Shown here: positions 1 through 64,000 of the stretch, one piece after another
Layout of the letters: each line of letters begins with the position of its first letter
How positions within the stretch are numbered: the first letter of the stretch is position 1
Program-made: the position numbers and the translations under genes
Assembly: GCA_047967505.1 (NCBI GenBank)
Contig: CM106538.1
Length of the DNA stretch: 64,000 nucleotides
Direction: 5' to 3' (one strand)
DNA from: Dipteris shenzhenensis
Taxonomy: Eukaryota
Notes under the pieces: generated by a model
What the model was told of the DNA's origin: nothing
Database searches by the model: none
The model's input: only the letters and a program-made list of their open reading frames with translations

Positions 1-1367
1 ACATTTTACCCCTGCTGCCCGCCATTGCGACTTCTCTACCTGCGCCCTCTTCATGAAATTTGTCATCTGTGGGGAACATGTCAATGCTTGCTTCTAGCTT
101 TGCTTTAGCAATAGTATGAGCAAGCTACTCATGAATTCTGAGCTGAAATCGTGAAGAAATTGTCGATTCTCACTTCGGAATTCCTTAGACAATGTTGGCC
201 GACCTGAAGCAATCAGCACGCATTCTTCCTGGAGGACTTTGCTTGGTATATAAGCTCTCTCTCCCTTGCAAAATCCCTCTTGGATCTGCTCTCCATCATC
301 TCAATTTCGGCCTTTATCGACCCTCTATGTCTACAGGCAAATTTTTTCCTTTTTTGGTCAAAATCAACTGACTAGTCAGTCTCAACAATTGGGGCTTTTT
401 TACTTTTTCAAGAAGTTTTGATAGTGTTTTCTCTGCTTGACTATAAGAACTCGGTCATGCATCACTCGGGTGTCATTGTAATGTGCATTTATGGGGATGA
501 GGTGCTTATGCATTATATGTTGACCAAGTTTGACCACTATAATGGTGCTTACTTGATGTTTGAAGCTAATTCAAAGATGATTACAGTACCTAGCATAATG
601 AATGAAGTGTATTTACATTTGGATGATTGCATTATGCCATACGTTCATGAGCTTCTATGTACAAGAGTAGACACTGCCCTTGTTTTACTAACAAGTGGTA
701 AGACCCTCTTCATATTTAATTTATGTGAAGGCATATGGGATGCATGTGATCATGTACTTGAAGCTACTCATTTGGTACCATACTTCATTAAGAAAGAAGG
801 TATGAAGAAGAAGGATGCAAGAAAGATAGAGTAGCATCATTGAGTGAGGTTCATGGTATGGAGGGTAATGGAAAGCAAGAAGTAATCCATGATGCAATAC
901 AAAAATGTAATGCATCTCCGCCGACACCACAATTGATTCTCTGGTTTTCTATATGTAGTCAGTCACTTTTTGACGTTGTACTTTGTCTCATAGACCTGAG
1001 AGGTCTTCTGCAGACGTTTACTCAAAATTCGTAGCTTAGTTCTAGATATAATCTCTCTCTCTCTCTCTCTCCTTCCTATCCCAGAGAAGAAACGAATGTT
1101 GAAAATTGTCTTATGGCTTTTAAATACCATCTACCTCTATCTCCCTCTCCACCCTACCTTTTGCAACAAACATACAGAGAAATTGTGAGATGAAAACTTA
1201 TCTACTTAACAATGAGACAACTTTCACAACAAAGTCACTTCATTACCTTTAAAGTATGTTTCTTTCTTGTGAAGTTGATTCTCTGTACTCCAATAAAATA
1301 GAGGAAGGTGTGAAAATGGTAACACGCTCATTTTTCTTCCAAGAAGAGTCAAGTCACACTCCTGGTT

Positions 1368-1400
<33 letters not shown>

Positions 1401-1419
1401 GGAGAGGGGGGGGTAAGTA

Positions 1420-1890
1420 GAGAATGAATGGACGTGATAGCAATATAAGAGAGGAGGGACGAATAGACCTTGGACAAAAGTTTTCTTTGAAACATTTTCA
1501 TAGGTGGAAGAAAAGTGTGAACAAACAGGAGAGAAAATGACTAATCAAATGTGGAATGAAGATAGTTTGAAACAAGCTATAGATGGTAGCAAGAATACAT
1601 TTTTTGAGTGCATAGAAGAGATGAAACGTTTTTAAAGAGAGAGAACAATGAAAGAGTTGGTTTGGAATTTGAAGGTCCAAGCCAAATGGTTGAACTAGAA
1701 GGAAAACATGAGCACAGCTCTAGTTAGGGGATAGTTTGGATGGGAGCAAAACAAGGAGACCTGATATGGTGGCAAAAGCAATTTTTCATTGCAAAGCACC
1801 AATGATAATTTAAACGTATTTCAGAAAAAAGTGGAATTTCCCCTAGGGAGCTTCTATTACAGAGAAGTCCACAGGGCATAATCTCCTTCA
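1420..1890 (+). repeat. Dispersed non-coding repeat, copy 1 (copy 2 at ~62080-62576)
   Basis: Shared colinear blocks: aaaatgactaatcaa, gatagtttgaaacaag, ctagaaggaaaacatgagca, ttacagagaagtccaca. Confidence 0.8.
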
Positions 1891-3835
1891 TGTGCATATT
1901 ACGCCATGCAACTAATGTGAATTCCTTAGGAAACTTTGCAAGGTCCTTACATTTAAAGGTTCTATAGGTAGCGGACGTTATTCAGAGGGGCAACAAGAAA
2001 CTTCAGTCTCAAGCTCTCCACCAGTGACACCTCCTCCAAGAGTGAGAGACTAAGTACACCAAGGTGCTAGAATGACAAGACAATTTTTTATAACCATTGC
2101 GGCCCAGGGACACAGCTGCAGAGATTGAGGGATTAGGGTGAACAGATGCACTCAGACCCTTTGTCTGTATAGGGGGTGACCTTCCGATGAATATCATCCA
2201 GCAAGTTTCTTCTTTTGTTAAGGCAAACTTTAGTGTAACTGAAGTAGTTTGTATCAACCAAAGATAAAATCTGATCTTTCGACATGTAAGGATAATACTT
2301 CTAGGCCCTCTGTTCAGCTGTTAATAGACCCTAAAACCCTGTAGCAACGTTCATAATGTTAGATTCCAATGAAAGATGACACCAATTCAACCTAGCGATG
2401 TTACCACTCGAAAGTTCTATCAGCTGCAATACTGCTCGTGCTACAGAACTCAAAACATTCTAGAGATCCGCTCACTGCTAGAGAACTCGTGGCATCCAAG
2501 AGATTTCACCATCTATTCAAGTGTTTATGGTAACAACGCAACCAACTGATCAAATCTTCATTCAAGCTACCAGACCCATTCTGCCCATACATGTACGACA
2601 GGCGTCCATTTGAAAACACGTTCTAACGGTGTGTGACGCTTGTAACAGAGCTCACACGAAGTACACATAAGGCTTTAAGATTGTCTATACACATTCTCTT
2701 TACCTTTTCGCAAATCTGTAAGTCAGAAAACTACAAACAAGATTTCTATGCTTATACTATCTCTCTCTTTCCAGCAATAATCTATCACTACAATTCTCCA
2801 AAGAACTCTGGAATCCACATCTAACTTCTAGAAGGACTTTCAACCACTGGCTCTAACTCAAAACTCAAAACTTCAACGTATTCTTCTTTTCGGAAACAAC
2901 AAGATGACAACTATAAATAACAGACAACCAATCAATCTTCAACGATCCACTGAAACAAATCCCTCCAAGTCAGTGAGAGCTTTCTATTGGGCTAATATGC
3001 ATTCCAATTCTAGAAAAAGAAAAAATTTAAAAGCGGTAACATAAACAGTGGATCCATCACATGCATACTGTACCAGTTTGGTGCCATCGTTGAGACCATT
3101 CTCTACACCAGTTGAACTTTCAGCAGATCTAGCAGCTAGTGCGCCAAGAAAATTTTCCGTCTTCCACATCCATAGCCAGTGTATAACCAATATGATTGAT
3201 CAGCAGCGGCTTAAGATTACAATCCCAAGTCAGGCTTTGCTAGCCAGAGCCATGTCTCCACACAAATAGTGCCACAAAACAAATCCACAGGACAATTCAT
3301 TGATCGACAACAGACCATCTGAACAGCGTCTGCATTTCAGACACTTTATTGGTCAGCCTGTGCACTGCTCATGGAGTGGAAAACAACAGCCTTCTGCAAA
3401 CAGGATAGAAGCGCTGCCAACATGATCAATAGCAGTATAGCATGCTCCAACGTATCAATACAACCCCAAGCTCTACATTTCAAAGAGTCATGCTGCAAGC
3501 AACCTCGTACAGAATTTCTTCCCTGCAGACAAACATATGCGGTGGCCAAAAGACAATGTCTTAGACATATAATAGGCAGCTGGCAATATTGGTGAGCACA
3601 AAGAGCACCAACTTCAGTTCTATTGTTGAGCATCCATGATGCGACCTCTTAATCTGTGCAGATCAATTCACCCATTCTCACCTCCCCAGAGTCTAAAAAC
3701 GTTAAAAATCCACGTGCTCAACACCTTTGACTCAACCAGCTTCCTTTTCTTTAAAGCCCTTGATGATCTTTTTATAATCAAGGGCTTCAATAATTTCAAA
3801 CAGTGCTCTACTTTTTAATCTTGTTAGTTAAGAGT

Positions 3836-4040
3836 GATGCTTACAAAGCATGCTCCCTCCTGGAAAAGATGCTTGCAGTATGCATCCTTTACTGTGATCA
3901 TGTGTATTTCTTGGTGGCAAAGTGGCAGGCACTTTAATTCAAAGATTCTTTGACACCCAATCGTGCCATAAGATGTACTCATAAGCCCAGCTCTAGCCCA
4001 CTTCTCACGAGACAACGTAAATCATCCTCCTTTTCATGGA
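3836..4040 (-). pseudogene. Second, more degenerate DYW domain remnant
   Basis: Across frameshifts it reads EKEDDL..EKWARAGLMSTSYGT..VSKNL*I..ACHFATK..ITVKDAYCKHLFQEGAC, colinear with the DYW consensus. Confidence 0.7.
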
Positions 4041-4294
4041 GCTTTGCATGGAATATCACTGGTTTGCCACAATAAGCGCCATCTTCAGTCCTGAAGAAGC
4101 TGCCATCTTGGCAAAGTTGCTGAGAATATATGATTAAGTCCCTCAATCTATGTAGATCCTTCCAATATCAATTCAGACAATATTGCCTCTAAAAAAGTTT
4201 ATAAATCTTCCTTTTCTCAAAAGCCCTCGATGATTGATCGTGTTCTTATCGCTCCAATCCTTTCAAATAGTGCTCCAATCTTTAGCAGTGTTAA

Positions 4295-4685
4295 TTAATA
4301 GTAATCTTTACAATAGCATGCTCCACCGTGGAAGTGATGAATGTGGAATGCATCCTTTACTATGATCTCTTGCTTTTCAACCTTGGCGATCATCTTGGTG
4401 GCAACATGGCATCCACCGCACATACAAAGATACTTTGATACCCAAAGAGTTCTGCCTTCAGGTGTACTTATAAGCCAGAACGCTATAGCCAACTTCCCAG
4501 AATGTCCCATAGTGCATCCTCTCTTTCTCGTCAAATGTTGGATCCGAAATAAACCAGGTTTATATCCTTCTTCCTTCATTTCCACACTTAATGTCTTGAG
4601 CTTTGGATAGATACCATCAATTTGAGGGTAACTTTTGTCTCCCACAATGAAATCATGCACCTGATTGCCAATCTCAATAAAGGCA
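4295..4685 (-). pseudogene. Out-of-frame, decaying E+/DYW deaminase domain of the PPR gene (DYW:KP-like)
   Basis: AFIEIGNQVHDFIVGD..HSGKLAIAF..CGGCH..HHFHGGACYCKDYY lies in a different frame from the PPR ORF. The catalytic HxE reads HSG, and extra indels occur near 4510-4545. Confidence 0.88.
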
Positions 4686-7600
4686 TGCATTCGCATGTTT
4701 CCTAAGACCATCTACATTCTTTGCGTCCTGTTGCATGCCAGCATAAGCATAGATATTTGACATAATCACATATGCTGCAGCATTTCCAGGATCCATTGTA
4801 ACAACACGGTCAAAGCATTGCCTTCCTAAACTTACCTTGCCAATTTTTCTACAGGAACTGAGCAGAGACCTCCACCCCACAATATTAGTCTGAAAAGGAC
4901 TAGTGTCAAGCAAGTCTTCGGCCTCACTCAGTCGCCCTGAATGGCCAAGAAGGTCAACCATAGTATTATAATGTTCAATTGCAGGTGATATAAAATGCTT
5001 CTCACGCATTAGCTTGAAATATAAACAGCCTTCCTCTACCAGGCCCGCACGGCTGCATGCTGAAAGAAGGCTCTGAAATGTCATATCATCTGGCTTTAAC
5101 CCTGCTTGTTGCATATCCTTGAAAATTTCAAAGGCCAGAAAACAACTATCATTCTTGGCATACCCTGCAATCAATGCACTCCACGTTGCAATATCATGTG
5201 TGAGCAACCTATCGAACACTGCTTGGGCATCTTTGAGGCTTCCACAATTCGCATACATATCAATCAGTGTGCTGCCAACAAATGGATCCAATTCAAACCC
5301 AGTTTCAGTGATATGGAGGTGAATCTTCCTGCCGTGCTCTAAGGCTGCCATGCTGGAACATGCTTTCAAGACACAAATATATGTGACCCAGTTTGGCATC
5401 ATGCCATCCTCTTGCAATTGCTCGAAAAGTCGCACAGATATCTGACCGGAATCATGCTCGGTATAGCCTATAATCAACATATTCCAAGTCTCTATATCTC
5501 GTTCTGGCAATCTATTGAAAACCATGCTTGCATCCTGGACACTGTGACATTTCCTGTACATGTCTATAAGTGCATTGCCAATATTGCCATCAAAATCAAA
5601 ACCTCTCTCAAAGATATACGTGTGAACCTTCCTTCCCTGCTCAAGGTCTGCCATGCGGGAGCATGCTTTCAAGATGCAAACAAATGTGATGGGATTTGGA
5701 TCAGTCCCATCTTGTTGCATTTTCTCAAAAAGTTGCAAGGCCTCTTCATCATGGTCATACTGGACATACCCTGCCAGCAAAGCATTCCATGCCACAATTT
5801 CTAGCTTGGGCAACTTGTCAAACACGGAACATGCATCCTCAAGGCTCCCCAATTTGACATACATGGTTATGAGAGTGTTACCAATAGACAAATCCAACTC
5901 AAACCCACTTCCAATTATGTGATTGTGAACCCACCTTCCTTGCTCTAGGGCTGCTACAGCTGAACAAACTTTCAAAATGCAAACAAACGTGGTTGGGTCT
6001 GGTTCTATGCCCTCCTGTTGCATTTGCTGGAAAAGCGGGAGAGCCTCCTGACCATTTGCATGCTGTGCATACCCTGCCATCAACACGTTCCACGTCACAA
6101 CATTTCGTTCTGGCAATCTGCCAAAAGTAATGCATGCATCGTCAGGTCCTGCACATCTGAAATACATATCAATGAGAGTGCTACCAACAAAAAAATCCGA
6201 TTCAAAGCCACATTCAATTATATGCATGTGAATCCGTCTACCCTCTGCCATGGTGGAACATGCTTTCAGGATATTGACAAATGTGACAGGGTTTGCTTTC
6301 ACACCCTCCTGATGCATTTGGTCAAATATTAGGAGAGCCTCTTGACCATGTCCATGCTGAGTATAGCATGCAATCAAAGCACTCCAAATCACAACATCTA
6401 ATTTTGTTAACGCGTCAAACACTACACGTGCATCCTCAAGGCTCCCACAGTTCGCATACAGGTCAATGAGGATGCTGCCAATAAAACCATCCACCTCAAA
6501 CCCACTTTGGATGATGAGTATATGAATACGCTTACCTTGCTCTAGGGCTCTTATGATGGAGCATGCTTTCAATGTGCAAGCATATGTTACCTGGTCTGGC
6601 TGTATGCCTGCCTCTTGCATTTGACTGAATATTTGTAAAGCTTCTTGGCCATGTCCATGCTCAGTATACCCAGCAATTAACATGCTCCATGTCACAATGT
6701 CTCGAGAGGGCAAATTGCCAAACACCGTGTGGGCATCCTCGAGGCTCCCACATTTGGTATACATGTCAATAAGAGAGTTACCGATGAATGCATCCAGCTC
6801 AATTTCTGTTTCTACGATCTGAACATGAACCCGCCTGCCCTGCTCTATGCTGGAACATGCTTTCAGAAGACATCCGTATGTGAACTGGTTAGGTTTTTGA
6901 CCGTCCAGTTGCATTTGCTCAAAAAGTTGGAGAGCTTCATGGCCATGTCCATGCTGGGCACACCCGGCAATCAATGCACTCCATGTCACAACATCACGCT
7001 TGGGCAAAGTTTCAAACACCATGTGAGCATCCTCGAAACTCCCACATTTAGCATACATGTCCACAAGAGTGTTGCCAACAAACAGGTCCAACTCAGACCC
7101 ACATTTGGTAAAATTAGCATGAATCTGCCTGCCCAGAGCTAGGGCTCCAACACGAGCACATGCTTTCAAAATGCAAAAAAAAGTGACCTGATTTGGAGTC
7201 AAACCCCTTTCCATATGATCAAAAAGTTCAAGGGCTTCTTTACCATGTCCATGCTGAGTGTAACCTGAAATCAATGCATTCCATGCCGTCACCTCTCGGT
7301 TGGGCAATCTATCAAACATCACCTGTGCATCCTGAAGGCTTCCACATTTGGCATACACATCAATTAGAGTATTGCCAATAAATGCACCTGACTCAAGCCC
7401 TCTTTCAATGATGTGGGCATGAATGCGTCTACTTTGATCCAGGTCTGTTATGCCCGCACATGCTTTTAGGATGCATATAAATGTGACCCGATTTGGCTCC
7501 ATTCCTGCCTCATGCATTTGCTCTGAAAGTTGAAGAGCCTTCTGACTATTCCCGTGCTGGGCATATCCGGCAATTAACACATTCCAAGTTACAACATTCT

Positions 7601-8108
7601 GCTTGGTCGATTTTCTGAATACTATGTGTGCATTCTCAAGTCTCCCGCATTTGGCATACATGTCAATGAGGGCACTGCCAACAAATGCGTCTGACTCAAG
7701 GCCGCTTCCAATGATTTGTTGATGGATGTACTTCCCCTGCTCTACCAGTGCTAGGCTAGAACATGCTTTCAGGACTGACACGAAAATGTGTCCATTAGGT
7801 TCCAAGCTTGACTTTTGCATCTGGTGATAGACTTTGATAGCTTGCTCATTCTGCCCAAGATTAGCATGTGCTGAAATAATTGCACTCCATGCAACCAAAG
7901 TCAGTTTGTCCAGGCTCTTCTCTGCCCTCTGAATCTCTAAATAAGGTATTTCATCACTGCTTCGTGATTGTGCAGACTGTGTTTTCCTCCACCCTCGAAA
8001 CTGCATTGCGGAAGCAAATGAGAGCGGGGAGCTTGTGGTTCTTTCTTTTCTGCCATTTTTCTGTTTGAGTCTTCTCAAACGGCTTGTTTCCCCCCGGCAG
8101 ATTTCCAT
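4674..8108 (-). CDS. PLS-class pentatricopeptide repeat protein (~10 P-L-S triplets + E1/E2), organellar RNA-editing factor; DYW domain lost by frameshift
   Basis: Uninterrupted ORF (open from 8222) with ten repeated WxALIxGY..G...AL.LF.QM / TF..ILKAC / GxxLIDMYxKCG triplets, then E1/E2 (WRSLLSSC..GRQCFDRVV..AAAYVIMSNIY). Start codon uncertain (ATG at 8222, 8108 or 8006). Confidence 0.93.
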   Translation of the reverse strand: MEICRGETSRLRRLKQKNGRKERTTSSPLSFASAMQFRGWRKTQSAQSRSSDEIPYLEIQRAEKSLDKLTLVAWSAIISAHANLGQNEQAIKVYHQMQKSSLEPNGHIFVSVLKACSSLALVEQGKYIHQQIIGSGLESDAFVGSALIDMYAKCGRLENAHIVFRKSTKQNVVTWNVLIAGYAQHGNSQKALQLSEQMHEAGMEPNRVTFICILKACAGITDLDQSRRIHAHIIERGLESGAFIGNTLIDVYAKCGSLQDAQVMFDRLPNREVTAWNALISGYTQHGHGKEALELFDHMERGLTPNQVTFFCILKACARVGALALGRQIHANFTKCGSELDLFVGNTLVDMYAKCGSFEDAHMVFETLPKRDVVTWSALIAGCAQHGHGHEALQLFEQMQLDGQKPNQFTYGCLLKACSSIEQGRRVHVQIVETEIELDAFIGNSLIDMYTKCGSLEDAHTVFGNLPSRDIVTWSMLIAGYTEHGHGQEALQIFSQMQEAGIQPDQVTYACTLKACSIIRALEQGKRIHILIIQSGFEVDGFIGSILIDLYANCGSLEDARVVFDALTKLDVVIWSALIACYTQHGHGQEALLIFDQMHQEGVKANPVTFVNILKACSTMAEGRRIHMHIIECGFESDFFVGSTLIDMYFRCAGPDDACITFGRLPERNVVTWNVLMAGYAQHANGQEALPLFQQMQQEGIEPDPTTFVCILKVCSAVAALEQGRWVHNHIIGSGFELDLSIGNTLITMYVKLGSLEDACSVFDKLPKLEIVAWNALLAGYVQYDHDEEALQLFEKMQQDGTDPNPITFVCILKACSRMADLEQGRKVHTYIFERGFDFDGNIGNALIDMYRKCHSVQDASMVFNRLPERDIETWNMLIIGYTEHDSGQISVRLFEQLQEDGMMPNWVTYICVLKACSSMAALEHGRKIHLHITETGFELDPFVGSTLIDMYANCGSLKDAQAVFDRLLTHDIATWSALIAGYAKNDSCFLAFEIFKDMQQAGLKPDDMTFQSLLSACSRAGLVEEGCLYFKLMREKHFISPAIEHYNTMVDLLGHSGRLSEAEDLLDTSPFQTNIVGWRSLLSSCRKIGKVSLGRQCFDRVVTMDPGNAAAYVIMSNIYAYAGMQQDAKNVDGLRKHANACLY

Positions 8109-8206
8109 TGAGAACTTCGCCGTTTGCCTTTGGACCTCTGAAAACCATTCAGGTTGTACGTTGTCTGGTCTCAACTCAGTCTCACGGGAGAGGACTTTTC
8201 CGTGGA

Positions 8207-8532
8207 ATGGAGACAGAGGCATCCTGGGCTGACCTTACCTATGAAGCCCTGGTGGAGATTTTCAAAAGAGTAGGCTTTGAGGACCTTTACCTTTCTGTGC
8301 CGCTGGTATGCACGGCATGGAGAAGAGCGTCTAAAGATTCAGTTTGCTGGGAGCTTGTAAATATGGAGGATTGCTTTCGGAAAAGGCAGGAGACTTTAAT
8401 GTGGTGGGAGCCATCTTTCGAGAAGAAAATCGATTTTATGGTTAAGTTGGTGGTCGATCGGAGCTGTGGGAATTTGCGCGAACTGTCTACTCGACATTGT
8501 TCCAATGACGCGTTGTTTTACGTTGCCTCACG
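8207..8532 (+). CDS. First coding exon of a SKIP1-like F-box/LRR protein; no downstream exons found in the window
   Basis: METEASWADLTYEALVEIF..VPLVCTAWRRASKD..W (F-box), then WWEPSFEKKIDFMVKLVVDRSCGNLRELSTRHCSNDALFYVASR, resembling Arabidopsis SKIP1. Ends at a cg|GTAGGT donor (8533). Confidence 0.75.
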
Positions 8533-8705
8533 GTAGGTTCACCACATTCTCTGTAAATTCTGGTGCGCCTGGCTGCACGCCTGTATTGTCTGTTGGATTG
8601 TTTCTTCCTTCCTCCGCTTGCATACTTATCTCTGCACATGTAGTCGCTTGGCTTGAGTTAGAAAGAGCTGTACGCGTTTCCCAATCCTGCAAGGACGATT
8701 CCAAA

Positions 8706-9010
8706 TTGCAGCCAGCATCATCGTTGTTAACTTTAATCTCATTTGTTAAAAACTACACGATCGGTTCTCAGTAGCAGTAACATATGTTCCGGCATTCTTG
8801 GTATCCAGGTGTCATGTTGGAAATAGAAGGGCTATGGCGGAGCTCTTTCCCAGACAACACGGTTAAGCAGGTGAATGAGGCCTCAATAGGATGTTTGATG
8901 TCTTTATTCACTTGCTGTAGCTGCTCCAGATCTCTTCTCTAACATGAAACTTCATGTGACAGAGAGATTCAATGTGTGTGGACCTCTTGCAAAGTACAAA
9001 GCGGGCTTTG
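8706..9010 (+). repeat. Left arm of ~305-bp inverted repeat (partner 10987-11291)
   Basis: Direct reading: ttgcagccagcatc...gcgggctttg is the near-perfect reverse complement of 10987-11291. Confidence 0.92.
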
Positions 9011-9357
9011 AAGAATGATATACAACAATATAGGAAGTCTTCAAAAGGCATGAAGTACTCACATCATTTTGCACTTTCTCTTGCTTCCTCAACTTAAATA
9101 AACACTTTTTTAGAAGATTCTTTGGAAGTAAATATAAAGAGGAATCTTATAGAATCCTTATCATAGTAGCAGCCTATTCACCTTCAAAACCAATACCTCG
9201 GGATCACAAGGGAAGACAACGAGGGAAAGGCTATACCTTCCTGGAAAAGACATTATCAATTAGAGGCTATTATGTAATATTTAACGAAGTGTCATGAATC
9301 AAGTATCAATCCAAACCTCTTGTTAGGCATATCTTCCATCTCTATCCTCTACCTTCG

Positions 9358-11043
9358 TTATTCAATGAGGATGCTGCCAATAAAACCATCCACCTCAAAC
9401 CCACTTTGGATGATGAGTATATGAATACGCTTACCCTGCTCTAGGGCTCTTATGATGGAGCATGCTTTCAATGTGCAAGCATATGTTACCTGGTCTGGCT
9501 GTATGCCTGCCTCTTGCATTTGACTGAATATTTGTAAAGCTTCTTGGCCATGTCCATGCTCAGTATACCCAGCAATTAACATGCTCCATGTCACAATGTC
9601 TCGAGAGGGCAAATTGCCAAACACCGTGTGGGCATCCTCGAGGCTCCCACATTTGGTATACATGTCAATAAGAGAGTTACCGATGAATGCATCCAGCTCA
9701 ATTTCTGTTTCTACGATCTGAACATGAACCCGCCTGCCCTGCTCTATGCTGGAACATGCTTTCAGAAGACATCCGTATGTGAACTGGTTAGGTTTTTGAC
9801 CGTCCAGTTGCATTTGCTCAAAAAGTTGGAGAGCTTCATGGCCATGTCCATGCTGGGCACACCCGGCAATCAATGCACTCCATGTCACAACATCACGCTT
9901 GGGCAAAGTTTCAAACACCATGTGAGCATCCTCGAAACTCCCACATTTAGCATACATGTCCACAAGAGTGTTGCCAACAAACAGGTCCAACTCAGACCCA
10001 CATTTGGTAAAATTAGCATGAATCTGCCTGCCCAGAGCTAGGGCTCCAACACGAGCACATGCTTTCAAAATGCAAAAAAAAGTGACCTGATTTGGAGTCA
10101 AACCCCTTTCCATATGATCAAAAAGTTCAAGGGCTTCTTTACCATGTCCATGCTGAGTGTAACCTGAAATCAATGCATTCCATGCCGTCACCTCTCGGTT
10201 GGGCAATCTATCAAACATCACCTGTGCATCCTGAAGGCTTCCACATTTGGCATACACATCAATTAGAGTATTGCCAATAAATGCACCTGACTCAAGCCCT
10301 CTTTCAATGATGTGGGCATGAATGCGTCTACTTTGATCCAGGTCTGTTATGCCCGCACATGCTTTTAGGATGCATATAAATGTGACCCGATTTGGCTCCA
10401 TGCCTGCCTCATGCATTTGCTCTGAAAGTTGAAGAGCCTTCTGACTATTCCCGTGCTGGGCATATCCGGCAATTAACACATTCCAAGTTACAACATTCTG
10501 CTTGGTCGATTTTCTGAATACTATGTGTGCATTCTCAAGTCTCCCGCATTTGGCATACATGTCAATGAGGGCACTGCCAACAAATGCGTCTGACTCAAGG
10601 CCGCTTCCAATGATTTGTTGATGGATGTACTTCCCCTGCTCTACCAGTGCTAGGCTAGAACATGCTTTCAGGACTGACACGAAAATGTGTCCATTAGGTT
10701 CCAAGCTTGACTTTTGCATCTGGTGATAGACTTTGATAGCTTGCTCATTCTGCCCAAGATTAGCATGTGCTGAAATAATTGCACTCCATGCAACCAAAGT
10801 CAGTTTGTCCAGGCTCTTCTCTGCCCTCTGAATCTCTAAATAAGGTATTTCATCTCTAGGAAATACCTGAGTTTCAGAAGGCAGAAAAGAGCTAGGAAAA
10901 ACATTTGTCTCCACAAACTTGCATGATGCTCTTTGTTTCAATGATGCTAGCTGCACCCAAAGAGGGGTCTGCCCAACATCAATCCACAAAGCCCGCTTTG
11001 TACTTTGCAAGAGGTCCACACACATTGAATCTCTCTGTTGCAT
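9358..11043 (-). pseudogene. Truncated PLS-PPR duplicate (561-aa ORF, no E/DYW) with a different N-terminus
   Basis: 9362-10854 duplicates 6463-7955 (offset 2899). I saw only two differences, both synonymous. The ORF stops right after the duplication breakpoint. Confidence 0.85.
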
Positions 11044-11291
11044 GAAGTTTCATGTTAGAGAAGAGATTTGGAGCAGCTACAGCAAGTGAATAAAGACATC
11101 AAACATCCTATTGAGGCCTCATTCACCTGCTTAACTGTGTTGTCTGGGAAAGAGCTCCGCCATAGCCCTTCTGTTTCCAACATGACACCTGGATACCAAG
11201 AATGCCGGAACATATGTTACTGCTACTGAGAACCGATCCTGTAGTTTTTAACAAATGAGATTAAAGTTAACAACGATGATGCTGGCTGCAA
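10987..11291 (-). repeat. Right arm of ~305-bp inverted repeat (partner 8706-9010)
   Basis: caaagcccgc...gctggctgcaa, with a handful of mismatches to the left arm. Confidence 0.92.
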
Positions 11292-11516
11292 AGTCCACCT
11301 TCCTTCCTGCTACTTGCATTATTCTTCCAACCACTCTGCTGGCCCCGTGGGGCTAAAATACACGGCTCAACAGTCTTCCTGTAGACAAAAACGTTCATAT
11401 GTAGACGGTGGAGGAAGCAACCCTCAAGATTCTCGGACCTGCCAGACAAAGGTATCCATCCATCCCTGACAGACATCTTTGGGGGGAAGTGACCTCGAAT
11501 CCCAGCTCTGCTACTC

Positions 11517-11652
11517 TTGACAGAGGGATTGATTGAAAATTAATATTCATACCCTCTTAAAAAGCGATAACTTTTTAAGAGATCTAAAATCATGGGTACG
11601 TTCTTGACAGAGGGATCGATTGAAAACTAATATTAATATCCTCTTAAAAAGC
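11517..11652. repeat. Near-tandem ~50-bp direct repeat
   Basis: cttgacagagggat.gattgaaaa.taatatt.ata.cctcttaaaaagc occurs twice. Confidence 0.8.
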
Positions 11653-11829
11653 TTGGGGCAGTATGTTGAAAAATGAGAAATTCCTATTAATTAGTCGTGG
11701 AGAAAAGAAGACGGGTGAAAAGGAAAAAGGGCAAGGCTGTGATTAAACTAGTGGGCATTAAAAAGGGAGCTAAGTGAGATTGGAGAGGCGGGGAAGGGAG
11801 CGCATTAAAGAACAAGTTGAATGATGAGA

Positions 11830-11976
11830 ATCATTCATAAGGCCTGCCCGAGATCAAAAAAGAAAACGAATTGGATGCATAGCATGGAAAAGAGGGCTGA
11901 AGCGGAGAGAGAGAGAGAGAGAGAGACAGAGAGGGGTGGGGGGAGGGGGAGGGAGATGAATTGGAGAGAGAGGGGG

Positions 11977-12018
<42 letters not shown>

Positions 12019-12780
12019 CTAGGGTGTTGGCATTCACTAGGCTTGCCCGAAATAAAAAGAAGAGAAAAACAGGGGGAAAATGGTGGAGATCACATGGTCC
12101 CAACTAATCACAAAAAAAGCAATGAAAATTTACAGAACACTGAATTTTCCCTTTCGCAAGGGAGGGTGCCTTTAGTAAGGCCTTCCCTAGAGGGTAGGCC
12201 AAAAAGGAACCTTGCCATAGGGGGAAGGGGAGAAGGGACCATTTATAATAGCTTAGTAGTAGAGCTCATGTGTGTGAAATCCAAGATTATGGATTCGTCG
12301 TCTCCCTTCTTGAATTTCACATTACTGTGCACCCCTCTTAAAACATAGGCTTAAAAGATTAGCCTATGCATAAAATAAATTAACACGCAGATAAACATAG
12401 GTTAATTAGGGGCCAAAAAATTTAGAAATAACAAGGTTCAATCATTCATAAGGTGTACCCGAGATCCAAAAAGAACTAAAGAACACGAATTAGATGCACA
12501 GTGGAGATGGTGTGCAGAAAAAGGGGCGGAGACTGTAAGAAATGATGAATTGAAAGATGAGAGAGAGAGAGAGAGAGAGAGAGACACACACACACACACA
12601 TATATAGAGAGAGAAATTGTTAGCTTATGCAAACCTGCATGCACTTCAAAACATAACAAAGTTGTAAGTGGAATGAAAAATATAATTGAGAGAGAGAGAG
12701 AGAGAGAGAGATGGCTAGCTTATGCAAACATGCATGCGCTTCAAAACATAACATAGTTGTAATTGGAATGAAAACATAAC
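11830..12780. repeat. GA/CA-microsatellite-bearing dispersed repeat units (related unit at ~31968-32100)
   Basis: aatcattcataagg...gagat motif followed by (GA)n at ~11830, ~12440 and ~31968. Confidence 0.6.
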
Positions 12781-12973
12781 TGAACATGTCTAGTGTCCCA
12801 ACAATTTAAGATTTCTCTAAACACTATCAAGTCACGCACAAGATGTCTTGTGGGGATCGAGACATGAAGAAGGATGTGGTCCACTCTTTGTCTATGACCA
12901 CCTAATGGAAGGCTAGCAGAGTTTTTGTGTTGGGTAAGTCAAGATTGCCTTTCCCATGCTAGGCCAAGATGCA

Positions 12974-13156
12974 AAGAAGGCAATGATATGTGCTACATTG
13001 AGTGTCCCTTGAGTGCATCTACAACTTGCCAATCACCTGTCATCTTGCCTTAGTAGGACGAGGAAGAAGGCAATGATATGTGTTACATTTAGTGTCCCTT
13101 GAGTGCATCTACAACTTGCCAATCACCCGTCATCTTGCCTTAGTAGGACGAGGAAG
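12974..13156. repeat. Tandem duplication, 2 x 90 bp
   Basis: aagaaggcaatgatatgtg...tagtaggacgaggaag is repeated with about 3 mismatches. Confidence 0.9.
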
Positions 13157-13404
13157 TGTGACCTAGACCGTCCAACATGTGCATCTATAGAAGTAGACAA
13201 GAAACTTGTAATAAAGGACTAACAACTATCAACAAACTAGTGGGCCTTATTGTGACATGAATCTTAGAGAATGATGCATGCATCAAGCTCATTTGTTGGT
13301 GGATCAAGATAGCAAGCCCCCTCTAAGACAATGATGTATTTGTCGGGTCATCTATTTGTACACCAATTGTTTGTGCATTAAGATTGCAAGCCCCCTTTAT
13401 TTTG

Positions 13405-13850
13405 GGTGAGAGAATAGAGAAAGATGGAGATTCAAAATACTATAACACTTAAAAAAGCATTAAAGCAAAAGCATCTAGTTTTGGTGGGGTTTTGAATTGA
13501 GCAAGGAGTGGGGGTGAGAGTGTTTGGATGCATCCTTGCAAAAAGGTAACCATAATGGTTTTCTCTGTAGTAGTAACCATCCAAGTAGTCACTAAGCTTT
13601 AAAGGGGCAAAGAGCCTGAGCATTGGGGTCAGACAGCAATCACGTTACAAGTTATTGAAGAATAAAGAGAGAGTGAGGGGAGTGCATAAGACACAAGATA
13701 GCTAATGATACACTATATTGAAATGAAGACGAACATACATATATACAACTTAACCCAATTAGGGTTAGGTTTATGCTAGTATTTGTCCCATGAAACCTAT
13801 TAGTCCTCTCTAGTGGTGCAATTTCTAGCATTCTCAACCCCCGCTCTTAA
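13405..13850 (-). mobile_element. Degenerate LTR with adjacent polypurine tract (copia-like)
   Basis: tctcaac followed by cccgctcttaag (PPT on the - strand). Layout resembles the LTR at 58395-58677. Boundaries approximate. Confidence 0.4.
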
Positions 13851-14649
13851 GTTTTACTAGATAAGCATAAGGTTCATATTTTTGAATTTTTTGAAAATTA
13901 AAAAGCCACACCATGGAACAGAGGTGCTTGAGCATAAAAATCTGTTAGTGCATTGGTGCACTATTAGAGGTTTTTTGGACTCCTTATGCTACACATAGTT
14001 TGGACTTTCTCATAGAGGACATATATATGTATGTATATATATATATATATATATAGTTAGTGTGACTATTGGGATTAGTAGTTTTGATAGATGAGTTCTT
14101 GGAAAAATCATGCATCCGAGGAACATGATTAGTTGAGCATAAAGGCACACTATTCCATATTCGTTTATAAATGGTATGGTGGATTTTTCCAAAAACTATT
14201 CAAAATGTCACAAAGATGGTAAATATGCATGTATGAAAATTATATGTAGCATGGTCCTGATGAAGGCAAAATAAGATATGCTTGATAAAAATAAGAGGCA
14301 AAATAAGAGTTATATGCAAGGAGATTGCCTCTTATAGGTGGTTATATGCAAGGAGATTCCCTCTTATTAATATCTTCATGTCATCTTGTGTGGGCATTGT
14401 GTTAGGCTTCAATTCATGCATTGAATGTACTTGAGTCCAATAGTTCATCCTTCTTCACCCTTCTCTATCAAGAATTTGAAGGGTCTTGAAAACAGGTACA
14501 CACTCCCCATAATTTTCTCAGCTACATGCTAAACGTCACTATAGAAAAAAGAGGTACCTAGTACACCATTCTCTATCAACAAGTTGAAGGGTGCTGAGAA
14601 AGGGATGCGTAGTCCCTATAATTTTCTTAGCTGCTAAGATCTCACCTTT

Positions 14650-16990
14650 TCGAGCATTTCATTCTCTCCTTTCCTCTTCTTTTTCCCTCTCTTTTTTCCT
14701 CTCTTTTCCTCTCTTTATCCTCTTTTCATCTCTTTTCCCCTCTCTTTCATTCTCTCATTTCCTCTCTTTCCTTCTCTCTTTTCCTTCTCTTTCCCTCTCT
14801 TCTCCTCCTCTCTTTTATTCTCTCTTTTCCTCTCTTTCCTTCTCTCTTTTCCTCCTCTCTTTCCTTCTCTCTTTCCTTCTCTTTCCATCTCTTCTCCTCC
14901 TCTCTTTCATTCTCTTTTTTCCTCTCTTTTCCTCTCTTTCCTTCTCCCTTTTCCTTCTCTCTTTCCTTCTCTCTTTTCCTTCTCTTTCCATCTCTTCTCC
15001 TCCTCTCTTTCATTCTCTCTTTTCCTCTCTTTTCCTCTCTTTCCTTCTCTCTTTTCCTCCTCTCTTTCCTTCTCTCTTTTCCTTCTCTTTCTATCTCTTC
15101 TCCTCCTCTCTTTCATTCTTTATTTTCCTCTCTTTCCTTGTCTCTTTTCCTCCTCCCTTTCCTCTCTTTCATTCTCTCCTTTCCTCTTCTTTTCCCCTCT
15201 CATTTTCCCTCTATTTTCCTCTCTTTTCCCCCTCTCTTTTCCTCTCTTTCATTCCTCTCTTTTCCTTCTCTTTCCCTCTCTTTTTCTCCTCTCTTTTATT
15301 CTCTCTTTTCCTCTCTTTTCCTCTCTCTTTTACTTTCTCTTTTCCTCTCTTTTCCTTTCTCTTTCCTTCCTCTCTTTTCCTCTCTTTCATCCTCTCTTCC
15401 TCTCTTTCATCCTCTTCTCTCTTTTCCTCTCTCTTTTCCTTTCTCTTTTCCTCTCTTTTCCTTTCACTTTTTCATCCTCTCTTTCATCCTCTTCTCTCTT
15501 TTTCTCTCTTTTCCTCTCTTTCATTCTCTTTTTTCCTCTCTTTCCTTTTCTCTTTTCCTCCTTTCCTCTTTTCTTCTATTTTTCTCGTTTCCTCTCCTTT
15601 CATCTCTTTTCCTACTCTCCTTTCCTCTCTTTCCTTTAACCCTTCCTTCTCTCTTTTCCTCCTCTCTTTCCTTCTATCCTTTGCTTTCTTTTCCTGTCTT
15701 TCATTCTCTCCTTTCCTGTTCTTTTCCCCTCTTTTTTCCTCTCTTTTTCTCTCTTTCATCCTCTCTTCCTCGCTTTTTCCCTCTCTTTCCCTCTCTTTCA
15801 TTCCTCTCTTTTCCTCCTTTACCCCTCTCTTTCATTCTCTCTTTTGCTCTTCATTCTTTTTTCCTCTCTTTTCCTCTCTTTCATCCTCTCTTCCTCTTCT
15901 CTCTTTCTCTCTCTTTTCCTCTCTTTCCTTCTCTCTTTTCCTCTCTTTCCTTCTCTCCTCTTTCCTTCTCTCTTTTCCTCTTTTCCTCTCTTTTCTTCTC
16001 TCTTTTCCTCTCTTTTCCTTCTCTCTTTTCCTCTCTTTCCTTTAAGCCTTCCTTCTCTCTTTTCCTCCTCTCTCTTTCCTTCTCTCCTTTCCTCTCTTTT
16101 CCTCTCTTTCATTCTCTCCTTTCCTCTTCTTCTCCTCTCTTTCATTCTCTCCTTTCATCTTCTTTTCCCCTCTCTTTTTTCCTCTCTTTCATCCTCTCTT
16201 CCTCTCTTTTCCCCTCTCTTTTCCTCTCTTTCATTTCTCTCTTTTCCTTCTCTTTCCCTCTCTTTTCCTCCTATCTTTCATTCTCTCTTTTCCTCTTCAT
16301 TCTTTCCCCCTCTCTTTTTTCATCTCTTTTCCTCTCTTTCATCCTCTCTTCCTCGCTTTCATCTTCTTCTTTCTTTTCCTCTCTTTTCCTCTCTCTTTTC
16401 CTTTCTCTTTTCCTCTCTTTTTTCCTCTCTTTCCTTCTCTCTTTTCCTCTCTTTCATTCCTCACTTTTCCTCTCTTTTATCCTCTTCTCTCTTTTCCTCT
16501 CTCTTTTCCTTTCTCTTTTTATTTCTTTTCCTTTCACTCTTTCATCCTCTTTTGCTCTCTTTCCTTCTCTCTTTTCCTCTCTTTCCTTCTCTCTTTTTCT
16601 CTTTTCCTCTCTTTTCTTCTCTTTTCCTCTTTTCATCTCTTTTCTTTGCTCTTTTCCTCTCTTTTCCTTCTCTCCTTTCCTCTTTTTCCTTTAAGCCTTC
16701 ATTCTCTCTTTTCCTCTTCTTTTCCCCTCTCTGTTTTCCTCTCTTTTCCTCTTTTCCTCTCTGCTCTTCTCTTTTCCTCTCTTTTCTCCTTTCTTTTCCT
16801 TTCTTTTCCTTCTCTCCTTTCCTCTCTTTCCTTTAAGCTTTCATTCTCTCTTTTCCTCCTCTTTTCTGCGCTCTCTTTTTTCCTCTCTTTCATCCTCTCT
16901 TCATCTCTTTCATTCTCTCTTTTCCCCTCTCTTTTCTCCTCTCTTTTTCCTCTTTGTCATCTCTCTTCTTCTTCTTATTCTCCACCTCTT
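14650..16990. repeat. ~2.3-kb polypyrimidine (C/T) low-complexity tract
   Basis: Almost exclusively C/T, built from ttttcctctc / tttcatcctctc variants. The overlapping ORFs are compositional artefacts. Confidence 0.97.
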
Positions 16991-17049
16991 TTTACCGAGG
17001 AGAAGACTGAGGAAGGCATAAAACACCCTACGGGATCCCCGTAAGCTTT

Positions 17050-19635
17050 GGAGAGACTGCTACGAATGACTATATAGCAAGGATGACACTATAAAGGACA
17101 TAATGGATTGTGTAGAGGCCTTCATGGACTGCAAGTATGTAATCCATGAAGAGTTTGATTATATATTAGAAGAAGGGGAAGATGAGGACCGGAGTGACCC
17201 ATCTAGCGGTGAGGAGGAGGAAAGTATCTCGGATAGTAATAAAGAGCTGTAGACCTCTTCCTCTATTTTGGCATTTTTGGAGAATGCCTCTTTTAGAGAC
17301 AGATTTTGCTTAACAATACTAGTTCCGTGATATTTTTTGTGTATGAGAACTCTTCTTTAACAATATTATTTTTTGTGATATTTTTTGTATATGAAAACTC
17401 TCTTGGATTCCACTTGTGTCAAGTAAATAATTGTCCTTTCATAATTGTCTTTTCATAAAATTTTAAAGTAAATAATTATCTTTTCATAGTTTTATTAGTT
17501 TGAATTTAAGTCTGAAGTAATAAATTATCTTTAAAGTAAATTGTCTTTTCGATTCTTACCCCCTTTTGTGGTTGTTTTTATTTTTATGTTTGTGTCTACA
17601 TTTGTCCAATCTCCCCAAATTAGACATGGCATCACGTCGCACGTCCGGAGAGTACAAAACCCCTCATAGGAGAAAACCTCATGATCTATACTCTCTAGAG
17701 GACTTTGATTCCCTTCAAGTGACTCCTCAGGGGCCTACCCTTGTGACTACCCCTGGCCGACTCCTCTTAGGCCTAGTACTATGACTACCCCTTGGGGAAC
17801 TCCTTTGTTAGTAGCCTATGGCTTCCTCGGGAGTCTCGACGAGTTTGTCGCATCCATGAGCGATGGGGATGTAGCGAGATACTTCTCTTTACTGTCCCAG
17901 AGGATCTCAGCTATTCCCTCTCCTACACCCCTCAGGGGTAGATCAAGGCCATCGACGGCTATACCTACTTGACAACCATCCCCTGTAGCCCCTTCGACCG
18001 AGGGGTCATCACTTGGGCATACCCACCGTAAGTCCCAGAAGACTAGGAAGGGTCGAGGCTGTTGTGGTGACTCAAGGGATGTAGACGAGTCAGCACACTC
18101 TCATCCCTACAGGTCTCCACTTGGTCATGAGACCCAGTACTAGTTAGGTCCCTCGCCCTCTCTACTCATAGGAAGAGGCACCCTAGAGCCCACTCCCTCT
18201 ACTATTCCTCGCTCCATAAGCACTCGTAGTACCACCCCTTGCTCTAGCTCTGCTATTGCCACTCCCACTCCCCCGCCCCTACCTGAGGATCTGTACTATG
18301 ACCTCACTCGGAGTAAAGAGATCATAGAAAATAAAAAAGGGCAAAGAAGTGATAGCCACCATTAGGCGGTTGATGAGCCACCATTTCAAAAGTGGCATAC
18401 AATTGACTGGCGGCACTAGGATGATGAAAAGAAGAAGGAAATCATCGAGGAATTGAAACGAAAATACCCTAACCCCTCCAATTGTGAGCCCGATGACAAT
18501 TACATGCAAGAGCGCATGTGTATTGTCTTGAAGCATCGCAAGTCAAGCTTGTGAGATGCCATCGTGGCAACGAAGAAGCCTAAATCTAGCTAGGCAGATA
18601 AAGTTGATTGGAAGTTTTTGAAGAAGGAGTTGAGGGCCAACCCCCAAAAGTTTGACAATCAGAGGAGGGCTGCGAGGAGACGGCTGGACACCATAGGTGC
18701 TTCACACCTTGGAAGTGGCAGAACGGGTGCGTTCAAGGCATGGGCGGTAAGTCTACTTCTTCTCATTTAATTAATTATTCTATTTGTTTTGTTACATATT
18801 GCATGCACTTTATCTAACTCTCGTAATTTAGATCCACAACAATCTGTGATTGGTCACCTTCCCACAAACGAAGAGACAAGATGCGCATTCCGTATAGGAG
18901 TGAGGCTCTGGTTTATTAAGATGGAGGCATAGGGAGTGGTAGTCAATTGGGATGTGGTGGCTACTCACTTGGTATAAGTCTACTCCAACTTGTAGTCTCA
19001 CTTTTAAATAGTTTTATTCTTTAAGTTCCAATTTAATTTCAAATTAAAATGGTTTCACTTTTGGGGTGCAAACTCGAACGTCCTATCAGCGAAGGCGAGT
19101 GACAAGGAGGCAGTTCTCATGGGATTTGGCTTAGACAACTTTTACAAGGGCCAGGGCAACGACGATGACTCCAACGGAGGTCACGAGGGCCAGGGCGATA
19201 ATGATGACTTTGACGAGTCGGATGAGCAATACAAGGTTGTATATACTTCGACATGTATATGATTTTGTTTGTTGGCTCGTTTGAGCGATCACCCTTTTCA
19301 CAAGGGAAATTTTGTAGCAAACAAGGTTTGAGAGTTTTATGTAGCCTGTTTGCTTGTAACATTCTTTTGTAATACAAAAAAATAAACATTAGTGGGGAAA
19401 AATGGGGCCACAACAAGCCCTTTTTTGCCCCACTAAAAATGTTTTTATTCATGTTAAACATTGGTATATATCGACACTTTACCAGTGTCGGTATATATTG
19501 ACCTTTACCAGTGTTGGTATATACTGATGCTTATATAGCAACATAAATACCAACCTTTTCACCTGTTAAAAAAAAAACTTTTTAGTTTAAAAAAGTTCAG
19601 TATTTGTGTCGAAAAATGGCCTATACCTTGTAGTG
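17050..19635 (+). mobile_element. CACTA (En/Spm) 3' remnant: probable acidic TnpD tail, decayed TnpA-like gene, subterminal repeats, terminus ...CTTGTAGTG
   Basis: EELKRKYPNPSN..SHLGSG (18450-18750) parallels RSRYPNPPN..THFGAGG of the TnpA-like gene at 42-43 kb. accagtgtcggtatata repeats lie at 19460-19530. The end is the reverse complement of CACTACAAG. Confidence 0.7.
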
Positions 19636-20648
19636 ATATTTGCAAATAAAAAATATGTACTTCCCCAATAGAAACAAGGTCTGGCCATTATGAGACACTC
19701 AAAGATAGGATTGTGCAAAGTTTCCCAACATACACCTACAGTATACCTACACAAACTTTTGAAACTTGTGCCAATGCATGGACTAAAATATCCAAGTAAT
19801 TACACATGTCACACCATACAAACTAGGTCAGCAGACCAATTTGAAAGTTACAATGAGTACATAGAAGTTATTGAAAGAAAGGTTTGATGACCATCCAACA
19901 CACATATAAGGTATAAGTATGCTAATTAATGTACAAGTCCTTGACACTTGTACACCATACATATTTTATGACTATCAAACACAAATACCTATGGTATAAG
20001 TATAACAATGCACAATTTTTTGGTCCTTATACACCATTCATGGTGTAAAATTAGAAAATGTGCATGCCCCACCTCATAAAATATGCTAGAACCATATGAA
20101 TTTTTTGTATGGATATATACCTTACTGACAAAGGATCATGAAAGGTTTCATGACCATGGACTAGAATACATACATGTATGCTATGGGTTTCCATGCTCAA
20201 TTTTTTGATAACTGTGCACTATGCATAGTCCAAAATGAGGAAAGAAAATATGCATATCCTAGCATACAAATGATATCATATCCATGTCAAAGTTTGCAAG
20301 TATATGGGCCGTACTCATTAAAAGGTCTTTGCAACATTTCATGGCCATTAGAGGCATGCATTGAGGCTATAAGCAAATAGATGCACAAATTTTCCACACA
20401 TGTGCATCATGTATGGTAACAAAAGAGAATATATTCATCCAAAACGATATAGGTATCAACGTTTGACCATTATGAGAGATTGCCAGTATATGAACCCTAT
20501 TGAAAAAAAGATCTAAGAAAATTTTTGTTACCATCAAACCATGGCATTTTTAGCATGCAACTAATTAAAATTACACTTTTAAGGTTTTCAATGACTCCAA
20601 TGCTAGGAGGTCATCAGTGTCCACCTCCCTAAACCCTAGGGGTGTGAG

Positions 20649-22830
20649 CTAGGCTCGAAAGCGATCTAAATGCTTCACGAACCTGGGTTCTTGATTGAAC
20701 AAGTACTTCAAATAATCAATTGGGACCCATCTTTTTGTAGACTCATCAAGTTGATATGCAAAACTCGCGATGTAGTCTTGCATGTACTTGATGAGGTCTT
20801 CAAAATCGTCTCGGGCTCCTAAGTAGGTGCTTAGGACATCTATGCTCTTATCAAAGACTGGAAATAACTCCTCCTCTCTATCAATTAATGGAGTATGGGA
20901 GATGAAATCGTGGAAGGCAGACCTAGTAGAATTCATGGTAGTTTGGTAGCTAGGAGAACTATGGCTATGATAGTGAAACTTTGAAACTAAAGTAACTTTA
21001 TAACCTATATATACCCAAATGTTCTAAATATAAAAAATAAAAAGAATTATAAAATTTTTGGGAAAAACTTGACATTGACATGAAACAAAACCATTCAAAA
21101 CATCAAAATTAATTGCACCACTATATTAATTGGAAAATGTTAAAATCCACAATTGTTCCACCCCACATTTTCTAGACAATCTTTAATATTGCAGGAGGGA
21201 TAAAAGTGGCACTATGCACGAGCTTCTCTACACGCTTTCCTACCTTTTCACCATTTAAGGCAAAGTGAAAGGACTCAGACATGCCATCCTCCATGACTAA
21301 TAGGTGTTCCCACATGTCCCTGAGAGTCCACTGTGACGTGACAGTCACGTTCTTGACATCTCCTAAATAAGAACCAATACATAAACTTACCCCTGTATTA
21401 TCATCATCGTTAGAGTCAAGGGGGAGCCAATTGCCACCTGTTTTCTTCCAGCCCCTATATTGGAAAGCAAAATATAACATTTGGCGGGAGATGTGGTACT
21501 TGACAACCACATTGTCCTTACATACATGGCATTGAAACAGATCACCCTTTTGTTCACCTGACCTGCTTCCCCAATTCACCCCAAGCAATTCGTCAAGGGC
21601 ATTCTCATGTAGGCACTTGCATGACCACATGGTTTTTGTTCTATGCATTAGGGGAGAATTGGGGTCTCCAAAGGGCCCAATTTCAAGGGATTAGTGAGGG
21701 ATTTGAGGTGTACCAATGGGAATGCTCCTTTTTGTGGGGCAATGCCATGTTGAGGTGGCATGTGCATAATAAATGCCAAAGGAAATAGGTGGTTTCAATT
21801 GGAAAAACCATGTTGTGCTGAAAGAAAACCATGGATTTTGAGGAGATATTTAATGCATGGCAAGTGGCCTTGCAAGTGGGAGGAGGGAGGAAATCCCACG
21901 AGAGTGACATGTGGCACTTCGCTTCCCAAAGTAGGGACCAGAATAGTGAGCAGCCCCGTGTGGCTACCACATGGCACAACCCACCGCCACCTGCCTAAGC
22001 CACCTACCAAAAATTTAATACGCGACTGGCATGCATGTAGGGAATAGAACCCACAACCACTTGTACATCATTCAAGAGCCTTGACCACTAGGCCACCAAG
22101 CCAATGGTGACACTTCTCCCTACCATGTGAGATATAAAATAGCCCTCCTTCATTTGGTGGATCCTTGAGCATTAATGTAAGGCAAAACCATGTATAGTCT
22201 TCTAAAACCACCTTGTCATGCTTTATGACCCTTACACGTAGGATTGTATTAGGGAGACTAATCTTTTCTTAATCCATTCCTTATGAGGTACTTTCAAGAC
22301 CCCAAATCTCCCCTAATGCATCTAGATATTATGAAAACAAGAAGCAAAAATGTGCAGAGGCATAAACCAAGACAACCTTACCCATTTAGAGCCAAATGTA
22401 AACTTCATGGCCATGCCCACATCCTTTGCAATCTTTTCCTTATATGATTGCATTGTTCTTATGTCCATGCTGCAATCCATGTCTTCAAGTTGTGGTGTTG
22501 CAATGCATTGAAGATGGCCATAGCCTGATGCCATCCTTGGAGTAATGTACTTGGCATCATACCAATAGATATTTCTCTGTTTCAAAGCAGAGGACTTCTC
22601 TCCAACATGCATTTGCCTTCCTAAATCCTCATGAATGGCAGTAAACTTACCTAAGAAGCACTCGACTGGTTCCCACTCCCAAAGTCTGAAGGAAATACAT
22701 CTGGATAGAAATGGCATGTTGATATGGCCCTTTCCTGTAGAGGGGACCCCTCAAGGGCCGTATCGTCAATTGCATTTTGCTTAATTGCACAACGGAATAC
22801 ATTTTCCTTAGTACACAAATATATAACTCC
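20649..22830 (-). pseudogene. Decayed coding region(s) of unknown family, probably TE-borne
   Basis: Protein-like ORFs 22322-22717, 21172-21648 and 20649-20936 share one strand. Several in-frame stops are TAA/TGA at plausible CAA/CGA positions. No family recognised. Confidence 0.4.
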
Positions 22831-23250
22831 AAGAACCAGCACTGTGGCTTTCATAGATCTCCTCCTATTTGCCAGTGCATTGGTTGTCATAGACCTCCTC
22901 CTGTAATACATAAAAATAGGTAACGGAGCTATAACTCCAAGAACCAGTGTGGTGGTCTCTCCAAGACAACCTTGAATTCTGGGCGATGATAGGTGGTTAG
23001 GCCAGAGACTGTGCTGTGGCGATGCTGAAAATGATAGATTGCATCTCATTATTAGGCCAAAAACTAGCGCAGTACTCTTTTCAAGCCAACCTATGATTTA
23101 CATGGGCTACGGGCAAAGAAGTGGCAAAAGGTTGCATGATGGCAAGTGGTTAGGTTAGAGACTGTGCTGCCACGGTGTTCAGAATGATAGATTGTGTATA
23201 ATTATCACAACAAGAACTAGTGCAATGGTCTCTCCAAGCCAACCTTTAAT
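22820..23250. repeat. Imperfect tandem repeats (~100-150 bp units)
   Basis: Recurring taactccaagaaccag, agagactgtgctg..aatgatagattg and tctccaagccaacct blocks. Confidence 0.6.
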
Positions 23251-25791
23251 TTTAATGATCTGCATGGGTGCGTGCCTAGTGACAGGTGGCAAAGCTGCAA
23301 TAAAAGGCTGCATGATTATAAGTGATCAGGCGACGTCACCCAGAGACTTCACTACACGAAGCAATACAGAGATGCCATGTGTCGAGCTATGCAGTGTTTT
23401 GAACAAATAGATTGCATCTCACTATGATGCCAGTGCGCCCTCATGACATTGGGAAATTTTTTGACGAGAGCGCGGTTCCACGTAGAATTTAAATATTCAC
23501 CCACGAGCACATCACATCGCGGCCCCAAAATGGCCTCAAAAATAGTTTCATGATTAGCTACACCCAAGCAAACATTGATGCATCACTAAGTAGGTTATTG
23601 AATTGATAATGATTGTTTTTAAAATTATTTCTATGATCACAAAGGAAGCAACTTGCAAAGGACATGGCACTAGAGTTTGTATTTAGGATGGAGATGATTT
23701 TATGCTGTAAAAGATAAGGAATTACATTTGATAGAATACATCTTTTTCTCTATTAAGGAGAGGTTTGGGGGAGGACGATTGGATGAATATGGTTCGTTGG
23801 ATTATAACAATTTGAAAGATTAATTTATGATCATTGGATCGTTGGATGAACAGGCAGTTAATTGGACACTTAGCTTTTGGCAATTTCTTCTTTTATCCCC
23901 ATTGCATCTCTACTCTACATTCATCAAGATCCTACTACTCACTTTGAAGCCATGTTAATATTCCATCTTCAAGAAGAAGACGAGAGCTTCACGACACCGG
24001 AAAAAAACCCACTCAAGAGTTCGAGGAGCAGATCATTCGTCGTAATCATATCTCTGTTGCCATTAGAGCTTTTCTAAATAGTTGCTAGAGCATTAAATCT
24101 TTGTGGAAGAGTAGCAAAGAACTCTTGTGTGTTTGAACTTGCGATGACTTTTCTAGCACAACTTGTGCAGCAAAAGGAAGAGACCGAATGTTTTGAAATG
24201 ATCAAGAAAAAACTCTGCTTGCCTAAACCTAGAACAAGCGATGAGATTATTCCTCAATAATAAACTGGCAAATTGCTGAGTGTTTTTAGATGATTCAACC
24301 TGTGGCAAGCTTTGGGAAGCTCTTCTTGATGAAATTGGGCTCAGTTCTTTAAATTCTGGCAAAAATCCAAATGTTTTACAACACAGAATGTGGCAATGCA
24401 TCATCCAAACCTGAAGAAATCATAAATCACAGTATTAGCTTGTAGATCTAAGAGACATCTCACTGATTTTTGAAACACTATCGTTTTTCGTTGCTCATTT
24501 AATCACGCATGCAACATCTTTTATAGTAAGAGCCAACCACTAATCCTACAAAACCAAGTCTTACTTGAACAATGTTACCACAACCTTCCTCTTGGATTTG
24601 GTGCAATCCTACTGTTCATAGCATAGATAGCTCGGAAATATTTTTAGATTTCATCGTGACTTGCCACGGGTTTTGCACTAGTGATGGTAATCGAAATAGC
24701 TATATGGCATTTTAGAAGACTTGGCAAAGAAAAGTTAATTCTTAGCCCACATGTCAAGATTGAATGCAAATGTGTAGATTTGGAAGTCCTTGGAGATATT
24801 ATGCCCTACAATCTATCAAACAAAGGTATTATAGAGATGAGACTTATCCAAAAGATTTCAATCAGGAATACAAAGTGTATCTCTTTATATTTTAGAGTAA
24901 GAGATATTCCTAAGGATGGTTGCAAAGGAGGAAGTAGAAGGACATATAGATGAAGAATTATCATAGAATCTCATGTATCTGAAACTTTCGTGTGACAATT
25001 GTAAGGAAAGATTATGTACTCTCTTCAATTGTTACTCCTTGAGAACATTGATTTACCAAATGTCTTTCATGATCATGTATATTACATGTAGTTTTCATCA
25101 AAGAAGATTAATAAGTCTTAGGGAAATATATAGTATACTTGCAAAGTGCTTGTTATTCTTTGGAATAAGAAACGGACTTCTAAATGCCTTCTCTATTTGA
25201 ATATATGTATTTTGTGAGCATTGATTTTTATGTTCAAGTTTAAATACAAGTTTAAAAAATCAATTTAGGACGATTTAGTAATGTTTTTTAGTTTTTGTGT
25301 TTGCAGAGTTGTTTCCTCTTTTATTAGGTACAAATGTATTTTCTTTCATAGCCCAAATTTTGTATTATTACTACAAAATTATAGTATCCTAAAATTAATT
25401 TTGTATTGAGAAATGATTTTTGGTTTTGTCCAAAAATTTAAAAGGAACATTAAAAACTAATGAAATACGCCTATAGCGGAGAGGATGATGCAAGATTCTA
25501 CCTAGAGAGACTTTTGTTGTAATTCTCAATTTTTTTCTTAAGGGTGTCCTCGAAGGCTCATTATTGATAAATCTTGTGCAGTTGTGGTGCTTCTGTTGGT
25601 GTGATCTTAATAGAGTCGATATGATCTTCTTCGAGTCCAAGAAGTCAACATAATGCTGTAGAAGGGGGTCACATTAGTGAATTCCTGCACTATGCTCTCT
25701 TCTCAAATACATACATGAAATGTGTGATTGAAGGTTGCACTCGCTATTTCACTCTCGTGCTATTGGACAAGCAGCTCTTCACTCTAGTAAG

Positions 25792-26412
25792 TGTTAGATA
25801 TGCTCAATGTCCCACCCTCCTGGTAACCACCAGTGGTCTAAGGTGTTTAAGTCGTAAGGCCCCCATATGAGGAGAAGCCATGTGTGAGCTCGGGACACTG
25901 GATGGATCGTGACTTGCATGTCAGATGAGGTCTATCAATGAGACCGTTGATGGTAGAAAGGTGATTGTGTAGGAGCCCCTTATTCTTGTTGGGGCTTGGG
26001 GGCCAGCGGCCCCCCTGGTGGGGATTCGGGGGTGGGAGTCCCTGAGGCGATAGTATAGGAAATATTCCTTGAATATTCCATGGACGACTAGTCGGCTCCA
26101 CCGACTAGGTTGACTGGTCGACTCCACCGACTACGTTGATTTGACTACCGCCCTCATAGCTATAAAAAGGCGACCTCCCCAATCCATTGTAGTAGATCAG
26201 TTCAGATCAGATCAGATCTTCCAGCTAGTAGCTCTTCACCTAGTATCTATCTAGATCGCCATCTAAGCTCCACTGTGGGAGCGCACGGGTGGACGGAGCC
26301 ATCATTTGTACTACATTAGTATTGAAGGAAAAGTTTGTTCCACTCCAGTTTGTTGTGTACTCTCTATTCTTTGTTCAGTTTCTGTTTCGCTGCGCCGTAG
26401 TGTAATTTAACA
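25792..26412 (+). mobile_element. Solo LTR (621 bp)
   Basis: TGTTAGA...TTTAACA termini, flanking 5-bp TSD gtaag/gtaaa (1 mismatch) and TATA box ctataaaa at ~26159. Confidence 0.8.
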
Positions 26413-28149
26413 GTAAACCCTAGGCCAAATGAGGACGATGCGTAAGAATGGTAAGGAGTGGAGATTGCAAACGTTTGATGTGATGGAATGCATCCGACGT
26501 TGCATATTTCCTAGTAGCGAGTTTTCCGCCCATGGTTATTCAAAGGTACTTTCCAAGGTTTTTATCCTTTGATGTCCGTCTGCCCTTGAATATTACTTTG
26601 GATACATCTTTTCTCGCGGGACTAATGTCAACACGGTACAACAGCCGGTTATGGATCTCAAGTTCTAGTTTATAACGCACGTTCTCCCTAAATCTTGTAG
26701 GCAACCACGCCTTCGTACACTGGGCGAAGCGTATCCAAGGTCCATGTGGATGAGAATGGATGTGGTGACGAAAATGCATGCTTCTCCTTTCTCACGAGTG
26801 GTGATTGGGACCTTGCTGTAAAGGATGCTATCATGCTGTTATGGCTCGTAGTGTATCGATCGGGTTCACACTGCTCAAGTCTGCATGTCGAAGGGGCGGC
26901 ATTCAAGTTTTGACTCGGGGGAAGCATATCCATTCGACCAACTAAAAATCAATATATGCAGCCTCACGCTCGGTTACAGCATACATTATATGCTGCCACG
27001 CGTAATTCAGGGTCAAGCACAGGGAGTCGGTGCTCACGTACCAAAGATGAAAGCTTGGCAGCAATTGCACAATGGATGAAAAACATGCTAATAAGAAACT
27101 AATTACTGCAATGCTTAATTCCATGGGATAATAAAGACGATGCTTGGAATTAAATTCGAGGATTAGAGTATAAATTGTTCAGCTAAAAACCAAGCTGCTC
27201 GTAGGGAAGACTTTTTGAAAGGAATCATTCTGCATGGGAAAAACGACAATGGTTGCCGCCAACGATACTGATACGAGTCGAATCAATCTAGATGTGCTTA
27301 TTGGTATTGTATAAACTCGACGGGGCTTATTGCCCTTCCTGACGATTTTTGCGTTACAAGGTATATGATGCGGAGGTATCGAAATTTTCTCGTTTGCCGG
27401 CCCCTGCATTATTTATAACGTAAGCTCTCGCACGTTCAAATTTCAATCCATTTGCACAAGCTGTTTCCATTCGATTGATACGCCACCAGACAACACTGTT
27501 GAACCATTTTTCAACCTCGTGTGCCCAAATTTGTCATCGATGTGAATCCCTTGCCACCAGCAGTTCTTCCTGCTCTCAACGAATTATCTTACGACACATA
27601 CACTCTTGCTTTTGCCACTTCCCCACGATTAAGTTTTTTCGGAAAGAGAACTAATAAGAAAAATATTTCGTGTTATAGGTTTAAAATTATAAACTCACCT
27701 TGTAGACGGACTCATGGTAATCAATAAGATTTGGTATGTTTTTCTTTCCAGAAAAAACTTGACGGATCGTCAAAAACATAAACTCTCTAAAAATAATGAT
27801 ACGTCAAAACACCTCTCTATAAAAATAATGAGACACATGCATTCTGGCACTCTTCTTATGACCCTTACCTCCCCCTTTTAGAAAGCCACTAAGGTTTTTC
27901 TTTGGGATGTCAAACATCGTAAACTTGTTGCAGTGAGAATTCAATCACGGTTGGATCTGGGTAATTGACCTTTTTTTTTAAAATCCAATCACATCAAGGA
28001 TAACAAATTCAAGGAAAACATTATTGTTATGCTTGGCAAACAAGGGCATGAAGTTACTAGAGATAAATGTAGCACATGTTATGTAGTGTGACATTTCCAA
28101 CATTGTAGGCTCTCAATCCACTCCTATAGGAGACTATGGCATGTGCGTG

Positions 28150-30560
28150 ACTCGGTTCCTTGAACCTACTCCACCTGTCATCTCACAATACGACTCAAGC
28201 ACTTTCCTCCAATGCTTTTGCTCTAATGCCCTTTCAATTTGTTATACTCTCCATGGCAACAGAGAAGCTATTGGCCCTAACGGGACTCTAGTCGACTCTT
28301 ATAATATTTTTGAAAACTTTGTGGCAAGGATCTTACAATGCTATTAAACCACTATTGCATGACAGGGCATCTTCCTCCTCCTATTAATCATGGTGTTATA
28401 AAATTCATCCCTAAGTTGGTGAATTGCTTACACTACAAGGACTAGCACCTATTTACCATGCTAAATGCACAATGTAAAATACTAGGTAGGGCAATGGCTA
28501 TGCAAGTCGAATTCATACTTGCTAGGGTCTTGTGCCCTTGACAATATGGTTTCTCCGTGGTCGAAAGATCCATCATGCTATTCTAAATATGTTGCTTGGT
28601 GCATATTTTCCCCTTAACTCAAAATCATAAATTTCCCTCTTGAATTTCGATTTGGAAAATAGCCTACGACTACATGAGTTGGTCATCTTGCTAAAGTTTG
28701 GCTTGCTTTTGCACTATGACTAAGACTCTACTTTCCAGTGTTGTAGTAAACATATTTATTAATTGTTATCACTATGAGACTGTAGTGTTCATTCTGCCAA
28801 GGATCGCAATTCATGCCATTGCTCTTCACCATTATCCCTTAACCGTTGCTCTGTTAACTTGACTATTACCTTGATACATGATCAAATCGCAGAGTGCCAC
28901 TGCTATATGATTCTTTCTTTTCTTCTCAACTTTTTGGTAACAATCGATAATACTAATATCTTAGTTGCAGATAGTGTAACTTTTAATAAGAAAACAGAGA
29001 TGTAAGTCATTGGGGAAATCTTCCCCTAGAGAGTTATGAAAGTGTAGGTTATTGGGTGAATCTTTCCCAAGGCAGAGTTACAAATATCATCCCATGCTAC
29101 CTTTTTCAAGGCTTTAATGCTTGAAGTTCATAAGTAGATTTTTAACAAGATAGAATTTGAGAATTTTAACCTTATAGATGGTTGTAGATGACTTATGCCA
29201 ATCGATATGAGTACTTCGACGGCTAAACTTGGACCTTATAGGAGGAAGTTATGTAAATTTGTCGTGAATTTATCAAATTTAAAGCTCTAAATTTTAGCCC
29301 CTCAACTACCATTGGGTGAACATTCACCCCTAAAATTTACCTTGGTAGTGGATCAAGATGGAGGCCTTGATATTGTCATGAGTATTTACACTGCATTAGT
29401 AGATGTTTCGGACTCCAGCTAATCTTGACACTGGGGATGGAAAATCTATTGCTAGATTGGGAGGCCTCTTTGCAATCACTACTATGGTTAACTCAGTATG
29501 ACTTCACATAAATTCTACTTTATAGCACATATCCCTTAGGAGTTGAGTTTTCTTAGGAAACAACGTTTAGATTGGTGCTTCAACAAAGTGCAAATGAAAT
29601 TCCATAAATGGCATGATAAACATTTATCACTCCTCAACTAGGTTACTATCCTTTAAAACATTCTTTCTCCACTCATGGTGTATGTTTCTAGATCTTTCCA
29701 TTCTCCCAAAGTGGATTCCTAGTGTTGAAAAACTCTCTAAAGAATTCCTATGGCAGGATCAATGGCATTCCTTTCCTTAGCATTTCACTACTACAGCTAA
29801 ATGTAAAGGTGGGATTAGCCTAAAATCCTTCCAAGACGAATGCGATGGCATCTGCAAATTGCACTCCCAATGACCATGGGTAGTTATTGCTAAATATTGG
29901 ATTGAGCAATAAGGTGCGCTAGCAGTTAATCGTGATAGCAACTGATGGAAAGGACTCCTATTGTCTGAGTTTTAACTAAAGATTGCTCGTTCGGAATTGT
30001 CCACTTAACTGATTCAAGTTTGGAGAAGAAATTTTGGCAATTGTGATTTAAGTTCAAGAATCGTAGTTAAAATAGGCACCGTTTGATTCATGTACACTTT
30101 GGAGTATTCATCTTAGGAGAGCTTGACCGAAAATACTCTCTAACATGTTGAGCTTCCTCTCATGGGGTATCTTGCCACTAAAGATCAGCTCATCAACTAG
30201 AAGGACTTCTCGAGGTTGCCCGTTTTTTTGCAATGTTAGAATGGAAGGAGTCGCTTTCATGTTTTTTGGAATTGTATCATAACACGATCATTAGAGCGGA
30301 ACATCCAACAACGTTTCTTTAATTCTCAAATTCTCATTCATTCAAGTGGAATCATGCTTTACTTGGTGAAAAAGGAAATTTAGTGATGCTCAGCTTCGAG
30401 TGTGGCATCTTATTAGAGCTTGCATCATACAACATATTTGGAAGTAGAGGAATCTTATTGTATTTCATTGCACAAAACTGGCGTCAGACTTTATCAAGCT
30501 ACTAAATCTAAACTTTTAGAAATTTTAACATTCTTGAGTTGTGAGTTTGATTACACTTTA
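28150..30560 (+). mobile_element. Highly degenerate L1-clade LINE ORF2 (RT + C-terminal zinc finger)
   Basis: Colinear relics INHGVIKFIPK, QYGF..GRKIHHAILN, DLE.AYD, QG..PLLF, YPLGV, KFHKW.DKHLSL and CP.C..HVFWNC. An unrelated insert interrupts it at ~28980-29470. Confidence 0.75.
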
Positions 30561-32018
30561 CAATGATTAGAATGGTGTGTCTACAAAGTGTGTGCTGAGC
30601 AATTAGGTGTTTTAAGCACGGAAGTGCTATGAGATTTTTTATCTGAATTTCCTCTCAAAATATGGCATTCAGAGCTGTTGACAAAACTCATTGTCATTTG
30701 GTGAAAAGGCATTGGGCGATGCAAATGGTTAGGCACGTGATGTCTATGAGGAGACACGTCTTTGGGTCTCAACATATGGATAAACAATTGGCCATTTTGC
30801 AAAAACATAGCCCCTATTCAATTTCGTCCACGTCTAGGTAAGTGACTTAACAATAGGGGTCACTACCTCAACATGTATATGCTGACTGTGGACTATAGGT
30901 ACAGTTCTCACACGATCGGTCGACTTACAGGGTTGGGCTTATTGCAGAGGAAACAACTTATGAGGCTTGTCTCTTTGCGATTTCCCTTAAGGTTCAACTT
31001 ATATATCTTGTGCAGTGTAGGCTTCTTGGAATATCAAGTTCGCCCTTGCATCTTCGTAGGTGTGGTCAACAACCCCTTCTAACCATCTAAATTTCATACT
31101 ATGAAGAATGGTGACCTGCAAACTTCCTAACAAGTACTACATTACCAAATGCAAGGATATTTCAACAATTTTCTCTCTTAGTAATGGTTGCTTGGAAAGT
31201 TAGTTTCATTTGTTCTGTGCATTTGTCACATCTCGGTTGTTATGGAGGTTTATACATAGCTAGTTGACTAAAGTGTAGATTGTCCTTCCTATAAAATGGA
31301 AAGTAGCCCTTCATCTGATTTGTGACTATTATTTTATAGAAGATTCAATGGGGAGCTTCTCACGTCCACATTATGCTCACACGTCAACATTGAAGGTAAA
31401 TGTGTCACAAGTCCCTATCAAACTAGGAAGATGGATGGAATGCCAAACTGTCAAAGTAGCATTTGTCACAAATGAAAACGCTGACGAAAGCTTAACAGGA
31501 GCCTCCTGAGGGCCCTCTGCATCCATGAAATGCCCATGGGTTGGCAATTCTTTAAAAAAACTACCTCCAAGGGCATTTCACATATAAGGGAAAAGCCAAC
31601 ATTGGGCTTTTTTCGTATGTGGGGGGGCCCGCAGGAGGCTACAATGGGGACCTGCGGCGCTTCTCCACAACTGCATTCTAACATTTTCTTGCTTTGATGT
31701 GACCCGCGACTCATCTTCCATCGATATTCATGCGCTTAGATTTGATTGTGACATGAGGACGTACACAATTCATTTTCTGCAAAATAATTGGCCGCGATTG
31801 CAATTCCCACCCAACTCCAGACCTTCATGTCCTTCCTGAAGGTCTCAAGTATAATCTTGGAAGACATGCTTATAATGTATGCCCTTTAGGGACTGGGTCA
31901 AGGTGTATTTTCCCCCCTTTTTTTGTCTTAATTTAACTTTTCTGAAAAAACAAGTTGAATGCTCATAATCATTCATAAGGCATGCCTTAGATGTGGAGCA
32001 TGGAAAAGAGGATGGAGA

Positions 32019-32066
<48 letters not shown>

Positions 32067-33035
32067 AAGGAGGATTTTTAGGGGAAAGAGAGAGAGAATG
32101 GGGATTATGTGGAAGTTAAACTCTAGTTGCATGTGGAATATGTCCAAATATGGGAAATTTTTTTTTGGAAAATAACAAGGTGAATTAATTAAATGGGCCT
32201 CTTCTGTGGAAAAAGAGGGCGGAATCCTAAGTGAGGGAGAGAGAGAATACGAGGATAGGATGGAGGACTCAGTGAAATTGGAGATGTTGTGAGGAAAGTA
32301 TGAAAGACTGGAATGAAACTGGCCTAGATTCTTCAGCCCAATTTCATTACTAGGACAGGCCAAAAATGGTAATTTCAATTCTTGAAGGTGAGTTTCATTA
32401 CTAATGCTACCTTTGAGGCAGTCCAACTTTCAGGCACGCCAAAAAAGTTCAGAGTGCACTCTTAGCGAGAGCTTTCCCCATCACCTCCATGCTAATTGGG
32501 GCTCCCACAGTCCACTCCGCCTGCTTAGAGCTTTGAAATCCTCGTCCAGTTGACTTTGTTAGTCATGACTCCACTTTCGCCTGTATCCGCTCCCCCAAGC
32601 TCGTGATTTCCTATGGACTGCCAATATTAGGCTATCTTTCCCTCCCGGTCAACTTGCTCCAGCTTCCTCGTCTGTCTGCAGCCTGACCCGATTCGCCCAT
32701 ATCGTGAAGTCGGGGCGCGTGTCCTGTAGTTTGAAGATCGAATCTGCCATCGACCCCTTGCACCTTTAAAAAGCCTCGTTGCTTGCCTCTAGGCTGACTC
32801 ATTGAGTCTAGTTCGGAAGAGTGTAGTCTCGTTCATCGTCTTTAGTGTTTGAAATAACTTAAAAAGAAGCCCGCCTTCGCTCCGCTGTGATATAGGGCCC
32901 CCGTCGTGTAAACGCAGTTTGTCGTAACGGATTCCAGGCGCTTCCCGGCCTGAGCCTTCTAGAATCTAGTATACCCTCGTTTGTGCCAAACCGTCCTTGG
33001 GCAAGTTCGAGATTACTAGTTTAGTCTTGCAGCCA

Positions 33036-35585
33036 ATGAGCGTCTATGCAAGAATGTTCCAGCCATATATCTTTATGCAAGCCCAAGAAAGTAGCAAAGA
33101 GGAGACAGGCAAGCATCATGGTGTAGCGCCAACGGAGGCTGAGAAGGACTATGATCCCATGCACGAAGGAAGCGATGTCAGCTGCCGAGACTGGCTTGAA
33201 TTGATAACGAGGAGAGATGAAGAAGAGATGGACCATGATCCTATCAATCTGCCCGGTACTTCCGGTGAGGGTGAGGAGACATCCAAATCCCAATTAGATC
33301 AGGCTGATTCCACATGTTTCTTCGATACTGGTGATCAGGCCGATGTCTTGACGTGCCTCCAACTGAATTTGGGCAGTTCTACATTGAGTAGGAGCCGCTG
33401 TTCGCCAGTTCAAGCTGACAAGGCAGCGCAAGTGGTATGGCAAGGTCAATCGAACCGTGCCTGCACCGAAATCTCGCTCGAGAGCCTATCTGATGCTAAC
33501 CGATCGCGAGCAACATTGCCAGACCTAGTAGAAAGTCTGCACTCGGCTCCAGCGTCTTCTTCTGCAAGCCCTACAGAGATCGATGCACCTGGAAGCAAGG
33601 GGATAGATGCATGTGTTCCCAGAAGTAGTAAGCAGGATGATGATGAGCAATCTCAAGGCCAAAACGAGTTGAAGGATCCGTCGAGGAAGGGTGCATTCCC
33701 TGATGGCGAGAACGACACTACTAAAAGGCAGCGGTTAGGTCTCGATAGCTTAATCACGGCGAAGGCGAGCTCTAACTCCATCCAACACACTCGACCTTTC
33801 AACCCGTCTCGATGCTGTGATTACGTTTACGTGAAGCAGGGAGCAGGATCGGGGGCACAGAAACTTGCCAGCTGCCCGAAAGTACAATTCGCCAAGTCAG
33901 AGACTTCTGCACAGAAACCGAATTCGAAGCCTGATGATGTAGGTGCGGGACCGTTGCCAGCGTTTCAGTTGAGGTGCAGTGTCAGCCCGCAGAGATTGGG
34001 AGATGAATCTCAATCCAGCAATCCTCCTCCAGGTCCTCGACCGACGCCTGACTCTAGAAGTTCGGAAAACCTAGCGGGCCGGAAAAGGCTATGTACAGAG
34101 TCGCGGTCTGGCCCTTGGAACCGATGTCATTCGGTGCAATCTGTGATCGATCTGAACGAGGACGATGGCGAGGACAGCACGGCTGCACCAGCGCCGAGGA
34201 GGGCGAGCTGCAGGGAGATTGTGAACACGAGGCTAGAGCTGCGGGCGTCATCGACGGAAGTAAGGATGAGGACGCCAGAGAGGGTGATGAAGGAGGAGGA
34301 GGGGGAGGGGGAGGAGCTGGAGGAGGAAGGGGAGGAGGGGGGGGTGTCGTTGGAGCTGGAGCTGAACGGGGGGGGTGGGAGGAGGAAGGAGGCGTGGAAG
34401 TCGCAGTCGAAGTCGAGCCGGAGGAGGAGCAAGGAGGAGGAGGAGGGAGGGGAGGTGCTGGACGTGCTACTGAGGTGCGCGATGGCGATAACGGGGAACG
34501 AAAAGGAAAAAGTGAAGGGGCTATTGAAGGAGCTGTATGGGAGGGCGACGCTGTATGGGGATTCGATGCAGAGGTTGGCGGTGTATTTCGCGGAGGGGAT
34601 GGTGGCGAGGTTGGTGAGGAAGGGGTCGGCGGTGTTTGAGAAGCTGATGCTGAGGGGCGGCGGCGGAGGGGGGGCGGAGGAGATGTTTCAAGTGTTTGCG
34701 ACGCTGAACAAGGTAACGCCGCTGGTGCAGTTTGCGCACTTCACCGCCAATCAGGCTATTTTGGACGCCGTTGGTGCAGTTGGCGTTTCGTCCATTCATA
34801 TTATCGATTTGAATATTTCGCATGGCATCCAATGGCCGGCGCTGATATCTGCCTTGGCTTCCCGCGCCGGCGGACCTCCGTCGCTTCGTATCACGGGCAT
34901 CGGCGGCGATCAGCGGCAGCTGCTCGCCACCGGCGTCCGCCTCCGGCGCTTCGCCGCCTCCTCCGGCGTCAACCTCAAGTTCTCCCCCCTCATCGCCGGC
35001 GGCGCCGCCGCCGACGCCCACCTCGCCGCCCTCGAAGCCTACACCCCACAAAACTCCCCCGCCCAACTCACCGTCGTCAACTGCATCACCCACCTCCACC
35101 GCCTCCTCGCCTCCGGTGACTCCTCCATCTCCCGCTTCGCCCTCGCCGCCCGCCGCGCTGGCTCCTCCCTGATCACCCTCGTCGAAACCGAAGCCAACCA
35201 CAACGCCTCCACCTTCGTTGGCCGCTTCATGGAAGCCCTCCACTACTACGCCGCCATCTTCGACGCCCTCGACGCCTCCCTCCCCAAGCGCAGCCCCGAG
35301 CGCCTCCGCCTCGAGCAGCTCTACTTCGCCAACCACATCAAGAATATCCTCGCCTACGACGGCGCCGAGCGCTTGCAGCGCCACGAGCCCGCCGCCCTCT
35401 GGCGCCGTCGCCTCCTCGCCGCTGGCCTCCGCCAGGGTCACTTCAGCTCCTCCGCCATCATGCAGGCAAGGCTTCTCCTGCAGATGCGTAGCTGCCAAGG
35501 ATACCGTCTCTCCGAGCAACCTGGGGGCTTCCTCTCTCTGGCATGGCACGACAAGAACCTTCTTACCGCCTCTACCTGGTCCTGA
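33036..35585 (+). CDS. GRAS family transcription factor, LAS/SCL18/MOC1-like, with ~470-aa disordered N-terminus
   Basis: LLRCA..GDSMQRLAVYFAEG, LNKVTPLVQFAHFTANQAILDA, IHIID..GIQWPAL..GGPPSLRITG, VVNC..LH, RFMEALHYYAAIFD and a terminal LAW..TASTW (SAW motif). First ATG at 33036; subfamily assigned by eye. Confidence 0.93.
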   Translation: MSVYARMFQPYIFMQAQESSKEETGKHHGVAPTEAEKDYDPMHEGSDVSCRDWLELITRRDEEEMDHDPINLPGTSGEGEETSKSQLDQADSTCFFDTGDQADVLTCLQLNLGSSTLSRSRCSPVQADKAAQVVWQGQSNRACTEISLESLSDANRSRATLPDLVESLHSAPASSSASPTEIDAPGSKGIDACVPRSSKQDDDEQSQGQNELKDPSRKGAFPDGENDTTKRQRLGLDSLITAKASSNSIQHTRPFNPSRCCDYVYVKQGAGSGAQKLASCPKVQFAKSETSAQKPNSKPDDVGAGPLPAFQLRCSVSPQRLGDESQSSNPPPGPRPTPDSRSSENLAGRKRLCTESRSGPWNRCHSVQSVIDLNEDDGEDSTAAPAPRRASCREIVNTRLELRASSTEVRMRTPERVMKEEEGEGEELEEEGEEGGVSLELELNGGGGRRKEAWKSQSKSSRRRSKEEEEGGEVLDVLLRCAMAITGNEKEKVKGLLKELYGRATLYGDSMQRLAVYFAEGMVARLVRKGSAVFEKLMLRGGGGGGAEEMFQVFATLNKVTPLVQFAHFTANQAILDAVGAVGVSSIHIIDLNISHGIQWPALISALASRAGGPPSLRITGIGGDQRQLLATGVRLRRFAASSGVNLKFSPLIAGGAAADAHLAALEAYTPQNSPAQLTVVNCITHLHRLLASGDSSISRFALAARRAGSSLITLVETEANHNASTFVGRFMEALHYYAAIFDALDASLPKRSPERLRLEQLYFANHIKNILAYDGAERLQRHEPAALWRRRLLAAGLRQGHFSSSAIMQARLLLQMRSCQGYRLSEQPGGFLSLAWHDKNLLTASTWS

Positions 35586-36529
35586 TCTTGTTATCTTGCA
35601 TTGTGAGTGTCACTTTTTTCGACATACTTCCTGACATTAATCTTATTTACCTTGTCACTGTAATTCTTTGTTAATGTGCAAGTGCCTTACGTCCATTTCT
35701 CATGTATGTTGATTATTTAGAGTTCAGAGTCCCGCGCGGGCTTCGTTCCATGAGAAATCCTATTGCACTTAATCGTGACACTTCTCACTTGCACCACGGC
35801 CAAGAGCTCACACTTCTCACTTTCACCACGGCCAAGAGCTGCCGAGACATGGCCAACCATAACGAAGGGTCGCGAATCCATCCATCTTCGGGTCTTGGAT
35901 CAGGATGACTACTACAGAAAAGCAGAGCCTACCAACGATGGAGAGCGGGGGGAGGGGCTAGAGAGGGCTTATGTGAGCTAGTGTGCTCAAATAACCCATC
36001 TTTCTAATTCATTGAATCTTAATAAACTTATTCTTCGTTTGTGCTTGCTGGCCGTTTGGTTCCTATTGTTGAGAGTAAACTATTGAAAACAGCGTACGAG
36101 TGTAGTAGTAATCGAATGTATATTTCAAGAGGTGAATGAATCGTGCGTACAAATAGAGTGGGAGAGACGGTTGCCAAGAGGTGCGCCTCTTTGCATCGCA
36201 TCGTGGGTGCGTTTGATCACTTCATTACATTTGACGATTATGAATGGCGTGATACTTGTACTGAGTTGTTGTGAAATTTCAAGATATCAAAAAATGAAGA
36301 ACCCAATCCCTTTGATCAACCCGAACATTGTTGTGCAAATAATCCCTACCCCGTGATCTTGTCTATCCATCTATTTTTGGTTGTTAGGATGTTTGAGAAT
36401 CGAAGTTGTGTTTCCAACGAAAATGGATCCTAAGACGATATAATTGTTGATGGCAACCCATGGTACTTGAAAACATGTTGAAAGTAAAACCTAGTCATTT
36501 CCTTAGGAGAGACTTGTTCCTTAGTGAAG

Positions 36530-37050
36530 GAATAAAATTAGCCCACAAGGATAGCTATGAAGACATGGCCCAGTGCCGATAGAGACATAATGAGATACAT
36601 GCAGATTGCATCCCATTGCCTAGAGGGCACTCTCATCATTTGTAACTGATCTACCTTCTTCGTATGTTCCGCACAAATAATCTGCTTTTCTTCTACATAG
36701 AGAATGACATCCTCTATCTTATACATGCCCTAGGTTTCTTTCCATTCTTCAATATGTTGCACGATGCCCTAAAAATAGGTATCCTTAGCAACCGCATTGA
36801 TTCTAATCGTGTCTTTGAGGGTTCCTCTTACCACACTAATGGGCATCAGTTCTTCCTTTTGACTTAATGTATGAAGCATAGCATTCTGCTTCACTTTCTT
36901 GTACATGATGATGATATCAAATTTTGCAATGAAATATTGCCATCTATCTTGCTTCTCTATCAACTTAGGTTGTGTATGAACATGTTCACAAACTGAGATG
37001 TTGCTTGTAAACACATTTGTATGCTTGTCCTACATATAGTGCTTCCATTT
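36530..37050 (-). mobile_element. Ty3/gypsy pol fragment (RNase H end to integrase start)
   Basis: KWKHY..TQPKL..QDRW..FIAKFD...YKKVKQNA..TLS, then RVPSRQWDAICM. It continues the 44333-45800 fragment. Confidence 0.75.
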
Positions 37051-37128
37051 TCGAACACAACAACACAAAGCAACTATAGACGCGCTTGGTAGACGTGCAA
37101 AATAGCGGGCGCGTCTATAGGTGTTACT

Positions 37129-37375
37129 CTCGGGGGGGTCACTCATCATATGTAACTCTATCACGTGAGTTCAACAAAAGGATATTTTTTATTTCTAAAA
37201 TTTACAGAAATAAATATACATAAGGGACTATTTTAAATAGTTTTGGAAAAAAATTACAGATTTGTATAGAAAAGGGGTACATTTTATTAATGAAAAATTT
37301 TACAGATAAGGGATTTTAAATATAGGCCTTGAACGCACGTGATATAGAGGGTTTGTACATAGTGACCCCCCCGAG
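37129..37375. mobile_element. hAT-type MITE (247 bp) nested in the transposon subterminus
   Basis: Perfect 15-bp TIR CTCGGGGGGGTCACT and perfect 8-bp TSD GTGTTACT. Confidence 0.92.
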
Positions 37376-37765
37376 GTGTTACTCTAATAGAGAAATTACG
37401 GGCGCGTCTATAGGCGCGGCTAAATGCTCGTCTATTTGCACGTAAATCACCGTGTTTATTTGCGCGTTAGATCTGAGAAAATACGAGCCCGTCTAACATC
37501 CCGTTTATTAGCGCGTCTATTTGCGCGTGTATTTGCGCGTTTATTTGCGCGTTTACACTGAGACTCAGACACGCATTTAGACGCGTAAATAGACGCGCTC
37601 CAGAGAATACGGAAAGTGAGATTTTGGTGTACATCATTGCTTTCCAAACATTGCCCATGATTACCAAAGCACATAATTTTTTGCAAGCCCACATATACAA
37701 GAATTAAGGGAAATGAGGAGAATGAGACAATATGTAAAATAGTTTTGCCAATATCAATTGTGGGG

Positions 37766-40700
37766 CTACGGTTCAATCTCATCCTCAATGAGATCAACCC
37801 TTGCCAAACTATCTACTTCAAAATCCAAACAAGTGTTTAGATCTACAAATACATTCAACCCACTACTACTTGTGCCACTCATGTGCTCATCGAAATCAAG
37901 ATCTCCAATGGTAGGCTCGTCCTCACGGGTAATGCCGGCCTCAATATCTATATCTCCTATCTCATGATCATCCTCCTCTCTTGTATCACGGTCATCATCA
38001 CGTCCATGGCCATGATCATCCTCCATACGCTCCATATTAGTAAATGTACTATACATCACTTTGGAACGTGGCATAATAGGTATGACATGCCACCACCTAT
38101 TATTATCCACCATTGGTTGATAGACAACCTAATTCAAACACAAATACAATCATGTTACTTTTCTTGCATCAAATATTTAAAAGCGAGTATTTTTATGTGT
38201 GTGCACAGTACCTGTTCACATTGTTGCGGTAGTACTAGTGTGTCCTTCCTACTTTGCCAAAACTTTGTGGAGTCAATACTTACAAAGCCACTTGCATGGC
38301 GTTTGATTATTGCATTAGGGCCTCTTTCCACCACGTCCTTAAACCACTTTACATCCAAAACATACACAAAGAAGCGTCGAAAGTCAAGCATAATGATATC
38401 TTGGATTATGCCACAATAATCATCCATGGCTCCATTGGCTCCCTCAAAGCTAGCAATGACGCCGCAATCTTGTGTGTTTCTGTTATCATCAATCTGTTGT
38501 GTTCGAAAATGCTTGCCCTCACACCATATAGCATTGAACATAGTGCACTACACCAAGAAAAAATTCAATTAAATAAGTAATCTAAATTATAAAAACCTCC
38601 TAACTTATGCATAGCATTCTATATACCGACCTTGCTCATGCATCTCCTAGCATACTCCCATTCTTCCATTGTGATATGCATCCCCTCGTCTTTCTCTGCT
38701 TTCTCCATTTCATCAAGTAGCCAATCCACATGAATATCCTTTGAAAGTGCTCTTAGACGCTGAGGGTATGGCACACGAGATCCGTGGTGTGTACGAAAGA
38801 GGCCCTTTCTTCTTGTCTTCTTGCCTTTGCATCCTCGTATCTTGTCACCCATCTTTTCATCACATCACTATTAAGCACGCAAAAGAGGTTGATACTATTA
38901 CGCAACTCCGTGTCTATTACTTTGTTGCGTCCTTTTCCTTGAGGCACAATAGAGGTCATCCTTAGGTCTTCATCATCTCTCCATAGTTGTGGGAGAGAGC
39001 TATCCACATCGACAAGAAACCCAGAAATATATACAAGTGACTCTTGTACCAACCAACCCTCGGCCATGCTACCTTCGGGTCTTGCATTTTGTCTCACGAA
39101 GCCCTTCAACGTCTTCATGAAGCGCTCGAGGAAGAACAACCATCGTGCATGTATAGTACCGCATATAGCAATCTCATCCACCAAATGTACTATGAGATGT
39201 AGTTGGCTTGTGAGAATAGAACGTGGAAATGTCTCCTCCACTAAACAAACCGCCTCCACTGACATAACTCGAGCATTCTTAAGCATGGTGGGATCTATTT
39301 CCTTTGAGCCACCCGCGAGGAGGTGGTTGATTAGTTGCTTATAGCTATTCACTCACAAATTTGAAAGGAAAAAGATATTATGCATATAAAATTGTTACTT
39401 GGAGCATCTTGTGCCAATCATGAGATTTCAAGCCATATAATTGCTCTACACCTCTTTTCTTACTCTTTGTAAAGGCTCCCTTCAAACACCTCATGCATCC
39501 AGTGGGGGTACGAATTGTAGTAATAGCGCGCTTCACCGTCGCCATCTCTAGCTTTGATAACATCCACGGTGCACGAGGTAAAAAAACACGCCCATTTGGT
39601 CTCTCTTGAGGCCAAGCTTCACGCATCCTCCCTGTGGTACGTAGATCCTCCCTTATGCCTGCCGAATCTCATGTCCCATTCAAATGCTCCCAAATGGTAG
39701 ATGCCACATTCTTGAAGATATGCATGGGATCGAGCAGGTGATTGATCTTGAGGTGGGACCAATATGGTAAACAATAAAAGATGGAGTATCTAAACAAAAT
39801 AAAGTGTTAGCGTGCAATCTTCACTTTCAACCAATATAGCCAATCTTTACTTCCAGCCAATAGTTACAAATCCTTATCGGCTCATGCCAAGTGGTGGAGG
39901 AGTCGTGAAACCGTCCCAAATTCTCATCCAATCTCCCGCGGTGAGTGATTGTGTGAGGACTTCATTCCAAGGGGCAACATATCTAGGATGATCAGGTGGG
40001 AGAAATCGATGGTGATTCTCATAGATGACCTTATTCAATGCGTCTTCCCATGAGGCAACTAGCGAAGGACCACAAACAAGACATGCATGGTAACCCGATG
40101 TAGTGAGACCTGAAACAATAGATGCAATTAAGAGTGGAAGGTGGGTTTAGGGTGCCACGTCCTTTGCCTATTCATAATTAAAAAAATGCAATGCTTACCT
40201 GAACACTCGCCATAGCCTGGGAAGTCATGCATCGTCCACATCAAGACTGCTTTGCAGTTGAAGTCTCGTGACGAGGGAGGCCTGCTCACATCATGCACCT
40301 CGATACCTCTCCAAAGTATCTCTAGCTCATCAATCAAAGGCTCCAAATAAACATCAGGGTTTTTGACTTTATGTTTCCCTGGAATTAGAAGGGACAGCAT
40401 GACATGTCCTTTCTTAATAGCCATAGAGGGTGGAAGATTGTAATTCACCAATACCACTGGCCATACACTGTAAGACGTGCTTTTGAGACCAAATGGGTTC
40501 ACACCGTCCATACCCAATCCAAGTCTCAAGCTCCTAGCTTCTTCCTTGAAGCTTGGCCATGTGTCTTCAATATGCTTCCACGCAGGAGAGTCCGCGGGAG
40601 TTCTCCACTTGCCATCGGTTGATCGATGGGAGGAATGCCATGACATGAGCTCTGCAATGGATTTGCACTTGAACATATGTTGGATGCGAGGGATTATGGG

Positions 40701-40938
40701 AAAATGTCGCAATACCTTACGAGGCACGTCCAAGGTTTTGAGATCTGCTCTATATCTTGCCTCTCCACAAGTAGGACACTCTCTTGCATCCTTATGTAGT
40801 CCACGAAACAAAACGCAATCGTTGACACATGCATGGATGCGCTTGTAATCTAATCCTCCAAGAGAGGTCACATGTTGCCTTGCCATATCTCTTGAGGTCG
40901 GTAATTTATTCTCCCTTGGAAGCATTTTACACAATAGC
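37766..40938 (-). pseudogene. TnpD/Tnp2-like CACTA transposase, multi-exon, frameshifted, first two exons deleted
   Basis: IHACVNDCVLF, LRHFPIIPR, DGVNPF, YNLPP, WTMHDFPGY, GLKSHDWH, HLIVHL..GTIHARW..ERFM and DYCGIIQDI motifs, separated by GT-AG introns. Confidence 0.92.
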
Positions 40939-41981
40939 CTGCACGTGAAGACCATAAATGAGAAAAAGCATTCGAGTAATTGACCCACTAGCATATCGTC
41001 GCGTCTATCGTCGCATCTAATGTCGCGTCTAATTGCGTGTCTAAACGCGCGTCTACTCTGTGTATTTAAATGCCACCGTAGACGCGCTAATAGATGCGAC
41101 TATAGACGCATCTACTCTGTGTATTCAGATGTGACTATAGACGCGCTAATAGATGCGACTTTTAAACCTGCTTTTCGGCACGCCGCTCGCTTTGCTTTTC
41201 TTTTCACTACTTAAACTTCGTGAGCGGCTTTCTTCCTTCTTTATTAGCAGTTCTATAGATTCGAAGCTTAAGAGAGAGCCTCCCATACACGGTTCCAAGC
41301 TTTCACTCAAGAGAAAGGGACCGTACCTACACTTGCTTCCAAGCCTAAAGAAGAGGAGGAGTACGAACAAGGAGAAGAAACAAGTTTGGAAAAGAAAGAT
41401 CCTTCCATACCTTTTTCCAAGTAAGTCCTTTTGAAGTTGTTCTTGCTTGCTCTTTCCAGTTTTGTACTTTCTCGCATCCACGAAACGCAGCATCTAGGTA
41501 TGAGCAACACGTTCTTTTGTCGAGCGAAACGTCCTTTTTGACTTTTTAGTATTCTCGCCTGTCGGAGCACGTGTATAGAGGCGTCTGAGGGTGCATCTAA
41601 ACGCGCATCTACAGGCGTGTCTATCTGTGCGTCTGGCTTGTTACAGACACACACAAACGCATATGTAGACGCTCACACAGACACCCTGTTAAACGGAGTT
41701 TTAAACGCACTATTAGACGCGCTTTTAAACGCGTTCTTAGACGGATGTTTAGACGGACTGTTAGACGCGCTGTTAGATGCGCTTGTAAACGCACTGTTAG
41801 ACGGATTGCTGGACGGAATGTTAGACGCAGTTTTACTTGAATTGTTAAACGCTCTGTTAGACGCGTCTATAGACACGCAGATCAGACGGGTCTATAGACG
41901 CGCTCTGACAGAGCCTCTTTTTTTTCCCCTTTCTTCTCAGCTCCCAAAGTAATAGATTTGTTTCCTTTTTTCCAGTTCAAC

Positions 41982-43453
41982 ATGTGGGGAGGAAGTGCTT
42001 CTAGCTCACCTGATCCGCGGGAATCGATATGGAAGGATTTATATAACATTTTAGGGCACCCTCCTAGTCCTGCGGAGTTATATGTGTACATGACGGGTAC
42101 CCTTAACACTCCCCAGGAGTCGGCACTACAGACTCCGAGCCACCCCACACCGCCTGAGATCACCCCAGCGGAGTCCGCACAGCCGTCTTATGCCCTGTCT
42201 TATGCCCCTTCCCCCGTACCGTCTTATGCCCCTTCCCTCATGCCGTCTTATGTCCCTTCTGCCATCCCGTCTTATGCCCCTTCCCCCATGCCGTCAGGAG
42301 GTCCTTCTGTCTCGGCGAGCCGTCGACGTACTCCCCAGCCGTCGAGACTCGGTTCTCCAGCTACGAGTGGTCAGCGTAGTCCCGTGCAGTCCCCAGCTAC
42401 GAGTGGCTAGCGTACGAGCTCGACACGACAGGGTAGCATGCGTAGTAGCAGGGAGAGCGGTGGCGGATGCATGGCACAGAGCTTTGGGCCATGTGGCGGT
42501 GAGGAGGAGGATGATTCGGATGATTTAGACGTGCCTCTGGGTGATGGTACGATTTATTATGATATCACTCAGACAGGAGGCATCTTGATGGATGCGTGGG
42601 GGAAGGACATCATGGCCTTCATGCGCTCTGTAATTGCTAACAATTACAGAGATTGCTTTATCCACTATAAAGACCACCCAAAGAGGTTGGCTGATGAGAC
42701 CCTCGCTACTGTTCGCTCTAGGTATCCTAACCCCCCCAATCGCCAGTTCACAGATAAATAGGGGAAGTCAAAGATTGTTACGATACTTAGCAATAAAAGA
42801 TCTTCCCTTAAGAGGCAGGCACTAGCGGAGCTTGCCAGACTTGAGGCAGGTCAACCTCCAAGGGGCCCGCCCCACACCGCTCACAAGTGTGAGTGGAAGA
42901 AGGCAATGAAGTCAGCGAGGGAGGAGCCCAGTCTGCAACACGTGGAGGCACAGAGGATCCAGATGGAGGAATATGGGAGCACGCATTTTGGAGCAGGGGG
43001 TGTTGAATCATGGGAGGCCCAATTTGTAAGTATCGATCTCAAATTATATTGCTTATGTAGTTTATTAGGAGGTTAGTTGTTTCTTTATACTAATCCCTCC
43101 ACAAAGTGTATCGTGGTCATGCAGCTTGAGATCGTGGGCAGATACCCTACTCCAGTGGAGACAGCCTACCACCGCCACCATCGAAGAGGAGATACATGGA
43201 GGCACTTCTATGATGACGGGTTGATTACTGAGGAGTAGTATACCCGAGCTACTGGAGAGGCCCCCCAGGTATTTGAAAGTAATTAAATAATGCCAAAATT
43301 ATAAGTAAAGATTTGATTTTTCATACATTGATATATGTTGTCCCTTGTTTACAGGCCCGTGCACAAGACGATGAGGAAGAGGAGGAAGGAGGTGCAGAAG
43401 GGAGCGCAGAAGGGAGCGTGGAAGGGAGCGAGGACCTAGAGAACATAGATTAG
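41982..43453 (+). pseudogene. TnpA-like (ORF2) gene of the CACAA element, with in-frame stops
   Basis: Pro/Ser-rich N-terminus (PSYAPSP repeats), RSRYPNPPN and THFGAGG motifs, introns near 43026 and 43269, acidic tail; TAG stops at ~42408 and ~42759. It lies between the TIRs. Confidence 0.7.
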
Positions 43454-44077
43454 TCGTATAAGTAATGCTAGCTACTCTTTTTTGTACTTAAAGCCACTGG
43501 CTTGGCTTCGTGCCTCTTGTGTATAGACTTCTCTTATTTTTTGTACTTGAAGCCACATGACATGGCTTAGCTTCCTTATTTTTTGTACTTGAAGCCACAT
43601 GACGTGGCTTAGCTTCGTGCTATATGTATATACAAGCACTTTTTTGAGCTTTCAATTTTATTGCGATTTGGAGTTGTAATATTTTATTTGGAATTGTAAT
43701 TAAAATGCGGTTGGCTGTAAGAATTGAATTACAGAATGTGGATATGGGATTCTTGTAACTATATAGCATACACAACATACACACTATTCTATAAATTTTT
43801 TTTTTTAAAAAAGGCGTGTCTATCAGTGCGTTTAAAAACGCGTTTATATTCGCATCTGTCTGTTCGTTTTGCATTTATACACGCGTCTATAAAAGCATTT
43901 ATAAGTGCGTCTATCTACGCGTCTTTGTGCACGTCTATACGCGCGTAAGTTTGATATATAGACGTGCAATTAGACGCGGGTCTCCAGACGTGCAAATAGA
44001 CGCGCCCGTAAGTTTTTATTTTAGTTCATGAAACACGTCTGTGCGCGCGTCTATGGGTGCTTTGTCTTGTTGTGGAA

Positions 44078-44332
44078 GGCATTTTTTGACTCGGGTGGTT
44101 CATCTCCCAAAATTTTAGTGTACCAAGTGCATTCAAAAGGAGGGGTATTTTAATTCCACTTTTGGAAAAAATTTAACAGGTTCACAATAATAGGAGGGGG
44201 TTTTTAATTATACTTTAGAAAAAATAATGTTAGTTTATAAGAAAAGAGGGGTGGTTTTATTGCAGGAAAAAATTTAGTTGAGGGGTTTTTTTAATACCCC
44301 TTAAAGTATGTGATACCTAGGATTTCGTAGTG
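44078..44332 (+). mobile_element. Isolated CACTA terminus fragment
   Basis: Ends in gatttcgtagtg (reverse complement CACTACGAAATC), preceded by gggg..ttttaat repeats. Confidence 0.55.
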
Positions 44333-45800
44333 GTGCACCATGCACTCCCCAAGTTTCATGAGTAGTCCAACTCCTCTATAGATTGTCTAGCTTCTCATAG
44401 ACTCATTGCCACACTAGGTGGGCATCTTGCATCAAAATCCCATGTAGTATGAATTTGAATGCATCTATGTGCATTCCTTCAAATGGCTTTTCAAACTTCA
44501 AAAGTTTACACACTAACATGGAGCTCATATTTCTCTTCATCAATTCAAATGCTTTTTGGCATTGTTTGGTCTACTCAAATGTCTCTAGTTTCTCTATAAG
44601 GCCTATTAACAAGGCTGCAAACTCACTACATTTTTCTAAGAACCACTTGCAAAAGTTGTAAAACCCCAAGAATTCTTTGATTCCTCATACCATTCTGGGC
44701 ATATCCATTCCACTATTCCTTAGATCAATTTAGATGCCCTCGACACCCAATATGAAGCCTAGAAATTTTAATTCCTTGGCCCCAAACTCGCACTTCTTGC
44801 ACTTAACATACGTCTTGCCATCGTTCATTATGTTCTTCTAAAGTCGTGTTGAATATTAGAATATCATGATAATAAACTAGAATCAAATCATCCAAATAGC
44901 CCCTAAACATATCGTTCATCAAGGTGCTAAATGTTATTGATGCATTCATTAGCCCAAATGAGAGCCTTAGCTAGTCATAACTTCCATACTTGGTTCTAAA
45001 TGAAATTTCTTCAATGTCCCTTTTCACAATGATGAATCTAAATTTGCGACAGGTAGCCTGGTTTCAGATCAATTCGATTGAAATACTTGGCTCTTGCTAA
45101 TTTGTCCATCAAATTATCAAGCAATGGAATAAGATACTTGTTCTTGATTGTAATCTTATGAAGCACATGCTAGTCCATGCACAACATAACTAATCCATCC
45201 TTCTTTGTGAGTACAAACAAAACTTACAATCCATATGGTGGTTGGATGAATTTGCTCTCCGCCACCTCTACTAGCTGCATGCTCATCTCTTTCCATTATC
45301 TTCTATCTATTCAATATGGTGGCTTAACTTGAGGTGAGTTCTCTCGCAACAATGCCCATATGTCTTATAGAGAGAGCCCCTTGGGTAGTTAATCCTTGGA
45401 CATCACCTCATGAAGCTCTTTCACTAGACTTTTGATTTCCATGGTGCGTGTCTGCTTCCCCTTAGGGCCCATTTTGGCTACATTTAGTTTCATGTACCCC
45501 AGACTTGGTGTGGCTCCTAGCATGCACAAATACACTTCAGCATCTCATTTTATCTCCCTTTGTAGTTGCTTTTCACGTAGAAAAGTATCTTTTTTTGAAA
45601 CACTCTCCCTTCATGGCTAAGTTAAATTTGGGATCTCGGATTAGGAATCTCTGCAACCTTGCCTTGTCTACCTTTTGTGCAAATCTTGTGTGGTATAACT
45701 TGACTTGATGCTCCACAACCTTGCATCTCAAGCATGACCATATTTACCCCTTTTTCAAACATGACTAATAATTATCATACTAGCTAGAGCCCATATAGCC
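44333..45800 (-). mobile_element. Ty3/gypsy RT-RNase H fragment, degenerate
   Basis: MLCMD..LHKITIKNKY, FGLMNA..TF..LMNDMFRGYLDD.ILVY..DILI and KKCEFG relics. Confidence 0.8.
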
Positions 45801-46197
45801 TTGAAGGCATCCATTGCCACCACCAAGAAATCCATCTTGACCTTCATCTCAGATGTGATAAAATTGTAAGTAGCAACGAGCCTACGATAACTCTTTGCTC
45901 AAAATCGTATACCAGTCTATCCACATAGATGTTGGACACAAGTGATACCCTATCCACCAAGATCTTGGGTAATGGCTTTAAAGCCCCTAGACCTCGGGAT
46001 CTTTAATGCCACCTTTCCTAGCATCTCTTTCCTCTATTTCTATGATTCAAAAAGAACCTCTGGTTGCCTTTATAGTTTAGATCCATGATCTAATTCACTC
46101 CCAACCATTAGATCATGTGTAGATATAGTGGATACCATCAAAAGATAGAGCGATCAAATATAGACCCTTAATCAATGTAAATGTCTAATGATCATGA

Positions 46198-46439
46198 CTC
46201 GAGGGGGTCACTCATAAATATGTAAGCATAGCATGTGGGTTCAACATAAATTGGGTTTTAAAATCTTTTTGATGCTAATTTTATACATACGAAGGGTTAT
46301 CATTTAAAGAGTGCATTCACAAATTGATTAATATAAAAAGGGTGCATCTTATTCATGAAATAATTGACAAGTAAGATACTTTTAAGTTACTCCCTAAATG
46401 CACATGATACGAAGGATTACATATTGTGAACCCCCAAGG
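46198..46439. mobile_element. Older copy of the same hAT-type MITE
   Basis: ctcgagggggtcact...tgtgaacccccaagg ends; 8-bp TSD gatcatga/ggtcatga; internal similarity to 37129-37375. Confidence 0.8.
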
Positions 46440-47029
46440 GGTCATGATCAAAAGAGGAGGTAGGACAATTTCAGCCATCCATCTAGCAATAAATCCAAGT
46501 AAGGTGATCAACTGAATAAGTTCCATAAGCCTAGCCATTGATTTGCCTTTGGATCCATGGGAGGAGACCAAAACAAATGCATCTTCATTCCTAGCCCATT
46601 AATTCAAAATCGGATCCAAGGAAGAAGATGAAAAAAAAAGGCACTTCAATCTAGCCCATTTATTATACACCCAAATCTCCACTGTCCATCAACAAATATG
46701 AAGAGGGAGAGGAGAAGAGTGGAGATGGGGAGAGATGACACAGCTAGAGACCATACCACAAATGAATAATTGTACACTAGATTTAGTTAAAAATAATGAA
46801 TATATCCAAATCCCTTTAGAGTTAAGTTTAGAACAATGTAACATCTAATTCGAGAACTATAATCTCAAAAAGAGAACTCAGAATATTTCAAAGATTATAT
46901 TTTTTTCATGTGTATTTCATGTCTTTTTGGAAAAAGATGGGCATTTTGCACGATGGCTTTTGAAAAAATACTTTAAAACCATGCTTTTTTAAAATTTTGC
47001 CAAAACAACCTGGGCAGGTTCATCCAAAA

Positions 47030-48060
47030 CCTTTTTTTTTGCATGGCATGGCTTGGCTTCTATCTGCGCAGCACTGAGCCCAATGATCAATGTCTTTGGA
47101 AACTTTTGGGATATTATATATTGTTTCCCCTTTGGCAAATGCTTAGCTTGTGTTAATCAAATGCATATACCAAAATATATACCTTGACCAACTGCAAAGT
47201 ATCAAGTCTTGGGACAATACTTTGTCTCCCTCTTCACTTTTTGGCCATGCTTTCTCAAGTGTTACCACCATCTCTGACCTGTAAAAGCATCCACAAACTT
47301 GGTGAAATCCAATACAATTCTGTCGATTAGTTTGAACCTTCCTTTTTTACTTTCACAACTTTAGCATTCACAAAAGTAAATCCACTAGGGTCATCCCTTG
47401 CTAGCATATCAACCATCATACTCAACTACCAAGTCCTCAATGCTACCACTCCACATTTCTTGAACCATTTCCCTGGCTTTTTTGGATTTTCTTGGTCCAA
47501 GATACATTTCTCTCTCCTCCCCATGGTAATTCTTATTTGACGGTGCAAGCAAATGTGTACTTCCAGAAGCATTCATATGTGTATATACAAAACTTTCTTC
47601 AAAGAATTGTGGCCAACTAAAATTTGATATATCTTGGGGCTCAATCACGTGGTCATTGATGAAATATTGGGCTACAAAGAATGGATTCCACCATGTCCAC
47701 ACCACATCTTTAAAATATGTTGCAACATGCTAAACTGTGTTTCTAATGTCATTGACTAAACTTGTAGGGTTTACATATCATTCCTCCTTCATGGCTCATT
47801 GCACCTCCTTCACTGATTGTAAAGGTTGGAAGAATGCAACATACAACTCATGATCTGGAATACAATTCAAGAGCATCAATCCTTTGGTTGGAACCCAAGC
47901 CGGTGGTAGGGAATAGAACTTCCCCCACAACAATGTGTGTCTCTCCCAGATCTTTCTTCATTCAAAATTGATATTGAAACCTTAGTTCATTCAGCTTGTC
48001 AATACATTGATCAGTTCAAAGATGGTCACCAAGCACAAAGCATTGAAAATCAGTAACTGT
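47030..48060 (-). pseudogene. Decayed multi-exon coding fragment, unknown family
   Basis: Protein-like frames (LWGKFYSLPPAWVPTKG..; WNPFFVAQYF..; FTFVNAKVVKVKKGRFKLIDRIVLDF) with scattered stops and a likely GT donor near 47182. Confidence 0.4.
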
Positions 48061-48098
48061 TTTTTCCATTTTTTTAATTGTCCTTTAAAATGCAGCCA

Positions 48099-51000
48099 CA
48101 CAACAAGACAAATCACCCACACACGTGCACACAGACGTGTTTACTGAACTAAAAAAAAACTTACGGGCACGTCTATTTGTGCATCTAGAGACCCGCATCT
48201 AACAGCGCGTCTATATAGCAGGCGGACGTGCATATAGACATGCATCTAGATGCGTAAATAGACGCTTTGCTAAAAAATTTAAAAAACAGACAGATGCATC
48301 GTTAAACGCATTTATAAATGGTCTTATAGACGCATTTATAGATGTGCAAATAAATGCTTCTCGAACACACAGACATGAATATAGATGCGTTTATAAACGC
48401 ACTGATAGACGTGCTATATAATATATTTTTTTAAATTTACAGAATGCTGTGTATGTTGTGTATGCTATATAGTTACAAGAATCCCATTTCCACATTATGT
48501 GATTCAATTCTTATAGCCAACCGCATTTTAATTACAATTCCAAATAAAACATTACAACTCCAAAACGCAATAAAATTAAAAGCTCAAAAAGTGCTTGTAT
48601 GTACATATAGCACAAAGCTAAGCCACGTCATGTGGCTTCAAGTACAAAAAATAAGAGGAGTGTATATACAAGAGGCACGAAGCCAAGCCAATGGCTTTAA
48701 GTACAAAAAAGAGTAGCTAGCACTACTTCTACGACTAATCCTCGCTCGCTTCCATGCTCCCTTCTATGCTCCCTTCTCCACCTCCTTCCTCGTCTTCTTC
48801 CTTGTCTACTTGTGCACGGACCTGTAAACAAGGGACAACATATATCAATGTATGAAAAATAAAATCTTTACTTATAATATTGACATTATTTAATTACTTT
48901 CAAATACCTCAGGGGCCGCTCCAGTAGCCTAGATATACTGCTCCTCAGTAATCAACCCGTAATGATAGAAGTGCTTCCATGTATCTCCTCTACAGTAGTA
49001 GGCTATCTCGACAGGAGTAGGGTATCTTCCCACGATATTAAGTTGCAAGATGACACAATTTGCGGAGGGGTTAGTACAAAGAAACAACCTCCTAATAAAC
49101 TACATAAGCAATATAATTTGAGATCGATACTTATAAATTGGGCCTCCCATGAATCAACACCCCCTGCTCCAAAATGCATGCTTTCATATTGCTCCATTTG
49201 GATCCTTCGTGCCTCCACGTGCTGCAGGCTGGGGTCCTCCCTCGCTGACTTCATTGCTTTCTTCCACTCACGCTTGTGAGCGGTGTGGGGCGGGCCCCTT
49301 GGTGGTTGACCTCCCTCGAGCCTGGCAAGCTCCGCTAGTGCTTGCCTCTTAAGCGAATATCTTTTATTGCCAAGTATCGTAACAATCTTTGATTTGGCCC
49401 ATTTATCTGTGAACTGACGATTGGGGGGTTAGGATACCTAGGGCGAACAGCAACGAGGGTCTCATCAGCCAACCTCTTTGGCTCGTCTTTGTAGTGGATG
49501 AAGTAATCTCTGTAATTGTTAGCAATTATAGAGCGCATGAAGGCCATGATGTCCTTCCCCCGTGCATCCATCAAGATGCCTCCTGTATGAGTGATGTCAT
49601 AGAATATCATACCATCACCTGGAGGCACGTCTAAATCATCTGAATCATCATTATCCCCACCACCACTCCTCCTAAAGCACTGTGCCATGCATCCCCCACT
49701 GCTCTCCCTGCTACTACGCCTGCTACCGTGTCGTGTCGAGCTAGTACGCTGGCCACTCGTAGCTGGAGACTGCACGGGACTACGTGGACCACTCATAGCT
49801 AGAGAACCGAGTCTCAACTACACAGGAGTATGCCAACAGCTCTGTGAGACAAAAGGACCTCCTAACGGCATGGGGGAAGAGGCATAAGATGGCATGGCGG
49901 AAGGGGCATAAGACAATGGGGAAAGGGGCATAAGATGGCATGGGAGATGGGCCCGTGTTGTGTAGCCGGCTAGGCTGTGCTGACTTTGCTGGGGTAATCT
50001 TAGCTGGTGTCGAGTGGTTTGGAGTCTGTAGTGCCAACTCCTAGGGGGTGTTTAGAGTACCCGTCATATACCCGTATAACTCCGCAGGACTAGGATGGTG
50101 CCCTAAAAGGTTATATAAGTCCCTAAAAATAGACTCCCAGAGATCAGGTGAGCCCGAAGAGCTTCCTGGCCACATGATGAACTGGAAAAAAGAAAAAAAG
50201 ACGATTATTGATGAGCTGAGAAGAAAGGGGAAGGGAAGAAAAGAATACTGTCAGAGTGCGTCTATAGACACGTCTAAGAAGCACGTCTATTTTCATGTAT
50301 AACAGCGTGTCTATAGATGCGGCTGTCTGTGTCTGCAAACAAGCTAGACGCATGTCTAGACGCACCTGTTGATGCAGTCTGAGACGTGCCTATAGACGCG
50401 CTCCGATAGATGGACTTTTCTAAAAAGTAGAAAAGGACATGCGCTCGACACAAAAACGTAACACTGATACCAAAATCATGCGTTTCTTGGATACGAGAAA
50501 GTAAAAATCCAAAGAGAGCAAACTTCCAAAAAAGATCAACCGTAAAAACACTTACCTTGGATAGAGGTATGGAAGGTTCTTCTCCTTCTTCAAAGTTGCT
50601 TCTCTTCCTTGTTCACCCTCTTTTCCTTTAAGCTTGGAAGTAAGTGTGGGTGCCTTCCTCTTAAGCATCAAAACTGTGGATCTGCTAATAGCAAAGCAAG
50701 CAAGCCACGTGAAGTATAAGTAATGTGAGAAAAGCAAAGCGAGCGCGCTTAAAGCAAATTTAAAAGCCGCATCTATAGGTGCATCTAATAACGCGTCTAT
50801 ACACGCATCTAAATACACAGAGCAAACGTGGTTTTAGAAGCACTTGTAGATGCACACCACAGAATAGATAGACGCAGTTTTAGACGTGCTTATAGACGCG
50901 CACGATAAAATAGACAAACGCGGTTTTAGATGCGCCTTTAGACGCGCCACAGAGTTTAAAATTAAATATTTAAAGAAATGCAAATTTTTTTGGGTTGCTT

Positions 51001-52292
51001 GTTTGTAGGATGTCTTCATCTTCAACAAGTAGCTCCACTGAGGATGAATCCCTCTGTATCCACCATCGCAAAATGTGGTTGGAGCAAAAAATCAAATGTT
51101 TGTGTCATCGATGTCGAGGAAACATGTATCGTGCATGTAGGATTACACTCAATCACATCTCAAAGTATGGAGAATGGGATGCGACCGTAAACATGGTAAG
51201 TGTTAAAGAGTTAAGGTTGATTGAGATACCTATGGGTGTTCATATGTTTGAGTTATGATCCCGTTTTCATTTGATACAGGATGTAGTGCCACACTCGCAT
51301 ATGTTGCCCTATGCTCGCCACGAGGAGGCAAAGCGTCAGCGATATGAGGTGAGATCTTTAGGAGGGACTATTAGGATGCATGGAGTGATGGTGATAGTAG
51401 CCCTCCCCCATTACCTCATGAAGCCGTGGAGAAGGAGGTGTTTGATGATATGGTGCGGGATTTATATGTCCATCAAGGGAGGGATGATAGCATGGAGCAG
51501 GATGGTCTTTTTACTGTAGCATCGACTCCACTGTTTGAGGGGTGCACATTCTCTATTCTACATGCCTCCCTTGAGTTACTAAACTTGCAAACCATCTATG
51601 GATGGAGCAATGCAAGTTTGAATGCATTACTCAAGTAAGCTTTAAAGTCTATTGCAAACATGGTGAATTATGCTAGTGGGTCAATTACTCGAATGCTTTT
51701 CCTCATTTATGGTCTTCACATGCAGGCTATTGTGTAAAATTATTCCAAGGGAGAATAAATTACCGACCTCAAGAGATATGGCAAGGCAACATGTGACCTC
51801 TCTTGGAGGATTAGATTACAAGAGCATCCATGCATGTGTCAATGATTGCGTTTTGTTTCGTGGACTACATAAGAATGCAAGAGAGTGCCCTACTTGTGGA
51901 GAGGCAAGATATAGAGCAGATCTCAAAACTTTTGACGTGCCTCATAAGGTTCTATGACATTTTCCCATAATCCCTCGCATCCAACATATGTTCAAGTGCA
52001 AATCCATTGTAGAGCTCATGTCATGGCATTCCTCCCATCGATCAACCGATGGCAAGTGGAGAACTCCCGTAGACTCTCCTGCGTGGAAGCATATTGAAGA
52101 CACATGGCCAAGCTTCAAGGAAGAACCTGGAAGCTTGAGACTTGGATTGGGTGTGGACGGTGTGAACCCATTTGGTCTCAAAAGCACCTCTTACAGTGTA
52201 TGGCCAATGATATTGGTGAATTATAATCTTCCACCCTCTATGGCTATTAAGAAAGGACATGTTATGCTGTCCCTTCTAATTCCAGGGAAACA
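48099..52292. mobile_element. Second, inverted and truncated copy of the CACAA transposon (TnpA-like on -, TnpD 5' part on +)
   Basis: Starts CACAACAAGACAAATCACCC and is colinear in reverse with ~40375-44074. It keeps TnpD exons 1-2 (from ATG 51010), and homology stops at ...ccagggaaaca. Confidence 0.92.
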
Positions 52293-52973
52293 CTAGAATG
52301 TGGGTGAGGCCAATCCACTGAATTCCATGCCGGAAGGTCTTGTTTTATTAACACACCATGTGTGTTAGCACTGTCCAGCAACTGATAAAAATGATCAGTA
52401 AAAAATATACCCGATTGAGCTAGCTCTATTGCACATCGACCTTGGTATTGTTGTTCTCCTATCGATCCATGCAGAACATCTATAAGTCCCAGAATACAAT
52501 CGATGTTTTGCCATGTCTCATATGATGAAGGATATAAATCTGAAATAAAACAACACAAGAATGTCAATAAGCAAAGAGAGAAAGCTTCATCTTAAAAATC
52601 CATACACCTCGTAAAGAAAAAAACCACAATAGAAAAATATACAATTAGGCCTGTGTTGCGGAAGATCTTTTGGATAGTCTCGCAAGACAAGTTCTTTATG
52701 CATGTACACATGCTGAATCAAAACTTCTTTCATGGATATCATCCCTCTGGTGATTTTAAAATCTCGTACTCTTCCCTTCCATGATGCCAAGAAAATGGTT
52801 TTTGTCTGGGGTCTTTTTCTTTTGCTAGGTTGCATGAGCACCCATGCTCCTTTTGAAATAGTAAACCTTTCCCAAGTTCCTTCCGTTTTGACTGTACTTG
52901 AATTCTCTACTGACGAAATAGAAGAAGTAGGTCGACGAGGTAATGTGCAATGGTCATGCAATTCCATTAGCAT
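52291..52973 (-). pseudogene. Two-exon BAH-like domain fragment
   Basis: Removing the GT-AG intron 52540-52642 gives in-frame FTISKGAWVLMQP..WKGRVRDF..EVLIQHVYMHKEL..HRPNYLYPSSYETWQNIDCILGLIDVL..IFFTDHFY, which matches the BAH pattern by eye. Confidence 0.6.
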
Positions 52974-53019
52974 GAGAGTAAATAATGTATGATGAAAGGG
53001 GGAAAATATTTAATTGTAT

Positions 53020-54620
53020 TGACGATGGTTAAGAAAGTTGACTTTGGTTAACTAGAATAAGCTTTATTTTACTTTCACTTTGCATTGGTAAAAGAGAACT
53101 GTTGGAACATCCACAAGGGACAAGGATTAGTCCAAGAACTAGGAATGCATGCATTTCGCTAACCTGTTGGGTTAAAGTATTGGAACTTGTTTATGCAATG
53201 TGTGCAAAAAGGACCCAAGAGTGGGGAGAAAAGCACAAAAAGTAGGACTCATGAGGACTAAAAGCACAGACAAGGGGGTGCCTCTTTAAAATGAGGCCCA
53301 AGAGATTAAAAAGGTGCCAAAAGGACTAGATTTAAAAAGAAATCCTAAAAAGCTTGTCTTTTATGTAAAAGTAGCTTTTAGAAAGCATGCTCTAGCTTTT
53401 TGCTAGGCCTATTCTATAAAAGAAAGGCCCCAGGCCTACAAGATAAATTGTAAAAGTTCTACTCAGCTTCATGCTCTTCTTAGAGCTAGTTGTACAAAGC
53501 ATTTTCTATTGCAATAAAGACCTTCTTGGGGGGGTTTCCAGCCCTTATATCTAGGACCTAGTGTAGTGTTATCTCTCTCCTTCCCTCTTAGTCACTCTCT
53601 CTCTTCATGGCAACTCATGTACTAGCTTCAACATTGAATCATGATTGCTGATTGGAGTTTTCAACAAGTAGTTGAAATCATTTTTGAAGTGCTAAGACTG
53701 AGATTTGCTACAAATTAGGGAGTTTTCAACTAGTAGTAGAAATCATTTTTAAAGTGCTAAGACTGAGATTTTCTACAAATTAAATATTGAGGTTATGCTC
53801 TAGCTCTAGAACGGTTATAGTGGTATCAGAGTATAAGTTCTTTGCTATCTTCCTGGAGAGTGATGATCAAAGGTCACGAGACAAGGAGGCAATCCTAAGA
53901 AGAGATTGTTGTTGTGACTAGTGCTTATCAAAGATGTCATTAAGGAGAAGAAGTGTCAAGAGGCATAGCTTATGAAAGAGAAAGGCTATCGATTTAGAGC
54001 ATCTCCAAGAGCACCTTCTCAGTTGTGGGCGCAGAAGTTTTTGTAACTATCCAAGCAAAGTGATGATCGCTTATTTACTTTTGCCAAGAGGAATTGTAGT
54101 AGTTCCATGATAGCCCATGTGTAGGACATCTTGGTGTTGAGAAGACATACAAGTTTATAAAATAGGATTTCTTTTGGCCAAAGATTAAAAAGAATCTTCA
54201 TGAATATCTTGTGTAATATTTCTCATGCCAATTGAGTAAATCACAACAAGAGAAAAATAGATGAAGCCACTTGGATTTTTATAACCACTGGATGTACCAT
54301 TAGGTTGATGGAAAGGCATTTCTATGGACTTTATAGTTGATCTACCGATTGTAGATATAAGGAGGGTATGATTGTATTCTTTTGGTGGCTGATTGTCTTA
54401 CCAAGATGGATCACTTCATTTCAATGAGGGAGTAAATAAGTGCCTTACAAATAAATTATTTTCTTTTGAGTAATATATTTCGCCTACATGGAGTGATTTG
54501 CATGGATTTATTAGTCATTCTAGACTCTTGGTTTTAATGTGCTTAGGCAAAATCGTGATATGAGTAGAGGGGATCATCCTAAGATGGATGAGAGAGTCAA
54601 GGTTGAGGATCCTTGTAGGT
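53020..54620 (+). mobile_element. Ty3/gypsy 5' LTR + PBS + deleted internal region with integrase relics
   Basis: TATA ctataaaag ~53415, PBS TGGTATCAGAG at 53821, then FFWPKIKK, PLDVP..WKGISMDFIVDLP, LTKM.HF and GDHP..DG. LTR start approximate. Confidence 0.8.
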
Positions 54621-54804
54621 AGTTTCTCTCATAAGATGCCCCATGTTGCTCTTGAGGTATCCACCACAAATGTTTAGGATCACCACATCTGTTATCGTTC
54701 CCAATGATAATAGAAAATGCCTTAGCATTCCTTTCCTCCCCCTCTTTCACCTTATATGGAACCCTGAAAAGCTGCTTTAGTATTCATATATGCAATTACA
54801 TCTG

Positions 54805-54873
54805 GTATTACTAAAAATGGGAGGGTATGGATTAATTCGAATTAATATGGAATTATTACCTCATGCTCATTCT
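54805..54873 (+). pseudogene. ndhD: Plastid-derived ndhD fragment (NUPT)
   Basis: [23 protein letters not shown], the conserved NdhD segment. Confidence 0.85.
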
Positions 54874-54962
54874 GATGTGAGTAGTCCACCCCAGGCGGAG
54901 ATAGTTGAGAATGGTGGGAGTCACAGGAATGCCGGCAGTGCCAATCATGTTGATCATGTCAA

Positions 54963-55268
54963 TTGACCAATAGACACTTTGTACGAAACCATTTGAGCGG
55001 CAGATCGTAATGCTCCTAAAACAACATATCTAGAATTATTATACCAACCCGCTGTAATAATGCCACAAACCCTCGAAGAAGATATAGTAAATAGATAAAG
55101 CATACCTACATGGAAATCTGACAATACCATACCGTAATCGAAAGGTGTAATAGCCCAAGCTACCAAACTTGACATAGACGTGATTACCAGAACCATTATA
55201 AAAAGAAGAAATTAGTTCTTGAAGGTGAAATGGGTTATTTTAGAATTAATTTCAAACCATCCGCTATA
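54963..55268 (-). pseudogene. nad1: Mitochondrial nad1 fragment (NUMT), unedited
   Basis: [49 protein letters not shown]. Confidence 0.92.
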
Positions 55269-55269
55269 G

Positions 55270-56143
55270 CCACTTTCCACATCTTCCTTACTACCATGTG
55301 GCTCTGCAGCATCACCTTCTAGATCGAATAATTATTTCCATCCAGTTTGCTCCCTCTCCAAAGTTTGGGAATAGCATCTGTGAAGTCATGAAGATCTGGA
55401 ATAGATCTAATAACAAAGATGCAACCAAAACTCTTCAATCCCTACTTGACAAAGGCACACGTATCAGAATCTCGGTCACTTTCAATCTCGCAAAGATACC
55501 TATCCTTCAGATGTCGCAAATTCTGCACTTTCTGAATTGAGGTCCCCTTTCTTTCATGAAAGGTCCTCTCAACACCACTTGTAAATCTCCCTCGGGGATC
55601 TGATACCATGTTAGAATAACAGATAGAGGTTGCTTGTTGTTGTAGCTACACTCACGTAGTGGTAGAATATGCCCAAGAATCACACAATGCATTAATCAAA
55701 TCTCACTGTTGTGTACAGGACTATTGTTGAAGCATACACACAGGACCAAAGAGATATATTGCCAAACAAAGATATAAGCGATCTTCCACAATGGACAAAA
55801 CAATATGCCCTCACACAAGTACAACTTCAACAGCACAAAGCTTCTCCACTTGTACCGTGGACTAAGTAATCTTTTGCCTTTAGCCTCTCATCGATTTTGG
55901 TGGTGATAGACCTCCCTGTTGCTCTTCTTCTTGGGTGCTAGGATCCAATTGGGGCTCCAGTTTATAACCAGATCCCCCAGACTAGCTAACTAGTCTATCC
56001 AATTCCTTACCCGCCTGCCCTTTTATTGACCCCTTGGTAGGCTCCGCACCTATAGCTTGTGACAATCAATCTGTTGGTTGCTCACATATCACACCCAAAG
56101 ACTCAGAAACTGTGTTGCAATTCTAGATCATCTACAACTAACA
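55270..56143 (-). mobile_element. LTR retrotransposon (probably Ty1/copia) 5' LTR (55609-56143) + PBS + gag-like start
   Basis: TGTTAG...CTAACA LTR ends and tRNA-Met PBS (gatctgatacca, 55597-55608) adjacent, followed by a gag-like relic. Confidence 0.75.
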
Positions 56144-58394
56144 CACTCATTGTTTTCTATATCAGGCTTTTACTTCCCACTTGTGGATAGCTAAGGCCAA
56201 AAGCATGGATGGGTTGGCTAAATTAGAGGAGCTACCACTGCAAGTCTAGATGAACATGAGGGAGGGGAAAGCTTTTCTGATCCCATGAGGCTGATGAGTT
56301 CCTAGAATTTTTGAGGATTCTGGAGGTAGACGGGGTGCAGAACGTTTGGCAGAAAAACCTCATATGAAGAAGAAAATTACATACAGAGGGTGTTAGCAGG
56401 AACATCGAACTTCATCTGCACAAACTTCATGAGGAAAGATAAGTACAAGGTGCTAGCTAGAACCAATGGCACTATTTCTATAAAGACTACTAAGTAACAG
56501 GTCGATCAAAAATCATCATCTGCCATGAATCGATAGACGAGGCTCTTGATCCGGTTATAGCTCTTGATGAGCTTATAGTTGAAAGAGGAAAAGTGTAATT
56601 ATGGGATCTTATTTATTGAAGACTTACCCGGATTCCACATCAAAGCATGTGCTCCCTGATCTTGATGACCTGCAACAACATGGTCTTTTCTCTGCCTTCG
56701 AGATAAAAAAAAAGCTAAAAGATGACAAAAATATTCATGAGACTTATTCTCGGCGCTAATATTCCCGATGATTCTTGATGCACAGGGAATTCCCTTGGAT
56801 TATAACTCTTTGGGGGAGGAAGCATGCTACCTCCTCACCCACACTATGTGTGGTTATACTAATTAGCATATAAATATTTTTAATTTTTTGTTTATGCAAA
56901 ATTTCTTGTTTTCAATCTAAATTCTTACAACATCCCTCTCTCTTGATGCATGTTCTTGATGTGAGGGAGCAAAAAAATCCAAGCTGGATGCAACATCAAA
57001 GGATGATGACACCTTTATTCATATGGTTGTAGTCCATGTGACAATATTGTATAGACTACAATGAAGATTAGTTATGAGCTCTTGTGAGCATCACCTTATT
57101 CATGTATTTGTTGGGCTTCAACTTAAAAAATATGGACATCACTAAGTCCATGATAAATCACCACCCCTGACATTTGCAGGCAGGATTGGGTCCCCACGGA
57201 CCCTGTGTCACGTCTCATGTCCATATTTTTACTCATTTTTTTTCTTTAAATTTTGATAAAATGTTGGGATTCAAGTTCAATGCTAGCGATCTAAAGGCTG
57301 CCTACCGTACCTGTAGTTGTGTTAGCTTCATTGATAATATTATTGGAGTGCATTATCGTGGATGGGAAAATAGGGGATAAAAGATGTTATAGGTCTTTTT
57401 GATACTCTTTTCTATAGGAGAAAGATTTATATGGATTCATCCCATTTGACAATTGTCCAATATGCTTGCACAAAAGCAAATCCACTTTGCCTAGTAGCTT
57501 GTACAAATCATTGAGACTGAGGATGGTCCTTGGATGGATGTGTTCATCAAAAATCATTTACCCATTCAGTGATTTGGATGGTTTCATTGCTAAGAACTTC
57601 CTAGTAGAGTTCGGGTATACTTCCTTAATTCTTGTGAGTATTTATGATCAAAACATCACCACATGCCAGGCATCGAAACTACTTGTTTGTTGTCAAGCCT
57701 ATAATAATAACACTGTAAATACTAGAAGTTTTGCCAATCTACTACTAGATTAACTTTAGGCTCATAAAGATGCCTCACAATCTATAGGAAGCATTCTTGC
57801 AATTTGTTCTCCTTTCCATATGTAGAGTTTGTGTAGTGCTCCATGTTGAACAAAGTAAGCATTAAACTTTCTTCAGCCCTGGATGTGGTATAATATTTTT
57901 ATGTGGGAGATTTTTTGTGTAATGGTATGCAATCAGGCCACATAGTTAAATGAAAAAAGTTCGTTAAGAATAATTTTACATGCATATACTAGCAAATTTT
58001 AAGGAAAAAAAGAGAAGATTCTCTTACATGAAAAGTGTTAAAATTAAAGAGTTTCTCTAGAGATATCAGATTTTTTCTAAATTGGAGCCTTTTCTTTTCT
58101 ATTGATTTGATAAGTGTGATATATTTTGAATGCCCACTTTAGTCGCCTTTATCGAGCACTCTAAGATGGCACCCCCCTCCATCTCTTTCATACATCATTG
58201 TCCAAGTTAGAGTTTAGATGGTATAAATTTCACAATAACAATACATGGTAGATAATTTTTATAGTTACATCCACAAAGAAACCATTGATCATCCTAAAGC
58301 ATGCATACGAGGTGGGTTAGACCATTCTTATAGGTGTATTCATACTCTAGGGTGCAATCTAACTAGTCCTATTCACACACAAGCACACCTAAAG

Positions 58395-59790
58395 TGTTGA
58401 GAGAAGTGTTAGAGATATGCAAAAGAGGAATGGTGACAAAGGGAGGGATAGGCAAAAGAGGAATGATGACAAAGGGAGGGATAGATAGCCACCACAAATA
58501 AAAAATCATGCACTTCTCTCTTTAATAGGGTGACTTACAAGGTTATATACATAACCCTACTTAGGAACCCTATTTGAGTACTTACACCATGTCTTCCATT
58601 GTAGGACATTCCTTTTCCTACCAATCTTTATGTACACATTTTCCTCTTATGTATATGTGTAATTTATATTCTCAACACCTTTCTTAAATTTCACTTCATA
58701 AGATGAGGGTGGATAGTAAAACAAGAAATTGCTATGAGAATGAAGTTGCAAAATTGGTGGGATCATAAGTTAGAGTGTGAAATGTTGAGCAAAATTATGA
58801 AACATAAGAGCAACTTATCCATTAATCTCTCTCGAAAATGAAACTCGACTCAAGATACAGACATTGCACACAGAAAGAGGTGGGGAATACTTGCATGCAG
58901 ATTTTGATGTTACTGCTTACTCATGTGTGAGACAATATATCAAATCTACTTGTTTTGAGAATGGTATCTTAAGTGATGATACACCTCCATATGCTTGATG
59001 TGGGCATGCAAAATCAAGTTCTTAGACAAATGGATGTTGCTCATGTTATTGGAGTAGATGGTGTGGGACTAACATCTGAGAAAATTTAAGTTTGTAAGAG
59101 TAGTGTGTGAAACGAAAGTGCTTCACTAGTTGTTCTAAATTCTATGCCTATATTGGAGATAATGCAATAGAATACTAGTTTTTAATTTGCCAAGATGGAA
59201 TGTCAAACTAAGTTCTTTCAACCCTAGAAGCCCAAAAGCCACATAAGTTGAGTAAGTTTAGTAAAAGTCTACTTTGCCCCATCTAAACCCCATCAAAAAT
59301 TGCACAAAAGTCAAGAAAGTCCCTTGTGAGTTTTAAGGCTTGAGGAGGCCTCGCAAGGGGTTGAACATGAAGAAATTTAGCAAAACAAATATAGACATTA
59401 ACAAAATTCCTTGGACTAGCACAAAGTTTGAGAGATGGCATATATTACACTCTCCCCCCAAACACCTAGTGGGTGAAAACTCCAAAGTTGAATATTTGGA
59501 ACTTCAAAATGAAAACTAAGGAGCTTCTAGACTACTTTAGAGGGAAAAAATGATATGTATAGCTACAACTATGGAAGCTAAAAGAGAAGCGTACTTTGTC
59601 TTTAAAAAGTCACATTGCTCAAACTGTGCAAGGGGCTGCTACGGTCAAGCTACACGAGAAGGTTGCTATGACTTGAAAACTCACACTCCTTAAACTATAA
59701 AAGGAGGAAAGATTAAAAAAGGACCATCAGGTTTGATAGCATGTTGAGAGAAGTGTTGGAGGCATGAGAGAGAGGAGTGAAGTAATATAA
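58395..59790 (-). mobile_element. Short non-autonomous LTR element (3' LTR 58395-58677, partial 5' LTR from 59742)
   Basis: TGTTGAGA...TCTCAACA LTR with PPT-like cctttcttaa next to it. A second tgttgagagaagtgtt is preceded by a decayed PBS (tttgatagca). The interior is non-coding. Confidence 0.55.
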
Positions 59791-59994
59791 GATATGGTTA
59801 GCTTTCGACAAAAAGTTTGACCAAAATTTGTGAATAAAACAAAAGTTTCCAAGGAAGTTAACGTAAAATAAGCATTAGTCAATATATTAGTTAGACATCG
59901 ATGCTATGTGTGCAAATAAGATTTTGTAAGACTAAATGGGGCTTTGTGAACCCCATTCTACTCCAATACAAGAAAACATAAAAATTAATAGCAT

Positions 59995-61990
59995 ATGCCC
60001 ACATACATGATGATCATCACAGGAAATTGGATGCGGTCATGTAAATGCATCATGGTTGGCTACAGTGAAGAAAGCAAGGCATACAAGTTGTATGATCCCA
60101 TCAACTGCAAGGTCATTATCTCCAAAGATGTAATCTTTGATGAGGAATCAGAATGGAAAACCTCAAATACACAGGAGATGGAACCATCGACTTCATGGTC
60201 ATCTACAGAACAGGTTGATGAAGATGAGTAAGAATTGCCAGCAAAACCCCAAGCAGAGCCATAACAGCTCAGACGGTCTACTAGGGAAAGCAGACCACTA
60301 GCTAGATTGACATATGCTCACAAAGGTAAATAAATTCAAGTTGAAACCACCAGTTATGCTCTTATGACTACCCTCATGGCTATAGAAGAGCCAATGTACT
60401 TCGAAGATGTAGTAGACAAGCTAGAATGGCAAACTGCTATGAATCATAGAAATGGATGCTTTGTATAAGAATAATACTTGGGAATTATGTGACCTTCCAC
60501 TAGGAAAGAAGGCTATAGCAAACAAATGGGTATACAAAGTGAAGTACAATCCAGATGGAAGTATTTAAAGATACAAAGCCAAACTAGTTGCAAAAGGATT
60601 TGCATAGCAATATGGTCAAGATTATGATGAGACTTATGCTCTAGTAAGCAAAGATGGATTCCATACGGTTCTTGATATCACTAGCAACACTCAGTAGATG
60701 GAATGTGTATCAGCTGGATGTCAAGAATGCATTTCTCAATGGTTATCTAGACGAGGAAGTCTACATGCAACAACCAGCAGGTTATGTGGAACCAGGAAAG
60801 GAGAATAAGGTTTGCCATCTCAAGAAGAGTCTCTATGGCTTAAAGCAAGCACCCAGAAGTTGGTACAACAGAATTGACAAGTATTTTGTTGATCTGGGAT
60901 ACATGAAATCCAATGCAGATCATACTCTCTACTACAAAGTTCAAGGGGAAGACATTACTATTGCACTTTTGTACATAGACGAGGAAGTCTACATGCAACA
61001 ACCAACAAGTTATGTTGAACCACGAAAGGAGAATAAGGTTTGCCAACAACCAGCAGGTTATGTTGAACCAGGAAAGAAGAATAAGGTTTGCCATCTCAAG
61101 AAGAGCCTCTATGGCTTAAAGCAAGCACCCAAAAGTTGGTACATGATAATTGACAAGTATTTTGCTGATCTGGGATACATGAAATCCAATGCAGATCATA
61201 CTCTCTACTATAAAATGCAAGGGGAAGACATTACTATTGCACTTTTATACGTAGATGATTTGATTGTGATAGGAAGCAAGGATAGCTTCATCAAAAATCT
61301 AAAACAAGACTTATCTATAGAGTTTGACATGAAAGATCTTGGACTTATGAACTATTGTCTTGGAATTGAGTTCTGGAGAGATTCAGATAGCACATTCATG
61401 AGTCAGCTCAAGTATGTTGATAGTCTCTTGAAGAAGTTTCATATGGCAGATTGCAAGATTGCAGCCACTCCCATGGAAAAAGCCTACAGTCAATGACATC
61501 TACTACAGGTAGCTCATTGGATCTCTTATATATCTGACTATCACACGGCCATATATTTGTTATGTAGTAAGCTCACTAGCACAGTTTATGGCAAATCTAA
61601 AACAATCTCACTGGAATGCAGCCAAAAGAGTCTTGAGATACATCAAAGTTACAAGACAGTTTGGGATAGAATACAGAGGAAGCCATCCCTTTTGCATAGA
61701 TAATGTGACAGTGACTATGCCGGAGATCATGAGACCGGGAGATCGATAAAGGGATATGCATTTTTCCTTGGTCAAGTTGCTATATCATGGTTGTCAAACA
61801 AACAGCCTACTGTTTCTTTGTCTTCGACTGAAGCAGAATATAGAGCACTTACTACAAGTGCATATGAGGCTATATGGCTCAGAAGACTATTGTCAGAAAT
61901 AGATTACTTTGATGAGTCAAAGCCAACAACAATATACTATGATAATCAATTGGCTCAAGCATTTGGCCAAGGATCCAGTATATGAGAAAT
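59995..61990 (+). mobile_element. Ty1/copia pol fragment (integrase tail, RT, RNase H), frameshifted
   Basis: GYSEESKAYKLYDP, YKAKLVAKGF, QLDVKNAFLNG, LKKSLYGLKQAPR, LYVDDL, DSDYAG and [14 protein letters not shown]. Confidence 0.95.
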
Positions 61991-62079
61991 AAGTGAAAAT
62001 GATAGAACACCCTTTTTTCGTACTTTTGCTGAGAAGAATTAGGTCACACCTTTGGTTTTTAAGAAGAGAGTAGTAATGT

Positions 62080-62576
62080 ACACATGAATGAAAGTGATAA
62101 CAAAATAGGAGAGAAAAGGGGTGAATAGAGCTTGGATGGAAGTTTTCTCTGACAGATATTTGTAGGTGTAATAATAACATGAACAAAGAGGAGCAAAAAT
62201 GACTAATCAAGAGTAGAATAGAGATAGTTTGAAACAAGGTGCTAGAAGATGGTGGGAATGCATTTTTTGAGTGCATTGAGGAGGTGAAACGTTTTGGAAG
62301 AGAGAGAACAGTGAGAGAGTTTATTTGGAAGTCAAAGTTGGTTGGACTAGAAGGAAAACATGAGCATAGTTCTAGTTTAGGGCTATTTTGGATGGGAGAA
62401 AAACAACTAGGCCTGACATGTCACGCCGGATCTGCCATATCACACTGGACATGCCATGGGAAATATTTTATTGTGTGAAGCACCAATGATGGGTATTTTG
62501 GGAAAAAAAATGAAAACTTTCCCCTAGAATTGGGGAGCCTTTGTTACAGAGAAGTCCACATGGCATAACCTCCTTG
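62080..62576 (+). repeat. Dispersed non-coding repeat, copy 2
   Basis: Colinear with 1420-1890. Confidence 0.8.
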
Positions 62577-62713
62577 ACGGATTCCATATTCCCTTATTCA
62601 AGCCTATAATATTTTAATAGTTCTCTAAAGGGGCCCTTTTTTAGTCCAAAATTTTTGTAATGCCACATCTTCCCTCCAACCATGCTCTCTCTTTGTGACT
62701 CTCCTCCCTCCAG

Positions 62714-62836
<123 letters not shown>

Positions 62837-63556
62837 GCATTTCAACAATTATGAGGATCTACACCGGGAAAAAACACTTGCCACATGGAATATTCACAAT
62901 CGAAATGCCACATGGAAGTATTTTTAAAGAATATAAATTAACTTTTGTTCAATGTGGTTTTTTTGGGTTATGTGTGCGTGGTGAAAATTTTTAAGAAGGA
63001 AAAATAACTTGGAATCCTCTCAAGTGGTAGGCTAAAAAATATATGGCATGCCTACTTGCATAATTGGTCAACATCGTACTTATTGACCTTAGCAATCCAC
63101 TCCAATAGCTTAAGAAGATGGTTTTGTTTCTCCATATACTTATCTATAATCTTCCATAGATATCCTTAGTTAAGTTTGATCTATTTCAAGATACATGTAT
63201 TCAAGTGATTTCTTGCACCCTTCTCTTGCAATTTTGTATGTGTGTGACATTTGGGTGACACAAGTGTGCAACTTGTGCATACGAAGCTCCCACATGGAGT
63301 TGTTTGATGTTCCAAATGAAACAAAAATGAATTTTCAAGATCTTAGAAGATGTCCATGTCAAAATTTATATTAAAAAGATCCAAAATGTCTAACTAAACA
63401 TCAACAAAATCTATGCTGGTTTTATCAACTGTGGGTGTAGCAATCTCTCCATCTTGTACTGTAATAGAACCTATCCTGGTTTCCTCAAGTACTTCATGCT
63501 CTAACTTGACAAATTACTAGGATCATCTCATAACGAGGAGATTGAGGCTTTGATGA

Positions 63557-64000
63557 TTATTCTTGCACCCGATCACTATTAATTGTTGTAGCTCCCATCT
63601 CTTGATCAGCACCAAGCAACTCATTCATTGCATTGATCCATTGGACAATGAATGATGCTCGGCCTTGGTCCTTCTCAATTGCAACACAATTTTGGCCCTT
63701 CTCCAAAGCACAAATGATGGTAGGAGCCATACAAGAGATACAAAATGAATCCACTCTCAAACCATAATAACTCTATCATCTCATTGATCAATCTGTCAGG
63801 CTTCTGATAGCAATTGACCAAATGATGGGATGCATCTAAGAAGCATAACTTTCTTGTCACAATAGGATACTTGAATACATTTTTGACATTTGTTTTTCTA
63901 CAATACATCCCAACCTTTCTCTTCTTAGAGGTAGAGAAATATCCAATTGTATCATCTCAAATAAACTAACCACTCTATCCCCTGGCATGTGTGTCAGATT
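63557..64000 (-). pseudogene. C-terminal half of a beta-class N4-cytosine/N6-adenine DNA methyltransferase (N6_N4_Mtase-like), frameshifted, runs off the window
   Basis: Joined frames read RVVSLFEMI/TIGYF..KNVFKYP..VNCYQKPDRLINEMIE..GFILYLLYGS/TIICALEKGQNCVAIEKD..FIVQWI. This matches the QKP..L..LI..G..ILD.F.GSGT..A...GR.C.AIE.D pattern. Confidence 0.72.

Follow-up and report, generated by a model that had tools for sequence, protein, structure and literature searches.

A decayed methyltransferase gene in Dipteris shenzhenensis probably derives from a family of ParB-like–methyltransferase genes carried by DNA transposons in its relatives

Introduction

To our knowledge, land plants are generally held to methylate their DNA at C5 only, the known exception being an N4C enzyme of Marchantia. 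According to the accessible part of Iyer et al. (2016), few N6A methyltransferases occur in land plants. The available descriptions of Marchantia DN4MT1a/b and bdelloid N4CMT attribute to DN4MT1 a TSPPY motif, as is usual for enzymes of the N4C type, with no additional domains reported, and to N4CMT a PF01555 domain and a chromodomain; in these descriptions neither enzyme is reported as transposon cargo.

Methylase genes on eukaryotic transposons have been described from red algae. As far as the accessible text of the preprint goes, giant Plavaka elements (EnSpm/CACTA superfamily) and other DNA transposons carry the accessory genes PAG2 and PAG3, and in the authors' proposal the DNA of the element is bound and modified by the element itself (bioRxiv 10.1101/2025.02.11.637652). 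Two different genes are involved in these elements of 17-19 kb: PAG2 couples the methylase with a SET domain, and PAG3 couples the ParB-like domain with a 2OG oxygenase. A second preprint, in its accessible part, reports retrotransposons that encode Dam-like adenine methyltransferases, for which an exploitation of host chromatin states is proposed (bioRxiv 10.64898/2026.05.21.726589).

Here we describe the relic of an amino-methyltransferase gene in Dipteris shenzhenensis and the gene family to which it leads. The value of the relic lies in pointing to a conserved gene family of ferns and lycophytes that joins a predicted ParB-like domain to a methyltransferase and is carried by DNA transposons in related loci.

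Results

The stretch of DNA analysed (the window) comprises 64,000 nucleotides of contig CM106538.1 (assembly GCA_047967505.1). The relic occupies its last 444 bases, 64000-63557 on the minus strand, in three collinear reading frames with two frameshifts. The features are the following:

64000-63860, minus strand: stop-free stretch of piece a
63950..64000, minus strand: aligned part of piece a, NLTHMPGDRVVSLFEMI, start of the exon that opens with (V)KTN... in relatives
63950..63953, minus strand: frameshift 1, placed by codon arithmetic and by alignment to relatives
63956-63678, minus strand: stop-free stretch of piece b, 93 aa
63723..63950, minus strand: aligned part of piece b, TIGYFS... to ...ILYLLYGS, with motifs X and I
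63798-63806, minus strand: motif X, QKP, within piece b
63723-63746, minus strand: degenerate SAM motif I, ILYLLYGS, counterpart of (V/I)LDLFSGTG in the family
63722, minus strand: frameshift 2 at this base, placed by alignment to relatives
63772-63560, minus strand: stop-free stretch of piece c, 71 aa
63560..63721, minus strand: aligned part of piece c, TIICALEKGQNCVAIEKDQGRASFIVQWINAMNELLGADQEMGATT...
63697-63668, minus strand: GQNCVAIEKD, with NCVAIEKD at 63668-63691
63557-63559, minus strand: stop codon closing piece c

Piece a crosses the window edge at 64000 and aligns with KTNLKHVPGLKMVHCFEMM of the related metagenome locus L004 and the related protein P0013. At the first break, base 63950 is common to the last aligned codon of frame a and the first of frame b. 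At the second, the single base 63722 separates the S codon (63725-63723, frame b) from the T codon (63721-63719, frame c); as in the subgroup of relatives to which the relic belongs (subgroup 1, see below), this site holds no intron. A sequence-only reading of the window had proposed two frameshifts, near 63950 and 63721, and had noticed QKP, the degenerate motif I and GxNCVAIEKD. Alignment to the relatives bears out both breaks, at about 63950-63953 and at 63722, and all three motifs were recovered where that reading had put them.

An intact motif I (D/E-x-F-x-G-x-G) was not found in the window copy, which has Y in place of the D and loses the second G at the frameshift. The stop codon comes 10 codons past ...EMGA, while L004 runs 48 residues further past ...EVGAK; the relic thus has its acidic tail missing or lost. 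To judge from its reading frames, the window copy is a dead pseudogene fragment without function, given the two frameshifts, the loss of D and of the second G from motif I, and the early stop. It corresponds to about the last 150 codons of the gene, the upstream part of which lies outside the window; no second copy was found within the window.

Piece b retrieved 11 proteins at E ≤ 1e-3 in a phmmer search among 1.84 billion proteins, the best at 1.7e-12. When the window was cut into its 2695 six-frame segments and a profile of the resulting family was run on every one of them, piece b matched at 2.4e-25 (profile positions 37-112) and piece c at 2.9e-13 (positions 109-168); piece a by itself reached only E 1.2 (positions 20-37), which is not significant, but is collinear with piece b. 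Identity with L004 amounts to 50% for piece b (E 3e-24) and 45% for piece c (E 5e-13).

A profile check with PF01555 had been suggested, and its outcome is divided: the three pieces of the relic gave no Pfam match, PF01555 included, at E up to 10, owing to the small size and the decay of the relic, while homologous relatives exceed the gathering score (26.7 bits). Among ten phmmer relatives, five lie above it (P0001 49.4, P0008 44.5, P0005 36.8, P0006 32.8 and P0009 28.8 bits), two below and three show no match; P0023 from Ceratopteris and P0051 reach 57.3 and 60.0 bits, respectively. Against solved structures, the family profile matched M.RsrI (3.4e-5) and M.MboIIA (8e-5), followed by DpnA and CcrM, and relatives match the DNA methyltransferase families phrog_67 and phrog_498 at 1e-10 to 3e-19. 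With the relic pieces themselves, phmmer against the PDB gave one insignificant match only (E 0.54) and the ESM Atlas nothing (best score 0.87). The alignments thus make the relic a homologue of PF01555 beta-class amino-methyltransferases over their C-terminal half, from motif X (QKP) through motif I onward; this assignment runs through the relatives passing the Pfam cut-off and matching M.RsrI, M.MboIIA, DpnA and CcrM. Annotated relatives of greater length did not turn up at 164-2000 aa with piece b as query, nor at 470-2000 aa when alignment A3 was used; one of full length may exist at 358-469 aa.

The structure of the gene was read from 80 related metagenome loci (L numbers), and named members of the family come from Ceratopteris, Psilotum and Diphasiastrum, that is, from ferns and lycophytes. 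The gene consists of five exons and four introns and encodes a domain predicted to be ParB-like, followed by the beta-class methyltransferase. In L059 every exon is joined in frame by predicted GT-AG splice sites, the ParB-like exon and those of the methyltransferase included. The first exon is free of stops in 24 of the 27 loci tested. In Ceratopteris, the annotated gene model P0023 does not begin until past the catalytic motif, and the ParB-like exon is absent from it.

The sequence-only reading had expected a catalytic (S/D)PPY motif beyond position 64000. The family instead has DIPY or DVPY, located in a separate upstream exon (LIADIPYGF) that precedes the KTN...QKP...GTG exon. Among 63 copies, 58 carry DIPY, two NIPY, and one each DVPY, DIPS and DIP*; the DVPY copy is L004, the only locus of the subgroup to which the window copy belongs. 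The D, P and Y of (D/N/S)PP(Y/F/W) are kept, and the first P is changed to I or V. The adenine methyltransferases Erm and KsgA function with N(I/L)PY. The motif order proposed for the relic, that of the beta class, was confirmed: X precedes I in the window, and the circularly permuted order IV - X (QKP) - I (FxGxG) occurs across the relatives.

A single assembly can contain as many as 11 distinct copies, which are 55-89% identical. The gene is under strong purifying selection, with a median dN/dS of 0.04-0.09, calculated solely from pairs of stop-free and gap-free copies with a dS of 0.05-1.5. The relic belongs to subgroup 1, which comprises L004, P0001, P0013, P0035, P0051, P0004, P0003 and P0002 and is devoid of the intron after motif I.

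The assignment of the first exon rests on its predicted fold. A model of L059:7079-8776 reached a pLDDT of 74-89 over residues 260-400 (whole-model mean 58.5) and resembles a ParB, Noc or sulfiredoxin-like fold. Over the ParB-like region, Foldseek returned ParB 7bnr_A at E 9e-5, and VIA-align returned PadC (Z 9.7, rmsd 2.8 over 100 residues), the N domain of pNOB8 ParB (Z 8.2) and KorB (Z 8.2). The ParB-like ORF had no match in PHROG, only DUF6551 at 0.076 in Pfam, and its profile no meaningful sequence match in the PDB. A domain of ParB/sulfiredoxin fold is therewith predicted to precede the methyltransferase within a single polypeptide of the relatives. It is preceded by a beta-rich domain (residues 65-186 of the L059 ORF) with weak matches to SANTA (Z 5.0) and PH-like (Z about 4.3) folds.

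In two of the related loci, the methyltransferase gene lies within an element bounded by terminal inverted repeats, alongside a transposase-like gene. A divergent ORF upstream of the gene carries PF25273 (DUF7869) at 1.8e-52 and was present in six of the seven loci having at least 2.5 kb of upstream sequence (L006, L018, L026, L049, L054 and L059; 54-80% identity). DUF7869 was the only Pfam match of this transposase-like ORF; models for Transposase_21, Plavaka and KDZ were absent at E ≤ 0.1, and its structural model, built from five sequences, had a mean pLDDT of 36.5. Inverted repeats were located at 3144-3180 and 10918-10954 in L059 (37 nt) and at 698-730 and 8389-8421 in L054 (33 nt). Both pairs coincide exactly with the ends of the homology between the two loci, delimiting an element about 7.8 kb long, with inverted repeats of about 35 bp at its termini, that holds the methyltransferase and DUF7869 genes. 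The AACAC-type termini recur in L012, L015, L017, L018 and L075. No target-site duplication was definable, with TGTT seen in L054 only. Of 24 regions upstream of the methyltransferase gene, 19 contain arrays of 15-19 bp palindromes, CGAT[G/A]C-N3-G[C/T]ATCG, whose half-sites covary between lineages.

Discussion

Origin of the relic

The DNA around the relic is rich in transposon remains, and we consider the relic most likely to descend from an old insertion of a transposon of the kind delimited in L059 and L054. The whole account, a relic of a ParB-like–methyltransferase family that in the relatives rides a transposon of about 7.8 kb, appears to us reasonably probable. The multicopy, transposon-carried family postulated in the sequence-only reading thereby holds for the relatives, with the linked DUF7869 gene and with terminal inverted repeats in two loci. 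For the copy in the window and for subgroup 1 such carriage is putative: no element parts turned up in the window, and no transposase beside L004.

In the strongest competing account, a host (domesticated) member of the family gave rise to the relic by ordinary duplication and decay, and subgroup 1 may be a cellular lineage of ferns. Its exon structure is distinct in the missing intron after motif I, one member (P0002) is contained in the transcriptome of Psilotum nudum, and no transposase was seen beside the subgroup, for which L004, 1.7 kb long, was the one locus at hand. Within the window, no transposase, ParB-like ORF, inverted-repeat or terminal motif, or palindromes were found, nor did the window show nucleotide similarity to any related locus. 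Against a host gene speak the transposase-like gene of the sister subgroup, in six of seven loci with enough upstream DNA, the transposon remains surrounding the relic, and L004, which retains the upstream exon (DVPY) and the intron before KTN as in the other subgroup. We regard descent from a host gene as credible but rather unlikely, and an old transposon insertion stays our preferred origin.

PF01555 is chiefly prokaryotic and phage-borne, and phage DNA methyltransferase families match the relatives, so that contamination with DNA of bacteria or phages, or a recent acquisition straight from a prokaryote, could be suspected. In the genomes of 185,579 prokaryotic species, however, the signature peptide of the family gave five pattern matches and no relatives, and the viral collection only three distant matches (32-40% identity over 48-65 residues); the relatives carry spliceosomal-type GT-AG introns. 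GRAS, PPR, copia and CACTA sequences around the relic mark plant DNA, and we hold either variant to be very improbable. That the motifs arose by accident, in short reading frames of an AT-rich sequence, would fit the empty Pfam, PDB phmmer and ESM Atlas searches with the relic pieces, but has a negligible probability and is refuted by the phmmer and family-profile E-values and the collinearity of the three frames.

Proposed function and significance

For intact members of the family, a mechanism can be proposed in which the ParB-like domain would bind the palindrome arrays carried by its own transposon, the methyltransferase would then write N6-methyladenine on or around the element, and the mark would promote expression or transposition of the element. 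Adenine is more likely the target base than N4-methylcytosine, as suggested by the D that opens the strand-4 motif and by the adenine enzymes among the nearest solved relatives. In a wider and tentative proposal, to which we give a minor chance, ferns and lycophytes would harbor active DNA transposons with an epigenetic writer of their own (a ParB-like clamp fused to a DIPY amino-methyltransferase). The writer would load on parS-like palindrome arrays inside the transposon, and its 6mA or 4mC self-mark would counter the 5mC silencing of the host or license transposition. If this were true, vascular plants would have a non-C5 DNA methylation system that transposons, and not the host, encode. 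The family provides clonable candidates for asking whether the genomes of vascular plants receive 6mA or 4mC, and whether transposons place such marks on themselves.

Comparison with known systems

The nearest solved structures, M.RsrI, M.MboIIA, DpnA and CcrM, are beta-class N6-adenine DNA methyltransferases matched at 3.4e-5 to 5.3e-3. Their alignment with the family covers 60-80 residues, from motif X through motif I to the next strand, and they have the order IV ... X - I in common with it. These enzymes carry DPPY, in contrast to the DIPY, DVPY and NIPY of the family.

Like the horizontally acquired DN4MT1a/b of Marchantia and N4CMT of bdelloids, as far as these are described in the accessible sources, the family represents prokaryote-type amino-methyltransferases in eukaryotic genomes. 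Compared by description, it showed no link to either enzyme and differs in the predicted ParB-like domain and in its strand-4 motif, in which none of the 63 copies has the S of the TSPPY of DN4MT1. The Dam-encoding retrotransposons share with the family of ferns and lycophytes the co-option of a prokaryotic methyltransferase by transposable elements. They are retroelements, however, with an enzyme of the DAM family, and the accessible part of that preprint mentions neither ParB, PF01555, land plants nor ferns.

The domain order, with ParB first, is the same as in the ParB-N6_N4 fusions of phages and plasmids (PF02195 and PF01555; phrog_498) in the accessible part of Iyer et al. (2016). The methyltransferase half of the family matches phrog_498 at 1e-10 to 1e-14, and P0023 matches phrog_67 (2.8e-18) better than phrog_498 (1.3e-14). 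The ParB half, in contrast, is visible by predicted fold only and lacks a ParB sequence match in PHROG or Pfam. The family further departs from the phage fusions in its four introns, the N-terminal beta-rich domain, the acidic tail, the motif IV DIPY and its residence on a eukaryotic transposon.

With the red-algal elements, as characterized in the accessible text of that preprint, the family shares a PF01555 methylase together with a ParB-like domain on a eukaryotic DNA transposon, as well as tandem inverted-repeat arrays that adjoin the ParB-like gene. In comparison with the descriptions of PAG2 and PAG3, the predicted ParB-like domain is fused straight to the methylase, the element measures about 7.8 kb, and Pfam detected neither a SET nor a 2OG domain in the exons of the gene. 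The hosts of the named members are ferns and a lycophyte, as opposed to red algae.

Our full-text search of the accessible literature found no published description of such a family in ferns; a survey of homologues may be part of the 2025 Cell paper on Marchantia. Literature on transposon-borne N6_N4_Mtase genes in eukaryotes yielded nothing on land plants, and no mention of DUF7869 was found. Transposon-borne PF01555 methylases, in red algae, and ParB-methylase fusions, in phages, are already known; what appears to be new is their combination as a predicted one-gene fusion on a DNA transposon of ferns and lycophytes.

Identity of the relic

The last 444 bases of the window hold, on the minus strand, three stop-free stretches, one per frame (pieces a, b and c). 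Aligned to relatives, they form a single collinear protein, which reads across the frames as NLTHMPGDRVVSLFEMI / TIGYFS...NCYQKPDRLINEMIELLWFESGFILYLLYGS / TIICALEKGQNCVAIEKDQGRASFIVQWINAMNELLGADQEMGATT.

Features of the methyltransferase relic, placed in part by alignment to relatives
64000-63860, minus: piece a, stop-free stretch
63956-63678, minus: piece b, stop-free stretch, 93 aa
about 63950-63953, minus: frameshift 1, from the alignment to relatives
63806-63798, minus: QKP (motif X)
63772-63560, minus: piece c, stop-free stretch, 71 aa
63746-63723, minus: ILYLLYGS (degenerate motif I)
base 63722, minus: frameshift 2, from the alignment to relatives
63697-63668, minus: GQNCVAIEKD
63559-63557, minus: stop codon ending piece c

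An earlier, sequence-only reading had described two frameshifts and the motifs QKP, ILYLLYGS and GxNCVAIEKD. Since frames, breaks and motif positions lie where it placed them, by coordinates as well as by the alignment to relatives, that observation was exact. Besides the two frameshifts in its coding stretch, the relic has YLLYGS as motif I (DLFSGTG in the family), NCYQKP in place of the family's NPYQKP, and a stop 10 codons past ...EMGA, where locus L004 of the same subgroup runs on for 48 residues. No further copy was found within the 64,000-nt window, and the feature is a dead gene fragment.

The PF01555 profile check proposed in that reading gave no direct match when run on the separate pieces, no Pfam family being hit even at E values up to 10. 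Likewise, phmmer of the pieces against the PDB yielded no meaningful match among solved structures, and the ESM Atlas returned none above 0.87. Among 1.84 billion representative proteins, piece b retrieved 11 at E <= 1e-3 (phmmer; best 1.7e-12), and the alignment with one of these relatives, P0001, extends over piece c too (...GTGTTTVCALQKKRNCIAVEKDPLQAAFILQRICAINDLPDADQEVGA). PF01555 is listed in seven of ten Pfam-scanned relatives, in five of the ten above the 26.7-bit cut-off. A family profile of 18 members, run on all 2695 segments from the window's six-frame translation, matched piece b at 2.4e-25 (profile positions 37-112) and piece c at 2.9e-13 (positions 109-168); piece a (E 1.2, positions 20-37) is collinear and alone not significant. 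The profile also matches solved beta-class adenine methyltransferases (M.RsrI 3.4e-5, M.MboIIA 8e-5, then DpnA and CcrM) in a region spanning motifs X and I and the strand that follows, and the family matches two sets of phage DNA methyltransferases, phrog_67 and phrog_498. Together, these matches identify the relic as genuinely homologous, though decayed, to the C-terminal half of PF01555 enzymes, and its assignment to the beta-class amino-methyltransferases was thus borne out through its relatives and the family profile.

Distribution and gene structure of the family

Searched against a 5.8-billion-protein collection (lengths 29-357 aa), the profile matched 218 proteins (cut-off E <= 1e-3); short ORF-level fragments make up nearly all of the best 120 listed. 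Named members among the listed matches are Ceratopteris richardii KP509_15G027200 (P0023, 268 aa, UniRef 'DNA methylase N-4/N-6 domain...') and Diphasiastrum complanatum O6H91_02G146000; a Psilotum nudum transcript in EukProt is a third named member. By signature peptide, no relative was found in prokaryotes (one genome per species, 185,579 species), and a viral collection gave three distant matches. No longer family proteins were found at 164-2000 aa with piece b or at 470-2000 aa with the alignment, the range of 358-469 aa lying between the two family-profile ranges. A metagenome collection contained 119 stretches encoding relatives, 80 of which were retained as loci L004-L083. The relic's own subgroup (L004, P0001, P0013, P0035, P0051, P0004, P0003, P0002 and the window copy) lacks an intron after motif I, in agreement with the window copy, where no intron separates b from c.

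With the Ceratopteris protein as probe, an upstream exon was found in most loci (in L059 ...SYGVFTEDVAEMSTLLPKKDYSLMIADIPYGFRMAGS...). Among 63 copies covering the strand-4 site, 58 read DIPY, two NIPY, and one each DVPY (L004), DIPS and DIP*. The catalytic (S/D)PPY motif predicted to lie beyond position 64000 therefore exists further upstream in the relatives; it is encoded by an exon of its own, and in the family I or V replaces the first proline of the classic form. The gene model of P0023 takes as its start a methionine a short way downstream of the motif and does not include the ParB-like exon, so that the Ceratopteris annotation appears to be truncated and to represent a transposon gene.

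Further upstream, 49 loci contain a long ORF (566 codons in L059, 7079-8779), which is stop-free in 24 of 27 copies checked despite just 55-80% identity to that of L059. Predicted canonical GT-AG sites would join five L059 exons in one frame, in the order long ORF, 48-codon exon, motif-IV exon, KTN...GTG exon and last exon. The predicted product is most likely one protein of ~940 residues in which a ParB-like domain precedes a beta-class methyltransferase.

By sequence, the long ORF matched Pfam DUF6551 alone and weakly (0.076), and PHROGs gave no match to it. Its structure model, calculated from a 23-sequence alignment (mean pLDDT 58.5; residues 260-400 at 74-89), matches ParB, Noc and sulfiredoxin folds, with ParB 7bnr_A in Foldseek (E 9e-5, probability 1.00) and PadC (Z 9.7, rmsd 2.8, 100 residues), pNOB8 ParB-N (Z 8.2) and KorB (Z 8.2) in VIA-align. 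Ahead of the ParB-like domain, residues 65-186 of the L059 ORF are modelled as a beta-rich domain (pLDDT about 90) with weak matches to SANTA (Z 5.0) and PH-like folds (Z about 4.3); it might be a candidate chromatin or DNA reader.

Selection and transposon carriage

Pairwise dN/dS (NG86) was calculated between stop-free and gap-free copies, restricted to pairs whose dS lay between 0.05 and 1.5. The ParB-like region (15 pairs) had a median of 0.044, the motif-IV exon (4 pairs) of 0.047, the KTN exon (93 pairs) of 0.072 and the last exon (100 pairs) of 0.092; hence selection keeps the cargo gene across diverged element lineages.

On the strand opposite to the methyltransferase gene, L059 encodes an 888-codon ORF (3535-6201) whose sole Pfam match is PF25273 DUF7869 (1.8e-52). 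In the Atlas it falls among DUF7869 clusters whose most frequently recorded phylum is Streptophyta (the two nearest) or Oomycota (the third). Such an ORF, 54-80% identical, is found upstream of the ParB-methyltransferase gene, and read divergently from it, in L006, L018, L026, L049, L054 and L059, that is, in six of the seven loci with at least 2.5 kb of upstream DNA; the seventh, L027, is a truncated copy. In L056 (4033-6332), a DUF7869 ORF and a homologue of the left terminus lie inverted downstream of the methyltransferase gene, either because two elements adjoin here or because the copy is rearranged.

Homology between L059 and L054 stops on both sides in inverted repeats, which set the limits of elements of about 7.8 kb (L059) and 7.7 kb (L054).

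Inverted repeats
L059, 3144-3180 and 10918-10954: 37 nt, 81% complementary
L054, 698-730 and 8389-8421

The termini, AACAC/GTTTGCG...AACATTGCG, recur in L012, L015, L017, L018 (both ends) and L075; a target-site duplication (TGTT) was seen in L054 only. Within a single assembly there are 11 distinct copies; over one exon they are 55-89% identical, and none of the 11 has a stop there. With the DUF7869 linkage and the inverted repeats, these copies confirm for the relatives the earlier proposal of a multicopy, transposon-carried methyltransferase family.

The window copy and its surroundings

The window's own copy probably also arrived on a transposon. The window end coincides with an exon boundary, and no parts of the DUF7869/ParB-methyltransferase element were found in the 64,000-nt window. 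The main rival is that the relic is a pseudogene of a host gene from the same methyltransferase family.

The DNA around the relic is plant DNA with many transposon remains, and the TE-dense plant setting described earlier holds, with GRAS (5.1e-102), PPR, copia and CACTA sequences present.

Transposon remains in the window
38753-41099, minus: CACTA remnant, Transposase_21 (1.6e-48) and DUF4218 (6e-25)
60648-61496: copia RVT_2 fragment

The CACTA remnant is unrelated to the methyltransferase-linked DUF7869 protein. Within the copia fragment, 60768-60982 is directly repeated at 61044-61258 (93% identical), and a compound (GA)n/(CA)n microsatellite (62690-62840) separates the fragment from the relic. 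Two PPR frames on the minus strand (4674-8234 and 9358-11049) have an identical stretch of ~500 aa in common, which indicates that a segment of a PPR (E-motif) gene was duplicated in tandem recently. At 14588-17044 (plus), ~2.4 kb are open in all three plus frames and encode S/F/L/P-rich low-complexity peptides only; this region was rejected as a gene and is a CT-rich simple/satellite repeat.

Palindrome arrays and proposed function

The relatives thus represent a transposon-borne, selected, intron-bearing gene combining a ParB-like domain with a beta-class amino-methyltransferase, in which the motifs DIPY, QKP and FSGTG are kept. Upstream of its ORF, 19 of 24 loci examined carry palindromes of 15-19 bp, CGAT[G/A]C-N3-G[C/T]ATCG, mostly in arrays (maximum eight, in L009) at a spacing of 30-100 bp, commonest 40-50 bp.

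Palindrome arrays
L059, 6731-6833
L054, 4103-4300
L009, 25-405
plus 16 more loci

The half-sites covary by lineage (CGATGC...GCATCG or CGATAC...GTATCG). Three of the five loci without palindromes have 224-360 bp of upstream DNA, one has 824 bp and one a first-exon deletion. In sequence, the palindromes look like binding sites of dimeric proteins, of parS type.

We infer that the ParB-like domain would bind these palindromes, so that the protein would load onto its own element via the arrays and methylate DNA at the element or nearby. Adenine N6 would be the likelier target because the motif starts with D and the solved structures closest to the family are those of adenine enzymes. According to the available part of a preprint, the Marchantia N4C enzymes carry TSPPY, and S in the strand-4 motif is linked to N4C in the consulted part of a review (Iyer et al. 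2016). Such methylation could benefit the element by shielding it from silencing or by controlling its transposition.

Comparison with known systems

In the literature searched, which comprised texts without supplements and without the 2025 Cell Marchantia paper, the family is undescribed for ferns and lycophytes; the family to which the relic points merits a bench test. A 2026 preprint describes retrotransposons that encode Dam-like methyltransferases (bioRxiv 10.64898/2026.05.21.726589); as described in the available text, in which the terms ParB, PF01555 and land plant are absent, these enzymes belong to another family than the PF01555 family here. Fusions of ParB with PF01555 are common in phages and plasmids, according to the consulted part of the review (Iyer et al. 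2016); they match the present family by sequence in the methyltransferase half only.

As far as the available text describes them, the closest known system is that of red-algal transposons, where Plavaka and other DNA transposons carry both PAG2, a PF01555 methylase with SET, and PAG3, which joins a ParB-like domain to a 2OG oxygenase and is adjoined by tandem inverted-repeat arrays (bioRxiv 10.1101/2025.02.11.637652). By these descriptions, the fern and lycophyte family is set apart in that its ParB-like domain is fused straight to the methylase, without SET and 2OG domains, and it differs in its DUF7869 partner, element size and hosts.
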